From an uncultured delta proteobacterium (lineage in GTDB: Bacteria > Desulfobacterota > Binatia > UBA9968), in NCBI GenBank assembly GCA_963847445.1, contig CAWJZV010000046.1, positions 352,001 through 416,000 on the forward strand: a stretch of 64,000 bases of DNA, given 5' to 3'. The notes beneath the pieces were generated by a model, which had not been told where the DNA came from, did not search any database, and saw nothing but the letters and a program-made list of their open reading frames with translations. Below are positions 1 through 64,000 of the stretch, one piece after another. The position numbers were made by a program, and so were the translations under genes. Position 1 is the stretch's first letter, and each line of letters begins with the position of its first letter.

Positions 1-13
1 CGAATATCGATTC

Positions 14-83
14 GAAAGACGCAAAGTTCGCAAAGGAAAGCAAAACGAGTTTTCCGAACTTGGCGTCTTTGTGCCTTTGCGAT
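14..83. repeat. Imperfect inverted repeat built from ~9-nt CGCAAAG-containing units
   Basis: aaagacgcaaagttcgcaaagg pairs with cttggcgtctttgtgcctttgcg, downstream of the hydrolase gene. Confidence 0.55.
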
Positions 84-108
84 GAGATAATCGATTTCGA
101 TTCTTCGG

Positions 109-984
109 TTATTCTTCTTCACCGGGAAATATTTCCCCAGCCATTCATGCACGATATTGGTCAGGCGCGGATTCTCTTCGTTGAAGGTGAAATGATCGAC
201 GTCGGACAACAAGTGCAGCTCGGCCGGCTGCCGGGCTTTCTTGAACATCTCGATGGACTCGTAGGTCGGCGTCACCGAGTCGTTGGCGCTGTGGATGAGC
301 AGGAGCGGCCGCGGTGAAATGTTGCCGACCTGATCGTCGGCGCGGAAGTCGTTCATGCTCTGGGCGGTCTCGGCGGGGAACTCCATGATCGAGCCGTGGC
401 TCATGCGGTTGCGCAGCTTTTCCGGGATCGGCACGATGTCGTAGCGCGGCACCATGAGGGATTTGCCGGTCTGCTCGCGGTGGCGTTTGCCTTCTTCGAG
501 CATGGCGGTGAACTTCGCCCACTTCTCCGGCGCCGGGATGCTGGCCGCGGAATTTTCTTTCGCCGTCGCCCCAGCCGCCGCAGGAGATCACCGCGGCGAC
601 GCGCTTGTCGGCGCCGCCGGTGAATACCGCCACCGCGGCGCCGAAGCTGCTGCCGATGAGCGCGATGCGCGCGGGGTCGACCTCCGGCCGGGTCGCCAAG
701 TACGAGATCGCGTTGCGCGTGTCGGCGACTTGATCGAGGCAGATGATCCGGCCCCGTTCGCCTTCGCTCTCGCCGCAGCCGCGGAAGTCGAGCCGCAGCG
801 CGATGTAGCCCCATTGGCTCAGTTGCTTGGCGACGACTTTTTGGCCTTGGCCGTCCTTGTTGCCGCCAAAGCCATGCAGCGTGATGAACGCCGGCCGGCG
901 CTCGCCGGTTTTGTAGTCGGCCGGGGTGTCGACGAGACCGGCGATTTTCAATCCGTCGGATTGAAACGAAACTTTTTCTTCCAT
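109..984 (-). CDS. Alpha/beta-fold hydrolase (frameshift near 530; 3' end approximate)
   Basis: LHGFGG, LDFRGCGESEG and nucleophile GSSFG; C-terminus ...LLSDVDHFTF...WLGKYFP continues in another frame. Confidence 0.8.
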
Positions 985-988
985 TGGT

Positions 989-1441
989 CTAACTCCTCTT
1001 TTCTCGTCGCGGCAGCATCAAGCGGCAACGCCCGGTAAGTATCTGCTTGTCGTCTTGATTCATGCCAATTAGTTCGCACTCGATCCATGGATCGGTTGGA
1101 TCGGCGGATTTCTCGACGATCTTAGCGCCGAAGCGCATCAGATCGCCTTCGAAGGTCGAATAGGTCTGACGCACGGCGATTTTTCTGAGCCGGCCCTGGG
1201 GGCCGATCCAGTCGGTCAGCATGCGCATGAGCAGCGCCTGGCGGTAGGCGCCGCTGGCGATGAAGGTCTTGAGCCCATTGTGCTGGCGCACGTGATCGCG
1301 GTCGAAATGGAGTTGTTGCGAATTTTCCTGTAGGCCGGCCCAGCGCACCGTGTCGATGATGGTCAGCGGGCCATATTGGCGCTCCGGGATCGTGTCGCCG
1401 ATATGCACGTCTTCGAAACAGACGGGTTGGTGCAGTGCCAT
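989..1441 (-). CDS. MaoC-family (hotdog) dehydratase
   Basis: FEDVHIGDTIP, QLHFDRDH and IASG motifs; 150 aa. Confidence 0.8.
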   Translation of the reverse strand: MALHQPVCFEDVHIGDTIPERQYGPLTIIDTVRWAGLQENSQQLHFDRDHVRQHNGLKTFIASGAYRQALLMRMLTDWIGPQGRLRKIAVRQTYSTFEGDLMRFGAKIVEKSADPTDPWIECELIGMNQDDKQILTGRCRLMLPRREKRS

Positions 1442-1446
1442 GGGTT

Positions 1447-2578
1447 TTATCCTCGGACCGCTCCCGCCGCGGCAAAGGATTGTTGATCGCTTGAAGAGTA
1501 GCCCAACTGCGAAAGAATCTCACGGTTGTGTTCGCCGAGCCGCGGCGCCGCTGCCATTTCGCTTTTGCGCATGGTGGCGATGGCGCCCTGGGGAAACGTG
1601 ATAGTGCCGAATTGCCGATGCTCGATGCGCCGCAAAAATCCGCGCGCGATAAGTTGCGGATCATCGATTAAATCTAAAGTCGTCGATACCGGCGAGGCGG
1701 GGAAGTGGCGTTTTTGCGCTTCCTGCACCAGTTCATTCTTGGCATGTTGGCTGGCCCACGAAAGCACCCGGTCGAGAATAAAGTCGCGTCGTTTGATTTG
1801 GTTTTCTTCTTCCGCCAGTGACGCATCGGCCGCGAGTTCGGGATCGTTCACCCACTCGACGAATTTGTTCCAACGTCCCGGTCGATGGATCTGGCTGATG
1901 ACCCAATGGCCGTCTTTACAGGGCAGGGCGCCGGAAATGGCGGTAATCGCGCCCTTGCTGCCGCGCCGCTCGGTGACAACGCCGGAGAAGCTGTATTCGA
2001 CCATCGCTTGCTCGGCGAAGCTTTCCAATGCTTCGCGCAGCGACACGGTAACGATCAACCCTTTGCCGGTTTTCTTGGCGCTGCGCAGCGCCGCCGCCGT
2101 GGCGACGGCGACATAGATGCCGGTTGCCAATGCCGCGATATCGCCGCCCAAGACCATGGGAGATTGATCCGGTTGGCCGGTCAATGACATCAATCCGGAG
2201 CGCGCCATGGCGCAGATGTCAGGTTCTTCGTCTTCGATCTTGCTGTAAACGAGCTTAGTATTGGCGGCAATCAGCGCTGCGTCTTCGATGGCGAGCGGCG
2301 TGTTGGCGATCAAAACGTCGGCCTGCGCGACCAGGCGCAAGAATATCTCCCGGCCCGCGCTGGAGTCGAGATCGAGCGCCAGGCTTTTCTTGCCGGCGTT
2401 GAGAAAATGGTGGTAGGCGCTGCTCTCGCCGTTATTGCCACCGCCGAGCAGAGGTTCTCGGTAGCGCAAGGAGTCCTCGATTATGCCATTCGACGCGGAT
2501 CACTTCATGGCCGCTTTCGACGAACAAGCGCGAGGCGTAGGCGCCGGAGAGATCGGTAACTTCGATGATCCGAGCCAT
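1447..2578 (-). CDS. Class III (CaiB/BaiF) CoA-transferase subunit, probably non-catalytic (frameshift near 2480)
   Basis: MARIIEVTDLSGAYASRLF start at 2578; LNAGKKSLALDL, PCKDG and APRLGEHNREIL motifs. Confidence 0.8.
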
Positions 2579-2579
2579 A

Positions 2580-3116
2580 TTATTCTTTCGCCGCACCGGC
2601 GAGTTTGGCTGCGGGAAAAAGCGCCATCGTGTGGCGCCGGCGCATGACGGTTTCGCCGCCGGAGTTCAGGATCTGTTCCTCTTGGGTAATATAGATGCCC
2701 AACCCGGCGCGGCCCTGGCGCGCGACAATATCGACCAGACAGCTCTGCGTCAAAAGTGGCTCGCCGGGGTAGACCGGTTGGAGCCATTCGGTTTCTGAGC
2801 CGGCGTTGCGGACGTTGGTGTAGTTCGCCGGCACCGGGATCTGGCGCCGTAGATCGGGCGCTTCCGCGCTCGAGCCATCGGGATTTTCCCTGATGCTGAA
2901 CGGCACCCAGCCGACCAAAGCTGGCGGCAGAATCCGCCCTTGGTAACCCGCGGCCTTGGCATAGTCGTCGTCGCACCAGAGCGGATTGCGATCGCCTGTG
3001 GCATCGACATAGCGGCGGACATCCGACAGCGTCATGACGATCAACGGAGTCGGCGCCGTGGCGCGGCCGATCCAGTTCAACATCTCTGTGGTGATCAAAT
3101 CGCTGCCATCGGCCAT
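2580..3116 (-). CDS. MaoC-like N-terminal (FAS1-type) dehydratase-domain protein
   Basis: MADGSDLIT start overlaps the upstream stop (TGATG); VRRYVDATGDRNPLW and NAGSETEWLQPVYPGE. Confidence 0.8.
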   Translation of the reverse strand: MADGSDLITTEMLNWIGRATAPTPLIVMTLSDVRRYVDATGDRNPLWCDDDYAKAAGYQGRILPPALVGWVPFSIRENPDGSSAEAPDLRRQIPVPANYTNVRNAGSETEWLQPVYPGEPLLTQSCLVDIVARQGRAGLGIYITQEEQILNSGGETVMRRRHTMALFPAAKLAGAAKE

Positions 3117-4335
3117 CAGGTAAGCGCTCCTTGGTTGTCGAGCGACTTGAATCTCGTCCTGGGCGAGGCCCAGCCAGTCGCGCAGAACCTCGTCGCTGTG
3201 CTGGCCGAGCGCAGGGGCGGGCGAGGGCGCAGGGAAAGAGCCGGTGGAAAATCGAAATGGTAACCCGGTGGTGAGCATGGTGCCGACACGCGGTTCCGCC
3301 ATTTGGCGAAAAATCGTCGCGCCATCCGGTTGGTCGAGCAAATCATTGATGCGCCGCACCCGTTCGGCGCGAATGGCGCCGGCCTTGAGGGTTTGCTCCA
3401 CTGCAAGGTTTGAAAGTGGTCCGGTCCACTTATTTAATTGCTCGTCGATCTCGTCGTGCCATTGCCGGCGGCCGGAAACTGTCGCGAAGCGCTCCTGCGC
3501 TGCCCAGCTATCTTTGCCGATGATCCGTCCGAGGGAGCGCCACTGGTCGTCAGTTCGCACGCTGACGGCGCACCAGTTGTCGGTGCCGGCGCAGCGATAA
3601 ACCCCCTGGGGCGCAAAGCGCGCCGAGCGGTTGCCCATGCGCGGCGGATTCCGGCCGGTAACGGCGCTGGCCAAGAGCAACGGCGCGATCATCGCAACGC
3701 TGCACTCGAACTGGCTCAGGTCGAGCCGGGTGCCGATGCCGCTCAGACCGCGTTCGTCGAGCGCCTGAACAATCGCGACGCAGGCGTGCAGTCCGCCGAT
3801 GTAATCATTCCAAGAATTCGAGATCGCCGTCGGCGGATCGCCTTCGGCGCCGGTGACGGTCATCAGGCCGCTGTAGCCCTGGAGATTCATGTTCATGCTC
3901 GTCCAGCCGCGTCTCGGGCCGTCATGGCCGTATCCTGACATGCTCACGGAGATGATCCCGTGATTGCGCGAACGCAGAGTCTCATAGCCGAGACCGAGCC
4001 GGTCCATCACCCCGGCGCTAAAATTCTCCACCACGACATCGGCCCGCGCCGCGAGTTCGACCGCGGTCTGTTGGCCGCTCGGGTGTTTCAGATCGATGGC
4101 GATGGAGCGCTTGTTGCGGTTGGTATTCAAATAAGAAGCGTGGCGGCCGTCTGTTGCCGATGTGAGCCGATGGCCAGGGATGATCCGGATGTTTGCTGCT
4201 TTCGACGCGCACGACATCCGCGCCGAGGTCGGCCAAGAGCCGGGTGCAGAAGGGCCCCGCCAGCACATGGGTAAAATCCAGGACGCGCACTCCGGCGAGC
4301 GGCGCGGCGTCGTTCGATGAGCTGCGATCGGTCAT
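3116..4335 (-). CDS. Class III (CaiB/BaiF) CoA-transferase (frameshifts near 4155 and 3148)
   Basis: [47 protein letters not shown] and catalytic-Asp region SWNDYIGG. Confidence 0.88.
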
Positions 4336-4340
4336 TGAGT

Positions 4341-5301
4341 TTACCGAAGGTTGAGTTCCTTTTGTGCTTGCTGCAACAGCGCGCGGCTCGCCACTTGGGT
4401 CAAGGGAATCTCTTTCTTGAGATTGCCGCGATCCAATTCGTATTGAATCAAATCCTGCAGTGCCTGATCGGGCAGAGCGCCGTCGGCGCTGTAGCATGGC
4501 AGGTAATTTTCAAAGGCCGCGCGCGTGATGGCGAGGTCGAGCTTCAACCACTTGGCGGCGATGTTGATGGTTTCCTCGGGCTGCTCGCGAATGAAGCGCA
4601 GCGCTTCGATGCTGGCTTTGATCGTGCGCTTTACTTTGTCCGGCGCCGTTTTGAGCTGCTTGTCGGTGGTCACCATGGCGTTTTGCAATAGCGGCACGTG
4701 ATCGCGGCTCCAGAGCAGCACCTTGTAGCCGCGCTTGGCGCCGAAGATATCGGCGGGCGAGGAGACGAAGGCGGCGTCGACCTTGCCGCCATCCATGGCG
4801 GCGATGCGGGCGGTGTTGTCGCCGCCGGGGATGAGATTGATATCTTTACCGGGTTCCATGCCGTAACGGCGCAGCAGAGTTATCGAGGTCAAGTAGAGCT
4901 GGCTGCCGAAAGTGCTGATGCCGATGGTTTTGCCGCGCAGGTCGGTGAGCTTTTGCACGTTGGCTTTGACCAGGAGCAGATAGCCGAGCTTGTCCTGGGT
5001 GGTCATCACCAATTTGATCGGCAGTCCTTTGATGGCGCCGGCGATGCCCGGGCCGGTGCAGACCGCGAAGTCGAGATCGTCCGGAGAGCAGCGCATTGGT
5101 GGCGATGGCACAGGGCACCAGCACATGCTCGGATTGGATGCCGTGCTTGGCATAGAAGGCTTTTTTTTCAGCGATGATGGTTGGCAAAAAACCCAGCGAG
5201 ATGGCGGAAATGCCGATGCGGATTTTTTCTTGGGCGGCAACCTCGCGGTAACCGCACAAGCAGTAAAGCGAAATCAGCAGGAAAATTAATTGCCGTTTCA
5301 T
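4341..5301 (-). CDS. NMT1/SsuA/THI5-like ABC substrate-binding protein (frameshift near 5085)
   Basis: Signal peptide MKRQLIFLL; [14 protein letters not shown] and GKVDAA. Confidence 0.8.
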
Positions 5302-6311
5302 GGCTTCTCCAAACGCGCGAAAAATCCCTCTTGGTCGAGTTCCCGGATCAATGACGCGTCGACGAAATCGCCGACTTTCATCGATTCGAGCTTGGCGATG
5401 GTGCCGCGCAGATCTTCGATGCTCGCTTGCACCGAATCTTCCCGCGGCCAGGGCTTGGCCGGGATCGCGTCGAGCAGTTGGGCTCGATAGGTGAACTCCA
5501 AGAGCTTGGGATTGTTCGGCAGCCGCATGTACTTGCGGAATACTTGGTACGCCAGGTCGCGGTTCTTGCGGCCCAGCGCGATCGCTTCGCTATAGGCCAT
5601 GAAGAACGCCTTCAAGCGCGGCCGCAACTCTTTGATCACCTGCCGGGTGGTGTTGATTTCGCTGCCCGGCGCGGCCACGCCAAAGTCTTTGGGCTCGCCT
5701 AGGATCGTGAGTTTTTGCGCGCCGCTTTCCGTGACTTGAAAGACTTTGTCCGACTCGCCAATGGTGGCGTCGATCTTGCCTTGGAAAATCAGCTGAAGTC
5801 GTTTATCCGATTCGCTGACTCCGGTTGGAATCAGGCTCACGTCTTTGCCCGGCGTCAAGCCAATCTTGGCGAGAATCCGGCGCAGCAGAAAATCGGTGCC
5901 GGCGCCGATGCGGCTGCTGCCGACGATCTTGCCTTTGAGGTCGTCGGGCGATTTGATCGAAGCGAGCGCGACGAATTGATAGGGCAGGGCGCCGTTGGTG
6001 GCCACCGTGACGATGGGCGCGCCGCGGCCAGCGGCGGCGACCACGCCGGAACTCGAGTCGGTGGTCAGATGCACGTCGCCGGCGAGCAAGGCGGTCAGCG
6101 ATACGTTGCCGGCGGCGATGTTGACCAGCTTTACATCCAAGCCGTATTTCTCGTAGAGGCCGAGATCCTTGGCGATCCAAAACGGCGCGCGATTACCCGT
6201 CACCGAGCTGTAGGAAACGATCAACGGATCGAGCCGTTTTTCCTGCGTAGCGGCATGCTGTGCAAGCGCCGGTATAATCACGAAGATGACGGCAATCGTC
6301 CATCGCAGCAT
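5298..6311 (-). CDS. NMT1/SsuA/THI5-like ABC substrate-binding protein
   Basis: Signal peptide; WIAKDLGLYEKYGLDV and DLKGKIVGSSRIGAG. Confidence 0.85.
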   Translation of the reverse strand: MLRWTIAVIFVIIPALAQHAATQEKRLDPLIVSYSSVTGNRAPFWIAKDLGLYEKYGLDVKLVNIAAGNVSLTALLAGDVHLTTDSSSGVVAAAGRGAPIVTVATNGALPYQFVALASIKSPDDLKGKIVGSSRIGAGTDFLLRRILAKIGLTPGKDVSLIPTGVSESDKRLQLIFQGKIDATIGESDKVFQVTESGAQKLTILGEPKDFGVAAPGSEINTTRQVIKELRPRLKAFFMAYSEAIALGRKNRDLAYQVFRKYMRLPNNPKLLEFTYRAQLLDAIPAKPWPREDSVQASIEDLRGTIAKLESMKVGDFVDASLIRELDQEGFFARLEKP

Positions 6312-6355
6312 CTAATCGTACCTCGCTGATTGGATTGAGTTCACGCTATGCTTGC

Positions 6356-7573
6356 TCATCCCCACGGACCGAGAAACGGCTCGCCGGCGTAGGCGTCGGA
6401 GTTCGCCTCCAAGGTTGCCGGCCAGTCGCTCATGGGTTTCGGCTGGCGCAGTTCTTTGGGGCGAGGTTTGCCGTCCCAGCCAATCTGTTCCATGGCGCAG
6501 TAAAGTTGGATTGTGTGGCCGTCGGGATCGCTGGCGTGGGCGGCGAGATCGATGCCGGGGTGAAGCTCGCTGGGAATCGCATCCATGACTTTCACGCCTT
6601 GGCCGCGTAGAAATGCCACGGCATCCTTGAGTTGGCGGTAATTGGCGAGCTGGAGGCCGAGGGCGGCGTTTTTGCTGTGGCCGCTCAGACCCAACGGCGC
6701 GCGCGCAGCGGTGGGAAAGAGCGCCAGCGAGTGATGTTCGGTATTGCAACGAAAGAACAGACAGCGATGGCCTTGCCAGATGACTTCCTCGGTCAGCGTA
6801 AAGCCCATGCGTTGGCGATAAAATTTTTCAGCCGCTGCCATATCGTCGGCGAACAGATACACCGGACCCAAGCGGACGATCTTGAAGGGGCGCGGCAGGA
6901 GGATGCCGTCGACATCGAAGCTCGCCGGAAGATTATCGACATGGCGGAAGCCGGTGGTCGGGTCGATGCCTTTGGCTTTGGCCTGCTCGACTTCGTCGAA
7001 CTCGGAGATTTGCGGCAGCTCGGGCGGCTTGTCGAAAGCGCGGTCGTACATGCTCTTGGGTTTGCTGTAACCGTCCCAGCCGATCTGTTCGATGCCGTAG
7101 TAAAGTTCGTTGCTGTGGCCGTCGGGATCGAGCAGGTAGGTGTGCCAGTTGGAGCCCGGCATGTCGCGGCCGGAGCGCTGCTGCTTGATGCCATGTTCGT
7201 TGAACCATTGGATCGCCATGCCGACTTCGCGCATGCTGCCGACCTGCCAGGTGATCTGATTGATCGTCACGCCCGGCGCTTCGGCGCGGCCCAGGGCATC
7301 GCGCACGCGCTTGGGAAAGAGCACCATGGCATGATGATCGCCGCCGTAGCGGGTAAAATAACCGTTGGGATCGCCCAGGCCGGCGACCTGTTCCGGGCTC
7401 TTGGCGCGGCGCGAGTAGTCCATGACATCGGAGACTTTGAAGCCCAACAGGTCGACGTAGAAACGCCGCCCTGCTTCCATGTTCGCCAGATTGAAACCGA
7501 AATGACCGAGCCGGCGAATCTTGAACGGCCGGTCGAGCACGACGCCGCCGACATTGAATTTTCCCTCTGCCAT
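6356..7573 (-). CDS. Two-domain VOC / extradiol-dioxygenase-like protein
   Basis: Duplicated RPFKI(R/V)RLG...HH...DPDGH modules; 405 aa. Confidence 0.8.
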   Translation of the reverse strand: MAEGKFNVGGVVLDRPFKIRRLGHFGFNLANMEAGRRFYVDLLGFKVSDVMDYSRRAKSPEQVAGLGDPNGYFTRYGGDHHAMVLFPKRVRDALGRAEAPGVTINQITWQVGSMREVGMAIQWFNEHGIKQQRSGRDMPGSNWHTYLLDPDGHSNELYYGIEQIGWDGYSKPKSMYDRAFDKPPELPQISEFDEVEQAKAKGIDPTTGFRHVDNLPASFDVDGILLPRPFKIVRLGPVYLFADDMAAAEKFYRQRMGFTLTEEVIWQGHRCLFFRCNTEHHSLALFPTAARAPLGLSGHSKNAALGLQLANYRQLKDAVAFLRGQGVKVMDAIPSELHPGIDLAAHASDPDGHTIQLYCAMEQIGWDGKPRPKELRQPKPMSDWPATLEANSDAYAGEPFLGPWG

Positions 7574-7776
7574 GCGATGCCTCCCTGGAATGTCCGGCCC
7601 TCTCTATACAATCTTTCGTTGCCGCCTACAACGTGAATCGGCGCCAATGAGCCGACATGATGGGCGTTAGGCAAAATTCTAACTTGCAAGCGTCAAGGCG
7701 GTGGAATATCTATAGGATAGCGAAAGCAATATTCGACGATTTTTCACGACACTGCGGTTCCAACCAAGGAGGATTT

Positions 7777-8634
7777 ATGTCACTGCAAGAAATGCACAGC
7801 AACGGCAAGATTCAATGGCCCGGCGATGCCCGCATCGCGGTGCTGTTAAGCTTTGACTTTCAAGGCGGCGAAGATGTCCGACCCGACAAGAACGGCAAGA
7901 TCAACCATGAGGAGTATACCCAGGCTGAATATGGTCCCCAAACCGGCATCTATCGGATTCTGCGTATACTCGCAGCCCACGAAGTGAAGGCGACTTTTCT
8001 CACCTGCGGCGGGATCGCCGAACGCTATCCGGAAGCGGTGACGGCGATTGTCGCGGCCGGCCATGAAGTGGCGGGCCATGGCTATCATCACGAGGTGGCG
8101 CGCGATCTCACCAGAGACGAAGAGCGCGACGTCATGAAGCGCACCACCGACATGATTGTCAACCGGGCGCAGAAGCGGCCGGTGGGCTGGCGTTCCTGTA
8201 CCCAGAGTCCCAATAGCATCGAGCTCTTGATGGAGCAGGGCTACCTGTGGAACAGCAATTCGTTCTCTCACGATCTGCCGTTTGTCTGGCAGAACGGCAA
8301 GAAAAAGCTCGTCGAGCTGCCGCGCCAGCCCTTTGGCGACGGCCGCGCCTACGGCCATCGCGACTCAGGCAACCCCAACGATACCTTGGCGATCTGGAAA
8401 GGGATGTTCGACCAGTTCTACGAAGAGTCGAGTCTGGCGCCGACCTTTTGTCCGTTTCAGTTCCACCCGTATATATCGAGCCGCGCCGGCCGCGCCAAGA
8501 CCTTGTCCGATATCATCGGCCATATGAAGTCGCATAAAGGCGTGTGGTTTGCGACCGGCAGTGAGATCGCCCATTGGTGGCTGGAGAAGGGCTTCTCGGC
8601 GGAGGTGAACGCCAAGATTTCGAAAGTCGCGTAG
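7777..8634 (+). CDS. Polysaccharide deacetylase (PuuE/allantoinase-like) family protein
   Basis: RBS aaggagg; WPGDARIAVLLSFDF, GHEVAGHGYHH and FHPY. Confidence 0.8.
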   Translation: MSLQEMHSNGKIQWPGDARIAVLLSFDFQGGEDVRPDKNGKINHEEYTQAEYGPQTGIYRILRILAAHEVKATFLTCGGIAERYPEAVTAIVAAGHEVAGHGYHHEVARDLTRDEERDVMKRTTDMIVNRAQKRPVGWRSCTQSPNSIELLMEQGYLWNSNSFSHDLPFVWQNGKKKLVELPRQPFGDGRAYGHRDSGNPNDTLAIWKGMFDQFYEESSLAPTFCPFQFHPYISSRAGRAKTLSDIIGHMKSHKGVWFATGSEIAHWWLEKGFSAEVNAKISKVA

Positions 8635-8698
8635 GGATTGGAGAATAAATGCTGGGTAGGGGCGGAACAGCATCATTACTCCGCCCCATACTCCACTT

Positions 8699-9247
8699 TC
8701 ACCCTCTGAACCAGTAGCGGATTTTCTTGCGCAGTCCACGTCCCATCCGTTTCTTCAATTCGAACCAGAGCCGTAAAGACCAGTTGCGCGCCGACCAGGC
8801 GATCGATGTCGAAGTCGTGATCCACTGGTGGTTGAATTCAAAATTGGCTTTGAATTTTCTGATCTGCAGGGTTTTACCGAACTTGCGTTTAAAGATAGCT
8901 TTGACGCTGATGGCGTTGCGCGACTCGACGAATACGGTGATGGTCTCCACCGGCAGGAGGGCGCGGATGCGGCTGATCTTTTGCGTCAAACCAATCTCGT
9001 TGTTGGCGCTAACCTCGACGATGTTGCCGATGAGTTCCGGATCTTGCAGTTTGCGGTCGACGAGTTCCCGGCGCAGTTTGATTTCCTGCCCGTGGTCGAT
9101 GTCATAGCCAGCCAAGACCAAATAGGTCTTGTGCTTGGTGGTTTGCATCGACTTTTGCCACCAGTCGAGAGCGCGCTCCACGCATGACCGCGAGGCCTGC
9201 GACAACCGCTGTGGATCCAAGACGCCGTAGGGCATGGCGACGATCAC
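8699..9247 (-). CDS. Hypothetical protein
   Basis: 182-aa ORF with upstream AAGGAG; start uncertain. Confidence 0.55.
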   Translation of the reverse strand: MIVAMPYGVLDPQRLSQASRSCVERALDWWQKSMQTTKHKTYLVLAGYDIDHGQEIKLRRELVDRKLQDPELIGNIVEVSANNEIGLTQKISRIRALLPVETITVFVESRNAISVKAIFKRKFGKTLQIRKFKANFEFNHQWITTSTSIAWSARNWSLRLWFELKKRMGRGLRKKIRYWFRG

Positions 9248-9292
9248 GATAGCAATGGTGGGTTCTCCTTCACGCTCGGGCTAACGAAAAAA

Positions 9293-9367
9293 GGAGTAAT
9301 GGAGTGTTGGAGTACTGGAGTGATGGGGGAAGACCAACACTCCAATACTCCATTATTCCATCACTCC
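9293..9367. repeat. Octamer-period (GGAGTRNT)x4 inverted-repeat hairpin
   Basis: ggagtaat ggagtgtt ggagtact ggagtgat / aacactcc aatactcc attattcc atcactcc. Confidence 0.85.
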
Positions 9368-9371
9368 CGTC

Positions 9372-9995
9372 CTATTCCTCGTAGATCATGACGTCGACCG
9401 GTTTACCGCCGACGGCGAGATCGGGACAGGCGCTCAGCGCTACCAGTAAATCCATCTCGGCGCGCAGATCCATATAGTTGCCTTCCGGCGGGCGCACTTG
9501 AGTATGTTCCATCTTGCCGGTTTTGCCGTCGATGATCATATGCTGGTTCAAGTTGAACGGGCTCGGTATATCTTCAGGAATGATGCCGTAGGATGCGACC
9601 GCTTTCGACAGGTTCTCATAGCAGCCGTGATCGGGGATTTCCTTGATATCGCGCGGGTAATATTCCGCCAGGCGATTTTCCTGCTGCGCCAGCTTGAAGC
9701 GGTAGCCGCTGCACATGCCTTTCTGTAAATCATGGGTGCCGACTCGGTTGCCGTCGTAGACGATCGTCATCATATGCTGGTTGTTGCGCCCCATGAGCTT
9801 GTCGCCGGTGCTGATGAACAGCTTCATGTTGTAAACCTTGGTGCGCGGCTGGTCGAAGCGTTCAATCAAGTTTTGCAATTTGAAGAAAACAAAATCCACG
9901 GTGGTGGTCGCCGTGATGCGAATCACCTGGCCTTGTTTCATTTCGGCGGCCCAGCCGGTGTTGTGCGGCACATGGTTTTGCAGGATGTTGTTCAT
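9372..9995 (-). CDS. Urea-carboxylase-associated DUF1989 family protein
   Basis: HDLQKGMCS, HGCYENL, DIPSPFNL and LRAEMDLLVALSACP. Confidence 0.85.
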   Translation of the reverse strand: MNNILQNHVPHNTGWAAEMKQGQVIRITATTTVDFVFFKLQNLIERFDQPRTKVYNMKLFISTGDKLMGRNNQHMMTIVYDGNRVGTHDLQKGMCSGYRFKLAQQENRLAEYYPRDIKEIPDHGCYENLSKAVASYGIIPEDIPSPFNLNQHMIIDGKTGKMEHTQVRPPEGNYMDLRAEMDLLVALSACPDLAVGGKPVDVMIYEE

Positions 9996-10024
9996 CGCTA
10001 ACCTTCTCCTTTGCCGATGGGAAA

Positions 10025-11051
10025 TTAACGCGACTTGTAAAGCGCGTCGATAAAGCCGCTGCTGACCAGCTCGCGGATGAAGCGGGATTCGGCAAAACGC
10101 GCCGGCGTGGTGCCGGCCGGGATTGCGCGCGAGGCGGACAATTCTTCGAGAATGGTTTGTATGCCCGCGGCGGTGGCTTCGGGGGCGCGCTTAAAATACT
10201 TGCCGGCATAGATTTCGTAGATTTTCTCCGCCGCCGGCGTGGTCTTTTGCTTGGTATACTTTTCCAGCACCGCCAAGGCCGCCGCCTTGTCGGACTTAAA
10301 GCGGTGAATGCCCTCGACATAGGCTTTCATGAAGCGCGATACCAAGTCTGGCTGGCTCTTCAAAAACGCTTGGCGGGCGGCGAACGGGCCGAAGGGGTAG
10401 ACCAGGCCGGATGTGGAGACATCGGCCAAGCGCACGAAGCCCGAGGCTTCGGCGCTGATGGTTTCGGGACCGGTGGAGAGCACGCCGCTTTGCACCGAGC
10501 CGCCTTTGATCGCGGCGAAGATTTGCGGCCCCGAGCCGGTTTGAAAAATCGCCACGTCTTTGTCCGGCTGCAAATGCCATTTCTTGAGCAAATAGCGGGC
10601 GACGAAATCGGTGGTTGCGCCGATGCGGCTGACGCCGAGTTTGCTGCCTTTCAACTGTTCGGGGGTTTTGATGCGTCGGCACCGACCACAGTTCGAATGG
10701 CAAGGCGTCTATGGTCGCGCCGAGCAGCACTACATCCGAGCCTTGGAGATTGGCCGCCACCGTGGCGCCGCCGGCGGTAAACGAGATCGCCACGTCGCCG
10801 GCGATGAGCGCTTGCAACGACGGCGGTCCGCCGGCGATGTAAATGAACTCGGGCTCGATATTGTATTTCTTAAAGATGCCGGCTTCCTTGGTCAGCCAGA
10901 GCGGGCCGTAGACCACGGCGATCGACGTGTAGGCGATGCGCAACGCTTCCGCGCCCACCGGAGCGGCGCAGGCCAAACCTATCAGGGCCACGGCGATCCA
11001 GGTTCGCGCCGCGGCGAAACTTTGTCCGAGGGTTTTTTCAATTTGGCTCAT
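10025..11051 (-). CDS. NMT1/SsuA-like ABC substrate-binding protein (frameshift near 10672)
   Basis: WLTKEAGIFKKYNIE and LKGSKLGVSRIGA. Confidence 0.8.
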
Positions 11052-11259
11052 GGAAGATTTCTTTTACGAAATCTGTAGGTTAGATCGCTAGGTCTGTCAA
11101 GTTACGGTGCCATTAATCTCGCCGGGGGTGACCGCTAAGTCCGGGCAAGGGCTGGATAATTTCGTCATTATTCTCGTCCAGGTAAACCTTTGCCCAGGCG
11201 CGCCGTCCAACTCAGTAAGGCGCCTTAATCGAAGACATTTTGAGAAGGAGAATTGAGCA

Positions 11260-11687
11260 ATGAAAAAAGCAATCGTAATTGGTTTAGGTATATTGGTTCT
11301 CGGCAGCGCTGTCCCGGCGATGGCGCATGACTACCGACATTTCGACAGACGCGGCGATCGAATCGACGCGCGGCTGGATGCGTCAGAGGAGATCGGATCA
11401 ACAATCGGCTCGACACCAGGGGTAACAGGATCAACGAGCGGCTCGATGCTAAAGGCGAGCGGATCAACGACCGGCTCGACGCCTTGGCGGCAGAGGCACG
11501 GGCGGAAGGTAAAAATCGGCTGGCCGAGCATCTCGATCGTAAAGGCGATCGCATCGAAGCCGAACTGGACCGTCGCGGTGACAGGATTGAAAACCGTTAC
11601 GACCATCGTGGCGATCGCGCCGACCGCTGGTTCGACCACCGTGGCGACCGGATCAACAGCCGCTTCGATAATTGGCGGAATCTTTAA
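11260..11687 (+). CDS. Secreted protein with ~11-aa DxRGDRI repeats (frameshift near 11385)
   Basis: RBS aaggag, signal peptide MKKAIVIG...AMA; repeats LDRRGDRI / LDRKGDRI / YDHRGDRA. Confidence 0.75.
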
Positions 11688-11743
11688 CCGCTGGTGGGGT
11701 TGGGGCCGTAATTAAGCGGTCTAATAAATTGATAGAGTAGCAT

Positions 11744-11783
11744 AAGCCGCTTTCTCCGCCGGCAACGGAGGAAGCGGCTTTTT
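11744..11783 (+). terminator. Rho-independent terminator
   Basis: aagccgct...agcggctt hairpin followed by a T run. Confidence 0.7.
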
Positions 11784-11899
11784 ACATTTCTGTCAGTGAG
11801 GCAGGTTGTGCCATGCAGTCGCCCTCACTCCCTTTGACAGGTGCCCCATGACATGCGCACGGTCGGAGGCTCTTCGTCGCTGTCGGCATTGACAGCAAA

Positions 11900-13182
11900 T
11901 TAGCCGCGAAAATATTCTTTGAATCCCGTCACCATCAGATTCGCCAGTGCTTCATTGTAGCTTTCCACATGGCCGTAGTGGGTGAGATTCGGAACCATGA
12001 TCAGGCGCAGCGCGTCGGCGTAGGGTTTGAATCGCTTGAAGGCGTAGACTTCGCGGCGAAACTCCAAACCTTTCTCGCCGCCTTCGATCCAATGGCCTTT
12101 GTCGTATTCGCCGACGATGTGCAGCAGCTTTTTGCCGCGCAAGCGTTCGAGCTGCGACTGATAAGTGATAAACAGTTCGTCATCGGCCAACCCTGACATT
12201 TTCTTGATGTCCGGAAGCAGCACGTCGTGGGCGCTATGCTCGATGTCTTGCAGGAAAGGCTTGAACTGCGGCCGCCGGTGATTTTCCAGCTCGAACCATT
12301 TCTCGACGCTGCCCCAGGGTTGGTTCGGTCCAACGTAGCCGCTTTTGGCGTAGCCTTTGGGCGAGCGCCGGCTCAGATCGGTGAGATTGCGAAACGGCGC
12401 GGCGCGTTCTTCCGGCGATTTATCGGCGCAGGCGAGATCCCATTCTTTGCGCACCCATGCCGGCATGCCGGTGCCAAAGCCGAGGCCGCCGATGAGTTTG
12501 TTCTTGAGACCGTACTGCTCCATCAAGTAAAAATATTCGCCGCCGGTGGAGTGGCCCCACATGAAGATCGATTCTTGCAGGTTCTTCTCGACCAGCGCCT
12601 TGACCGCTTCGGTGCACATTCTAAACGTGTAGACGGCCAAGCGGTTGCGCAGTTCGGCATCGCTGGGAATCTGGCCAATGATAAATTCCGGCCGCCGTTC
12701 GGGAATCGGCGCCCAAGGCTTGGCGCTGTAGTGGCCGGGCAGGGAGATCGCCAGCACGGGAATGCCCAACGACGCGATATGTTGGGCGACGCCGACGCGC
12801 GCCTTCTTCGGGTCGGTTTGGCTCAAGATCGGGATAGGTCTTCGGGACCGTCGGGGGTGAAAATAAACTCATATTCATTGGCCGCGCCGCCGTGGATCAT
12901 CACCACGGCGGTGTCCGGGATCGATACTTTGGCCGGGGTAAACAACCGGCCATGAATATCCCAACGAAACAGCTCGCCGGGTTCTTCCGGATTGGCATAA
13001 CGCTCGATGGTTTCTTGAACTTCTTTCACACTGACGGCTGTGCGGGGAAAAGGATCGGGGAAGTTTCTGTAGTCGTCGAAGGACATGTAGTAGATGAAAT
13101 CATCTTTCAATCCGGCACCGGTTTTCAGCGCTGCGACCAGTTTGTTCATTGCTTCCATGGCATTTTGGGCATTTTGGCTCAT
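11900..13182 (-). CDS. Uncharacterised alpha/beta-hydrolase-like protein (frameshift near 12826)
   Basis: MIHGGAAN, ISLPGH, WGHSTGG and late THYGH; two ORFs join. Confidence 0.65.
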
Positions 13183-13257
13183 GAGACTTTCTCCTACCGT
13201 CGGGAATAATTGTCTTACTGGTTATCTGTGCATGGAACCTCGATGTCAACCCGCGTT

Positions 13258-13283
13258 GGAGTAATGGAATATTGGAATGTTGG
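13258..13283 (+). repeat. Solo arm of the octamer repeat
   Basis: ggagtaat ggaatatt ggaatgtt gg. Confidence 0.6.
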
Positions 13284-13355
13284 GCGCGACGCGCAGGGTT
13301 GATGCAGCGAGCGATTACAGTTAAACAACAGACACCACAATCAGGAGGCAGGCAG

Positions 13356-14456
13356 ATGGCAGAAGCAGTCAACCGTCCATCCTATCAATCGGTCGACAGC
13401 AAGGTCGAAATCATGGACACGCCGTACGATCGCTGGATCGCGTCTCAGGGGATCGATATCGTGCGCGGCTTTTTTGTCGAGGATCTATACACGACCCCGC
13501 TCAAATGGTGGGATCGCATCGGCGGCAACGGCGTCTGCATCATGCTCGACGGCGCCGGCTATATGGACGACGCTTATGTCATCGGCATCCCGCCGGGGAA
13601 GAGCCTCAACCCGCAACGCCATATTTACGAGGCGCTGGTCTATGTGCTCGCCGGCCGCGGCGCGACGACGGTGTGGCAGGACAATGGCGCCAAGCAGACT
13701 TTCGAGTGGCAAGCCGGCAGCTTGTTCGCCCTGCCGCTCAACGCCTGGTATCAGCATTTCAACGGCCAGGGCGATCAAGAGGCGCGGCTGTTGTCGGTGA
13801 CCACGGCGCCGCTGATTTTCAATTTGTTCCGCAGCGCCGACTTCGTCACCAACTGTCCCTATTCATTCACCGAGCGGTTCAAGGGCGAAGAAGGATTCTT
13901 CACCGGCGGCGGTAAGCTCTACAGCGACCGGGTGGTCGAGACCAACTTCGTCGCCGATGTCGTCAATATCGAGCCGGTGGAGTGGAGCGAGCGCGGCAAG
14001 GGCAACGCGACGATCTTTTTCGAAATGTCCGAGAGCATGATGGGTTCCCATGTCTCGCGCTTTCCCGTCGGTCTTTACAAAAAAGCCCATCGCCACGGCC
14101 CCGGCGCCCATGTCTTCATCCTCACCGGCAAGGGTTATTCGCTGCTTTGGCCCGAGGGCAAAGAGATGACCCGGGTGGACTGGAAGCCCGGATCGATCGT
14201 CGTGCCGCCGGAGGGCTGGTTCCACCAGCATTTCAATTCCGGCGCCGAGCCGTCGCGATACCTGGCGCTGAAGATTCTTAGCCGCAAGTACAAGCTGCAG
14301 CCCGGCAAGATCCAGTCCGACGTGCCGCTGGCCTATGGCGGCTGGCAGATCGAGTACGAGGACGAAGATCCGCTGATTCGCCAGATCTTCGACGAGGAGT
14401 GCGCCAAGTCGGGAGCCCAGGTGAGGATGCCGCCGGTTGCGCCCAAGGCCAATTGA
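13356..14456 (+). CDS. Bicupin protein (gentisate 1,2-dioxygenase-like fold)
   Basis: RBS aggagg; QRHIYEA...WYQHFN and KAHRHGPG...WFHQHFN cupin motifs. Confidence 0.8.
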   Translation: MAEAVNRPSYQSVDSKVEIMDTPYDRWIASQGIDIVRGFFVEDLYTTPLKWWDRIGGNGVCIMLDGAGYMDDAYVIGIPPGKSLNPQRHIYEALVYVLAGRGATTVWQDNGAKQTFEWQAGSLFALPLNAWYQHFNGQGDQEARLLSVTTAPLIFNLFRSADFVTNCPYSFTERFKGEEGFFTGGGKLYSDRVVETNFVADVVNIEPVEWSERGKGNATIFFEMSESMMGSHVSRFPVGLYKKAHRHGPGAHVFILTGKGYSLLWPEGKEMTRVDWKPGSIVVPPEGWFHQHFNSGAEPSRYLALKILSRKYKLQPGKIQSDVPLAYGGWQIEYEDEDPLIRQIFDEECAKSGAQVRMPPVAPKAN

Positions 14457-14520
14457 CAAGCGTCAGGGCTCTTTCTTAATAATACCTACGTAGATTAGTT
14501 GCTTTCTTAAGGAGACACGC

Positions 14521-15351
14521 ATGCTGAAACCGATCGGAATGACCGAAGGACACTATGAATGCCGCTCGCTCGATGAGACGCTGCCGATTTTTACCGAGTT
14601 GCTGGCCGCCGAAGTGATCGAGCGCACCGACAAGCAGGCGGTGGTCAAACATCCCAACACCAAGTGGCGTCTGGTGATTCACGAAGGCGGACCGGACTCG
14701 AAGAATAAGCCGCACACCAATCACTACGGCTTTCGCGTCGGCAGCTCGAAGGAAATCCCGATCGCGCACCAATATATTTCCGACCACAAGGCGCAGTACA
14801 AGATCAAGAGCGTGACGCCGCCGCACGAAGCGCATTTCGCCTACTCGATCTATTTCAAAGAACCGGGCGGCAACGATTTGGAGCTGGAGTATTACAATCC
14901 GGCGGCGATCAAACAGGGCCGGCGCATCGCCGCGCCGCACTGGACCACGCCGCTGCCGGAAGAAAAATTTCCCGGCAGAGGCTATGTGCCCCAGGCGATG
15001 ACCCATGGCACGCTCAACTGCGACGACAAGGAAAAGAGCGATCAGTTTCTCGCCAACGTGCTCGGCCTCGATATCATCGGCGGCGGGCGCACGTCGACCT
15101 ATATCAGCGTGCCGAACATGGGGCCGTGGTACGTGGTGGTGCTGCCGACGACGCACCGCGACTATCTGTCCGAGGCCAACCGATTCACCCTGCAAGTCGC
15201 CAGCCCCGAAGAAGTCGAAGATGCGCACAAAGAATTCTCGAAAAACGGCAAGGAACTCGGCATCCACGATGTCCGCGAATTGCAAACCAATGGCCGCGCC
15301 CATTTTCTCCTGAGCGATATCAATAAGAACTGGTGGGAGATCACGTCGTAG
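14521..15351 (+). CDS. Two-domain VOC family protein
   Basis: EGHYEC, NHYGFRV and SIYFKEPGGNDLELE. Confidence 0.75.
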   Translation: MLKPIGMTEGHYECRSLDETLPIFTELLAAEVIERTDKQAVVKHPNTKWRLVIHEGGPDSKNKPHTNHYGFRVGSSKEIPIAHQYISDHKAQYKIKSVTPPHEAHFAYSIYFKEPGGNDLELEYYNPAAIKQGRRIAAPHWTTPLPEEKFPGRGYVPQAMTHGTLNCDDKEKSDQFLANVLGLDIIGGGRTSTYISVPNMGPWYVVVLPTTHRDYLSEANRFTLQVASPEEVEDAHKEFSKNGKELGIHDVRELQTNGRAHFLLSDINKNWWEITS

Positions 15352-15371
15352 ACTTTATTCGATTTTGAATT

Positions 15372-15406
15372 CAACGCCGTTAGCAGCGCTGCTGTTAGCG
15401 GCGTTG
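15372..15406. terminator. Intercistronic hairpin (terminator-like)
   Basis: caacgccgttagcagc-gct-gctgttagcggcgttg with G-U pairs; no strong T tail. Confidence 0.45.
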
Positions 15407-15516
15407 CTGTTTCTGGCGACCAGCCTGTCCGGCTGCGAAAATCCAAACATTCGACTGGTTTCCTTGACAGTCGTCTGCAATGACCGGATATAGGCCAATC
15501 AAACAAGGAGGTCTTT

Positions 15517-16563
15517 ATGTACAATGGTCCGGTGATCGATGCCGACGGGCATGTCTTGGAGAAAGAAAAATATATCCGCAAGTATCTCGAAAAGCCCTGG
15601 GACAAGCGCTCGACGGCGCTGCGCACGCGCGATCAACCCTGGGATGCCAATCTGTTCGATAGTTTCGAGATGGCGGTGCGCTGGGAAGACTTGTCGCCCA
15701 AGCAGCAGATCGACGAGTGGCATGCGGCGATGGATCGCGAGGGCATGGAGTACGCGATCTGTTTTCCCACCGGTTCGGGCAATGTCTCGAAGCTCCAAGA
15801 GTTGGACTTTGCCCTGGCCATCGCGCGCGCTTCCAACACGCAGTTCGCCAAGGAGTTCAACGCGCACTCGAACCGGGTCAGTTGCGTCGGCGTGCTGCCG
15901 CTGCGCGATCCGCAAAGCGGCGGCAGAGGAGCTGCGCCGCGGCGTGACCGAGCTGGGGTTGAAAGGGTTCGAGATTCTGCCGATGGGATTGCCGATGGCG
16001 CTCGGCAGCACATTTTACGATCCGGTCTATGCCGAGGCGGAGAAACTCGGCGCGGTCATCGGTATCCACGGTTCGCGCAGCAACTCCCATGAACTGGGGG
16101 CCGACAAGTTATCGACCTTTGCCGAAGTGCATTCGTACGCATTTACGGTCGGCCTGTTGCTGCAGTTTACTCATGTCGTCTGCCAGGGTGTGCCGATTCG
16201 TTTCCCCAATTTGAAATTGGCCTTCTTGGAGATCGGCGCCACCTGGCTGCCGTATTATTTGGACCGATTGGATGAGCACTGGGAAAAACGCGCCAAGCAG
16301 GAGATGCCGCTTGCTCAAAGAAAAACCCAGTGATGTCGTGCGCAAGTCGAAGATGTGGTTCAGCCTCGAATCCGGCGAGTCGCTGTTGCCGGAGGCGGTC
16401 AATTACCTCGGCGCCGAACATTTTCTTTACGCCTCGGACATTCCCCACTGGGACAATGAGTTCCCTGGCAATCTTACACGCGTTGCGCAATCATCCGCGC
16501 ATCAGCGACGCCGACAAAGAAAAGATTCTCTACAGCAATGCCAAACAGCTGTTCAACTTGTAA
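15517..16563 (+). CDS. Amidohydrolase_2 family protein (several frameshifts)
   Basis: IDADGHVLE, FYDPVYAEA...IHG, FPNLKLAFLEIG and YASDIPHWD. Confidence 0.85.
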
Positions 16564-16591
16564 CTGCCTTGCCGGTATCGAGGAGCCTGAG

Positions 16592-17587
16592 ATGAAGATT
16601 CGCGCAGTTCTAACCATTCTCTGGTTAATCGCCGGCGTGATTGTGCCTGTGGCCGCCAGGGCGGCGGATAAACTGGTGGCGCTGTACTCGGCCCACGCGG
16701 TGCCGTACTCGATGCCCTGGGTTGCCGAAGAGCTCGGGTTATTCAAGAAACAGGATATCGATTTCGACTTCGTCTATATTCCTTCATCTTCAACCGCTAC
16801 AGCGGCGATTCTCGGCGGCAATGTCGAAATCGGGCTCTTGGGCGGCGTCGGTATCGTCAATGCTTTCGTCAGTGGCGCGACCGACTTGGCTTTCATCGGC
16901 AGCATCAAGAACATCATGACGCAGAGCATTTTGGCCAAGCCGGAGATCACCCGGCTCGAACAGTTGCGCGGCAAGCGCATCGGCGTCACGCGCATTGGCA
17001 GCAACACCCATTATTTCACGGTCCAAGCGTTTCGCCGCGCGGGGATGAATACGGATAAGGACATCACGTTCATCCAGACCGGCGGCGAAGCGGAAACCGT
17101 CGGCGCGCTAATGTCAGGGCGGATCGATGCCGCGACGCTGTTGCCGCCGAGCGACGGCAGAGCGCTGGCGCTGGGCTTTCGCTATGTCGTGTTCGGCCCG
17201 GATATTGGAATTCCTTACGCCGCTTCGACCATCGCGACGCGGCGCTCGCTCATGGCCAAGCGCGGCCCGGCGATCGGTCGATTCATGCGCGCTATGGCCG
17301 AAGCCTCAAGAGCGATGCACCGCGATAAAGAATTGGTCTTCCGGGTGATGGAGAAAAAACTGCGGATCAAAGATCGCGCGGTGTTGGAAGCCAGTTACGC
17401 CATCGAAATGAAAGTCATGGAACCGCGGCTGGAAATGAAAGCGCCGGCGCTCCAGCCGATGATCGAAGAAGTCGCCCGCACCAATCCGCGCGCCAATGAG
17501 GTCAAGCCCCAGGAGATGATGGACCGGCGCTATTTGGCGGAGATGGAGAGCAGCGGATTCTTCAACCAGCTGTGGGGGAAAAACTAG
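16592..17587 (+). CDS. NMT1/SsuA-like ABC substrate-binding protein
   Basis: Signal peptide; LRGKRIGVTRIGS and GRIDAA. Confidence 0.85.
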   Translation: MKIRAVLTILWLIAGVIVPVAARAADKLVALYSAHAVPYSMPWVAEELGLFKKQDIDFDFVYIPSSSTATAAILGGNVEIGLLGGVGIVNAFVSGATDLAFIGSIKNIMTQSILAKPEITRLEQLRGKRIGVTRIGSNTHYFTVQAFRRAGMNTDKDITFIQTGGEAETVGALMSGRIDAATLLPPSDGRALALGFRYVVFGPDIGIPYAASTIATRRSLMAKRGPAIGRFMRAMAEASRAMHRDKELVFRVMEKKLRIKDRAVLEASYAIEMKVMEPRLEMKAPALQPMIEEVARTNPRANEVKPQEMMDRRYLAEMESSGFFNQLWGKN

Positions 17588-18080
17588 AAATTCAAAATGA
17601 AAAAGTAAAAATTAACAATTGAAACAGGAGCAAGAAATGCCGCGTATATCGACGCCGACCAAAATTACCGATAGAACGTTTGGCTTTGCAATTAACGTTG
17701 TTGAGATATGCCAAGTGCTCGATTTGCAGCCTGGGGTAAGGCGGACGTTGAGCCGGCAGTTGCTTCGCTCTGGCACCTCGGTTGGAGCCAACATCGAAGA
17801 AGCGCAAGCTGGTCAAAGCAAGGCTGATTTTATTAGCAAATGTTCGATCGCGTTGAAAGAATGCCGAGAGACGGCTTATTGGTTGCGGCTTTTGGATGCT
17901 TGCCGACTTTATCACGGTGAAATGCTCAACCCATTGCGCCGAGAAGCAGACGAACTTTGCCGTATTCTCGCTACGATTGTTCTCCGTGCAAAACAGACCA
18001 AGGTTAAGGTGTCATGATATTTTACACGGAATTCCTATTGCCGATCTTAATTTTGCCTTATTAATTTTTACTTTTTAATT
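17588..18080. mobile_element. Putative four-helix-bundle element bounded by AT-rich heptamer inverted repeats
   Basis: Perfect 16-bp IR aaaaagtaaaaattaa (17600-17615) / ttaatttttacttttt (18061-18076) within 7-nt periodic arms. Confidence 0.55.
17637..18017 (+). CDS. Four helix bundle protein (23S rRNA IVP-like family)
   Basis: QLLRSGTSVGANIEEAQAGQSKADFISKCSIALKECRETAYWLRLL. Confidence 0.92.
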   Translation: MPRISTPTKITDRTFGFAINVVEICQVLDLQPGVRRTLSRQLLRSGTSVGANIEEAQAGQSKADFISKCSIALKECRETAYWLRLLDACRLYHGEMLNPLRREADELCRILATIVLRAKQTKVKVS

Positions 18081-19224
18081 ACCTCACGGGCAAATCGCTA
18101 TCTTTTAGGTTAAACCATTTCCGCGCATTCTCACCGAGCACATGACGCAGCTTGTCGTCGGTCATGCCGGGGATTTTTTTCACTTCTTTGACGGAGTCGG
18201 GGAATTCGGAATCCCAGTGGCGGTAGTCCGAGGCGTACATGCACCTGGGTGATGCCGATGTCGTCGAGCACGTAGGGCAGGATGGTTTCTTCCGGCTCGC
18301 AGGTAAAACTGACCTGGCCGCTGCGGATAATTTCCGAGGGTTTGCGCTTGAGCAGCGGCCATTGCGGCCGCAGCTTGTGATAGTGCTCGTCCATCCGTTC
18401 GGACCAGAAGGGCAGCCAACCGCAGGCGCCTTCCATAAACCCGACTTTCAGTTTGGGATAGCGGTCGAAGACGCCTTCGCCGATCATGTGCATGAGCGCG
18501 ATCATCAGCTCGAAGGGAAACGAGGTCATGTGCACGTAGCTGTATTTTTCCATGCGCTCGCTGCCGGCGCCCATGACGCCCCAGACGCCGTATTGGCCGT
18601 CATGTTCGGTTTGCGGATGGACCGACAGCGGGATGTTCATCTCCTGCGCCGCGGCGTATACCGGATCGAACATGCGGTGGCCGAGATTGATGCCGTAGAC
18701 ATTGGTCGGCAGCATGGCGCTGACGACCTGGCGGTGTTGCGCGATGTATTCCAATTCCTTCACCGCGGCTTGGGGATCTTGCACTGGAATCAGGCCGACG
18801 CCTTTGAGGCGCTTGGGATCGGGCGCGAGATATTCTTCAACCAGCCAGCGGTTGACCGCGTGGCAGACCAGCGCGGCCAGCGGTTTGTCCGCCATGCCGT
18901 TGACCGACAGTGCGATGGAGGTTCCGAAGATGACGGCGACGTCGATGCCCTCTTCGTCCATGTCCGGCAGCCGCTTCAATCGGGTCGGTCATGCCGGGAC
19001 GGCTTCTTTCGATGTGTGACGCGAAGACTTCGCCGCGATCCGGGCCGCCGCCCCAGCGCCGTCGCCCGCCCAGGCGGCCTTCGATCATTAGATGATTGTA
19101 GCCGGAGCTATCGGTGACGCGATTGGGCGCGAGATGGGCATACTCTTTGGGCATCCATTTCGCGAAGTTCGTTTTCCGGTTCGTGACAGTGACCGTCGGC
19201 ATCGATGACTAAATAATCTGCCAT
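18079..19224 (-). CDS. Amidohydrolase_2 family protein (frameshifts)
   Basis: MADYLVIDADGHCHEP, FDPVYAAA...VHP, GVFDRYPKLKVGFMEG and GENARKWF. Confidence 0.85.
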
Positions 19225-19261
19225 AAAGATCTCCTTGTCGATAAAGCGATTTAATCTTTAC

Positions 19262-20360
19262 CTAGTCGGGTTGCGGCTGAATTGCAACTCGAAAGAATCG
19301 GCAGCGCGCTCTTCGTTCCGTCACTAGTAACGCGATTACGATTGCGGTGCGGTGACGGCGAATTCCGTTTCCCTGGCGCGGCAGGCCGAAGCCGCAACGG
19401 GCGGTGAGGTAACGATCGAATTCCTGATCGGTGTGAAACTTGAAGCGCACGGCGCCGGATTGATCCCACAGCTCTTTGGACGGCACTTCACATTGGCGAC
19501 AGCCGCTCGGGCTTGTCGCAATTCGGTGGCGGCATTCCAGCGCTGATCGTCGCTGTCGTGCCGAGCCGGGGATCGGCGCCGCGCGCGTCGGCGCGCACCA
19601 GCACGCCTTGCCCTTGGTAGGTCGACCGCCGGGTATTTGCGGCCCGTCGCGGTCCGGGCTAAGATCCACGGGCGACTCGGTCAATACGCCGCCGCGAATT
19701 TCCTTGGTGACGGCGTTAAACTCGAACTTCTTCGCCGGTGGGGAGAGTCACGATGTTATTGTCGCCGGCGTTGACGATGGCGGGCAAGTAACTGCGCGGA
19801 AAAAAATGCATCAAGCTGTGCATCAACTCGCTCAGGCGAAACACCCGGTCGCGCGACGCCACCCAGTCGGAAATCATCAGATGGATGTCCTGGCGCGCCC
19901 GGTCGTCGAAGCGAAATTGGAAATCACGGGTGAAAAATTGATTCTTGGTCGCATCGCGGCGCGGCGCGAGAATCGGGTTGCCGCCATGATTGGAAAATTC
20001 GAAGCCGACAATTTGACCTTGGCGCGTGCGGCGGTACTGCCAGCTATTGATGAGTTTCGAGTTTGCCGCGCGGGACGACAGCATCGTGCCGTAGTCGATG
20101 TTGCGCGACGCCAGGTCCTTGACCGGAGCGGCGATGAGCGACTCTGGTAAAGTGCGAGCGATCGGCGCTTTGCTGACGACTTCTTGGGGCTTTTCCTGCG
20201 GCTTGGCAGTTTCCACCGGCGCAGCGGGCGCCGGCGGCTGGTGAACTTCTTGACCCAGTTCCGGTGGCGGTTGGGGTTTCGGCAGCGGTGCCGGCGTTTG
20301 GCAGGCGCTGGCGAGCAGCGCTAGGGCGATGCTGACTACAAATATATGGAGCCTCTTCAT
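19262..20360 (-). CDS. Hypothetical lipoprotein (frameshifts; end approximate)
   Basis: Lipobox LASAC after hydrophobic stretch; Pro-rich linker; coding sequence continues across frames. Confidence 0.6.
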
Positions 20361-20526
20361 AGCTAGTTGCGAGTTTAGCATTACCTACGCTGGGCTGCGA
20401 TGCTTTCGCCGGCGCTGCCGCAAACAAAAAGGCGGCGCTGCAGTCGCGGTTGTGACAACCTCGTAACGATTCGGAAGCTTCGGTTTGCGCGTGGCGCGAT
20501 GGCAGCGGTGCAGCTTGGACCAGCGC

Positions 20527-21199
20527 TCAAGGCATCGGCTTGATGGCTGCCAATTGGCTCTGCAGATTTCCCGCGGTTATGACAAAAGCTGGGGAGATCG
20601 ACAGCCCCGCTTGTTCCAGCGCTTCAGCGACCCAAGTATTGCAGGTGCGCAGCAAGCTAAAACTGCGGTTTGCCGGATAAAAGCGGCTGGAGGCGAACAA
20701 TCCCGGAGCTGCGCGCGCACGGCCAGATGATTGTTGGCGTAGGAAAGTTTCGTCGACATAATCGACCATGCGTTCGTAGGCGGTCGCGGCTCAAGCGCAG
20801 TTCCGTGATGGTTGCGCCGCGGTAGAAGTTCTCAACTGTATCTGTGAATCCGACTAGGTGAATGACGCTGCCACTGGACCACATGGCCGCCTTGATGGCG
20901 CCGAAAATTCCCGATTGCGGATCGGGAAAATAGTCTTTGTCGCCCCAGCTGAATTCAATAAATTGGGCCGCGGGAAAATCCGCCAGCTCCGGCATGGTTC
21001 TTTCCGCGAGGTCGCTTTTGCGCAGGACGATGGCGGCGTGCCAGGAGTTGTGAACGATGGAGACGGATTTACAAGTCGGTTCGCTATCCGTGCAAGCCCA
21101 CTGAGAGGCGGCTTCGGGGTAAGCGAGCCGATCTGCAAGGCAAAGCAGTATTGCCGCCAAGCCCAACGGTAACAGTCGTCGCCACCAGAGCATGGCCAC
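20527..21199 (-). CDS. DUF2459-like protein (frameshift near 20790)
   Basis: WHAAIVL, FSWGDKDYF and FSLLRTCNTWVAEALEQAG. Confidence 0.7.
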
Positions 21200-21264
21200 A
21201 GCTAGCCTCGGATGGCCCGCTCAATCAACCTCATGATTGCGCTGCCAGTGCGTCACGCCGTGCC

Positions 21265-22760
21265 TCAATCAGCCGGCCGCCGTCGTGCCATTCGCAAACT
21301 AAATCCCTCACGTTTGATATAGACTTGCTTTGAGTCCGGGCGCCGGCTCAACTGCTCGATCAGAGCGACCAGCGGCGTCGCCGTGCTGGGCATAATCTTT
21401 CGGCGCGCCGGCTGCTTTCAGCGCCGCCAAGGCTTCCGCGCCGGCAAAAAAGTTCAGCAGCTTGTCGTCGTCGCTGACGCTGTCGCCGCCAAATTTCATT
21501 CTGAATTCTGCCAAGCCGATGTCGGGGACTTTGACCTTGGCCAATTCCTTGGCGCGCGCGCTGTTCACTAAGCGATCGCTGCAGATTGGCGTCGATGGAC
21601 TCCGCTTCCTCTTCGCCCCAATGGCCCAAGGCGTACAGCAGCACCTCGTCGGTGACTTCCTGGTAGCGTTGCGCCGACCATGACGTTGATGGCGGCTTGG
21701 ACGCCGAAGAACTGCGAGTAGGGCGTCACCATGATCGGATAGCCGAACTCGGCACGGACGCGGGTGACTTCTTCGAGCACCGCCGGCAGCTGGTCGAGCT
21801 TGGCCAAATTAGCCAGCTGAAAACGAAAGTTGGAAATCATGCCGCCGGGCACCTGGTGCAAGCGGATGCAATGCGTCGTATGCCAACGGTCGCCCTATCG
21901 GCAGATTCTCCTGCTTCGCCACCATCATGAAATGGTCGCGCACGGGTTTGACGCATCTCCTCGTCGACCATGGTCTGATAGCCCAGCGCGCGGGCGTTCA
22001 TGGCGACGTTGAACAGCGATGGATTCGACGAACCGTCGGCGAGCGGCGGGATCGCCGTGTTGATCGAACGTGATGCCGAGCTGGATCGCTTCAAGGCAAC
22101 AAAGCGCGCCCAGACCGGTGTTGCAGTGGGTGTGAAACTCCACCGGTTTGCCGTTCGCTTCGCGCAGGATCAACGGCACCAGACGGCGCGTCGACTCCGG
22201 GCGTCAACAAACCGCCGGGATCTTTGAAGCAGATCCGTTCGACATCGAGCTTGGCCGCTTCGCGGGTGCGTTGGACAAAATATTCGTCGGTGTGCTTGGG
22301 CGAGATCGAATAAATAATATTCAAGATCGTCTTCAGGCCGACGCGCTTGGCGCCGTCGACCGCTTCGCGCCAATATTTCGGCGTGTTCGACGGATCGGAG
22401 GTGCGCAGTTCGCTGGATGCCGTTGGCGGCCAAGCGCTCCAGCCACAGATCGGTGATCGCCGGCGCGGTCAACTGAAACGCCAGCATGGAGCGGCTGCGA
22501 ATCGAGCGCAGCGGGGTTTTCCTGATCCGCTGCGCTAATAGGCGAATCCGTTCCCAGGGATCGTCGTGCAAATCGCGCACGCATTTCTTGTAAAACGCCG
22601 ATGACATGATCTCGATGGCTTCGAAGCCGGCGCGGTCGAGCCGCTCGGCGATCGGCAGCATCATGCCGGTGCGCATGTTGGACGCCCAAAGGCTCAACTG
22701 GCCGTCGCGCAGGGTGGTGTCGACGAAATAGACTTTGCCGCGGGGATTCGCTTGGGTCAT
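21265..22760 (-). CDS. Pyruvate carboxylase subunit B / oxaloacetate decarboxylase alpha-like carboxyltransferase (many frameshifts)
   Basis: DTTLRDGQLSLWA, FKDPGGLLTP, FHTHCNTG, HQVPGGMISN and GYPIMVTPYSQF. Confidence 0.8.
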
Positions 22761-22770
22761 GGCAGTGGGA

Positions 22771-22854
22771 TTGGAGTGATGGAGTAGTGGAGTGTTGGAG
22801 TAATGGGGTTTGGATGTTGTCAACACTCCATTACTCCAATACTCCATCACTCCA
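22771..22854. repeat. Octamer-period inverted-repeat hairpin (same family as 9293)
   Basis: ggagtgat ggagtagt ggagtgtt ggagtaat / aacactcc attactcc aatactcc atcactcc. Confidence 0.85.
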
Positions 22855-22870
22855 GATTTTTTCGGCAGGC

Positions 22871-23197
22871 TCAGTCCAGATTCACATAGAGCCTGGTCCA
22901 ATCGATCGGCGTCGCCGTGTGGCCCTGGCCGGTGGTGTCTTCGGCGAGGAAAACATCGCCGGGATAAAAAGTCATGCTGCTGCCGTCACCGAGCCCGATC
23001 TTCACACTGCCCGTTAGCGTCACCACCCAGCGGCGTCTGGGGGCGCGATGGAAATTGACGATATGGGGGGCGAAGTCGTCGCGAAACAGATGGCTGGTGG
23101 CCGGCTTGGTGTCATTGAAGTAGGTCGCCTTGGCACTGTCCAACTGTTCGAAGTGAGATTGGCCGTCGGCGCCGGCGTAGAGTCGATAGAATTGCAT
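22871..23197 (-). CDS. Small cupin-like protein
   Basis: YAGADGQSHF, FHRAPRRRWVV and PGDVFLAEDTTGQGH. Confidence 0.75.
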   Translation of the reverse strand: MQFYRLYAGADGQSHFEQLDSAKATYFNDTKPATSHLFRDDFAPHIVNFHRAPRRRWVVTLTGSVKIGLGDGSSMTFYPGDVFLAEDTTGQGHTATPIDWTRLYVNLD

Positions 23198-23462
23198 CGC
23201 TAGCCTCCGCGGGGAATTTGCGCCATTTCTAGCATCAAATGGCGTTGGCTGCGCCAGCGCGGATAGTGGCAAACCTAAGTGAAGCGGGTGGCGAGTAATG
23301 CGAGTAATTGAATGTCAAAGGCTGGGTCCCGCGGCGACAACGGCACGATCGGCTCGCCGTTATCGCCGCAGGACGCGCGGATCAAACGCGTGTGAATGAC
23401 TGGAAGATGCCCCAGATGCTGTACAAAACGGTCAGTGCCGAGAATGCCCCAAACAGCCAGTT

Positions 23463-23909
23463 TCATTCCAAATCGGAAAATCTGCCATAAATTCTCTCCT
23501 CGAATAGTTGCGTTTCCAGCTGGTTGCCGAACGAGCAGGCAGCCGCAGTGGAACGGTTTATCAATGCTGTCGGAAAGCGAAACTCAGGAGAGAGTCGGTT
23601 TAGATCCGAAATGTCTGATTGAGTGTGACCATGGACGGTGAGTCGCAGCGATCGGCGTCTATTGGAGGTCCAGTGGGCCAGTCTCAGGATGGGTACGATG
23701 CAGGATGCCACCGAATCAAACCTCGGCGCGGCGGTGAACAGATTGCCGACACTGACGCCGTTGTCTTCGTCGACGATTTCGCTGGCGGTGGCGACAGGGT
23801 TGCTCCAAGGCGAGCTTGAGCCGGCGTCGCTCATGGCCGCGGCAATTCGCAAGGAGCTTGCCAAAAGCAGCGGCAGCAGCAGCGAGTAAATGATCAGCGA
23901 CTTGCGCAT
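23463..23909 (-). CDS. Hypothetical exported protein
   Basis: Signal-peptide-like N-terminus; no recognised domain. Confidence 0.35.
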   Translation of the reverse strand: MRKSLIIYSLLLPLLLASSLRIAAAMSDAGSSSPWSNPVATASEIVDEDNGVSVGNLFTAAPRFDSVASCIVPILRLAHWTSNRRRSLRLTVHGHTQSDISDLNRLSPEFRFPTALINRSTAAACSFGNQLETQLFEERIYGRFSDLE

Positions 23910-23979
23910 GGCTTATGCTCTACTGTAGCAGGCAGCGGTGGCCATGGCAACCGCGCTGATGGATTGTACCCGCTCGCGC

Positions 23980-25469
23980 TCACAGCGGCGTCACGCTCGA
24001 CGGCGGCTTGCGGTGCTTGGTCGCCTGCTCGTAGGCGTAGGCGAACTTGATCATGTTGCCATCGTCGTAGGGGCGGCCGAGAAAGGTGATGCCGGCGGGC
24101 AGGTTGTCGCGGGTGAATCCCGCCGGCACCGACCACCGACGGCACGTAGACCAAAAACGTATTGATATGGGGCGCGCCTTTTTGATCGACGTAGGGCGGA
24201 TTGACGCCGTCCTTGATCAACGTGGGCTGATGCTCCACGGCTTTGTGCACGATGGCGTCGAGGCGGTGCTCGGCCATGACTTGCAAAAGGTTGGTCATCA
24301 GTTCTTCGCGCGCTTTCAAGTATTCGTAGTTCGCGTCGTTGGAGGGCGCGCGCGACCAGCGTTCGCGCGAGCCTTTGACGACCTTCTGAAAGTCCGGCGA
24401 CTGCATCGCTTCCTGGCGCGACGCGTAGGGCGGTTTGCCGCTGCGGCCGAAGTATTCTCTAAAGGATTCCTCATCGTCGGCGAAGCTGCCGGCGCGTTTA
24501 GCCAAGAGCGCTTTCAGATTCGGGATGACGATCGGATCGACGATCGACCGCGCCGGCGGCCTTGAGATCGTTCACGGCTTTGTCGAACACCTCGGTGATC
24601 TTGGCGAAATCTTCCGAGCCAGGCTCGGCGTCATAGCCCATGGACTCGCGCAGAATGCCGATGCGCGCGCCTTTGAGGCCGTTGTGGTCGAGAAACTTTG
24701 TAAAGCTCTCCGGCATCCGGCCGACGCCGCGCGCGGTCACCGGATCGTCGGGGTCGTAGCCGACCATGTTGTCGAGCAGCTTGGCCAGGTCGGTCACCGT
24801 GCGCGCCATCGGACCCAGCGAGCCGTTGACCGAAGGCCAGCCGGCGTAGACGCCGCCGCGGCTCACCAGACCGGCAGTCGGGCGCATGCCGGAAACGCAG
24901 TTCCACGTCGATGGCCGGCGGATCGACGCGAAGCCTTCCTGGCCGACGGCGACCGTGCAAAAGTTTGCCGATACGCTGGCGCCCGAGCCGCCCGACGAGC
25001 CGCCGGCGGTGCGTTCGAGATCGTAGGGATTTTTCGTCGAGCCGAATAACGAACCATGGGTGTCGCCGCCGCCGAGTTCGCCGAGGGTCGCTTTGCCGAT
25101 GATGATGGCGCCGGCTTTCTTTGAGCTGGGCGACGACGAAGGCATCGCGGCCGGGATAGTAGTCTTTGAACAGCAAGGAGCCCAAGGTCGTCGGCATCGG
25201 CGTCGCGTCGCCTTGGTCCTTCATGACGATCGGTATGCCGTGCAGCGGTCCCACCGGCCCGGCAGATTTGTAGAGCCGCGTCGAGACGGTCGGCTTCTGT
25301 GAGCGCGTCGGGATTGAGTGAAATGATCGCATTGATCGCCGGGCCTTTTTTATCATAGGCCGTCAATGCGATCGAGATACATTTGCACTAGTTGACGGCA
25401 GGTCAGCTCGCCGGATTTGTAGGCGGCGTGAACCTGGTCGATGGTGGTTTCGAGAATGTTGAAAGCCAT
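23980..25469 (-). CDS. Amidase signature family protein (several frameshifts)
   Basis: GPLHGIPIVMKD, GGSSGGSG, EGFASIRRP and AYEQATKHRKPP. Confidence 0.85.
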
Positions 25470-25592
25470 GGCAAATCTCCCTTACGCTTAACTGCGAATA
25501 GCGATTTCATATGTCAGGGTCGAGTGAATGTCCAGTCGGTGATGGCAGTTTCAATCGCGGGTAAGACTCCAACGCGTGTGCCGGCCCTGTCG

Positions 25593-25671
25593 GTCATACC
25601 GTTGAAAGACGGTATCCATCTTCGTTGCCACCGCTTCCCCACACCCGGACGCCGACCTGCGCCGGCATGAG
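25593..25671. repeat. Degenerate REP-like palindrome pair
   Basis: gtcataccgttgaaagacggtatcca ... ggacgccgacctgcgccggcatga resembles the GTCATTCC..GGAATCCA / GGATCCC..GGGATGAC class. Confidence 0.45.
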
Positions 25672-26162
25672 TACGCCATGAGGGCGCTGCGTCAGCGCGG
25701 TGCAGGTCCGTGTCGGAGGAAAGTCACAACTCTGAAGGCGAAGGTATCTGAGTCGCCCCAGGGCGAGGTGGAGATCAACCGCAGGCGAACTGCCGGTCTG
25801 TAGGTGGAAGGACCGCATGTTGGTGGCGCTGGCTAACGACGTCCAAAGAGACGAGAGTTGTTTTGCTGCGCACGGATGGTTCACCATGATTGCAATCTGT
25901 GGACTGGCGCGCCAATCCCGATGAGGAAACCACCGAAAGGAGAGCCGCGTGCGGGAGAATCGCACGCACGGCAAAAAACCTCGATGCCCGCGTGCGCGGC
26001 ATGACGGAACAAATTTTCGCCTGACGCCGCTCCTCGCCTTACTCTACCCTAAGCTTGGTCGTAGCATCGAAGGGGCGAGGGATTTCAACCATCCCCAAGA
26101 GGGATCCTAATTCGCTGGATGGCTCTTCGAGAACATAAAAATCTACACTGTGGCAATCAATC

Positions 26163-27611
26163 TTATCCTGCCGCTTCTAGTTTTTCGCGCAGGATTTCAT
26201 TGACCTTTTGCGGGTTGGCTTTGCCCTGGGTGGCTTTCATGATCTGGCCGACCAGAAAGCCGAAGACTTTGTCGTTACCCGCGCGGTATTGTTCGACTTG
26301 CTTGGCATTGGCCGCGAGCACTTGATCGACGGCGGCTTCGATACTCCCCAAGTCCGACACTTGTTCCAGACCCTTTTCACTGACGATCTGCTGCGGCGTT
26401 TTGCCGCCATCCAGCAGCGCTTCGAAGACGCTCTTGGCGATCTTACCGTTGATCTTGCCCTGATCGATCAGTTGCACCAGCTCGGCTAAATGCTGCGCCG
26501 GGATTGGCCAGTTCTCGATATAGAGCTGGTCGTCGAGCTTGCGCTCCTTGAGCACCCGGAACAGATCACCGACGATCCAGTTGCTCAGCGCCTTGGCGTT
26601 GCTGTGAGTTTTTACCGCGCTGTCGAAATAGTCGGCGACGTCCTTGCGGCTGGTGAGCAGCTCGGCGTCGTAGGGCTGCAGGCCGTAGGCGCTGACAAAA
26701 CGGTTCTTGCGCGCCGCCGGCAGTTCCGGCAGCTCGGCGCGGATCTCGTCGATCCAACTCTCGGGGATCACCAACGGCAGCAGATCGGGATCGGGGAAGT
26801 AGCGATAATCGTGCGCCGATTCTTTCGAACGCATGGAGCGGGTTTCCTCGCGATGTTCGTCCCACAGGCGGGTTTCTTGAACTAACGTGCCGCCGTCGCC
26901 CAGCGTCTCGCTCTGCCGTTGGATCTCATATTTCAGCGCCCGTTCGACGGCGCGGAAAGAATTCAGATTCTTGATTTCGATCTTGGTGCCCAAAGTTTCC
27001 GTGCCGGCGGGTCGGATGGAAACATTGGCGTCGCAGCGGAAACTGCCTTCTTCCATGTTGCCGTCGCAGACGCCCAGGTATTGGAGCGTCGCTCGCAGCG
27101 CGCGCAGATAAGCGCCGGCTTCTTCGGTGGTGCGCAGGTCGGGTTCGCTGACGATTTCCAACAGCGGCACGCCGGCACGATTCAAATCGACCAGACTCGA
27201 GTCGCCATGGGCGTCATGGATATTTTTGCCGGCGTCTTCTTCCATGTGAATGCGCGTCAGGCGCACCCTTTTGGTTGCGCCGTTCAACTCGAAATCGACA
27301 TGACCGTCGCGGCAAACCGGCAACTCGTACTGGCTGATCTGGTAGCCCTTGGGCAAGTCCGGATAAAAATAATTTTTCCGCGCGAGAATGCTCGATCGGG
27401 TTATTTGGCAATGGGTCGCCAGACCGGCTTTGATGGCGAACTCGACGACTTTTTTATTGAGCACCGGCAGCACGCCGGGAAAGCCGCAGCAGACTGGGCA
27501 GGTGTTGGCGTTGGGTTCGCGGCCGAACTGGGTCGAGCAGCCGCAGAAGATCTTTGACGCGGTGAGCAGCTGGGCATGGACTTCCAGGCCGATGACGGGC
27601 TCGTATTTCAT
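26163..27611 (-). CDS. gatB: Asp/Glu-tRNA amidotransferase subunit B
   Basis: [30 protein letters not shown] and [12 protein letters not shown]. Confidence 0.97.
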
Positions 27612-27624
27612 GGGTTCAATCCGT

Positions 27625-27681
27625 CGAGGATCGAAGATCGACGATGGATGATGGCGATCCTCGATCATCTAGCCTCCATCC
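27625..27681. repeat. Heptamer-period hairpin at the gatA/gatB junction
   Basis: cgaggat cgaagat cgacgat ggatgat / gatcctc gatcatc tagcctc catcc. Confidence 0.6.
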
Positions 27682-29132
27682 GCGGCTTTTTTAAGTGCCA
27701 CTCGGTCGCCTGTTCGTAGGCGTACGCGGTTCGCAATACGGTGGCTTCGTCGAAATGTTTGCCGACGATCTGCAATCCGATCGGCATGCCGTCGCCGTCA
27801 AAGCCGCAGGGCAGCGATAGCGCTGGCAGGCCCGCCAGATTGATCGAGATCGTGTAGATGTCGGACAGATACATTTGCAAGGGGTCATTGATCTTTTCGC
27901 CGATCTTGAATGCCGTGGTCGGCGCGGTCGGCGTGACGATCGCATCGCAACGTTTAAAGGTTGCGTCGAAATCTTGCTTGATCAGTGTGCGCACACGCTG
28001 GGCCTTTAGATAATAAGCGTCGTAATAACCCGCCGAAAGCACATAGGTGCCGAGCATGATGCGCCGCTTTACTTCCGAGCCGAAGCCTTCGTCGCGGCTA
28101 ATCATGTAGGTCTCGGTGAGGTCCTTGGCGTCGGCGCGGTGGCCGAAGCGCATGCCGTCGTAACGCGCCAGGTTTGAACTCGCCTCGGCGGTGGCGACGA
28201 CGTAATAGACGGCGACGGCGTATTCGGTGTGCGGTAGCGAGATCTCTTCGATCTTGGCGCCGTTCTTCTCCAGTTGGCGGATTGCCGCCCGGACTGATTG
28301 CTCAACCTCGGGCTGCATGCCGCTGACGAAGTATTCCTTGGGCACGCCGAGCCGCAGGCCTTTAACCTCGCCATTCAACGCAGTGCTATAATCGGGAACG
28401 GAGCGGTTCGACGAGGTGGAATCGGCAGGATCGTGGCCGGCGAGCGCTTGCAGCAGCAGCGCCGCATCGCGCACGTCTTTGGTGATCGGACCGACTTGGT
28501 CCATGGACGAGGCGAAGGCGATGATGCCGTAACGGCTGACCCGGCCGTAGGTCGGTTTCAAGCCGACCACGCCGCAGCAAGCGGCGGGTTGGCGGATCGA
28601 GCCGCCGGTGTCGGTGCCGACGGCGGCGATGCACTGGTCGGCGGCGACAGCGGCGGCCGAGCCGCCGGAGGAACCGCCGGGGATGCGTTCGAGATTCCAC
28701 GGATTGCGCGTCGGAAAAAATCCCGAGTTCTCCGCCGAGGAGCCCATGGCAAACTCGTCAAGATTGGTCTTGCCGACGATGACGGCGCCGGCGTCGCGCA
28801 GTTTTGCGATCGGTCGTGGCGTCGTAGGGCGGCATGAAGTCGCGCAAAATTTTCGACGCGCAGGTGGTGCGCAGCCCGCGGGTGAGAAAGTTATCTTTGA
28901 CCGCGATCGGTATGCCCAATAGCGGCGACGCTTGCGGCTCGCTGCGCAGACGCGCGTCGGCTTGCTGCGCCTGCTCGACGGCGCTCTCACGGTCCAAAGT
29001 GAGATAGGCGTGGACTTTGTCGTCGGTGGCGTCAATCCGTTGAAACACCGCGCCGGTGAGCTCGACGGCCGAGATCTCGCGGCGGCGCAGTTTCTCACTG
29101 GCATCGTGAAGTGTCAGCGCGGCAAGATTCAT
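27665..29132 (-). CDS. gatA: Asp/Glu-tRNA amidotransferase subunit A (frameshift near 28815)
   Basis: [31 protein letters not shown] and [11 protein letters not shown]. Confidence 0.96.
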
Positions 29133-29416
29133 TCGATGATTTTCGGAACCTTGAAGAAGGTTTCATCCCGATCCGGCGCGTTGGCCAGCAGCGCATCGGT
29201 GTTGGGCTGGTTCGTTACCTGGTCTTCGCGCAGGGCGGATAAATTGTCGATATCATGGTTAAACAACTCGACGTTTGCCGTGTCGAGCTCGTTGAGCTTG
29301 TCCATGTAGGCCAGTATATGATCGAGCTGCCCGGTGAATTCGCTTTCTTCCTCCGCGGTCAGGCGGAGGCGCGCCAGCATTGCCACCCGTTGCACCGATT
29401 CGCGGGTCAATTTCAT
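29129..29416 (-). CDS. gatC: Asp/Glu-tRNA amidotransferase subunit C
   Basis: VAMLARL, LREDQV and FKVPKIIE. Confidence 0.95.
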   Translation of the reverse strand: MKLTRESVQRVAMLARLRLTAEEESEFTGQLDHILAYMDKLNELDTANVELFNHDIDNLSALREDQVTNQPNTDALLANAPDRDETFFKVPKIIE

Positions 29417-29531
29417 GAAAATTTTTTACCATAGGGTGCTCGCCATTGCCACTCGGCTGGGCTCGTCATTGTTGGGGCTGTGCGCGAAAATTATTTGCAG
29501 TTACCGAGGGTTCGGGCTAAAACTGAAACCT

Positions 29532-30227
29532 ATGAACAGCTCCGAGTGTGACTTGGGTGTGAGCAATGGGTTGGGGTTTCGGCGATTCGAAGCTGACGCT
29601 TTGATGCATGGCTTCAATGCGGTGGCCGGCGTCGATGAAGTCGGCCGCGGGCCGCTCGCGGGTCCGGTGGTCGCGGCGGCGGTGATATTGCCCCACGGTT
29701 TCACTCATCCAGAGATCAAAGACTCGAAGCAGCTCAGCGCCAAACAGCGCGAGAAATTGGCGCCGATCATTCAACAGGCGGCCGTGAGTTGGGCGCTGGG
29801 TATTATCGACGTCGATGGCATTGACCGCTTGAATATTCTGCGCGCCAGCTTGACCGCCATGGCGCAAGCGCTGCAAGGTCTGACGTCTATGCCGGATTGT
29901 GTGCTCATCGACGGCAACCAGAAGATTCCGCTGGAGCTCTTCGCCGAGTTCGGTTCCATCGCGGCGCAGCCGCTGTACCAGCAGACCATCGTCAAGGGCG
30001 ATCAGTTTTGTCTGTCCATCGCCGCGGCGTCGATTGTCGCCAAAGTGGCGCGCGACCAGATAATGGTCGATTTCGACAAACAGTATCCCGACTATGGTTT
30101 TGCCGGCCACAAAGGGTATGGTAGCGCGGCGCATCTGGCGGCGCTGCAACGTTACGGTCCGACGCCGATCCATCGGCGCAGCTTCAAGCCGGTGCGCGAT
30201 TTGCTGGCAATCGCTCAGGAGGATTAA
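29532..30227 (+). CDS. rnhB: Ribonuclease HII
   Basis: GVDEVGRGPLAGPV, DSKQL, SIAAASIVAKVARD and HRRSF. Confidence 0.95.
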   Translation: MNSSECDLGVSNGLGFRRFEADALMHGFNAVAGVDEVGRGPLAGPVVAAAVILPHGFTHPEIKDSKQLSAKQREKLAPIIQQAAVSWALGIIDVDGIDRLNILRASLTAMAQALQGLTSMPDCVLIDGNQKIPLELFAEFGSIAAQPLYQQTIVKGDQFCLSIAAASIVAKVARDQIMVDFDKQYPDYGFAGHKGYGSAAHLAALQRYGPTPIHRRSFKPVRDLLAIAQED

Positions 30228-30254
30228 CTTGAGCGCTTTTCGGGTGCAGCAGCC

Positions 30255-31902
<1,648 letters not shown>

Positions 31903-32194
31903 GTTTCGCGATGCCAGTTTAATCGAGGCCCGTCAGTGAAGCGAGTTCGCTCATGAACTGCGAATTTGCTGAGCTGCTGCAATTGCCTTCTGGTACAGTG
32001 GTTCAAAAGGCATCGCGTTGATCCGGTCTGATTGACCTCCTCAGGCGGCTTCGGCTCTGGAATTCGAAATATGTTCTTGCGATCTAGTGGATTCTCGGGC
32101 TGATCTGGCGCGAAAGTCCTCGACTGATACGATTCGTGGTGACGCTAGAATAATTCTGTGCGTTGTTCTGCGCTGAGACGGCGGCGTTAGTTAG

Positions 32195-32602
32195 ATGGCG
32201 AAATTATTTCTCGCAACTCTATGCGACGATGTCCGCGAGGAGAAGAGCGGCAAATTCAGTCTCATGGGGCTGTTCGACCGCTTTATCGTCGGCGATTTCC
32301 GCGCGCCGTTGCCGGTCTTTTGGCTGTTCGTGCAAATCGGTTGCGACACCGAGGGCGAGCATGAACTGACCGTGGAGTTTCGCCAGATTGGCGGCGCGTC
32401 AGTACTTCGCGCCGATCTCAAGCATGGCATCGCCGGCAAAAGCAGCATCACTGGCCTATGCCATGCCAATGTCAATCTGCGCTTGGAGCATGTGACCGTG
32501 CCGGGCGCCGGCATTTACGAATTTACGTTAAGCAGCGATGGCCTTGAGATTGGTGCGTTGCCTGTTGAAGTGGCCCAAGCGCAATCACGGGTTGTCCATT
32601 GA
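32195..32602 (+). CDS. DUF6941-like protein
   Basis: LCDDVREEKSGKFSLMGLFD and PGAGIYEF. Confidence 0.7.
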   Translation: MAKLFLATLCDDVREEKSGKFSLMGLFDRFIVGDFRAPLPVFWLFVQIGCDTEGEHELTVEFRQIGGASVLRADLKHGIAGKSSITGLCHANVNLRLEHVTVPGAGIYEFTLSSDGLEIGALPVEVAQAQSRVVH

Positions 32603-33135
32603 GACCGGGCGAGGAGTTGCGGCACTACTTGGCGCGAAGAATCCGATGCCCAGTTGCTGCCTTCGGAAGCAAAAAATCGCGCCAAACCGGAGGAGACGGG
32701 GAGTACCCGTGGTTACGAAGGAGTCGGTGGCCAGGCGCTTGAGGTCGGCCGGCCTGGCAATCTAACCGCCCGTTGAACCAACGGCAGATTGCGCTTGTCA
32801 CCGCATCGCGTGGTCAATCCCACTGGCCCCGCTGCTATCAATCAACGCTACCCCTTTTGCTGTTCCACAGCGCCAATCCCGCTGCGGTCGTCTCTTGCTT
32901 GGAACCTTGCCAAGGTCACGGGAATCCGCCGCAGTTCGCACCGATCACCGCTGCCGAGCCTTTGCGCGCGGGCGGAAGCGAGCCGAAGGCATGGGTACTG
33001 AACTGCTCTCTCCTTTGGCGATCGGCGGTGGCGGCTATGAGTACTCGGCTGCGCGTGGCATTTTCGCTATTGCAGCCGGGTGGTTGGCAGAATCGGCGGT
33101 TATCAGATTTCATCTGACTCTTGCATCGCCTCGAA

Positions 33136-33151
33136 CGGCATTGTGATTGCT
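33136..33151 (+). promoter_or_regulatory. Candidate sigma-54 promoter upstream of the NRPS cluster
   Basis: cGGCAttgtgaTTGCt with exact GG-N10-GC spacing. Confidence 0.4.
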
Positions 33152-33410
33152 TCAAGCACTGGGTCTAAGATTCACAATTTAGGATGGGAAATGCGGTTTT
33201 TGGACCGACTGCGCCAAGTGTAGACCCGTATCCTTGTTATCACTGATGTTAAGCACCCCTAGGTGGAGCTTATTAGTGCGTCGATCGCGGATTTTTGAGT
33301 ATTAAAATGGGCGATCCCGAGTTAACCGAAGCGGCATCGAGGTCGGCCGACGCGACAAAGCCTCTGCCGACTGAAGAAATTGCGCCAAAGCGCGAGGAAA
33401 ACTGACAAAA

Positions 33411-34277
33411 ATGTCAAATCCACTGGAGAACCTGCAGCCGGAGCAGGCAGTGGTCCCAGATAGCGCTTTTCGTCCGACGGAGATCTTCGCCGAGGTTGCA
33501 AAAGATCAGATCGACCAGTCGACTCCCGCCTGTTTTGAGAAGATCGTGCGGATGTACCCGAATCGGCTAGCGCTCAAGGTGGGCGACCATGCGCTTACTT
33601 GCCACTGACCAAAGGTAAATTGGACCGAACCGCATTGCCTCGAGCCGATCACCAACGACCTAACTTGGAGCAAATCTACGTTCCGCCTCGGGATGAGTTT
33701 GAAATAGAGCTAGCTAGGATATGGACTGAGGTTTTAGGCATTGACACGGTCGGTCTCCATGATAATTTCTTCGATCTCGGCGGCCATTCCCTGGCAGCAT
33801 CACGGGTGATCTGCGGGTCATTCAAACATTTCAGCTGGAACTGCCGGTTAAAGCGCTCTTCGATGCGCCGACGGTGGCCGAGATGGCGAAAGTTATTTTG
33901 CAACACCAAGCCGAAAAGGCGGGCGAAAAGAAACTGGCGTCGATCCGACGACGGAAGTTGAGAGTAAACTAGCTGCGATTTGGGAGGATGTGTTATCACT
34001 TGATCGAGTCGGCGTTAACGACAACTTTTTCGATCTAGGCGGTCATTCGCTGGCAGCGACTCGGGTGGTTTCTCAGGTCATTAAGCAATTCCAATTAGTG
34101 CTGCCGCTTCTCTCATTGTTCCAGTCGCCCACGGTTGCCGAGATGGCGACGGTAGTTACCGAGCATCAGGGAAACCTGTTAGGTAAGGAAGAGCTTGAGC
34201 GCTTGTTGGGCGAATTAGAGTCGATGTCGGACGAGGAAGCGCAACAGTTGGTGGCCAAGGAAACGGTTAAGGGATGA
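33411..34277 (+). pseudogene. Internally deleted A-domain remnant followed by two PCP domains and a C-terminal docking helix
   Basis: A-domain N-terminus (FEKIVRMYP...ALT) joined to A10 LPLTKGKLDR; two FFDLGGHSL motifs. Confidence 0.65.
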
Positions 34278-34373
34278 GCGAGCAAAAGCTTTTGCCGATG
34301 TCACTCAATCGTTGTCGTATGGGTGCTTCGAAACAAACGACCGACTACGGCTCGTACTAGCCAAGTAAAAAGC

Positions 34374-36172
34374 ATGAATGACCGAAAAGCCGACACGATC
34401 TATGAACTGCTCAAAGCACGGGCTGAGCACGCTCCTGAAGCTGTAGCTATTCTCGCGCCTGGTCGGAGCGCTCTTACTTACCTCGGACTGCTCGTCAGGT
34501 CGAGCGAGGTTGCGCGATGCGTTGCATGGCAGAGGCGTGCAACATAGCGACTCGGTCGCCATCGTACTGCCCAACGGTCCCGAGATGGCGGTGACTTTTG
34601 TTGGGGTTGCCGCTAACGCCATATGTGCACCGCTGAATCCAGCCTACAGCCGTCGCGAGTTTGAGTTCTATCTCTCCGATCTCAAGCCAAAAGCGTTGAT
34701 TGTGCAATCGGGCATGAACTCCGCGGCCGTTGCCGTCGCTGAAGAGCGCGCGATTGCAATCATTGAGCTATCGTCAAAACCTGGGGCAGCCGATGGTGTC
34801 CTCGATTTGGGCGATAATCAACAGCGGGCGCCTTCTACTTTTAGTTTGCCCCAAGCAAACGATATTGCGCTGATTCTCCATACCTCAGGGACAACTTCCC
34901 GACCCAAGATGGTTCCGTTGACCCATGCCAATCTCATAGCCTCAGCCGGGAACATTGCCGCCACTTTGCGGCTGAGCGAAGCGGATCGCTGCCTCAACGT
35001 CATGCCGCTGTTTCACATCCACGGGCTGGTGGGCGCGCTGCTTTCATCGGTGATGGCGGGTGCCAGCGTGGTCTGCGCTTCGGGGTTCGATGAGCGAGCA
35101 GTTCTTCTCATGGCTCGAGGCTTTTCGTCCGACCTGGTACACGGCGGTGCCGACGATTCATCACGCTGTTGTCGATTACGCGCAAGCGGAGCCGATGGCG
35201 TTCAGCAATCACTCGCTCAGATTCATCCGATCTTCGTCTGCCGCGCTACCTGCACGGGTGATGCAGGGCTTAGAGGAATCGTTCCAGGTTCCTGTGATTG
35301 AGTCCTATGGCATGACCGAGGCGGCGCATCAGATGGCCAGCAGCCCGTTGCCGCCCGGTCAGCGCAAGGCCGGTTCGGTTGGACCGGCGGCGGGACCGGA
35401 AGTGTCGATTATGGATGAGACCGGCAATTTATTAACCGGCGGTGAAATTGGCGAAGTCGTGATTCGCGGTGCCAATGTCATGTCCGGCTATGGCAACAGC
35501 GAAGCCAACGCCGAAGCGTTTACACGGGGTTGGTTTAGGACGGGGGACCAGGGCTATCTCGACAAAGACGGTTATCTGTTCATTAGCGGGCGTCTCAAGG
35601 AAATCATTAACCGTGGAGGAGAAAAGATCTCGCCACGGGAAGTCGACGACGCGCTGTTGGCGCATTTCGCCGTCGCACAAGCGGTGACGTTTGGCGTGCC
35701 TCATCCGACTCTTGGCGAGGAAGTCGCGGCGGCGGTGGTACTGCGCCCGCAAGCGCGGGCGAGTGTGAATGAACTTAGACAATTTGTCGCGACCACACTG
35801 GCCGACTTCAAAGTGCCACGACAGATCGTTTTCGTCGACGCCATCCCACTGGGTGCCACCGGTAAAATTGCCCGCAACGGTTTGTCTGAGCAACTTGCCG
35901 ACCAGCTTAAATCCGAAAGCGGGGCGCCGCAGACTGATCTCCAACATGCGGTGGCGACTATTTTCGCCGAAGTTGTCGGTGTGGAACAAGTGGGCGCGAC
36001 CGATGACTTCTTCGATCTCGGCGGCGATTCGTTGCGCGCATTTCAAGTGATTAGCCGCATCCGAGCCAGGTTCGACGTCAATCTTTCCATTGCGACTGTC
36101 TTCGCCAAATCGACCGTCGCGGAGTTGGCTGATGAAATCGTCCGGGCACTGGGGGACACGGACAGCGGCTAG
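34374..36172 (+). CDS. Oxalate--CoA-ligase (AAE3/Pcs60)-like adenylation domain fused to a PCP (frameshifts)
   Basis: LHTSGTTSRPK, PLFHIHGL, TWYTAVPTIH, LRFIRSSSA, YGMTEAAHQM; C-terminal FFDLGGDSL. Confidence 0.8.
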
Positions 36173-36207
36173 ACCAAACCGCAGCATTTGCTCGGCGGGG
36201 AATAATC

Positions 36208-37904
36208 ATGATTGAAGAACCGTCGAAGAAATTCGAAGCGCACGGCGAACGGAACGCCAAGCTGACGAAAACCGATGGCCATTCGCTGGTGGCGCAGAGT
36301 TTGAAAAGTCTTGGCGTCACGCATGTATACTGCATCGCGGGCACGCCGATCCGGGAAACGTTCGCCAAATGCGCTACGCTCGGCATTCGTCCCATCGGTG
36401 TGCGCCACCAACAGTCCGGCGTGTTGATGGCGCTCGCCCAGAACTACGTAACCGGAGGACTCCCGGCAGTGGCGCTGTTCTCCGCCGGACCGGCGATCAC
36501 TAACGCTGTGACCGGTATTCTTGTCGCCAAGGATAACTGTTGGCCATTGGTGGTCTTGGGCGGCAGACGGCCATTTGAACATGCGCGGCATGGGTTCTTT
36601 TCAAGAACTGGACGCGGTGACGATTTTTCAGTCGATCACCAAGTGGTCGGCGGTAGTCGAAAAAACTTCGGAGATTCCAGGTTATTTGGCACGGGCGTTC
36701 CAAATCGCCCGACAGTGGACGACCCGGCCCTGTGTATCTCGATTTGCCTGAGGATGTTCTATGGCGCAACCCAAATGTCGTCCGCTGCCGTCCAATCGCC
36801 CCGGCGATCTTGCCACAACTCGCGACGACAGCGAGATTGAGCAGGCGGCCGATCTATTACTTGTCCGCACAGCGGCCAGCGCTGATCATCGGTAAAGGAG
36901 TTCGTTGGTCCGCGCCCTATGCCGAAATGCGACGGCTCGTTGAGGAGTTTGATATCCCGTTCATCACGTCGCCCATGGGGCGGGGCTTTTTGCCAGACGA
37001 TCATCCGCTATGTGCGAACCATGCCGCGCGGTACCCTGCAGAGAAGGGCGGACGTGATTTTATTGTTGGGGGCCCGGCTTGATTGGACCTTTCGTTTCGG
37101 CAGACAATTTGCCCGCGATGCGAAATTGATCCAGATCGATATTCATGAGCCAGAGATTGGCACCAATCGCGCCGGCGACGGTGGGGATCGTTGGGGACGT
37201 AAAGTTGGTTCTACAAAAAATCCTCGATTGTATGACGCGCAAGGTAAGTACGGCGCCGCGAGCGAGCTTGGCGCCGTGGCGCGCGCATGCTGGAGGCCGA
37301 ACGGAGATTCGAGAGCTCCAAGCTGGACAGCCAAATGCGCAGCGCCACGCTGCCCATGTCGCCTCAGCGGATGTTTAAGGAGATCAAAGACTTTCTACCC
37401 CGCGATGCGATTTGTATTCTTGACGGCAACATTTCCATGGCCGCCGGTCAGCGCGTCTTGCCCGCTTACTTGCCGGCTTCGCGTTTTACCGCCGGAACCA
37501 ACGGCTGTATGGGCGTCGGCGTCCCGTACGCCGTCGGCGCTAAAATCGCTCAGCCTGACCGGCTGGTTATTGCCGTCTGCGGTGACATGGGTTTTGCTTT
37601 GAGCGCCATGGATATGGAAACCGCGGTGCGGCACAAAGTTCCTATCCTGGTCGTTGTGGCTAACAACGACGGGGGAACTGGCGCGATCACCCAGAGCACT
37701 TTTTTCCCGAACTCTGAAGAACGGATCACCATGTTCCAACCCGACATTCACTATGACAATATCATGCTCGCCTTCGGCGGTCATGGGGAATACGTGGACC
37801 GTCCGGAGCAATTAAGACCGGCGTTGGAACGATCTGTTGCGTCAGGTAAAGCGGCCTGCATCAATGTCAAGATCGATCCGTTCGCCGCTTATCCGCAGGA
37901 TTAA
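36208..37904 (+). CDS. ThDP-dependent enzyme of the oxalyl-CoA decarboxylase / 2-hydroxyacyl-CoA lyase family (frameshifts)
   Basis: TDGHSLVA, GMGSFQELD, LIIGKG, GARLDW, AGTNGCMGVG and GDMGF...NN. Confidence 0.8.
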
Positions 37905-37929
37905 GGACGCTGTCGCGGAACAATTAGTC

Positions 37930-40900
37930 ATGCAAAAGCAATTCATTCCCAAAAGAAAAGATCGCCAATCCGCGCCGCTATCTTTTGCCCAACAGCGACT
38001 GTGGTTTTTGGATCAACTCGAGCCCAACAGCCCGCGTTACAATGTCTCACGCGCGCTCAGGCTCCGAGGCGAACTAAACCTTACAAGTATTGCAAGAAGC
38101 GCTCGACGCCATTGTGAGTCGGCATGAAACTCTACGCAGCAACTTTCGCGAGGTCGATGGCTTGCCCATACTCATAATCAGGCCGTCCGTGAAGTCTCCC
38201 GTGACATTCGTTGATCTGAGCGATCAACCGATAGATTGCCGCGAGGACACGCTGATCGCTACATTAAATGAGACTAGTTCTGCGGCCGTATAATCTGTCG
38301 ACGGATGCCATGCTGCGGGCGAGTTTGGTGCGGGTAACCCCACACGATCACGTCCTGCTCTTAGTCTTGCCGCACATTACCTCGGACGGCTGGTCCATGG
38401 TCATATTATGCCAGGAACTGATGGCTCTCTACGATTCTTTGTTACACGGTCAGCCTTGCCCATTACCCGATCTACCGATCCAATACGCCGATTACGCAGT
38501 TTGGCAACGCGAATGGTTACAGGGCGAGTTGCTGGACAGACAACTCTCTTACTGGAGTCGAACACCTCGCGGAGATTTCCGATCTCAATTTACCCACTGA
38601 CCGCAGCCGACCGGCACTGCCAAGCTGCCGCAACGGGGCGCAATCCGCGAAGTATCCGCAGCATCTTACCAATCAACTCAATGACCTAGCGCGGACCGAA
38701 CGAGCAACGCTGTTCATCACGTTGCTCGCGGCGTTCAATGCGCTGCTTTACAGGTACACCGGTCAAAATGACATTGCCGTAGGTTGCCCGATCGCGAATC
38801 GTCGATATGTGGAACTCGAGGGTTTGATAGGTTTCTTTGCAAATACGCTGGTCTTCAGAAACAGTCTGTCCGGCAATCCAACTTTTCGCGAGCTAATGGC
38901 GCGGGTACGTGAAGTCGCTCTTGGGGCCTACGAACATCAAGATGTTCCATTTGAAAAATTGGTGGACGAGCTGCAACCGGATCGTGACCTCAGCCGTAAC
39001 CCACTTTTTCAGGTCACCTTTCAGCTAAGAAACTATCCTCGCCAGCTCGTTCAGCCAACAGAAATAACAGTCGAGCCGTTCGAACTGCGTTCAGGAATAG
39101 CTAAGTTCGATTTGTCTTTGGCAATGACCGACGAAGAGGATGGCCTAAAGGCGGAGATCGAATATAATCCGGATCTTTTTGAGTCAGCGACAATCACCCG
39201 AATGCTGGGTCACTTTCGGACATTGCTTGCAGGAATAGTAGCGAATCCTGATCAACCGATCAGCGAATTACCCTTACTCACCGAGGCGGAAAAACATCAA
39301 CTCTTGGTCGAGTGGAACGACACCAAGACCGACTACCCCCAAGACAAGTGCATCCATCAATTGTTCGAAGCTCAGGTCGAGAAAACTCCAGACGCCATCG
39401 CAGTGGTCTTTGCAGAGCGGCAGTTGACCTATCGAGAACTGAATCGCCGCGCCAACCAACTCGCTCATTTTTTACGAAAACTCGGCGTCGGCCCGGAGAC
39501 TCTTGTGGCTCTCTGTGTCGAACGGTCCCTCGAAATGGTTGTCGGACTACTCGCGATCCTCAAAGCCGGTGGCGCCTATGTGCCGATGGACCCCGACTAT
39601 CCAAGCGACCGGCTGGAGTTCATGCTGCGCGACACTCAAGCGGCGGTCTTGTTGACCCAGGAGCGGCTGTATCGCCGGCTGCCGGTGTACCCGGGGCAAC
39701 GAGTTTGTTTCGACCAGGATCGGGAAACGGTCAGTCGGGAAAGCGGCGAGAATCTTGGTCAGAATACAGCACCCAAAGTCTTGCTTACGTGATTTACACC
39801 TCCGGCTCAACCGGCAAACCTAAGGGAGTAATGATCGAACATCGTAGCGCCGTCGCATTCCTTAGGTGGGCGCACGATGTATTCACGGACGAAGATTTGG
39901 CCGGTGTATTGGCGTCGACATCGATCTGTTTCGATCTGTCCGTTTTCGAATTGTTTGCGCCGCTGACATCCGGTGGCCGAGTAATCCTGCTTGAAAATGC
40001 CCTTGCGTTGGGTCAATTGGATCACGCTGTGGAGCCGACACTGATTAACACGGTGCCTTCGGTCATGGCGGAATTGTTGCGGCTCAGAAAATTGCCACCA
40101 TCGATTCGTACGGTGAACTTGGCGGGCGAACCGCTAAAGGCCAGCTTGGTCGAGGCGATCTTCCAGCATACTTCCGCGTTGCAGGTCTATGATCTCTACG
40201 GCCCGTCGGAAACGACGACGTACTCGACCTATGCACGCAGAACTGTCGGCGGGATTCAAACGATTGGGCGGCCGATAACGAACACCCAGATCTACATTCT
40301 CGATTCTTACCTCAACGCCGTACCGGTAGGCGTATCAGGAGAGCTTTACATCGGCGGCGCAGGTTTGGCGCGCGGATATCTCAATCGGCCAGACCTGACC
40401 GCGGAGAAATTTGTTCCGCATCCATTCAGCGATAAAGCGGGAGCTAGGCTCTATCGGACTGGAGATCGCGCGCGCTATTTGCCCGATGGCAGCATCGAGT
40501 ATCTGGGCCGCATGGACAACCAGGTAAAGATCCGCGGTTATCGGATCGAGTTAGGGGAGATCGAAGTCGGTGCTCGGTCAACATCCGTCGGTGAGAGAAT
40601 CCGTCATACTCGCTCGCGAAGATATTCCCGGAGACCGCCGGCTGGTGGGATATGTGGTAGCGAGACCGGAAGCGTCGTTCGACGCTGCAGAAGTGAGAAA
40701 GTATCTCAAGCAGAAACTACCTGAGCACATGATTCCGTCGGCCTTGGTGCTATTGGATGAATTGCCGTTGACTCCGAATGGCAAGGTAGACCGCAGAGGA
40801 TTGCCGGCGACGGGTCAAAATCGAGCCGAAAGCGACAAAACATTCACCGCCCCTCGGACTCCGGTCGAAGAAGTCCTCGCAAGCGACTGGTCAGAAGTGC

Positions 40901-41169
40901 TGAAAGTCGACAAGGTCGGCACTCACGACAACTTCTTTGATCTCGGTGGCAACTCGCTGTTAGCTGTGCAAATCGTATCGCGAATCCGTAGTGCTTTTTC
41001 TATCGAGTTTCCGTTGCGCAGCTTATTTGAAATACCCACCATTGCCGAGATCGCGGCAATGATTGAGCAGAACCAAGCGAAGCGGGCAAGCGACCCGGAG
41101 CTAGCGCAAATATTGCGCGAAGTGGAGGCGATGACGGAGGAAGAGGCGCAGAAAATAGTCGCAAAGTAG
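37930..41169 (+). CDS. NRPS module C-A(Ala predicted)-PCP (frameshifts)
   Basis: [30 protein letters not shown]; hand-extracted pocket DLFNNALTY; DLGGNSL. Confidence 0.88.
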
Positions 41170-41197
41170 CGGGATTGGCGACGAAGGAGAGACGGAC

Positions 41198-43246
41198 ATG
41201 GATGATTCGCCCATACATAGCTTCAATCTTCCACCGGAGCAGCAAAGGATCCGCGACAAATGCCTGCATCCATCGGGGACATTTGTCGAGTTTCCGATGG
41301 CAGACGTCGAGAGCTCGATCCCAGCGCGTTTCGAGAAGGTCGTGCGACAGTATCCGAATTACACCGCGATAAAAGCCGGTGACGAGGTGGTCACCTATGC
41401 AGAGCTTAACGCCTTGGCCAATCGAGTGGCTCGAGTCATCGCCGAGCGCGCGGGAAACAACGCGGTGCCTATCGCTGTGCTTATAGACAAAGGCATAAAG
41501 CAAATCGCCGCGATGATGGGTGTCCTAAAAGCTGGGCGTTCCTTTATGCTGCTTGACGGATCCCTGCCCAAAACACGGCTCGAAGTCATGCTAGAAGATT
41601 GCTCGCCGGAACTGACAGTTACCGACGGACAAAGCAACTCGTTGGCCGATGAACTTATGCCGGCAGACCAGCCGGTAATTAAGTTCGACTCAATCGATCC
41701 CAACGTCCCAAGCGAGAATCCCGACATCAAGATTGCCCCAGACGCTCTCGCATACGTTGTTCATACTTCGGGCTCCACGGGACGGCCTAAGGGGGTCATC
41801 TATAATCACAACACGTTGTTGCATCACGTCATGTTGCGCACGAATGCGGACGGATTTTGTCCACAGGATCGAATTTCACATTTTTCATCCGGCACGGCAA
41901 ATGCCATTACCAACCCTTTTTTCGCATTGTTGAATGGAGCCGCGCTCTTGCCGTTCGACGTTAAGAAAGAGGGAATTCGTCGCCTCAGCACTTGGCTCTC
42001 GCAGGAGAAAGTCACGGTCTGTCTGATTGCAGCTCCCTTATTTCGGAACCTGTGCGAAGATTTGACGGCACCGGACGGATTCCCCGATATGCGATTGCTC
42101 AGGTTGAGAAGTGAAACGGTTTGCAAGTCCGACGTCGATCTCTACAAACGCTATTTCTCCGAATACAGCATCTTAGCTAACGGCTTATCTTCCAGCGAAA
42201 CGCACATGTTGACTGAGTATTATATCGACTCCGCTACGAAACTTCCGGGTGCAGACGTTCCGGTTGGTTATGCCGTTCAAGAGAAGGAGATCTTACTGTT
42301 GAACGAACAAGGCGAATCGGTCGGTTACAATGAAATCGGTGAGATCGTCGTGCGCAGCAAGCATCTATCGCCAGGTTACTGGCGCAACCCGGAATTAACC
42401 TCCGCTAAGTTCAAGAACGACCCGGCACGCCCCGAGGAATGCATCTATCATACTGGGGACCTTGGCCTCATGCTTCCCGATGGCTGCCTGATTCACAAAG
42501 GCCGCAAGGATTTCCGCATCAAGATTCGTGGCTACGGAGTGGAGATTGGCGAAGTTGAACAAGCTCTGCGCGAGCAGTCGGAGATTCAAGACACTGTGGT
42601 GGTGGCGAAAGAGACCGAATCGGGGGAAGTTCGATTGGTTGCTTATCTCACATCGCCAGTTCAGCCCAGACCCGACATCCGACAAGTACGCACTATGCTG
42701 AAGACGAAGTTACCCGACTATATGATTCCATCGTCTTTTGTGCTCCTCGATGCGTTGCCGTTAACAGCGAATGGAAAATTAGACCGCCGGGCGCTGCCTG
42801 ATCCAGGAAACACTCGCCCCGACCTAAGTAACTCGTATGCACCACCGTCAACCACGACGCAAGCGCAGCTCATATCGATATGGTCAGAGGTGTTGTCACT
42901 GGATCAAATTGGCGTCCACGATAGTTTCTTCGACCTAGGCGGCCATTCGCTGGCCGCGTTTCGGGTGGTCTCTCGGGTGATCCAAACATTTGCACTGGAG
43001 CTGCCCATCAAGGCTCTATTCGACGCACCGACGGTCGCCGAGATGGCGGCTATCATCGTGCAGAACCAAGCCAAGCGGGCAAGCGACGAAGATCTAGCGC
43101 AGATGCTGCGTGAGGTAGAAGCGATGACCGAGGATGAAGCGCGGAAACAGATTGCCGATGAATACCTGCGCAAAACCGACGGAAGTTTGAAATGGTCGAT
43201 TCTTTCTGTCGTGGGGTACGAAACGGCCATGGTATCGGCCCCGTAA
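41198..43246 (+). CDS. Stand-alone A-PCP didomain lacking the amino-binding Asp
   Basis: HTSGSTGRPKG; SSGTANA replaces FDxS; YHTGDLG, NGKLDR and DLGGHSL. Confidence 0.85.
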   Translation: MDDSPIHSFNLPPEQQRIRDKCLHPSGTFVEFPMADVESSIPARFEKVVRQYPNYTAIKAGDEVVTYAELNALANRVARVIAERAGNNAVPIAVLIDKGIKQIAAMMGVLKAGRSFMLLDGSLPKTRLEVMLEDCSPELTVTDGQSNSLADELMPADQPVIKFDSIDPNVPSENPDIKIAPDALAYVVHTSGSTGRPKGVIYNHNTLLHHVMLRTNADGFCPQDRISHFSSGTANAITNPFFALLNGAALLPFDVKKEGIRRLSTWLSQEKVTVCLIAAPLFRNLCEDLTAPDGFPDMRLLRLRSETVCKSDVDLYKRYFSEYSILANGLSSSETHMLTEYYIDSATKLPGADVPVGYAVQEKEILLLNEQGESVGYNEIGEIVVRSKHLSPGYWRNPELTSAKFKNDPARPEECIYHTGDLGLMLPDGCLIHKGRKDFRIKIRGYGVEIGEVEQALREQSEIQDTVVVAKETESGEVRLVAYLTSPVQPRPDIRQVRTMLKTKLPDYMIPSSFVLLDALPLTANGKLDRRALPDPGNTRPDLSNSYAPPSTTTQAQLISIWSEVLSLDQIGVHDSFFDLGGHSLAAFRVVSRVIQTFALELPIKALFDAPTVAEMAAIIVQNQAKRASDEDLAQMLREVEAMTEDEARKQIADEYLRKTDGSLKWSILSVVGYETAMVSAP

Positions 43247-43590
43247 TGGCGCGGCTATCTCAACGAGCAATCCACCGGAAATCATAAGAGAAAATAGCGG
43301 ATTCTGTGGTGGCCTCGTCCGGCGGTGCGTATGGACGCTCTACGGTAAAGCCTAGTGACAAGCTGGACCGCAGCAGGTTATCATCTGTTTGTGGCCGCTG
43401 ATATTTCGGTCGTGCACGCCGTGATGAATCGTTTTCCGAGACTAGGTTGATTGGTAATGTCATAGTGCGGTCTATATTGAAGCTTGGTCAGTGAGTCTAG
43501 GATGGATAAATTTGTGGCCGATGTCGAAACGATGTTTAGCGCGATTGCTGACTCGATCTACAAGGGGCAACTACCCAAGTTGGAGTCTTG

Positions 43591-46500
43591 ATGGAGAGCG
43601 AAAAGTTAATCGAGCGTCTTGCGACTCTTTCTCCCGCGAAGCGGGCCTTACTTGAGTTAAAACTGCAGCAAGGCCGCGGTCGCACGGCTGCGCAGATGAC
43701 CATTCCACGGCGAGCCCAGCGGGAGCTTGGCGCCGCTGTCGTTCGCGCAGCAGCGGCTGTGGGTGCTCGACCAGCTGGAACCTGAAAGTTTCGCTTACAA
43801 TGAGCGATCGGCGGTCCGTTTGGACGGGCCGCTAGACATCGGCGCGCTGCGTAGTGCGTTGAGTGCTGATAGTCGAGCGCCATGAAGTGCTGCGCACGAC
43901 CTACGGCCTAACCAATGGCGGTGAGCCGGTACAGCAAATCGGCGCAGCCGTGGGCATCGATTTGCCGGTCATTGACATCAGTGAAGTTGCTGAGAGTCAA
44001 CGCGATGATGCGGTGCAAAGGATAGCCGCGGAGCTGAGAGAGCGTTCTTTCGATCTGCGGAACGATTTGCCGCTACGGCTGTGCGCTGGTCAGACTCGGT
44101 GCCAATTCCCATGTATTGGTCGAGGTGAAACATCATATCGCTTCCGATGGTTGGTCGAGCGGTATCTTTCTCCCGCGAGCTCGCCGCTATTTACACTGCG
44201 TTGAGCCAAGGCCGGCCTAACCCGCTTGGCGAATTGCCGGTTCAGTACGCCGATTATTCGTTGTGGCAGCGAGAATGGCTCCAGGGCGAAGTATTGGAAA
44301 AACAGCTCGCCTACTGGAAAGAGCAACTGAAAGATATTCCGGTTCTTGAGTTGGCGATGGACCGGCCGCGCGGCGGTTCGCTGAACCGCGCCGGCGCGAA
44401 ACAAAGTGTGACCTTGTCAAAGTCATTGGCCGATCGGTTAAAGGCGCTGAGCCGTCAAGAGGGCGCCACGTTGTTCATGACGTTACTCACGGCGTTCCAA
44501 GTCTTGCTGCATCGCTACACGGGACAAGACGACATCGCTGTGGGCTCACCGATTGCTGGACGGACACGGTCGGAGACGGAAGGACTGATCGGATTTTTCG
44601 TCAACACCTTGGTGCTGCGAAGCAAGCTGTCCGGCAACCCGACGTTTAAAGAACTATTGGCACAGGTACGGGAAACCGCGTTGCAAGCGTACGAGCACCA
44701 AGACGTGCCCTTCGAGAAGTTGGTCGAAGAGCTCAGGCCCGAGCGCGATCAAAATCACACGCCATTTTTTCAAGTCATGTTCGCGTTGCAAAATATTCCG
44801 CGGGGGAATCTTGAATTGGCGGGACTCCAGGCGACTCCCGTCGAGGTCGCTTCTTCGGGGGCGAAGTTCGATATCTTCGCGGCATTTATCGAACGCGAAG
44901 GCGAGATGATGCTTGCGCGTAGAGTACAGCACGGAGCTATTTGCAGCGGCGTGGATCGAGCGTATGTTGGGCCATTTTCAGACATTGCTTGAAGGCATTG
45001 TCGCCAAACCAGAACGATCGATCGACACCTACCCGATCCTTTCCGAAGCCGAGCAGCAACGGTTGCTGATCGATTGGAACGATACCCAGCGAGACTCTCC
45101 CGCATGGCCGGTGCGTTCACGAATTATTCGAAGCACGCGTTAATCAAAATCCCGAAGCCGTTGCGCTGGTTTTTGAAAATGAGAGCTGGAGCTACCGAAA
45201 ACTAAACTGCCGGGCAAATCAACTGGCGCGCTATCTGCGCGGACTCGGCGTGGGGCGGGACACTCTGGTGGCGCTTTGTGTCGATCGATCCATGGAAATG
45301 GTTGTCGCTTTGCTTGCCATTCTCAAGGCCGGTGGCGCCTACGTGCCAATGGACCCTGAGTATCCCAAAGACCGTCTCGAGTTTATGCTGCGCGACACCC
45401 AGGCACCGGTACTATTGACCCAGAAGCGGATAAGTCAAATCCTGCCAGATTACCCGGGACAATGCGTTTGTCTAGACGGGGATCGTGAGAGGATTGCTCG
45501 CGAAAGCGATGAGAATTTTGCTCACGAGGCGACGGCTGACAGCCTCGCTTATGTAATCTACACTTCCGGCTCGACCGGAACGCCCAAGGGTGTAATGATT
45601 CGGCATGGCAGCGTCTGCAACTTCTTGGCCTCCATGGCTGCCGAACCCGGATTGTGTAGTAAGGATACGCTGCTTGCCGTTACGACGCTGTCATTCGATA
45701 TTGCGGGATTAGAGATTTATTTGCCGCTCTCAGTAGGCGCTCGAATTGTTTTGGCGAGCCGCGATGTCGCCGTCGATGGATTTCGGTTAGCAGCGCAATT
45801 ATCAGATTGTGGTGCGACGATGATGCAAGCCACGCCCTTTACATGGCGCATGCTCTTGGCGAGCGGTTGGCAGGGTAGTCGAGAATTGAAGATTCTCTGT
45901 GGTGGTGAAGCGCTTTCCGAGGATCTAGCCAGCCAGCTCGCGCCTCGCTGTGCCTCGCTGTGGAACATGTATGGTCCCACGGAAACCACTATCTGGTCGT
46001 CGATCCAAAGAGTACCAGAGAATATTGGCAAGATTTCTTTGGGTCGGCCGATTGCCAACACGCAATATTATGTTCTTGATGGGCATTTGAATCCCGTTCC
46101 GGTCGGGGTTGCGGGCGAGCTCCACATTGGGGGTGCAGGTTTAGCGCGAGGATATCTGAACCGGCCGGAACTCAGTATCCGAAAAATTTATTTCGAATCC
46201 CTTTAGCAACAATCCGAGGCAGCGGTTGTACAAGACCGGAGATCGGGTGCGATACTTACCTGGGGGTGAGATCGAGTTTCTCGGTCGAATCGACGATCAG
46301 GTCAAGATTCGCGGTTATCGCATCGAACTCGGTGAGATCGAGGCGATGCTCGGTCAACATGCCGGAATCCAACAAGCAGTCGTGCTCGCACGAGAAGACA
46401 TTCCGGGAGACCGACGGCTGGTGGCCTATGCTGTTGCTACTCCAGGCTTCACCCCTTCGGCAAGCGACCTGCGCACCTTTCTGCTGCAGGAGCTCCCCGA

Positions 46501-47792
46501 GTACATGGTGCCTTCGATTTTCGTGTCATTGGAATCATTGCCACTGACTGCCAATGGTAAGCTTGATCGTAAGGCGCTACCAGCTCCAGACCAAACTAGG
46601 TCCCGAACTGAGCGAAACCATTACCCCGCCTCGGACCCCTGTCGAGGAGATACTCGCAAGTATCTGGTCTGAAGTTCTCAAACTCGACAAAGTCGGCATC
46701 CATGACAACTTCTTTGATCTGGGCGGGCACTCACTGCTAGCCATCCAGGTCATCTCACGATTGCGACGAAGTTCAGGATGGATTTGCCTGTGCGCACTTT
46801 GTTTGAAGCGCCGACAATCGCGCAATTGGCGGCCCGTCTTGAACATCAAACCAAGCCGGTGGTCAGTTCAAACGGGAAGGCTACTTATTCCCATCTCATT
46901 GAGCTTCGTAGCGGACCGAACCAAAAGCCGATATTCTGCTTTCCCTATCGCTGCGGTGTCCAGGGCGAATACACACACTTCCTGCGGCTCGCGAAGTACA
47001 TGGAGGAATATTCATTCTATGGGCTCCAGGCAAAAGCCGCCGACAGCCATACGCCGCCGCACGCATCGGTTGAAGAATTGGCATCAAACTATGTCCGCGA
47101 GATAGAAGATTTTCACCCCAACGGTCCTTACTACTTAATCGGGGACTGCGCAGGCGCGCCAGAAGCCTATGAAACGGCCCGGCAATTGTCGATGCGAGGC
47201 GAGAAGGTGGGATTGCTCGTGCTCTTGGATGCCAAGGGCCCATATATGCCGGGCAGGTATTGGCGCCTGGGACCCTATTCGATAAAGGATTTGGATCTCC
47301 TACGCAGCCGGTTACTGAGTTCACGATTCTGGATGTGGTGCAGGAATTTGGATGCAGCGTCAAGTTTCCATTGGCAGGAGAGCAGGAAGCTTCCGAATGG
47401 AGAACGTTGGCGTTATTTAGGTCGGAAAGTTTTTGGCGGGCTAAAAACTCAAATAAGGGGCGTCGCAGAAGTACACCTCGGAGCCGTCCCAGGAATCTGA
47501 AGAGGTGTTCAGCGCAAGTGAGGAAGAGCTTCTGCAACACGTCGCTCGCGCTCGAAGTCAGTATCGGAGCAACTGGCCGAGCGACTATCCTGGCCGGCTT
47601 GCTGTTATCATCAATGAACAATGGTACGGGTTCGATCGCACGTTTGGCTGGGCAGAAATGGCTGCCGGAGGTGTCGAGACCTATGCTATTCGTGGGGACC
47701 ATATTTCTTACATGCTTGAGAATGTGCCGATGGTCGCCGACCGGTTACGCGCATGTCTAGAAAAGGCCCGTAAATCCCACCGGAGAGTTTAG
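43591..47792 (+). CDS. Terminal NRPS module C-A(Gly predicted)-PCP-TE (frameshifts)
   Basis: [10 protein letters not shown]-terminus, HHIASDGWS, pocket [29 protein letters not shown]...GDH. Confidence 0.88.
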
Positions 47793-48079
47793 CTGAAAGA
47801 TTCACGCTGTTAGGTCTGCCCATACCCTTGTCTACGCGAGGCCGTATATCTTGGGGAACCATCGAAAAGCCCCGCAGCGCTACGCACCACGGCTATTTCA
47901 GGGGAACTTAGTCATTTTTGGCGATGATGAACATCTCGAGCTCCTATGTCGATTTGCGCGGCCATTTGCAGGAGAGACGTCTCGACCAGTTTCGATCTTG
48001 GCGCGGCTGTGGACTCGCAAATTGGTCCGTCAGCTGGTACAACGAACCAAGCCTGCCGTAAGTAATCAATCTTGTCATC

Positions 48080-48168
48080 GGAGGGGTGGGAGAGCGGTTT
48101 AATCCACCGGTCTTGAAAACCGGCGCCCACTTCGTGGGCCGCGAGTTCAAATCTCGCCCCCTCCGCCA
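48080..48168 (+). tRNA. tRNA-Ser(UGA)
   Basis: Acceptor stem GGAGGGG/CCCCTCC, anticodon arm ccggt-cTTGAaa-accgg, long variable arm, encoded CCA. Confidence 0.95.
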
Positions 48169-48297
48169 TCACTTCAAGCTATCGCGATGCGTTGAGGACG
48201 GAGAATCGCCGATCGCATATCGTTAAACCTTCGACGCTTGCGCATCCGATATTGCTCTGTATAGCTATCAGCATCAGCTTTGGAGAGGATGGATTCC

Positions 48298-49699
48298 ATG
48301 GCTAATTCTGCTGCACCGACTTTACAGTTCCTGGGCGCCGCCGGCGGTGTCACCGGATCGAAGTTTCTATTCTCAAACAATTCGGACCAAGTCTTAATCG
48401 ATTGCGGTTTGTTCCAGGGACTGAAAGAGCTGCGCCTGAGAAATTGGGCGCCGTTGCCCATCGATCTCGCCCAGTTGCGCTCTGTCGTTCTCACCCATGC
48501 CCATATCGATCACTCGGGCTATCTGCCGCGAATCGTTGCCAAAGGTTTTCGCGGACCGGTTTATGCGACACCGGGAACTTGCGATCTGTTGGGTGTGATG
48601 TTGCCGGACGCGGCGCACTTGCAGGAAGAGGAGGCGCGCTACGCCAATCGCAAGGGCTACTCGAAGCATTCTCCTGCGTTGCCGCTGTACACTTGGAAGA
48701 TGCCGAGGCGGCTTTGAAGTTACTGCGGCCGGTGCGCGTCGGTGAAAAAGTCGAAGTAGCCAAAGGCGTTGTGCTCGACTTCGGCCGGGTCGGTCATATT
48801 CTCGGCGCTGGTTCGGCGCGCTTTAGCTTTGAGATCAACGGCCAAAAGAAAACCTTGGTCGACTCGGGTGATCTGGGTCGCTACGACCGGCCGATCTTGA
48901 AAGATCCCGAGCCGGGCGGCAGCGCGGATTGGCTGATGATCGAGTCGACTTACGGCAATCGCATTCATCCAAAGGATTCCGAAGCGGCGTTGCGCGCGTT
49001 GATTAAGGAGACCGCGGAACAACGGCGTTGTCTAATCATCCCTGCGTTCGCCATCGGCCGGACCCAAGACTTGGTCTATACGATTCGCAAGATGGAGGAT
49101 GAAGGGGAGATCCCGGCGATTCCGGTGTACGTCGATAGCCCGATGGGCATCGAAGCGACCGAGATTTATTCGCGCCACACCGATGAGCATGATTTTGCAA
49201 TGGCGCAGCTGAGCAGTCACGAGCGCAACCCGTTGCGCTCGCGCCATATGATCGTGGCGAAGAGCCCGGAGCAATCGAAAGCGATCAACGATGCCAAGGG
49301 CGCGTTGATTATCATTTCGGCGAGCGGCATGGCGACGGGTGGCCGGGTGCTGCACCATTTGAAGCATCGATTGCCCAATCCGGATACGACGGTCTTGCTC
49401 GCCGGCTACCAGGCCGAGGGCACCCGCGGTCGTCGCTTCAAGACGGCGCCAAGGAAATCAAAATGCTCGGTGAAGTGATTCCGGTGCGCGCCAAGGTGAG
49501 AGTCCTCGACGGCTTTTCCGCCCACGCGGATCAAGGCGAGATCCTCCGCTGGCTCGCCACGTTTACCAAGCCGCCGAAGATGACCTATGTCGTCCATGGT
49601 GAGAAAGCCGGCGCGACGGCACTGGCTGAGGCGATTCGCGAACGGCTCAAGTGGAACGTCGAGATCGCCAGGTTTCAGCAGAAAGGTGAACTGGCGTAG
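48298..49699 (+). CDS. MBL-fold beta-CASP ribonuclease (frameshifts)
   Basis: [38 protein letters not shown] and VHGE. Confidence 0.9.
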
Positions 49700-49749
49700 A
49701 ATGGAGGTGGGACCGGGCGGCCTTCGGTGCGCACTGGCGCAAAGGGTCG

Positions 49750-50366
49750 ATGAAGGGCGAAAACAAAATGCTCGATCCGATCTGTGACATGACTGTCGAT
49801 CCGGCGAAGGCTGCCGGGAAATTCGACTTCGATGGTACGACTTATTATTTCTGCAGCGTCCATTGTCAGAATATTCCAAACCGATCCTGCCAAATATCTC
49901 GCTGCCGCTAAGGTGCGCCAGAGTTCGCAACCATCGGCGCCGGAGGCGCACCCGCTTGAATCGAAACCGGAGATTGCCGGCGCTATCTACACCTGTCCGA
50001 TGGACCCCGAGGTGCGCCAACAGGGTGCCGGCGCCAAGTGCGGCATGGCGCTGGAGCCGCTCGACATCGGCGCGGCGCTGACCAAAACGGAATATACCTG
50101 CCCGATGCATCCCGAAGTCGTCAGCGATGCGCCGGGCTCTTGTCCGAAATGCGGCATGGCGCTGGAGGCGCGGACAGAATCTGTGGGCACGGCGGTGAAG
50201 CCGGTGTTTACTTTGAAGCAGCGGCAGTGATTACCATGTTGGTCTTACTCGGCCAGGTGCTCGAACTGCGCGCACGCAGCAGGACCAGCGGTGCGATCCG
50301 TAGTCCCATGATCGCCAGCGCGGCATGACTTCAGTCAGGTCGGTGATTTCAAATGCGCTGCGATAA
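49750..50366 (+). pseudogene. copA: Internally deleted CopA-type heavy-metal P-type ATPase remnant
   Basis: YHS-like domain, two YTCPM(D/H)PEV...KCGMALE domains, then YFEAAAVIT...RTSGAIR joined to C-terminal SPMIASAAM...NALR. Confidence 0.7.
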
Positions 50367-50594
50367 GTTGAGCTTAACTTATCTTCCGCCCAATTTGCCG
50401 GCAGCGATTGCTTAGGAATACATCAAAGTGATGAATCTGATCGTCATTGAGTATTGGCAAGGATTCGTCCGCCAGTGCCGGATCGCGAATTTCTCCAGCG
50501 AACTTGTTTAATTTCACTGATGTTTAGAGTAATAGTGGCTACGCCGTGCAGCCGCGGTGTTGGTTTTGCATTAAGCTGCAGCTTGGATAAATCA

Positions 50595-51743
50595 ATGGCA
50601 ATTCTAAAAGTCGAAGGCGTCACTAAACTTTATAAAGACCTAAAGGCGCTCGACAACGTCAGTTTCGAGTTCGAGAAGGGGATTCTGTCGTTTCTCGGGC
50701 CCTCGGGTTGTGGCAAGACAACGTTGTTGCGTTCGATCGCTGGGCTGGAAATTCCCGATGCGGGATCGATTTCGATCGCCGACAAGGTCCAGACCTCCAT
50801 CGAAGGCGGGGTTCTGATTCCGCCTTATTCCCGCGAGATCGGCTTTGTCTTTCAAAACTACGCGCTCTGGCCGCATATGACGGTGTTTAAAAACGTCGCC
50901 TTTTCATTGAATCTTCGCAAGTTCCCGGCGGATGAAATCAGACGGCGCGTGTTGGCTTGCTTGGATCTCGTCGGGCTCGGCGGGCGCGAGGAGCGTTATC
51001 CGTCGCAGTTGAGCGGCGGCCAACAGCAGCGGGTCGCCTTGGCACGCAGCATCGTCCTTGAGCCGCGCTTGATCTTGCTCGACGAGCCGCTCAGCAATCT
51101 CGACGCCAAACTGCGCGAAGAGATGCGCGTCGAACTGAAGAAGCTGATCAAGAAAGTCGGCATCAGCGCGCTCTACGTGACCCACGACCAGGAAGAGGCG
51201 TTCGTCATTTCCGACAAGGTCATTGTCATGAACGCCGGGAAAATTTTGCAGTATGACACGCCGGACGAGCTCTACAGCCATCCGTCCGATCCGTTTGTCG
51301 CGTCGTTTATCGGCCATTCGACTTTGGTCGAAGGCAACGTGATCAAGACTGTCGGTGGCGAATGCGTGGTGCAGGTTCCCGAGTTCGACAATGCGACGCT
51401 GATTTGCGCCGCTCCTAAGATCGGTATTGCCAGCGGGCCGTGCAGCGTGGTGATCAAGAACGGCGATTTGCGCTTGAGCCATGAAAAGTTCGCCGCCGAT
51501 GCCATCAACGTTCTCGAAGGCACCATGATGAGCCGGGAGTACCGCGGCGGTTTAACCGATCACCGCGTGCAGATCGGTGCCAAAGAAGTGGTCGTCACCT
51601 CACACCGGCTATGCCCGATGATTAGCGTCAACGGCGAGAGCGGTAAAGTGTTTCTCTGCATCGAAAAATCGGCCATCAGCCTCATCCCCCAACGCGCCTC
51701 CGCTGTAGCGTCTAAGCAACCCCGAGGAGAATTGCCAGCGTGA
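50595..51743 (+). CDS. ABC transporter ATP-binding protein (Fe3+/polyamine type)
   Basis: GPSGCGKTT, LSGGQQQRV and LLDEPLSNLD. Confidence 0.92.
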   Translation: MAILKVEGVTKLYKDLKALDNVSFEFEKGILSFLGPSGCGKTTLLRSIAGLEIPDAGSISIADKVQTSIEGGVLIPPYSREIGFVFQNYALWPHMTVFKNVAFSLNLRKFPADEIRRRVLACLDLVGLGGREERYPSQLSGGQQQRVALARSIVLEPRLILLDEPLSNLDAKLREEMRVELKKLIKKVGISALYVTHDQEEAFVISDKVIVMNAGKILQYDTPDELYSHPSDPFVASFIGHSTLVEGNVIKTVGGECVVQVPEFDNATLICAAPKIGIASGPCSVVIKNGDLRLSHEKFAADAINVLEGTMMSREYRGGLTDHRVQIGAKEVVVTSHRLCPMISVNGESGKVFLCIEKSAISLIPQRASAVASKQPRGELPA

Positions 51744-51761
51744 CTTGGAAAGCAAATCGGC

Positions 51762-53438
51762 TTGCCCTGCGGCAGGGAAGTCTTATTCCCGCTCTGCGCC
51801 AGTACCGTCGCCGGTGTCGTGATCATCACGCCCGTCCTGGTGGTTTTGTGGCGCAGTTTCACCAGCGGCAAGTTGGGCTTCACCGTCGGCCTTAACGTCA
51901 CCAACTATCTGCGCGTGTTTGCCGACAAAGATATTTGGCCGATGCTCAGCAATTCGCTGGTCTACGCCGGCGGGTCGGCGCTTCTCGGGACGGGCCTCGG
52001 CGCACTCTTGGCGTGGATCGTGGCGCGGACCAACACCCCGGGTAAAGGCTTGGTCGAGCTGATGCCGCTCTACCCGCTGCTGATGCCGCCGATCATGAAA
52101 AACATCGCGTGGATACTGCTGCTGGCGCCGAAATCCGGCATCTTAAATGGCCTGCTCGACCAGTTTCTCGGTATCACCTATCCGGTCTTCAACGCATTCA
52201 GTATGGCGGGGATGATTTGGACCTTCGGCATCGCCTGCGTGCCGTTAGGCTATTTGTTCCTGCTGCCGGTGTTCTTATCTTTCGATCCATCGTTAGAAGA
52301 GAGCGCCTATATCGCCGGCAGCCGGCCGGTGCATACCATGCTGAAAATTACCTTTCCCTTGGCGATGCCGGCGTTTATCTCGGCCTTTGTGCTGAACTTT
52401 CTACGCGCGTTGCGTTCCTTCGAGACGCCGGTGTTGCAGGGGACGCCGGGCAATATCAAAGTATTTGTCAGCCGGGTTTACGACTCCATGGCTCTGGAGT
52501 TCAACACCGGGCTGGCCACGGCGTATAGTGTCGTGCTGGTCGTCTTGTCGGTCATAACGCTTTATTTCTACGTGCGCGCGACACGCTTCTCCGAGCGCTA
52601 CGCGACCATCACCGGCAAAGGCTATCGCGTCCGCGTCATCGACATCGGCCCGTGGAAATATGTTACCTTCGCGGCGGTCTGTCTATATTTTCTCGCCGGC
52701 ATCGCCATCCCGTTCGTGGTGCTGATCGTCGTGTCGATCATTCCGTACTTCGATTACGAGACGTTCATGAGCTTTCCGTCGCACATGGGGCTGAACAATT
52801 ACCGCACCGTGCTGCGCCACGCGAGCTTCCTGAATGGGCTGCGCAACTCAGTGCTGTTGTCCGTCGTGATCGCCTTGGTCACGGTATTCGCCGCCATCGT
52901 CATGGCGTTTACGATTCATCGCACCCGCGCGGTGGGCACCAAGATTTTTGAGTTCATCGGCACCTTGCCGCTGGCCTTTCCGCCGCTGGTTCTGTCCGTC
53001 GGGCTGGTGATCATTTTTATCGGCACGCCGCTGTATAACAGCCTGTGGGCGCTCGGATTGGGCTTGTTCGTTGCCTACTTTCCCTACGCGTTTCGCAACG
53101 CTTCGGGAGCCATCGTCAATATTCATAAGGAACTTGACGAAGCGGCATGGGTGCATGGCGCGAAGTGGCGCCATGTATTCTTCAAAGTCACCCTGCCGAT
53201 CTTGAAACCCGCGGTCGGCGGCGCGCTCTTCTACATTTTCATTGAGGCGATTCGCAACGTCGACGTCGCCGTGCTATTGACCGCGCCAGGTCTGGAATAT
53301 GGACCGGTGACGTTATTCGAGTATTTTCGTGTCGGCCAGTGGGCCGAGGCGGCCGCCGGCGGTGTGATCTACTTAATTATCTTGATTGTTGCCGTGTCTG
53401 TGGCTAAATTCGCTTTCAAAATGAAGTTCAGTCTGTGA
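51762..53438 (+). CDS. ABC permease, FbpB-like duplicated (true start probably GTG near 51740)
   Basis: Multiple TM segments; two EAA-type loops (LEESA, LDEAA) and YATITGKG. Confidence 0.88.
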   Translation: MPCGREVLFPLCASTVAGVVIITPVLVVLWRSFTSGKLGFTVGLNVTNYLRVFADKDIWPMLSNSLVYAGGSALLGTGLGALLAWIVARTNTPGKGLVELMPLYPLLMPPIMKNIAWILLLAPKSGILNGLLDQFLGITYPVFNAFSMAGMIWTFGIACVPLGYLFLLPVFLSFDPSLEESAYIAGSRPVHTMLKITFPLAMPAFISAFVLNFLRALRSFETPVLQGTPGNIKVFVSRVYDSMALEFNTGLATAYSVVLVVLSVITLYFYVRATRFSERYATITGKGYRVRVIDIGPWKYVTFAAVCLYFLAGIAIPFVVLIVVSIIPYFDYETFMSFPSHMGLNNYRTVLRHASFLNGLRNSVLLSVVIALVTVFAAIVMAFTIHRTRAVGTKIFEFIGTLPLAFPPLVLSVGLVIIFIGTPLYNSLWALGLGLFVAYFPYAFRNASGAIVNIHKELDEAAWVHGAKWRHVFFKVTLPILKPAVGGALFYIFIEAIRNVDVAVLLTAPGLEYGPVTLFEYFRVGQWAEAAAGGVIYLIILIVAVSVAKFAFKMKFSL

Positions 53439-53441
53439 CGG

Positions 53442-54647
53442 TTGGTCATATCAACGAATTCAAACCAGGGGAGGGTAGCATGCAAAGGAATCCGAGGATG
53501 GTTATGGCTCATCGCGTTGTCAGCGAGCCTGTTTTTTGGCCCGGCGTTCGGCGCCGAGAAAACGCCCGCTAAAGAAACCGTGAAAGACGCCGCGAAGGCG
53601 CCCGCTGCGGCCAAGAAGACCGGCGGCCAACAGGTAAAGAGCGAAACCGCGAGTGCGACGGCCACCGCCAAAGCCGCCAAGGCGTTTGCCCAAGTGAGCG
53701 CCGAGCTATATCCAAAGGCCAAGCAGGAAGGAAATCTAGTGGTCTACTCGGTTTGGGATGTCGAGCATCTCAGAGTGATCACCGAGGCGTTCATGAAACG
53801 CTATCCGGGAATCAAGGCGACCTTTTGGCAAGGCAGAAATCCCGAAATCGTCACCCGCGCGCTAACCGAATTCCAAGGCGGGCAGGCGAGCTTCGATGTC
53901 GTGCTTTCCGACAATGCGCCGGCGGTGATTCGTGCCGCCGGGGCGATCATGGATTACAACACGGTGCAGCGCGATGTCTTGTATCTGCACGATCCCAACA
54001 TGGCGACAGTGAGTTTGCAGATCCAGGCGCTGGCTTACAACACCAAGAAAATCAAGCCGGCGGATTTGCCGAAGAGTTGGGAAGAGGTGGCAACTCCCAA
54101 GTACAAGGGCATGATCGCCCTTGACGATCCGATGCGCGCCGGGCCGCTGAGCTCGATGCTCGCCGGCTTGAAAACCCAATGGAAGGATGACGCGCGCTTG
54201 AATAATTTCATCCGCAATCTAAAAGCGCTCGGCGTGCCGGTACACAAGAGCACCAGCGCAATGTTTCGCCTGGTGATCTCCGGCGAATACGCGATCTGCA
54301 TGCCGGCGCTGCTTCACGATGTCATGGAAGAGATGCACAAGGGGACGCCTGTGGGCTACGTCAAAACGGTGCCGCCCGTGGTGTTCCCCCGCCAAGCAGC
54401 TATTTATGCCAAAGCGCCCAATCCAAATACGGCGAAACTTTTCGCCGAGTGGTTGATTTCCGACGAGGGGCAAAAAACCACCGATTCGATTGGCCGCGAG
54501 ACTTCGCGTAACGATTTCAAATCCAAGACTTCGATCGAATCGGCCTATGGCAAGAACATGAAGCCGCTGCCGGTGATCGATCAACAGTTTCTCGAAGATC
54601 CCAAGAGCTGGCTCGATAAGTTCGTGAAGCCGATCTGGGAAGGGTAG
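53442..54647 (+). CDS. Fe3+/thiamine-type ABC substrate-binding protein (likely start ATG 53480 with an indel)
   Basis: AKQEGNLVVYS, YNTKKI and APNPNTAKLFAEWLIS. Confidence 0.85.
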   Translation: MVISTNSNQGRVACKGIRGWLWLIALSASLFFGPAFGAEKTPAKETVKDAAKAPAAAKKTGGQQVKSETASATATAKAAKAFAQVSAELYPKAKQEGNLVVYSVWDVEHLRVITEAFMKRYPGIKATFWQGRNPEIVTRALTEFQGGQASFDVVLSDNAPAVIRAAGAIMDYNTVQRDVLYLHDPNMATVSLQIQALAYNTKKIKPADLPKSWEEVATPKYKGMIALDDPMRAGPLSSMLAGLKTQWKDDARLNNFIRNLKALGVPVHKSTSAMFRLVISGEYAICMPALLHDVMEEMHKGTPVGYVKTVPPVVFPRQAAIYAKAPNPNTAKLFAEWLISDEGQKTTDSIGRETSRNDFKSKTSIESAYGKNMKPLPVIDQQFLEDPKSWLDKFVKPIWEG

Positions 54648-54680
54648 TTGCGCTGTTCAGTCAATCGCGTCTTGGCAAAA

Positions 54681-54718
54681 GGGGAAGCCGGCGGATGATC
54701 GCACCCGCCGGCTTCCCC
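54681..54718. terminator. Terminator-like hairpin
   Basis: ggggaagccggcgg / ccgccggcttcccc. Confidence 0.65.
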
Positions 54719-54910
54719 GTGTGTCGTAATACTATCGATAATTCGCCGCGCGGTGTTCGGGCCATTCTCTAGAAATACGCGATATCGGTGTGGTAATTTC
54801 ACCGGACTCGTTAGAGCGTTTGGCTCCATGCGTCAACTCCGTTAAGCGATCCATCTCGAGATGCATGATTTTCTGGCGGCGATCGCCAGAGCTTGAACTT
54901 AGACCGATAC

Positions 54911-55002
54911 GGAGAGATGGCCGAGTGGTCTAAGGCGCACGCCTGCTAAGCGTGTTTACGGTTAAATCCGTAACGAGGGTTCAAATCCCTCTCTCTCCGC
55001 CA
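54911..55002 (+). tRNA. tRNA-Ser(GCU)
   Basis: cacgc-ctGCTaa-gcgtg anticodon arm, long variable arm, CCA. Confidence 0.96.
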
Positions 55003-55024
55003 CTTTGCCTTGCGGCATTCCGGA

Positions 55025-55080
55025 TTCAAATTACAGATTCCAGATCTCAAATATCTGGAATTTGCAATCTGTAATTTGAA
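55025..55080. repeat. Heptamer-period hairpin between the two tRNAs
   Basis: Perfect 15-bp IR ttcaaattacagatt / aatctgtaatttgaa plus inner ccagat/atctgg. Confidence 0.75.
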
Positions 55081-55089
55081 ATTTAGCAG

Positions 55090-55166
55090 GCGCCCGTAGC
55101 TCAATTGGACAGAGCACCAGACTACGAATCTGGGGGTTGGCGGTTCAACTCCGTCCGGGCGCGCCA
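55090..55166 (+). tRNA. tRNA-Arg(ACG)
   Basis: ccaga-ctACGaa-tctgg anticodon arm; GCGCCCG acceptor stem; CCA. Confidence 0.96.
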
Positions 55167-55198
55167 TCTGTTACTGATCAATTTTTCGCAACTAAAGA

Positions 55199-55495
55199 AT
55201 GAGGCGCAAACGATGTTACGCTATAGGTTTCCGCTTCGGCGGGCGGTTTGTCTGGCTTTTTGTTCTAGCCACAACTCTCGGCGGTTGTACTACGACTTCG
55301 GAACAGGTGCCGGCGTTTCATTCGGTCCGCCAAGAGCGACCCTCTGGCTTTGTCGATCGACTTCTGGATACTTTTTCCGAGCGCGAGTGTAACGTTGGCC
55401 GGTTTACCTGTTCCTACGGCTTGGGTTCCGCCGGGGAGCCTTGTGATTGTGTCGGCCCCGGCAACGTGGTTTTCAAGGGTTACACGATCAAATGA
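55199..55495 (+). CDS. Small Cys-rich lipoprotein
   Basis: Lipobox LGGC; C-terminal C-x6-C-x10-C-x-C. Confidence 0.6.
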   Translation: MRRKRCYAIGFRFGGRFVWLFVLATTLGGCTTTSEQVPAFHSVRQERPSGFVDRLLDTFSERECNVGRFTCSYGLGSAGEPCDCVGPGNVVFKGYTIK

Positions 55496-55509
55496 ACCAG
55501 CATCACAAA

Positions 55510-55680
55510 TTTGTCGTTATCGACAAAAAACATTTATGCGCTGTACAAGTTTCGCTCCGGCGTTGCGATGTGATTTAAGGCAATTCCTCGCCATCCAGCG
55601 CCCAGGCGACGCCGTCAATTTTATCGGAGATTCCCTGCTTCGTGCTGAAGCTAACCGCCAGCCAAGGCATGCTTGTTGCT
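55510..55680 (+). promoter_or_regulatory. Candidate sigma-54 promoter with upstream palindromic enhancer site
   Basis: tttgtcg-ttat-cgacaaa (55510-55527); aaGGcatgcttgttGCt (55664-55680) with GG-N10-GC. Confidence 0.5.
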
Positions 55681-55711
55681 TTCTAAGCATTTCTTCGGGT
55701 GTCTAGGAACC

Positions 55712-56117
55712 ATGGTTAACGGTCAAGACAAGAAGATTCTAATCGTCGAAAAGCAGCCCAACTACACGCAGCAGCTGGTCAAGCAAGTCATGTTTGCCGG
55801 GCTGTCGCCGGTGGTCGCGGTGACCGGTGAGGGCGGGATTCGCAAGGCTATCGAGCACCATCCGGATTTGATTTTGCTTGAGCTCGATCTCACCGACATG
55901 GATGGGCTGCGCTTTGTCTCGTTATTGAAGAGAACGCGAGAGCGTGCAGAAAATTCCGATCGTCGCCATGAGCATCGTCGGCCAAATGAAAGCCGCGGCG
56001 CTCAAGGGAGGCTGCAACGACTTCATTAGTAAGCCGGTGAAGATGATCGAACTGATGGCCCATATCCGGCAGTTTATCTATGGGCTCTCGCGCGCGCCAA
56101 TGAAGTCACTAGGCTGA
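55712..56117 (+). CDS. Single-domain response regulator, atypical (frameshift near 55945)
   Basis: KILIVE, PDLILLEL...MDGL and GCNDFISKPV. Confidence 0.75.
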
Positions 56118-56645
56118 GTCTGGCGGCGGTCCACACTGCCATGAAACGCTCTAGCACTCTTCAGCGACGTTCAACTCGCGAAGATCGATCTTCTAGTCAA
56201 CAACCCCGCAATCTGTTTCCGCTGTGACCGCTGCAAGAGCGTGTTCCGGTCGGAGACCTCGAGCGCGACCATTGGTTGCTACTTCAGTCGTGAACGCCGA
56301 GTTCATCGATCCAGCAAGCACGCAGCGCTTGTCGGCGACGAGCGCAGCGGCTCCAGTTCGACGTGCTGATCGACGCAGATTCTGTGCTATTACGCGACTC
56401 ATAGTTTTGCTTTCGGCGCTAGCCGCTTATCCGAGCCGTTCCGGCAAGCCCTCTCATATGCTCTCGCGGGTTAGACGGACTTTCGGCGCTCTAGCCTTCA
56501 AATGAAGTATGAGGCGATCGATTCCAGGGCTTGTCGCCGGCATTAGAAAGCGGTAGTTAGTCCGCTAAGAGATTTGCCTTGTGTCAGTTCGTCAGTTTGC
56601 GGTTGGGTCGCTAGGAAAAATTGTCGACCGAAAGGAGTAGCGATT

Positions 56646-57467
56646 ATGTCGATCATAACCATCGCTCACGGGGCCTATAGCGGCGGCAATGCGATCGCCG
56701 ACTACCGTCGCCCAAGACTCTCGGTTACAAATCCATCGATCGGGAGGTGTTGATCGAGGCGAGCAAGCGTTACGGGATTCCGGAGGCAAAGTATGTCGAA
56801 GTGCTCGAGGCTGAAAGCCGCTGGTGGGAACGCTGGCGCGAGAGTTTGACGACTCTACCGGATCACCTTGCAGGCGGCGATGTGTGAGGTCGCTCAAGGG
56901 CGGCCAATTGGTTTATCACGGCCGAGCGGGACAACAGCTGCTACCCGGCATCAGTCATGTCTTACGCGTGCTGATCGTCGCGCCGATGGACTATCGCATC
57001 GGTGTCGTTCGTGCCCAGAAGGGCATGGATGAGCAGAATGCCCGGCAGTTTATTCATGAACTCGATCGCGTGCGCGGCCGGCGCTTTCGCGCCTTGTTCA
57101 ACGACGATTGGCAAGACCCAGTGGGTTACGATCTCGTGCTCAATAGCGGGCGGGTGAGCGCTGAGACTGCGGCATCGATCGTTGTTGCATTGTCCGACGC
57201 AGCGAGTTTCAATCGACTGCCGCTTCCAAGGCGGCGTTCGACGATCTGACCACGACGGCACGTGTGCAGGCGGCGCTGATCACGTCGCAAAAAACCCGCA
57301 ACGTGGTTCTGAACGTGCGCAGCGAGGCCGGTCGTGTCAGTATCTCGGGTATCCTCGCCGATCCGGAATTGGAAAAAGAGGTCGTACGGGTTGCCCAGAC
57401 CGTGCCCGGCGTCACTGAGGTCGTCACCGACATCGAACCGCCGCCGATGGAGTATATGCACCCGTGA
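56646..57467 (+). CDS. Cytidylate-kinase-like protein with C-terminal BON domain (frameshifts)
   Basis: MSIITIAHGAYSGG, YHGRAG, YDLVLNS and VPGVTEV. Confidence 0.75.
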
Positions 57468-57533
57468 CGGATCAGTGCTTTCGGTAGTGAAAAGTCCATG
57501 TTGCCAACGAGGTTTGAGCGAATCTATCGATCG

Positions 57534-58032
57534 ATGAGTGCTGCCGACGAAGAATTCATGCGCTTGGCCTTGGCTCAGGCCGTCGCAGCGGCGCGCCAAG
57601 ACGAGGTACCGGTCGGTGCGGTGATGGTTGGCCAATGGGAAAGTCGTTGGCAGCGGCTTCAATCAACGTGAGTCCCGGCAGAATCCGCTGTGCCACGCCG
57701 AGATCGCCGCCATCGACGCGGCGGCCAAACAATTGGGCAGTTGGCGGCTAAGCGACTGCACGATTTACGTTACACTCGAACCCTGCATCATGTGTGTCGG
57801 AGCGATATTACAGGCTCGTGTCGGCAAGCTCGTGTTCGGTTGCCTCGATGCCAAGGCCGGTGCGGTTGAATCTCTTTATCGTTTATGTGAGGATCGGCGC
57901 CTGAATCACCAACTCCCAGTAGTTGGTGGCGTACTGGCGAACGAAGCCGGCGCGCTTTTATCGGAGTTTTTTACCCGTCTGCGCGCGCGCAAGCGCGAGT
58001 CCAAAATTGGGGAGAGGTGGCCGAGCGGTTGA
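57534..58032 (+). CDS. tadA: tRNA adenosine(34) deaminase (frameshift near 57630)
   Basis: EVPVGAV, HAE, TLEPCIMC and LNH. Confidence 0.92.
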
Positions 58033-58100
58033 AGGCGCTTGACTCGAAATCAAGTGTACGGGGAACCGTACCGGGGGTTCAAATCCCTCCCTCTCCGCCA
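58011..58100 (+). tRNA. tRNA-Ser(CGA)
   Basis: cttga-ctCGAaa-tcaag anticodon arm, long variable arm, CCA. Confidence 0.96.
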
Positions 58101-58412
58101 AACCTTTCTTGATCAATATTCAGCGGTTTGACCCTACTCATTGCGTAGGGTGCCGACGATTTAGAAATTCAGCGTTACTCGCTCAAAAATATGGCAACCC
58201 ATTTCGCACGGATCAGTTCGATCCCAGAGGGTACAGCTGGCTTAGCCAAGATAAAGACCGTTGCAAATTAGATTGCTAGGCGAGCGCTATAAATCTCGGT
58301 CCTGCTCGTGGTCTACGAAGAAGATAATTGCAGAGGCTTTGACGGAGCGGCCGCAGTAGCAAACGCGCCAAACTAGATGCCAGCGCGAAGTCAACACCAA
58401 AGGAGCAAGTCG

Positions 58413-59474
58413 ATGGGAGCGATTGACGCTGACGCTCATGTGATAGAGACGGTACAGACGTGGAGTTATCTGGAAGAAAATGAGCGGCGTTTCACACCGC
58501 AACTGATGTCGCAGACATCTGGAGCGGCACTTCTCAGCAATGAAGGCATCGTCGTGCGTGACTTCTGGGTGATCGAAGGCCGGGCGCACGGCAAAGACCG
58601 CAACGTCGGCACCGACACCCCTCAGGAATCCCGTGAGATGCTCAGCGTCGAGGCTCGCCTCGCTCATATGGATAAGCTCGGCATCGAGACACAGGTGCTT
58701 TATCCGACGCTCTTTCTCCGCCCGATCGTGCAGGAAGCCGAGCGTGAGCAGGCTCTGTGCAAATCCTATAATCGCTGGATGGCCGACCTTTGGCGACAGG
58801 GTAAGGGGCGCTTGCGTTGGGTGGCGAAGCCGCCGCTGCGCCTCCTGGAAAAAACGCGGGCAGCAGTAAAAGACGAACTCGATCGAGCCAAGGACAACGG
58901 CGCCTGCGGTATCTTCATGCGGGGACTCGAATGCGAGCGAGCGCTCGGCTCGCCTTATTTCTATCCGCTTTGGGAGATGTCCGGCGATCTCGATCTACCG
59001 GTCTGCGTCCATTCCGCCAACGGTAGCTTCGTTCATCACGACTTCTTTGCCGACGATACGACTTTTACCAAATTTAAGCTGGCCGTCGTGGGCGCGTGTC
59101 ATACGCTTGTCGAAAAGGAGATCCCGAAAAAGTTTCCCAAGGTCCGTTGGGGTTTCGTTGAGGTAAGCGCGCAGTGGGTGCCTTATGTTCTTAACGATCT
59201 GGCCGACCGCTTCCGGCGACAGGGCAGGACCCTCCCGACAGGCGCGCTCGCCGCCAACAACATGTGGGTGGCCTGCGAGAACACGGATGATCTGTCCTAT
59301 ATCTTGAGTTATACCGGTGAGGATCGCCTGATGATCGGGACCGACTACGGTCACCATGATCCATCATCCGAGCTCAATGCCATTAATCTGCTGCGTAACG
59401 ATAATCGGCTGACATCCGAAGTCGTAAGAAGAATTCTTGAAAGTAATCCGCGAAACTTTTACGGCCTTGATTGA
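58413..59474 (+). CDS. Amidohydrolase_2 family protein
   Basis: IDADAHVIE, QVLYPT, FYPLW...VH and GTDYGHHD. Confidence 0.87.
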   Translation: MGAIDADAHVIETVQTWSYLEENERRFTPQLMSQTSGAALLSNEGIVVRDFWVIEGRAHGKDRNVGTDTPQESREMLSVEARLAHMDKLGIETQVLYPTLFLRPIVQEAEREQALCKSYNRWMADLWRQGKGRLRWVAKPPLRLLEKTRAAVKDELDRAKDNGACGIFMRGLECERALGSPYFYPLWEMSGDLDLPVCVHSANGSFVHHDFFADDTTFTKFKLAVVGACHTLVEKEIPKKFPKVRWGFVEVSAQWVPYVLNDLADRFRRQGRTLPTGALAANNMWVACENTDDLSYILSYTGEDRLMIGTDYGHHDPSSELNAINLLRNDNRLTSEVVRRILESNPRNFYGLD

Positions 59475-59691
59475 GTTGACTGATTCATATCCAAATACGC
59501 CGCCAATTTTGACGTGACCCCAAGCCATCGAAGATGTTCGGCGCTTGAACCGGGTTCTGGGAGCAAGACTCAGCGGCCTTATAGCCATTTGCCTCCGACC
59601 AACTCGGACCATCAGCGTGCGGCGGGCAATCTTAGGCCTTCAGTACTTTTTGTCGAAGTCGGTCTAATGGTGACCTTAGATGGATTGGTTT

Positions 59692-59735
59692 GGAGAGGTG
59701 GTCGAGCGGTTGCAGGCGCACGACTGGAATCGTGT
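59692..59735 (+). repeat. Degenerate 5'-half copy of tRNA-Ser(GGA)
   Basis: Matches 60436-60480 with two substitutions and one deletion. Confidence 0.85.
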
Positions 59736-59808
59736 AACTCGCAACAATTTCGCATTTCGTCTTTGCCGCTGAAAATTTTCTGTGGTAGGTGAGGCGCGGA
59801 GGCCCCGA

Positions 59809-60246
59809 ATGAATAAATGCCTTCCCGTCCTATGGGCAATAGGGGTGCTCTGGTTGGTTCTTGTCAGTGTGGGCTGTTATATCCCAGACCCGCACTTGGA
59901 AGCCATTCTGCGCGATGCATCCAGTCGAAAGCAAAATGCAGCAAGCCAAAACGCGCCTACCCCTCGTACCCCTCTTAACCTTCCCACCCATCCCACAGTT
60001 GCAGGCACTGCCATGACTTGGACAAACGGACCGCAGACCTGGGCTGGAAATCCATTCTGCGCGATGTCAGGCAATCTCCCGTCAGCAAATAGCCCTACGG
60101 TGGATCGTGGCAGCCTAACCCCAGGGTTTCATTGCCCAAAGCCCGGCTCGGCTCTCGATCAGCCACGAAAAAGCAACGGCGACTATTGCCAAGAGTGGTA
60201 TGGGAGTTCACCCGATCTCGGGGCCTGTGAGTATGTGCCACAATGA
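59809..60246 (+). CDS. Hypothetical lipoprotein
   Basis: RBS ggagg; lipobox SVGC; Pro/Cys-rich. Confidence 0.55.
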   Translation: MNKCLPVLWAIGVLWLVLVSVGCYIPDPHLEAILRDASSRKQNAASQNAPTPRTPLNLPTHPTVAGTAMTWTNGPQTWAGNPFCAMSGNLPSANSPTVDRGSLTPGFHCPKPGSALDQPRKSNGDYCQEWYGSSPDLGACEYVPQ

Positions 60247-60435
60247 GCGCTTCTTTCATCTCATGGTTTAAAATCCCGTGTCTCGCATTCTGTCTTTGCT
60301 ACCGCGAAAGCTTGTGTTAACTTCTGAAAACAACAGCTCAGCAAAACGACCCAAAAAAAGCTCCGTGGAGACATTTTGCAGACATTGACAGTCGAACCAG
60401 CGGAGCAGGGGCGTAAGTTCGCAATATGCCAATAG

Positions 60436-60527
<92 letters not shown>

Positions 60528-60662
60528 GGTTCCTGAATCTGGCGGGCTCATCGGCCGCTTTCGATTAAGTCGGCCGCGGCAAGCAGGAAATCTTGAAACC
60601 GCCCAGTGATCAAGGTACTGTTTTTCAAGAAGCATCGGATTAGGCGATATTTCGTTGCGTGC

Positions 60663-60791
<129 letters not shown>

Positions 60792-60889
60792 TCATCTCGT
60801 GGCTCTCTAATTGTATAATCGCCGATCGCCGCTCTTGTGCAGTTCGCTGAGAGTCGGCGGCTTTTAGTTTGAGATTACCCAAGGAATTT

Positions 60890-62576
60890 ATGTCTTACCT
60901 GGTTTTGGCGCGGAAATGGCGGCCGCAAAATTTCGAGGATGTCGCCGGCCAAGAACCGATCACCCGCACACTCAAGAATGCCATCAAGGCCAACCGCATC
61001 GCTCATGCCTACCTGTTCACCGGCGTGCGCGGTGTCGGTAAAACCACCGCGGCGCGGATCCTTGCCAAAGCGTTAAATTGTCGAGAAGGGGCCCACCGCG
61101 ACGCCGTGCAACCAATGCAGCCATTGTGAAGAGATCACCAGCGGCAGCTCGATAGACGTGCTTGAGATCGACGGCGCGTCGAACCGTGGCATCGACGAGA
61201 TCCGCCAAATCATCGAAAACGTCCGCTACCAGCCGGCCAAGTGCCGTTTCAAGATCTATATCATCGACGAAGTGCATCAGGTTACCAAGGATGCTTTCAA
61301 CGCCTTGCTGAAAACCTTGGAAGAGCCGCCGCCGTCGGTCAAGTTTATCCTTGCGACCACTGAGCCGCAGCGTCTGCCCGAAACGATTTTGTCGCGTTGC
61401 CAGCGCTACGATTTTCGCCGCATCAGCCTGCGCGAGATCGTCGAGCGGTTGGCCGCCATCGGTAAAAGCGAAGGTCTGCGCATCACCGACGAAGCGCTGG
61501 TGTTGCTGGCACGGGAAGCGGACGGCAGCATGCGCGACGCCCAGTCGCTGTTGGAACAGGTGCTCGCCTGCGCCATGCCGGCGGCTGGCGACGAGCAGCA
61601 GACGACGGTGGACGCTACCTTGTTGCAAGAAATTCTTGGCTTGGCCGAGCGTAAGTGTCTCTACGACTTGTCCCAGGCGGTGCTCGACGGCGACCCGCGC
61701 CGGTGCGTCGAACTGATCGCCGAGGTGATGAATCAGGGGCGGGATTTGAGCCGGTTGTGCCGCGATCTGGTGGAGCATTTTAGGAATTTGCTAGTCGCTC
61801 GCTTGTCCGCCAGCCCGGTGGGCGCAGCGCGCGTCGGTGGCGCCGACATGGCGCAACTACTCGATCTCCCTGACCAGGAGATTGCCGATTTAATCCGCCA
61901 GAGCAGTCCGGTGTCGGTTGAGTCGCTGCTCGATTACCTCGATTTTATCGCTGCCGGCGATGACGAGGTGGCGCGCTCGACGACGCCACGCTTCGCCCTC
62001 GAAGCGGTGCTGATCCGCATGGCGAGTCTGCCGCAGTCGTTGCCGGTCACGGAAATTCTCACCCGGCTCGAAGGTTTAGAGGGGCGGGTATCTGGCGAAG
62101 TACGGTCCCAAGTTGCGACGCAGCGACCCAAGTCTGTCACGATAGCCGCGCCGGTAACGAAGCCAGGTGTCACGGCGGCGCTGGAAACCGTCCCACCGGC
62201 GGGTGACGATGCTTCGATATGGCGCGAGTTTGTGACCTTTGTCGGCAAGGAGAAAAAGTTTTTAGCGTCGCAATTGGCCGCCAGTGCGGCGCTCTCGTTG
62301 CCGCCGGCGCCGCTTAAAATCAGTGTCGCCGAGCGGCATCAATTGGGCTTTCTCAATGACGCCGATAATCTTGCGGCGCTGCGGGAGTTGGCCAAGAGGT
62401 TTTTCGGTGTCGATGTCACGATTCAGTTGGTCGCTGCGGCTGTCGACGCCGCGCCACTGGCCGGTTCGGACACCGCCCGCACCGAGGGAGCGGTGGAGGA
62501 CCGTAGCGAAATGGTCAAGGAAGCGTTGCGCATTTTTGGCGGTTCAGTGCGTTCGGTGCGGCGAGAAAATCCCTAA
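60890..62576 (+). CDS. dnaX: DNA polymerase III gamma/tau (frameshift near 61085)
   Basis: [20 protein letters not shown] and SRCQ. Confidence 0.95.
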
Positions 62577-62621
62577 GCCGATCAGCCAGCGCGGCTCAGA
62601 GCTGAAGGTAGGAGGCAAAAC

Positions 62622-62945
62622 ATGGCGAGCATTCCGGGAATGGGTAATCTGCTCAAGCAAGCGCAGGATATGCAGGCGCGCATGGCCAAGGTTCAGGAGG
62701 ATCTGGCGCATAAGACCGTCGACGGTTCCGCCGGCGGCGGCATGGTTCAGGTGACGGTGAACGGCCAGTTCAACCTGACCGCTGTAAAGATCGAACCGTC
62801 GGTGATCAGCGTTGAAGAAAAGAGCATGCTCGAAGATCTAGTTCTCGCCGCCGTCAATGACGGCATGCGTAAAGCTCGCGAGATGGCATCGGCGGAGATG
62901 GCCAAGCTCACCGGCGGTTTTAAGATTCCCGGGCTGATGCCGTAG
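62622..62945 (+). CDS. ybaB: YbaB/EbfC nucleoid-associated protein
   Basis: GSAGGGMV and LEDLVLAAVND; between dnaX and recR. Confidence 0.93.
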   Translation: MASIPGMGNLLKQAQDMQARMAKVQEDLAHKTVDGSAGGGMVQVTVNGQFNLTAVKIEPSVISVEEKSMLEDLVLAAVNDGMRKAREMASAEMAKLTGGFKIPGLMP

Positions 62946-63034
62946 TTTTTTCAGAGACTTGTGCCCAAGACAGATAAGTCAACAGCGAGCATGAAAATAT
63001 TGAACATCGCTGCCTCGCCAAGCGAGGCCCGCTC

Positions 63035-63655
63035 ATGAGCATGTATCCCGCGCCTTTGGCCCGCTTGATTCAAGAACTCTCCAAGTTGCCGGGTGTCGGT
63101 GAAAAATCTGCGGCGCGTTTAGCGTTTCACATGTTGAAGGGCAAACGGGACGACGTCTTTCGTCTCGCCGACAGCATCGGCCGGTTGCGTCAGGAAATGG
63201 GGCTGTGCGACCGCTGTTTCGGCTTCAGCGAAGTCCATGCGCACAATGAAGATGGCACGCAGTGCGACGTTTGCCGTAACTCGGATCGCGAGGACGACAA
63301 AATTTGCGTGGTCGAAGAGCCGGCGGACATGATCGCGGTGGAAAAGTCTCAAGAGTACCGCGGCCAGTATCATGTGCTGCATGGCACGATCTCGCCGCTC
63401 GATGGCGTCGGCCCGGACGCCCTGCGCATCAAAGAATTGCTCGAGCGGCTGCGCGACAATGTCGTTAAGGAAGTCATCGTCGCCACTAACCCGACCATGG
63501 ATGGCGAAGCGACGGCGCTTTATCTGTCGAAGTTGATCAAGCCCCTCGGCGTTTCCGTCACCCGCATCGCCCGCGGTTTGCCGATGGGCGGTGATCTCGA
63601 ATACACCGACGCCGTCACCTTGGGCAAAGCCTTGGAAGGGCGTCGGGAGATTTAG
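63035..63655 (+). CDS. recR: Recombination mediator RecR
   Basis: LPGVGEKSA, C4 zinc finger, VVE and GEATA. Confidence 0.96.
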   Translation: MSMYPAPLARLIQELSKLPGVGEKSAARLAFHMLKGKRDDVFRLADSIGRLRQEMGLCDRCFGFSEVHAHNEDGTQCDVCRNSDREDDKICVVEEPADMIAVEKSQEYRGQYHVLHGTISPLDGVGPDALRIKELLERLRDNVVKEVIVATNPTMDGEATALYLSKLIKPLGVSVTRIARGLPMGGDLEYTDAVTLGKALEGRREI

Positions 63656-63849
63656 CGCGTTCTTTGCAACAGCGAGCCTACCGTTCCCCAGTTTCCCCTC
63701 GATAAATACCGATTGAAGTTGCCGCGAGATCTAGACGCGATCTCCTCGATGTGTCGTAGCTCATGAACGATGCCGGCGTGGCTCCGCCGGGCTTGAAGCC
63801 CATCCAGAAGCCGATGAAATTAATGTCATGAGGCAACGGGAATTGCGGC

Positions 63850-63890
63850 TTGACAAAAAACCGCGAAGTCCGCTAGAACTGGTCAGACCA
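63850..63890 (+). promoter_or_regulatory. Sigma-70 promoter with FadR-type operator
   Basis: TTGACA-N18-TAGAAC followed by palindrome TGGTCAGACCA (63880-63890). Confidence 0.65.
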
Positions 63891-63909
63891 CCAGACCGCT
63901 GGACACTCT

Positions 63910-64000
63910 ATGCTACGCGCGATCAAGAAGACTAGGATTCATGAGGAAGTATTTAGCCAGATTCATGAGCTGATCAAGGAAGGCAGATTCAAAGCGCGCG
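63910..64000 (+). CDS. GntR/FadR-family regulator, truncated by the window end
   Basis: MLRAIKKTRIHEEVFSQIHELIKEG; operator upstream. Confidence 0.75.
   Translation, partial: MLRAIKKTRIHEEVFSQIHELIKEGRFKAR

Follow-up and report, generated by a model that had tools for sequence, protein, structure and literature searches.

A cluster at positions 34374-47792, forward strand, of the 64,000-nucleotide stretch of bacterial DNA analysed here (the window) most likely makes a small peptide with oxalate as its first unit, which would be loaded onto a carrier and modified there by an unusual ThDP enzyme. We place the probability of this reading, in which a five-gene NRPS island uses as its starter unit oxalate reworked on the carrier by the ThDP enzyme, at about 0.5, and the substrate and product are predictions. 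Pfam profiles (E-values 1e-8 to 1e-91) gave the gene order A-PCP, ThDP enzyme, C-A-PCP, A-PCP and C-A-PCP-TE on the forward strand, as an earlier sequence-only reading had claimed. The corresponding matches were AMP-binding, AMP-binding_C and PP-binding at 34447-36172, TPP_enzyme_N/M/C at 36136-37904, Condensation, AMP-binding and PP-binding at 37816-41169, AMP-binding and PP-binding at 41159-43246, and Condensation, AMP-binding, PP-binding and Thioesterase at 43863-47500, all on the forward strand. By alignment, the start at 34374 is residue 1 of the 598-residue ortholog P0002, and the end at 47792 is the stop codon of the final TE frame in the translations.

The first gene (34374..36172, forward strand; Pfam, PDB matches and P0002 alignment) encodes an adenylation domain of the oxalate type and, fused to it, a PCP with the carrier serine motif GGDSL. 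By sequence comparison with the PDB, this domain is closest to solved oxalyl-CoA synthetases; its C-terminal half scored 243-266 bits to 6qjz, 5ie0 and 8aff versus 134 bits to malonyl-CoA ligase. The intact P0002, which aligned across three frames of the window with 94% identity over residues 241-598, scored 384-410 bits to solved oxalyl-CoA synthetases versus 217-226 bits to malonyl-CoA synthetases. The five motifs that had led the sequence-only reading to call the domain oxalate-CoA-ligase-like (HTSGTTSRPK, PLFHIHGL, WYTAVPTIH, RFIRSSSA and MTEAAHQ) are all present in the translations, and the call itself is upheld by the scores and by alignment, in which Ser289 and His319 of the AtAAE3 pocket are retained. 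In an excerpt of PMC8905533, these two residues are described as conserved among oxalyl-CoA synthetases only. Across the eight AtAAE3 pocket residues named in that excerpt, the domain is identical at H216, S289, M314, H319 and K500 and differs conservatively at V215I, C288S and A313G. These three differences from AtAAE3 count against oxalate loading, and the specificity of the fused clade is putative. PP-binding was present in 117 of the best 120 homologs of the domain. A PanE/ApbA reductase lies directly downstream of unfused homologs at 29 of 46 loci with room, versus 0 of 30 for fused ones.

With three of its eight pocket residues changed, the fused domain could now prefer a different small acid, such as glyoxylate, glycolate, malonate, oxamate or pyruvate, with the ThDP enzyme working on that acyl-S-PCP, a possibility we regard as doubtful. 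The same three pocket motifs recur in fused and unfused bacterial homologs, including unfused ones that adjoin PanE-type reductases, and Ser289 and His319 are kept. In addition, a PEP_mutase/ICL-family lyase adjoins the cassette at one locus (L004, by Pfam), with look-alikes (45-47% identity) in L022, L125 and L165, and would supply oxalate if it were an oxaloacetate hydrolase. Pocket residues and homology point instead to oxalate loading by the domain onto its own PCP. In this first step, an enzyme of the oxalyl-CoA-synthetase type would form oxalyl-S-PCP, with the fused carrier rather than CoA as thiol acceptor. The known oxalyl-CoA synthetases (A. thaliana AAE3, 5IE0-5IE3; Lathyrus LsOCS, 6QJZ; yeast Pcs60, 8AFF; M. 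extorquens OXS) have the ANL core motifs and Ser289/His319 in common with the window domain, but they use CoA as acceptor and serve oxalate catabolism, whereas the window domain carries a fused PCP and would send its product to a condensation domain. The grass pea beta-ODAP pathway likewise uses activated oxalate to N-oxalylate an amino compound, according to an excerpt of PMC8905533; it differs in being a plant pathway with oxalyl-CoA and a separate transfer step, and involves neither an NRPS nor a carrier protein nor a ThDP enzyme.

The second gene (36208..37904, forward strand) encodes a protein placed in the OXC/HACL superfamily by Pfam (TPP_enzyme_N/M/C), NCBIfam (OXC, HACL, PRK05858), PDB comparisons and ortholog alignment. 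This agrees with the original assignment and refines it: by its sequence the protein is HACL-like, not OXC-like, and it is without the canonical cofactor Glu. Its motifs are GVRHQQ, SFQE, GDMGF...NNDG and a short tail, DPFAAYPQD, and when it is aligned to E. coli OXC and to intact orthologs, a Gln occupies the position of the Glu that activates the cofactor. OXC has the same three-domain ThDP fold and acts on an oxalyl thioester, which is also the proposed substrate here, although here it would be carrier-tethered; where OXC has RHEQ, a Tyr-Glu pair and a Tyr after NNxG, the window protein has RHQQ, F-Q and no such Tyr. Most of the C-terminal lid is missing as well. Since only 7 residues follow the conserved C-terminal Asp-Pro, versus 21 in OXC, the region of the lid Ser is absent. 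The Gln-type protein scored 326 bits to the HACL/S structures 8vzc and 6xn8, its top score in the structural database, compared with 271 bits to E. coli OXC, 234 to O. formigenes OXC and 146 to glyoxylate carboligase. It has the F-Q pair in common with HACL/S (8VZA-8VZK, 6XN8), while its tail is without the R/K/Q/W acyl-CoA contacts of HACL/S that are named in part of PMC11271303.

Among 160 loci we found 80 ThDP matches, 57 Gln-type and 23 Glu-type. In these mutually related and partly redundant loci (L112 and L113 look the same), with upstream A-PCPs counted only where there was at least 1900 nt of upstream room, an oxalate-type A-PCP precedes the ThDP gene at 31 of 32 Gln-type loci versus 0 of 12 Glu-type loci, and a C domain follows it at 25 of 28 versus 0 of 15. 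Four proteins (P0241-P0244) are natural A-PCP-ThDP fusions, and all four have the Gln. The Gln-type subfamily is tied to the oxalate A-PCP/C-domain cassette, and the co-occurrence with NRPS modules on which the sequence-only reading depended was seen in many phyla. One relative, L090, is an intact syntenic ortholog with the same gene order and open frames of 562, 1093 and 663 residues, and the minimal cassette consists of the oxalate-type A-PCP, the ThDP gene and C-A-PCP-TE (L094, L110). At 16 fused loci the ThDP gene is missing and a C domain comes directly after the A-PCP, so the ThDP step is dispensable.

In other ThDP enzymes, replacing this Glu with Gln generally removes most of the activity. 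With Gln at this site the cofactor should be activated more slowly, so the protein could have low activity or none. The extreme form of this idea makes the protein an inactive enzyme or a structural component only, such as a partner in docking or gatekeeping, and leaves the peptide simply N-oxalylated, as at loci that lack the ThDP gene. It would accommodate both the Gln in 57/57 NRPS-linked members and the 16 loci that run from A-PCP to C domain. We nevertheless consider it highly improbable, as the Gln is conserved rather than drifting, the ThDP/Mg motif (GD...NN) and numerous positions in the PP and PYR domains do not vary among members 50-84% identical, and glyoxylate carboligase is active without the Glu (PMC3534367).

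Strict synteny and the natural fusions suggest that the ThDP enzyme acts on a carrier-bound oxalyl thioester. Under our preferred reading, this enzyme of a distinct OXC/HACL subfamily, always with Gln for the cofactor-activating Glu and with a shortened C-terminal lid, would add ThDP to the thioester carbonyl on the carrier, and loss of CO2 would leave a ThDP-bound hydroxymethyl-thioester carbanion. A carbanion intermediate is common to OXC and HACL, and PMC7154664 provides a chemical precedent in a cascade of OXS, OXC and a thioesterase that converts oxalate and aldehydes to 2-hydroxy acids. Its most likely fate within this reading, at roughly even odds, would be protonation and release as formyl-S-PCP; with appreciably lower probability it would capture an aldehyde to give 2-hydroxyacyl-S-PCP. 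Formyl on a carrier also serves as starter in lactacystin priming (LctF formyltransferase and LctA AT1), but there, according to part of PMC11730586, it passes from 10-formyl-THF to formyl-CoA and on to an AT domain, whereas the route proposed here runs through oxalate, an A domain and ThDP decarboxylation. An excerpt of PMC7154664 reports that human HACL decarboxylates oxalyl-CoA only very slowly (kcat <1 per min), which counts against decarboxylation by the HACL-like window protein.

A separate proposal, which we judge rather unlikely, is that the enzyme of the same cassette is a decarboxylating carboligase whose carbanion, formed from oxalyl-S-PCP, attacks an aldehyde or ketone, so that the product would be an N-(2-hydroxyacyl) peptide with a glycolyl, lactyl or similar starter. 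HACL lyases naturally release formyl-CoA, so the absence of the OXC residues does not block protonation, and the acceptor Km values of HACL/S are high. The minimal cassette (L094, L110) also has no conserved aldehyde-supplying gene. On the other side, among solved structures the protein is closest to HACL/S "synthases" (8vzc and 6xn8, ahead of both OXCs), and the missing Tyr and lid Ser are the residues that, in the available part of PMC7154664, place the water that protonates the carbanion in OXC. The same part reports that Y497A raises the carboligation-to-decarboxylation ratio of OXC about 400-fold. The version of the synthetic OXS cascade with OXC(Y497A) and YciA resembles the window in pairing an oxalate activator with a carboligation-prone OXC/HACL enzyme; it and HACL/S are CoA-based, whereas the window system is natural, would be carrier-bound, has Gln for the cofactor Glu and is without the acyl-CoA contacts. 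In PMC3534367, glyoxylate carboligase is the only enzyme family named as lacking the cofactor Glu; it is itself a decarboxylating carboligase that couples decarboxylation to C-C bond formation, although it has Val, not Gln, at standard position 51 and acts on free glyoxylate. The literature searched contained no description of an oxalate-primed peptide assembly line with ThDP rework on the carrier, in agreement with the original remark that no characterised line is known to be primed in this way.

For oxalate as the starter, the first C domain, in the C-A-PCP module (37927..41169, forward strand; Pfam, NCBIfam AA-adenyl-dom and the L090 ortholog), would pass the starter to an Ala-like residue. 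The C-A-PCP-TE module (43588..47792, forward strand; Pfam, frame alignment and TE motif) would then append a Gly-like residue, and its thioesterase, with a Cys nucleophile (GDCAG), would free the product. The specificity codes, read by hand, are Ala-like and Gly-like, respectively, consistent with the Ala/Gly units first proposed. Between these modules lies an intact stand-alone A*-PCP of 682 residues (41198..43246, forward strand; ORF and Pfam), 91% identical to its L090 ortholog. Alignment with the module-4 A domain showed that its A domain lacks the Asp at the alpha-amino-binding position, with Asn opposite the Asp of FDxx, which suggests that this extra A*-PCP loads a non-amino acid. Four loaded carriers exceed what two C domains can account for, which counts against the oxalate-starter reading.

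The sequence-only reading had rightly hinted at indels but missed their extent: the genes are not open, with about 22 frame switches over the 13.4-kb cluster in this assembly. Two fall in the A-PCP gene (near 34521 and 35093), five in the ThDP gene, five in C-A-PCP (to which the intact 1093-residue L090 ortholog aligned in frames 1-2-3-1-3-1), none in the second A-PCP and ten in C-A-PCP-TE. We think that most of these are probably assembly errors rather than decay. The rpoB and rpoC genes are open, and related-strain contigs differ by one missing or added base at switch sites 36573, 37024, 38084, 38272, 38564, 39767, 44082 and 44166 in four aligned runs. A decaying pseudogene island, which would be silent in this genome whatever its relatives make, is a somewhat less probable but serious alternative. 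It is favoured by the open rpoB and rpoC (zero switches in 8.1 kb), the equally unbroken flanking gatA, gatB, serS and ABC-transporter genes, and the lack of long homopolymers at the switch sites inspected. Natural bacterial indels are biased to deletion, so the extra base in the window at 10 of the 12 listed indels counts against decay, as do a similarly fragmented second NRPS region on another contig (C17) and the intact 2-kb A*-PCP gene, so close to its ortholog.

Remnants of one or two upstream stand-alone A*-PCP genes lie at 33375..34277 on the forward strand and had been missed earlier. The translations show the N-terminus of an A domain running straight into an A10/PCP end, after which comes a second PCP whose tail is docking-like. 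PP-binding matched at 33539-33961 and 33852-34277, and tblastn with the window's A*-PCP matched 33599-33853, 33814-33951 and 33945-34271 at 50-67% identity. In intact relatives (L094, L141, L103) the site is occupied by one or two A*-PCP genes; the stubs look like real deletions, fitting decay in this strain. Downstream, ARAGORN placed a tRNA-Ser (tga) at 48080..48168 on the forward strand, 288 bases past the last stop of the cluster, which may mark the island boundary. The G+C content of the cluster is 53-57%, versus mostly 57-61% in the flanks.

Pfam searches placed five units in order on the plus strand between 34374 and 47792: AMP-binding/AMP-binding_C/PP-binding (34374-36172), TPP_enzyme_N/M/C (36208-37904), Condensation/AMP-binding/PP-binding (37927-41169), AMP-binding/PP-binding (41198-43246) and Condensation/AMP-binding/PP-binding/Thioesterase (43588-47792). 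Since the E-values across the cluster ranged from 1e-8 to 1e-91, the observation is real and far beyond chance, and the arrangement proposed by the sequence-only reading, an A-PCP protein, a ThDP enzyme and the modules C-A-PCP, A-PCP and C-A-PCP-TE on one strand, was confirmed. The locus has the make-up of an NRPS, its C, A, PCP and TE domains following one another as modules along a single strand. The NCBIfam model AA-adenyl-dom (cut-off 317 bits) scored 315 and 338 bits, on window pieces that are fragments; the second A-PCP gene (41198-43246, plus strand, 682 aa) is the sole gene of the cluster with an intact open reading frame. We conclude that the cluster encodes an NRPS whose priming cassette is undescribed. 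The window copy is broken in the assembly, and other copies are better suited to cloning.

Intact orthologs aligned to the window across changing frames, with 22 switches in 13.4 kb: 2 in the first A-PCP gene, 5 in the ThDP gene, 5 in C-A-PCP, 4 in the last C domain and 6 in the last A-PCP-TE. We lean towards assembly error as their cause. Relative to the window, contigs from related strains (four public runs, from at most three studies) have a single-base difference at the switch sites 36573, 37024, 38084, 38272, 38564, 39767, 44082 and 44166, and the extra base is in the window in 10 of 12 cases among the indels listed (12 of 69). In the same assembly rpoB (1373 aa) and rpoC (1390 aa) are open, and a second NRPS region, at 86.5-97.3 kb of contig G000:C17, is similarly fragmented. 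Real decay, which we hold to be somewhat less probable, would fit the position of the switch sites away from long homopolymers, none of which was obvious at these sites. Runs of at least 5 bases occur at 2.39 per kb in the cluster versus 2.38 in the window, and the cluster region did not stand out in ORF coverage computed per contig and per 5-kb bin. Decay is also favoured by the upstream stubs at 33375-34277 (plus strand), which resemble true deletions: the N-terminus of an A domain abuts an A10/PCP end, after which comes a second PCP whose tail is acidic and docking-like, at a position where intact relatives have one or two whole A-PCP genes of the type found at 41198-43246. The stubs represent either a real deletion of 1.4-3 kb or an assembly collapse. 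Among the related genomes compared, no copy exceeded about 85% nucleotide identity, so the frames could not be polished from them; the public sequencing runs matched at most 0.29 of the sampled words and derive from related strains, not the source. L090, an intact syntenic ortholog locus on a metagenome contig, repeats the gene order of the cluster in open frames of 529 (5'-cut), 562, 1093 and 663 aa, and most of its pieces are 80-98% identical to the window. Whether the switches are artefact or decay, the biology of the cluster can be read from its family.

On G000:C17 the second NRPS region (86500-97300, minus strand) is cut into overlapping ORFs of 245-541 aa, while rpoB, rpoC and a 1428-aa ORF on that contig are open. 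Within this assembly, it is mainly NRPS genes that seem to be fragmented.

The five motifs that the sequence-only reading had quoted for the first A domain are all present in the window translations, and the ANL fold and core motifs were recovered by Pfam (AMP-binding, 142 and 89 bits; AMP-binding_C, 62 bits). The C-terminal half scored 243-266 bits to three solved oxalyl-CoA synthetases versus 134 bits to malonyl-CoA ligase, and the N-terminal half 122-131 versus 77 bits. P0002, an intact 598-aa ortholog that is 94% identical to the window across its last 358 residues, scored 384-410 bits to oxalyl-CoA synthetases and 217-226 bits to malonyl-CoA synthetases. In PMC8905533 the oxalate pocket of AtAAE3 is given as V215, H216, C288, S289, A313, M314, H319 and K500, with S289 and H319 conserved only among oxalyl-CoA synthetases. 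Aligned to this set, the window is identical at H216, S289, M314, H319 and K500 and carries conservative changes at V215 (to I), C288 (to S) and A313 (to G). RFIRSSSA and YGMTEAAHQ, in the window and in P0002, align with RSCSAS and YAMTEATH of AtAAE3, and the motifs FHIHG, RSSS[AS] and YGMTEA[AS]H are common to fused and unfused bacterial homologs. The interpretation offered by the sequence-only reading was supported by every computable test.

Oxalyl-CoA synthetases (EC 6.2.1.8, AAE3/Pcs60/OCS) are free-standing enzymes that form a CoA thioester, whereas the window A domain has a PP-binding domain (GGDSL) fused to its C-terminus. A fused PCP is the norm in the clade of the window protein, with PP-binding in 117 of the 120 best homologs. 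Our PCP criterion divided the loci into 31 fused and 49 unfused, but since it missed at least L004, L014, L056 and L072, where the matches extend to residues 562-598, the unfused class holds a few fused genes. In this class a PanE/ApbA-family reductase (Pfam) lies directly downstream in 29 of the 46 loci with room for one and elsewhere in the locus in 8; tblastn found it in none of 30 fused loci. A count from ORF clustering, which put a PanE-like gene next to 43 of the 49 unfused ligases, was discarded because alternative-frame ORFs over the oxalate-type A gene had contaminated the cluster. We take an unfused ligase with a PanE-type reductase to be the oxalyl-CoA synthetase and oxalyl-CoA reductase pair of Methylorubrum, and the unfused loci among L001-L080 probably encode the oxalyl-CoA synthetase/reductase route to glyoxylate. 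The AMP-forming oxalyl-CoA synthetase of M. extorquens has a Km for oxalate of 9 uM (PMC7154664). Such oxalate-type ligases are usually annotated just as acyl-CoA or fatty-acid ligases (top family match FadD7).

The ThDP protein belongs to the OXC/HACL superfamily and has the three-domain TPP_enzyme_N/M/C fold. Its intact ortholog from locus L013 ranked the HACL/S structures 8vzc and 6xn8 highest (326 bits), ahead of E. coli OXC (271 bits), O. formigenes OXC (234 bits) and an actinobacterial HACL (202 bits). The ThDP/Mg motif GDMGF...NNDG is present in the window, and as GD...NN is invariant across the aligned members, cofactor binding is probably kept. Alignment with the annotated E. coli K-12 OXC revealed four differences. 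At the cofactor-activating Glu (standard position 51) OXC has GFRHEQ whereas the window has GVRHQQ, placing Gln at a position where all 57 NRPS-linked members also have Gln; the Tyr-Glu pair of OXC (DYEE) is F-Q (SFQE); the Tyr after NNGG (NNGGIY) is missing (NNDGGT); and 7 residues (DPFAAYPQD) rather than 21 follow the conserved Asp-Pro. The window accordingly lacks the Tyr-Glu, later Tyr and lid Ser of OXC (Tyr133/Glu134, Tyr497 and Ser568 in M. extorquens). According to PMC7154664, the Tyr-Glu pair of OXC is Phe-Gln in human HACL, an enzyme that barely decarboxylates oxalyl-CoA; the later Tyr and the lid Ser of OXC place the water that protonates the carbanion, and the Y497A substitution shifts the enzyme about 400-fold towards carboligation. 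The F-Q pair is thus a HACL feature kept in the window, in line with the best solved match, but the canonical Glu of HACL/S (E50/E54) is Gln here. The covering-peptide residues R, K, Q and W at the C-terminus of HACL/S, described as acyl-CoA contacts in PMC11271303, are without counterpart in the short tail, which has no basic residue and no Trp. Glyoxylate carboligase, with Val at the conserved Glu position, is presented as the family-level exception in PMC3534367.

To place these two proteins in context, 80 genome loci were mapped by tblastn around the fused oxalate-type A-PCP gene. This gene is directly followed by a C domain in 16 loci and by a TE in 7 or 8 (L007 being the added one); in 4 loci (L011, L013, L022 and L072) a ThDP gene stands between it and the C domain, and in L003 a ThDP gene follows at the contig end. 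The record titles of the 80 loci name mostly uncultured bacteria of the Gemmatimonadota, Cyanobacteria, Verrucomicrobiota, Acidobacteriota, Binatia, Nitrospirota, Planctomycetota, Chloroflexota and others. These neighbours and this spread of phyla indicate that the oxalate-type A-PCP is a widespread NRPS starter into which the ThDP step is an optional insert.

A metagenome scan seeded by the ThDP protein alone gave a further 80 loci, which were pooled with the genome loci. Scored by alignment, 80 ThDP N-domains comprised 57 with Gln at the cofactor-Glu position, 5 of them from the set seeded by the A domain, and 23 with Glu. We used this count in place of a regular-expression one, which had returned the Gln motif in 99 of 120 ThDP homologs and left the other 21 outside the pattern. 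An oxalate-type A domain with PCP lies just upstream of the Gln-type gene in 31 of the 32 loci with at least 1900 nt of room, and a C domain just downstream in 25 of the 28 with at least 1500 nt; the corresponding figures for the Glu-type are 0/12 and 0/15. These are counts rather than independent trials, as the loci are related and some are duplicates (L112 and L113). The upstream exception, L167, still has a PCP; the downstream exceptions are L107, L147 and L160. A search for longer proteins returned five matches, four of which, P0241-P0244 (1142-1217 aa), combine A, PCP and ThDP parts in one polypeptide, with oxalate-type motifs and, in 4/4, Gln at the Glu column; the C-terminus of P0244 is apparently frameshifted. 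The fifth, P0245, was excluded for its reverse domain order and different motifs. Because the synteny is strict, A-PCP and ThDP enzyme are fused in some proteins and the lid residues that contact CoA are lost, we infer from sequence that the ThDP enzyme works on a carrier-bound thioester.

In several loci (L004:8460-9341, L004:4909-5736, L022:3502-4332, L125:3063-3836 and L165:19-806) the oxalate-type A-PCP gene or the Gln-type ThDP gene has as its neighbour a gene of the PEP_mutase/isocitrate-lyase family, assigned by Pfam for L004 and as 45-47% look-alikes for the others. No such look-alike was found in the window.

The pocket and score comparisons give good support to a first step in which oxalate would be adenylated and loaded as oxalyl-S-PCP. 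Judging from gene context, the Gln-type ThDP enzyme would then add to the thioester carbonyl and expel CO2, generating the carbanion that is common to OXC and HACL (PMC7154664). Protonation of this carbanion would yield formyl-S-PCP and, in the end, an N-formyl peptide; whatever the starter, two C domains would link it to the amino acids loaded by modules 2 (C-A-PCP) and 4 (C-A-PCP-TE). Within the oxalate reading we favour the formyl outcome, with a probability of about 0.5, because no gene for an aldehyde supply lies in minimal cassettes consisting of A-PCP, ThDP and C-A-PCP-TE (L094 and L110) and because formyl thioesters are natural products of HACLs. A 2-hydroxyacyl starter made by carboligation is a tentative second course within the same reading, supported by an active site resembling that of HACL/S, by the absence of the residues for protonation and by the analogy with glyoxylate carboligase. 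A bolder version, which we think unlikely, is that the Gln-type protein is a natural carrier-dependent "formyl-anion" ligase, in which CO2 loss from oxalyl-S-PCP drives C-C bonding with a carbonyl acceptor that may be delivered on the recurrent A-PCP of the presumed non-amino-acid type. Oxalate would then be a C1 nucleophile donor in secondary metabolism, a 2-hydroxyacyl starter would be built on a carrier, and the conserved Glu-to-Gln change would be an adaptation suppressing carbanion protonation.

Full-text searches, largely outside subscription journals, turned up no description of an oxalate-loading A-PCP, of an OXC/HACL enzyme within an NRPS or of an assay on any fused member. The nearest known systems are the formyl-ACP priming of lactacystin by a formyltransferase and an AT domain (PMC11730586) and an engineered OXS-OXC-thioesterase cascade (PMC7154664). 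New here are the conserved Glu-to-Gln change, the residue analysis of OXC versus HACL, the quantified linkage, the tri-domain fusions and the intact ortholog L090. If the oxalate reading is right, oxalate would be added to the NRPS starters, alongside fatty, aryl and keto acids, through a loading domain recruited from primary oxalate metabolism and a priming logic found across many phyla, and an OXC/HACL-family enzyme would be acting on a carrier-protein thioester. The Gln-type proteins would be the second natural ThDP subfamily, after glyoxylate carboligase, without the "universal" cofactor Glu, and the role of that residue could be tested in a new setting. Engineering of OXC/HACL enzymes for one-carbon assimilation is under way (PMC7154664, PMC8411744 and PMC11271303); a natural, carrier-tethered and oxalate-driven version would readily supply new catalysts, as well as N-formyl, N-oxalyl or N-(2-hydroxyacyl) peptides.

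Specificity codes were read by hand from the core motifs of the downstream modules. By hand comparison with known codes, we take DLFSNALTYK, in module 2, to be Ala-like and DILFLGMIWK, in module 4, to be Gly-like. The A domain of the A-PCP protein at 41198-43246 has Asn opposite the Asp that binds the alpha-amino group and therefore probably loads a non-amino acid; many cassettes contain proteins of this type, which frequently lie upstream and in some cases take the form A-PCP-TE. The terminal TE (46718-47500) lacks the canonical Ser nucleophile (GxSxG) and has Cys instead (GDCAG, near 47140). Among 26 matches in related loci, a set that includes TEs fused directly to oxalate-type A-PCP proteins, the nucleophile is Cys in 16 and Ser in 10. 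The core of the module-2 A domain (39660-40565) is about 40% identical to L090:3338-6619, against 68-98% elsewhere, which suggests a recent swap of the A domain or a subdomain between close relatives and, with it, a different amino acid at that position.

The cluster is flanked by housekeeping genes: gatB and an amidase gene (ORF and family search), gatC, RNase HII and serS (assigned by reading translations alone), and a beta-CASP protein gene and an ABC uptake system (family search). A tRNA-Ser (tga) gene lies at 48080-48168 on the plus strand, 288 bases past the last stop codon of the cluster, and the G+C content is 53-57% in the cluster versus mostly 57-61% in its surroundings. The cluster has the look of an island, which may be tRNA-associated. 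On the 3' side of the tRNA the beta-CASP gene (48280-49478) is represented by two overlapping plus-strand ORFs, 48280-48717 and 48402-49478, an overlap that could reflect one more frame switch, this time beyond the NRPS genes.
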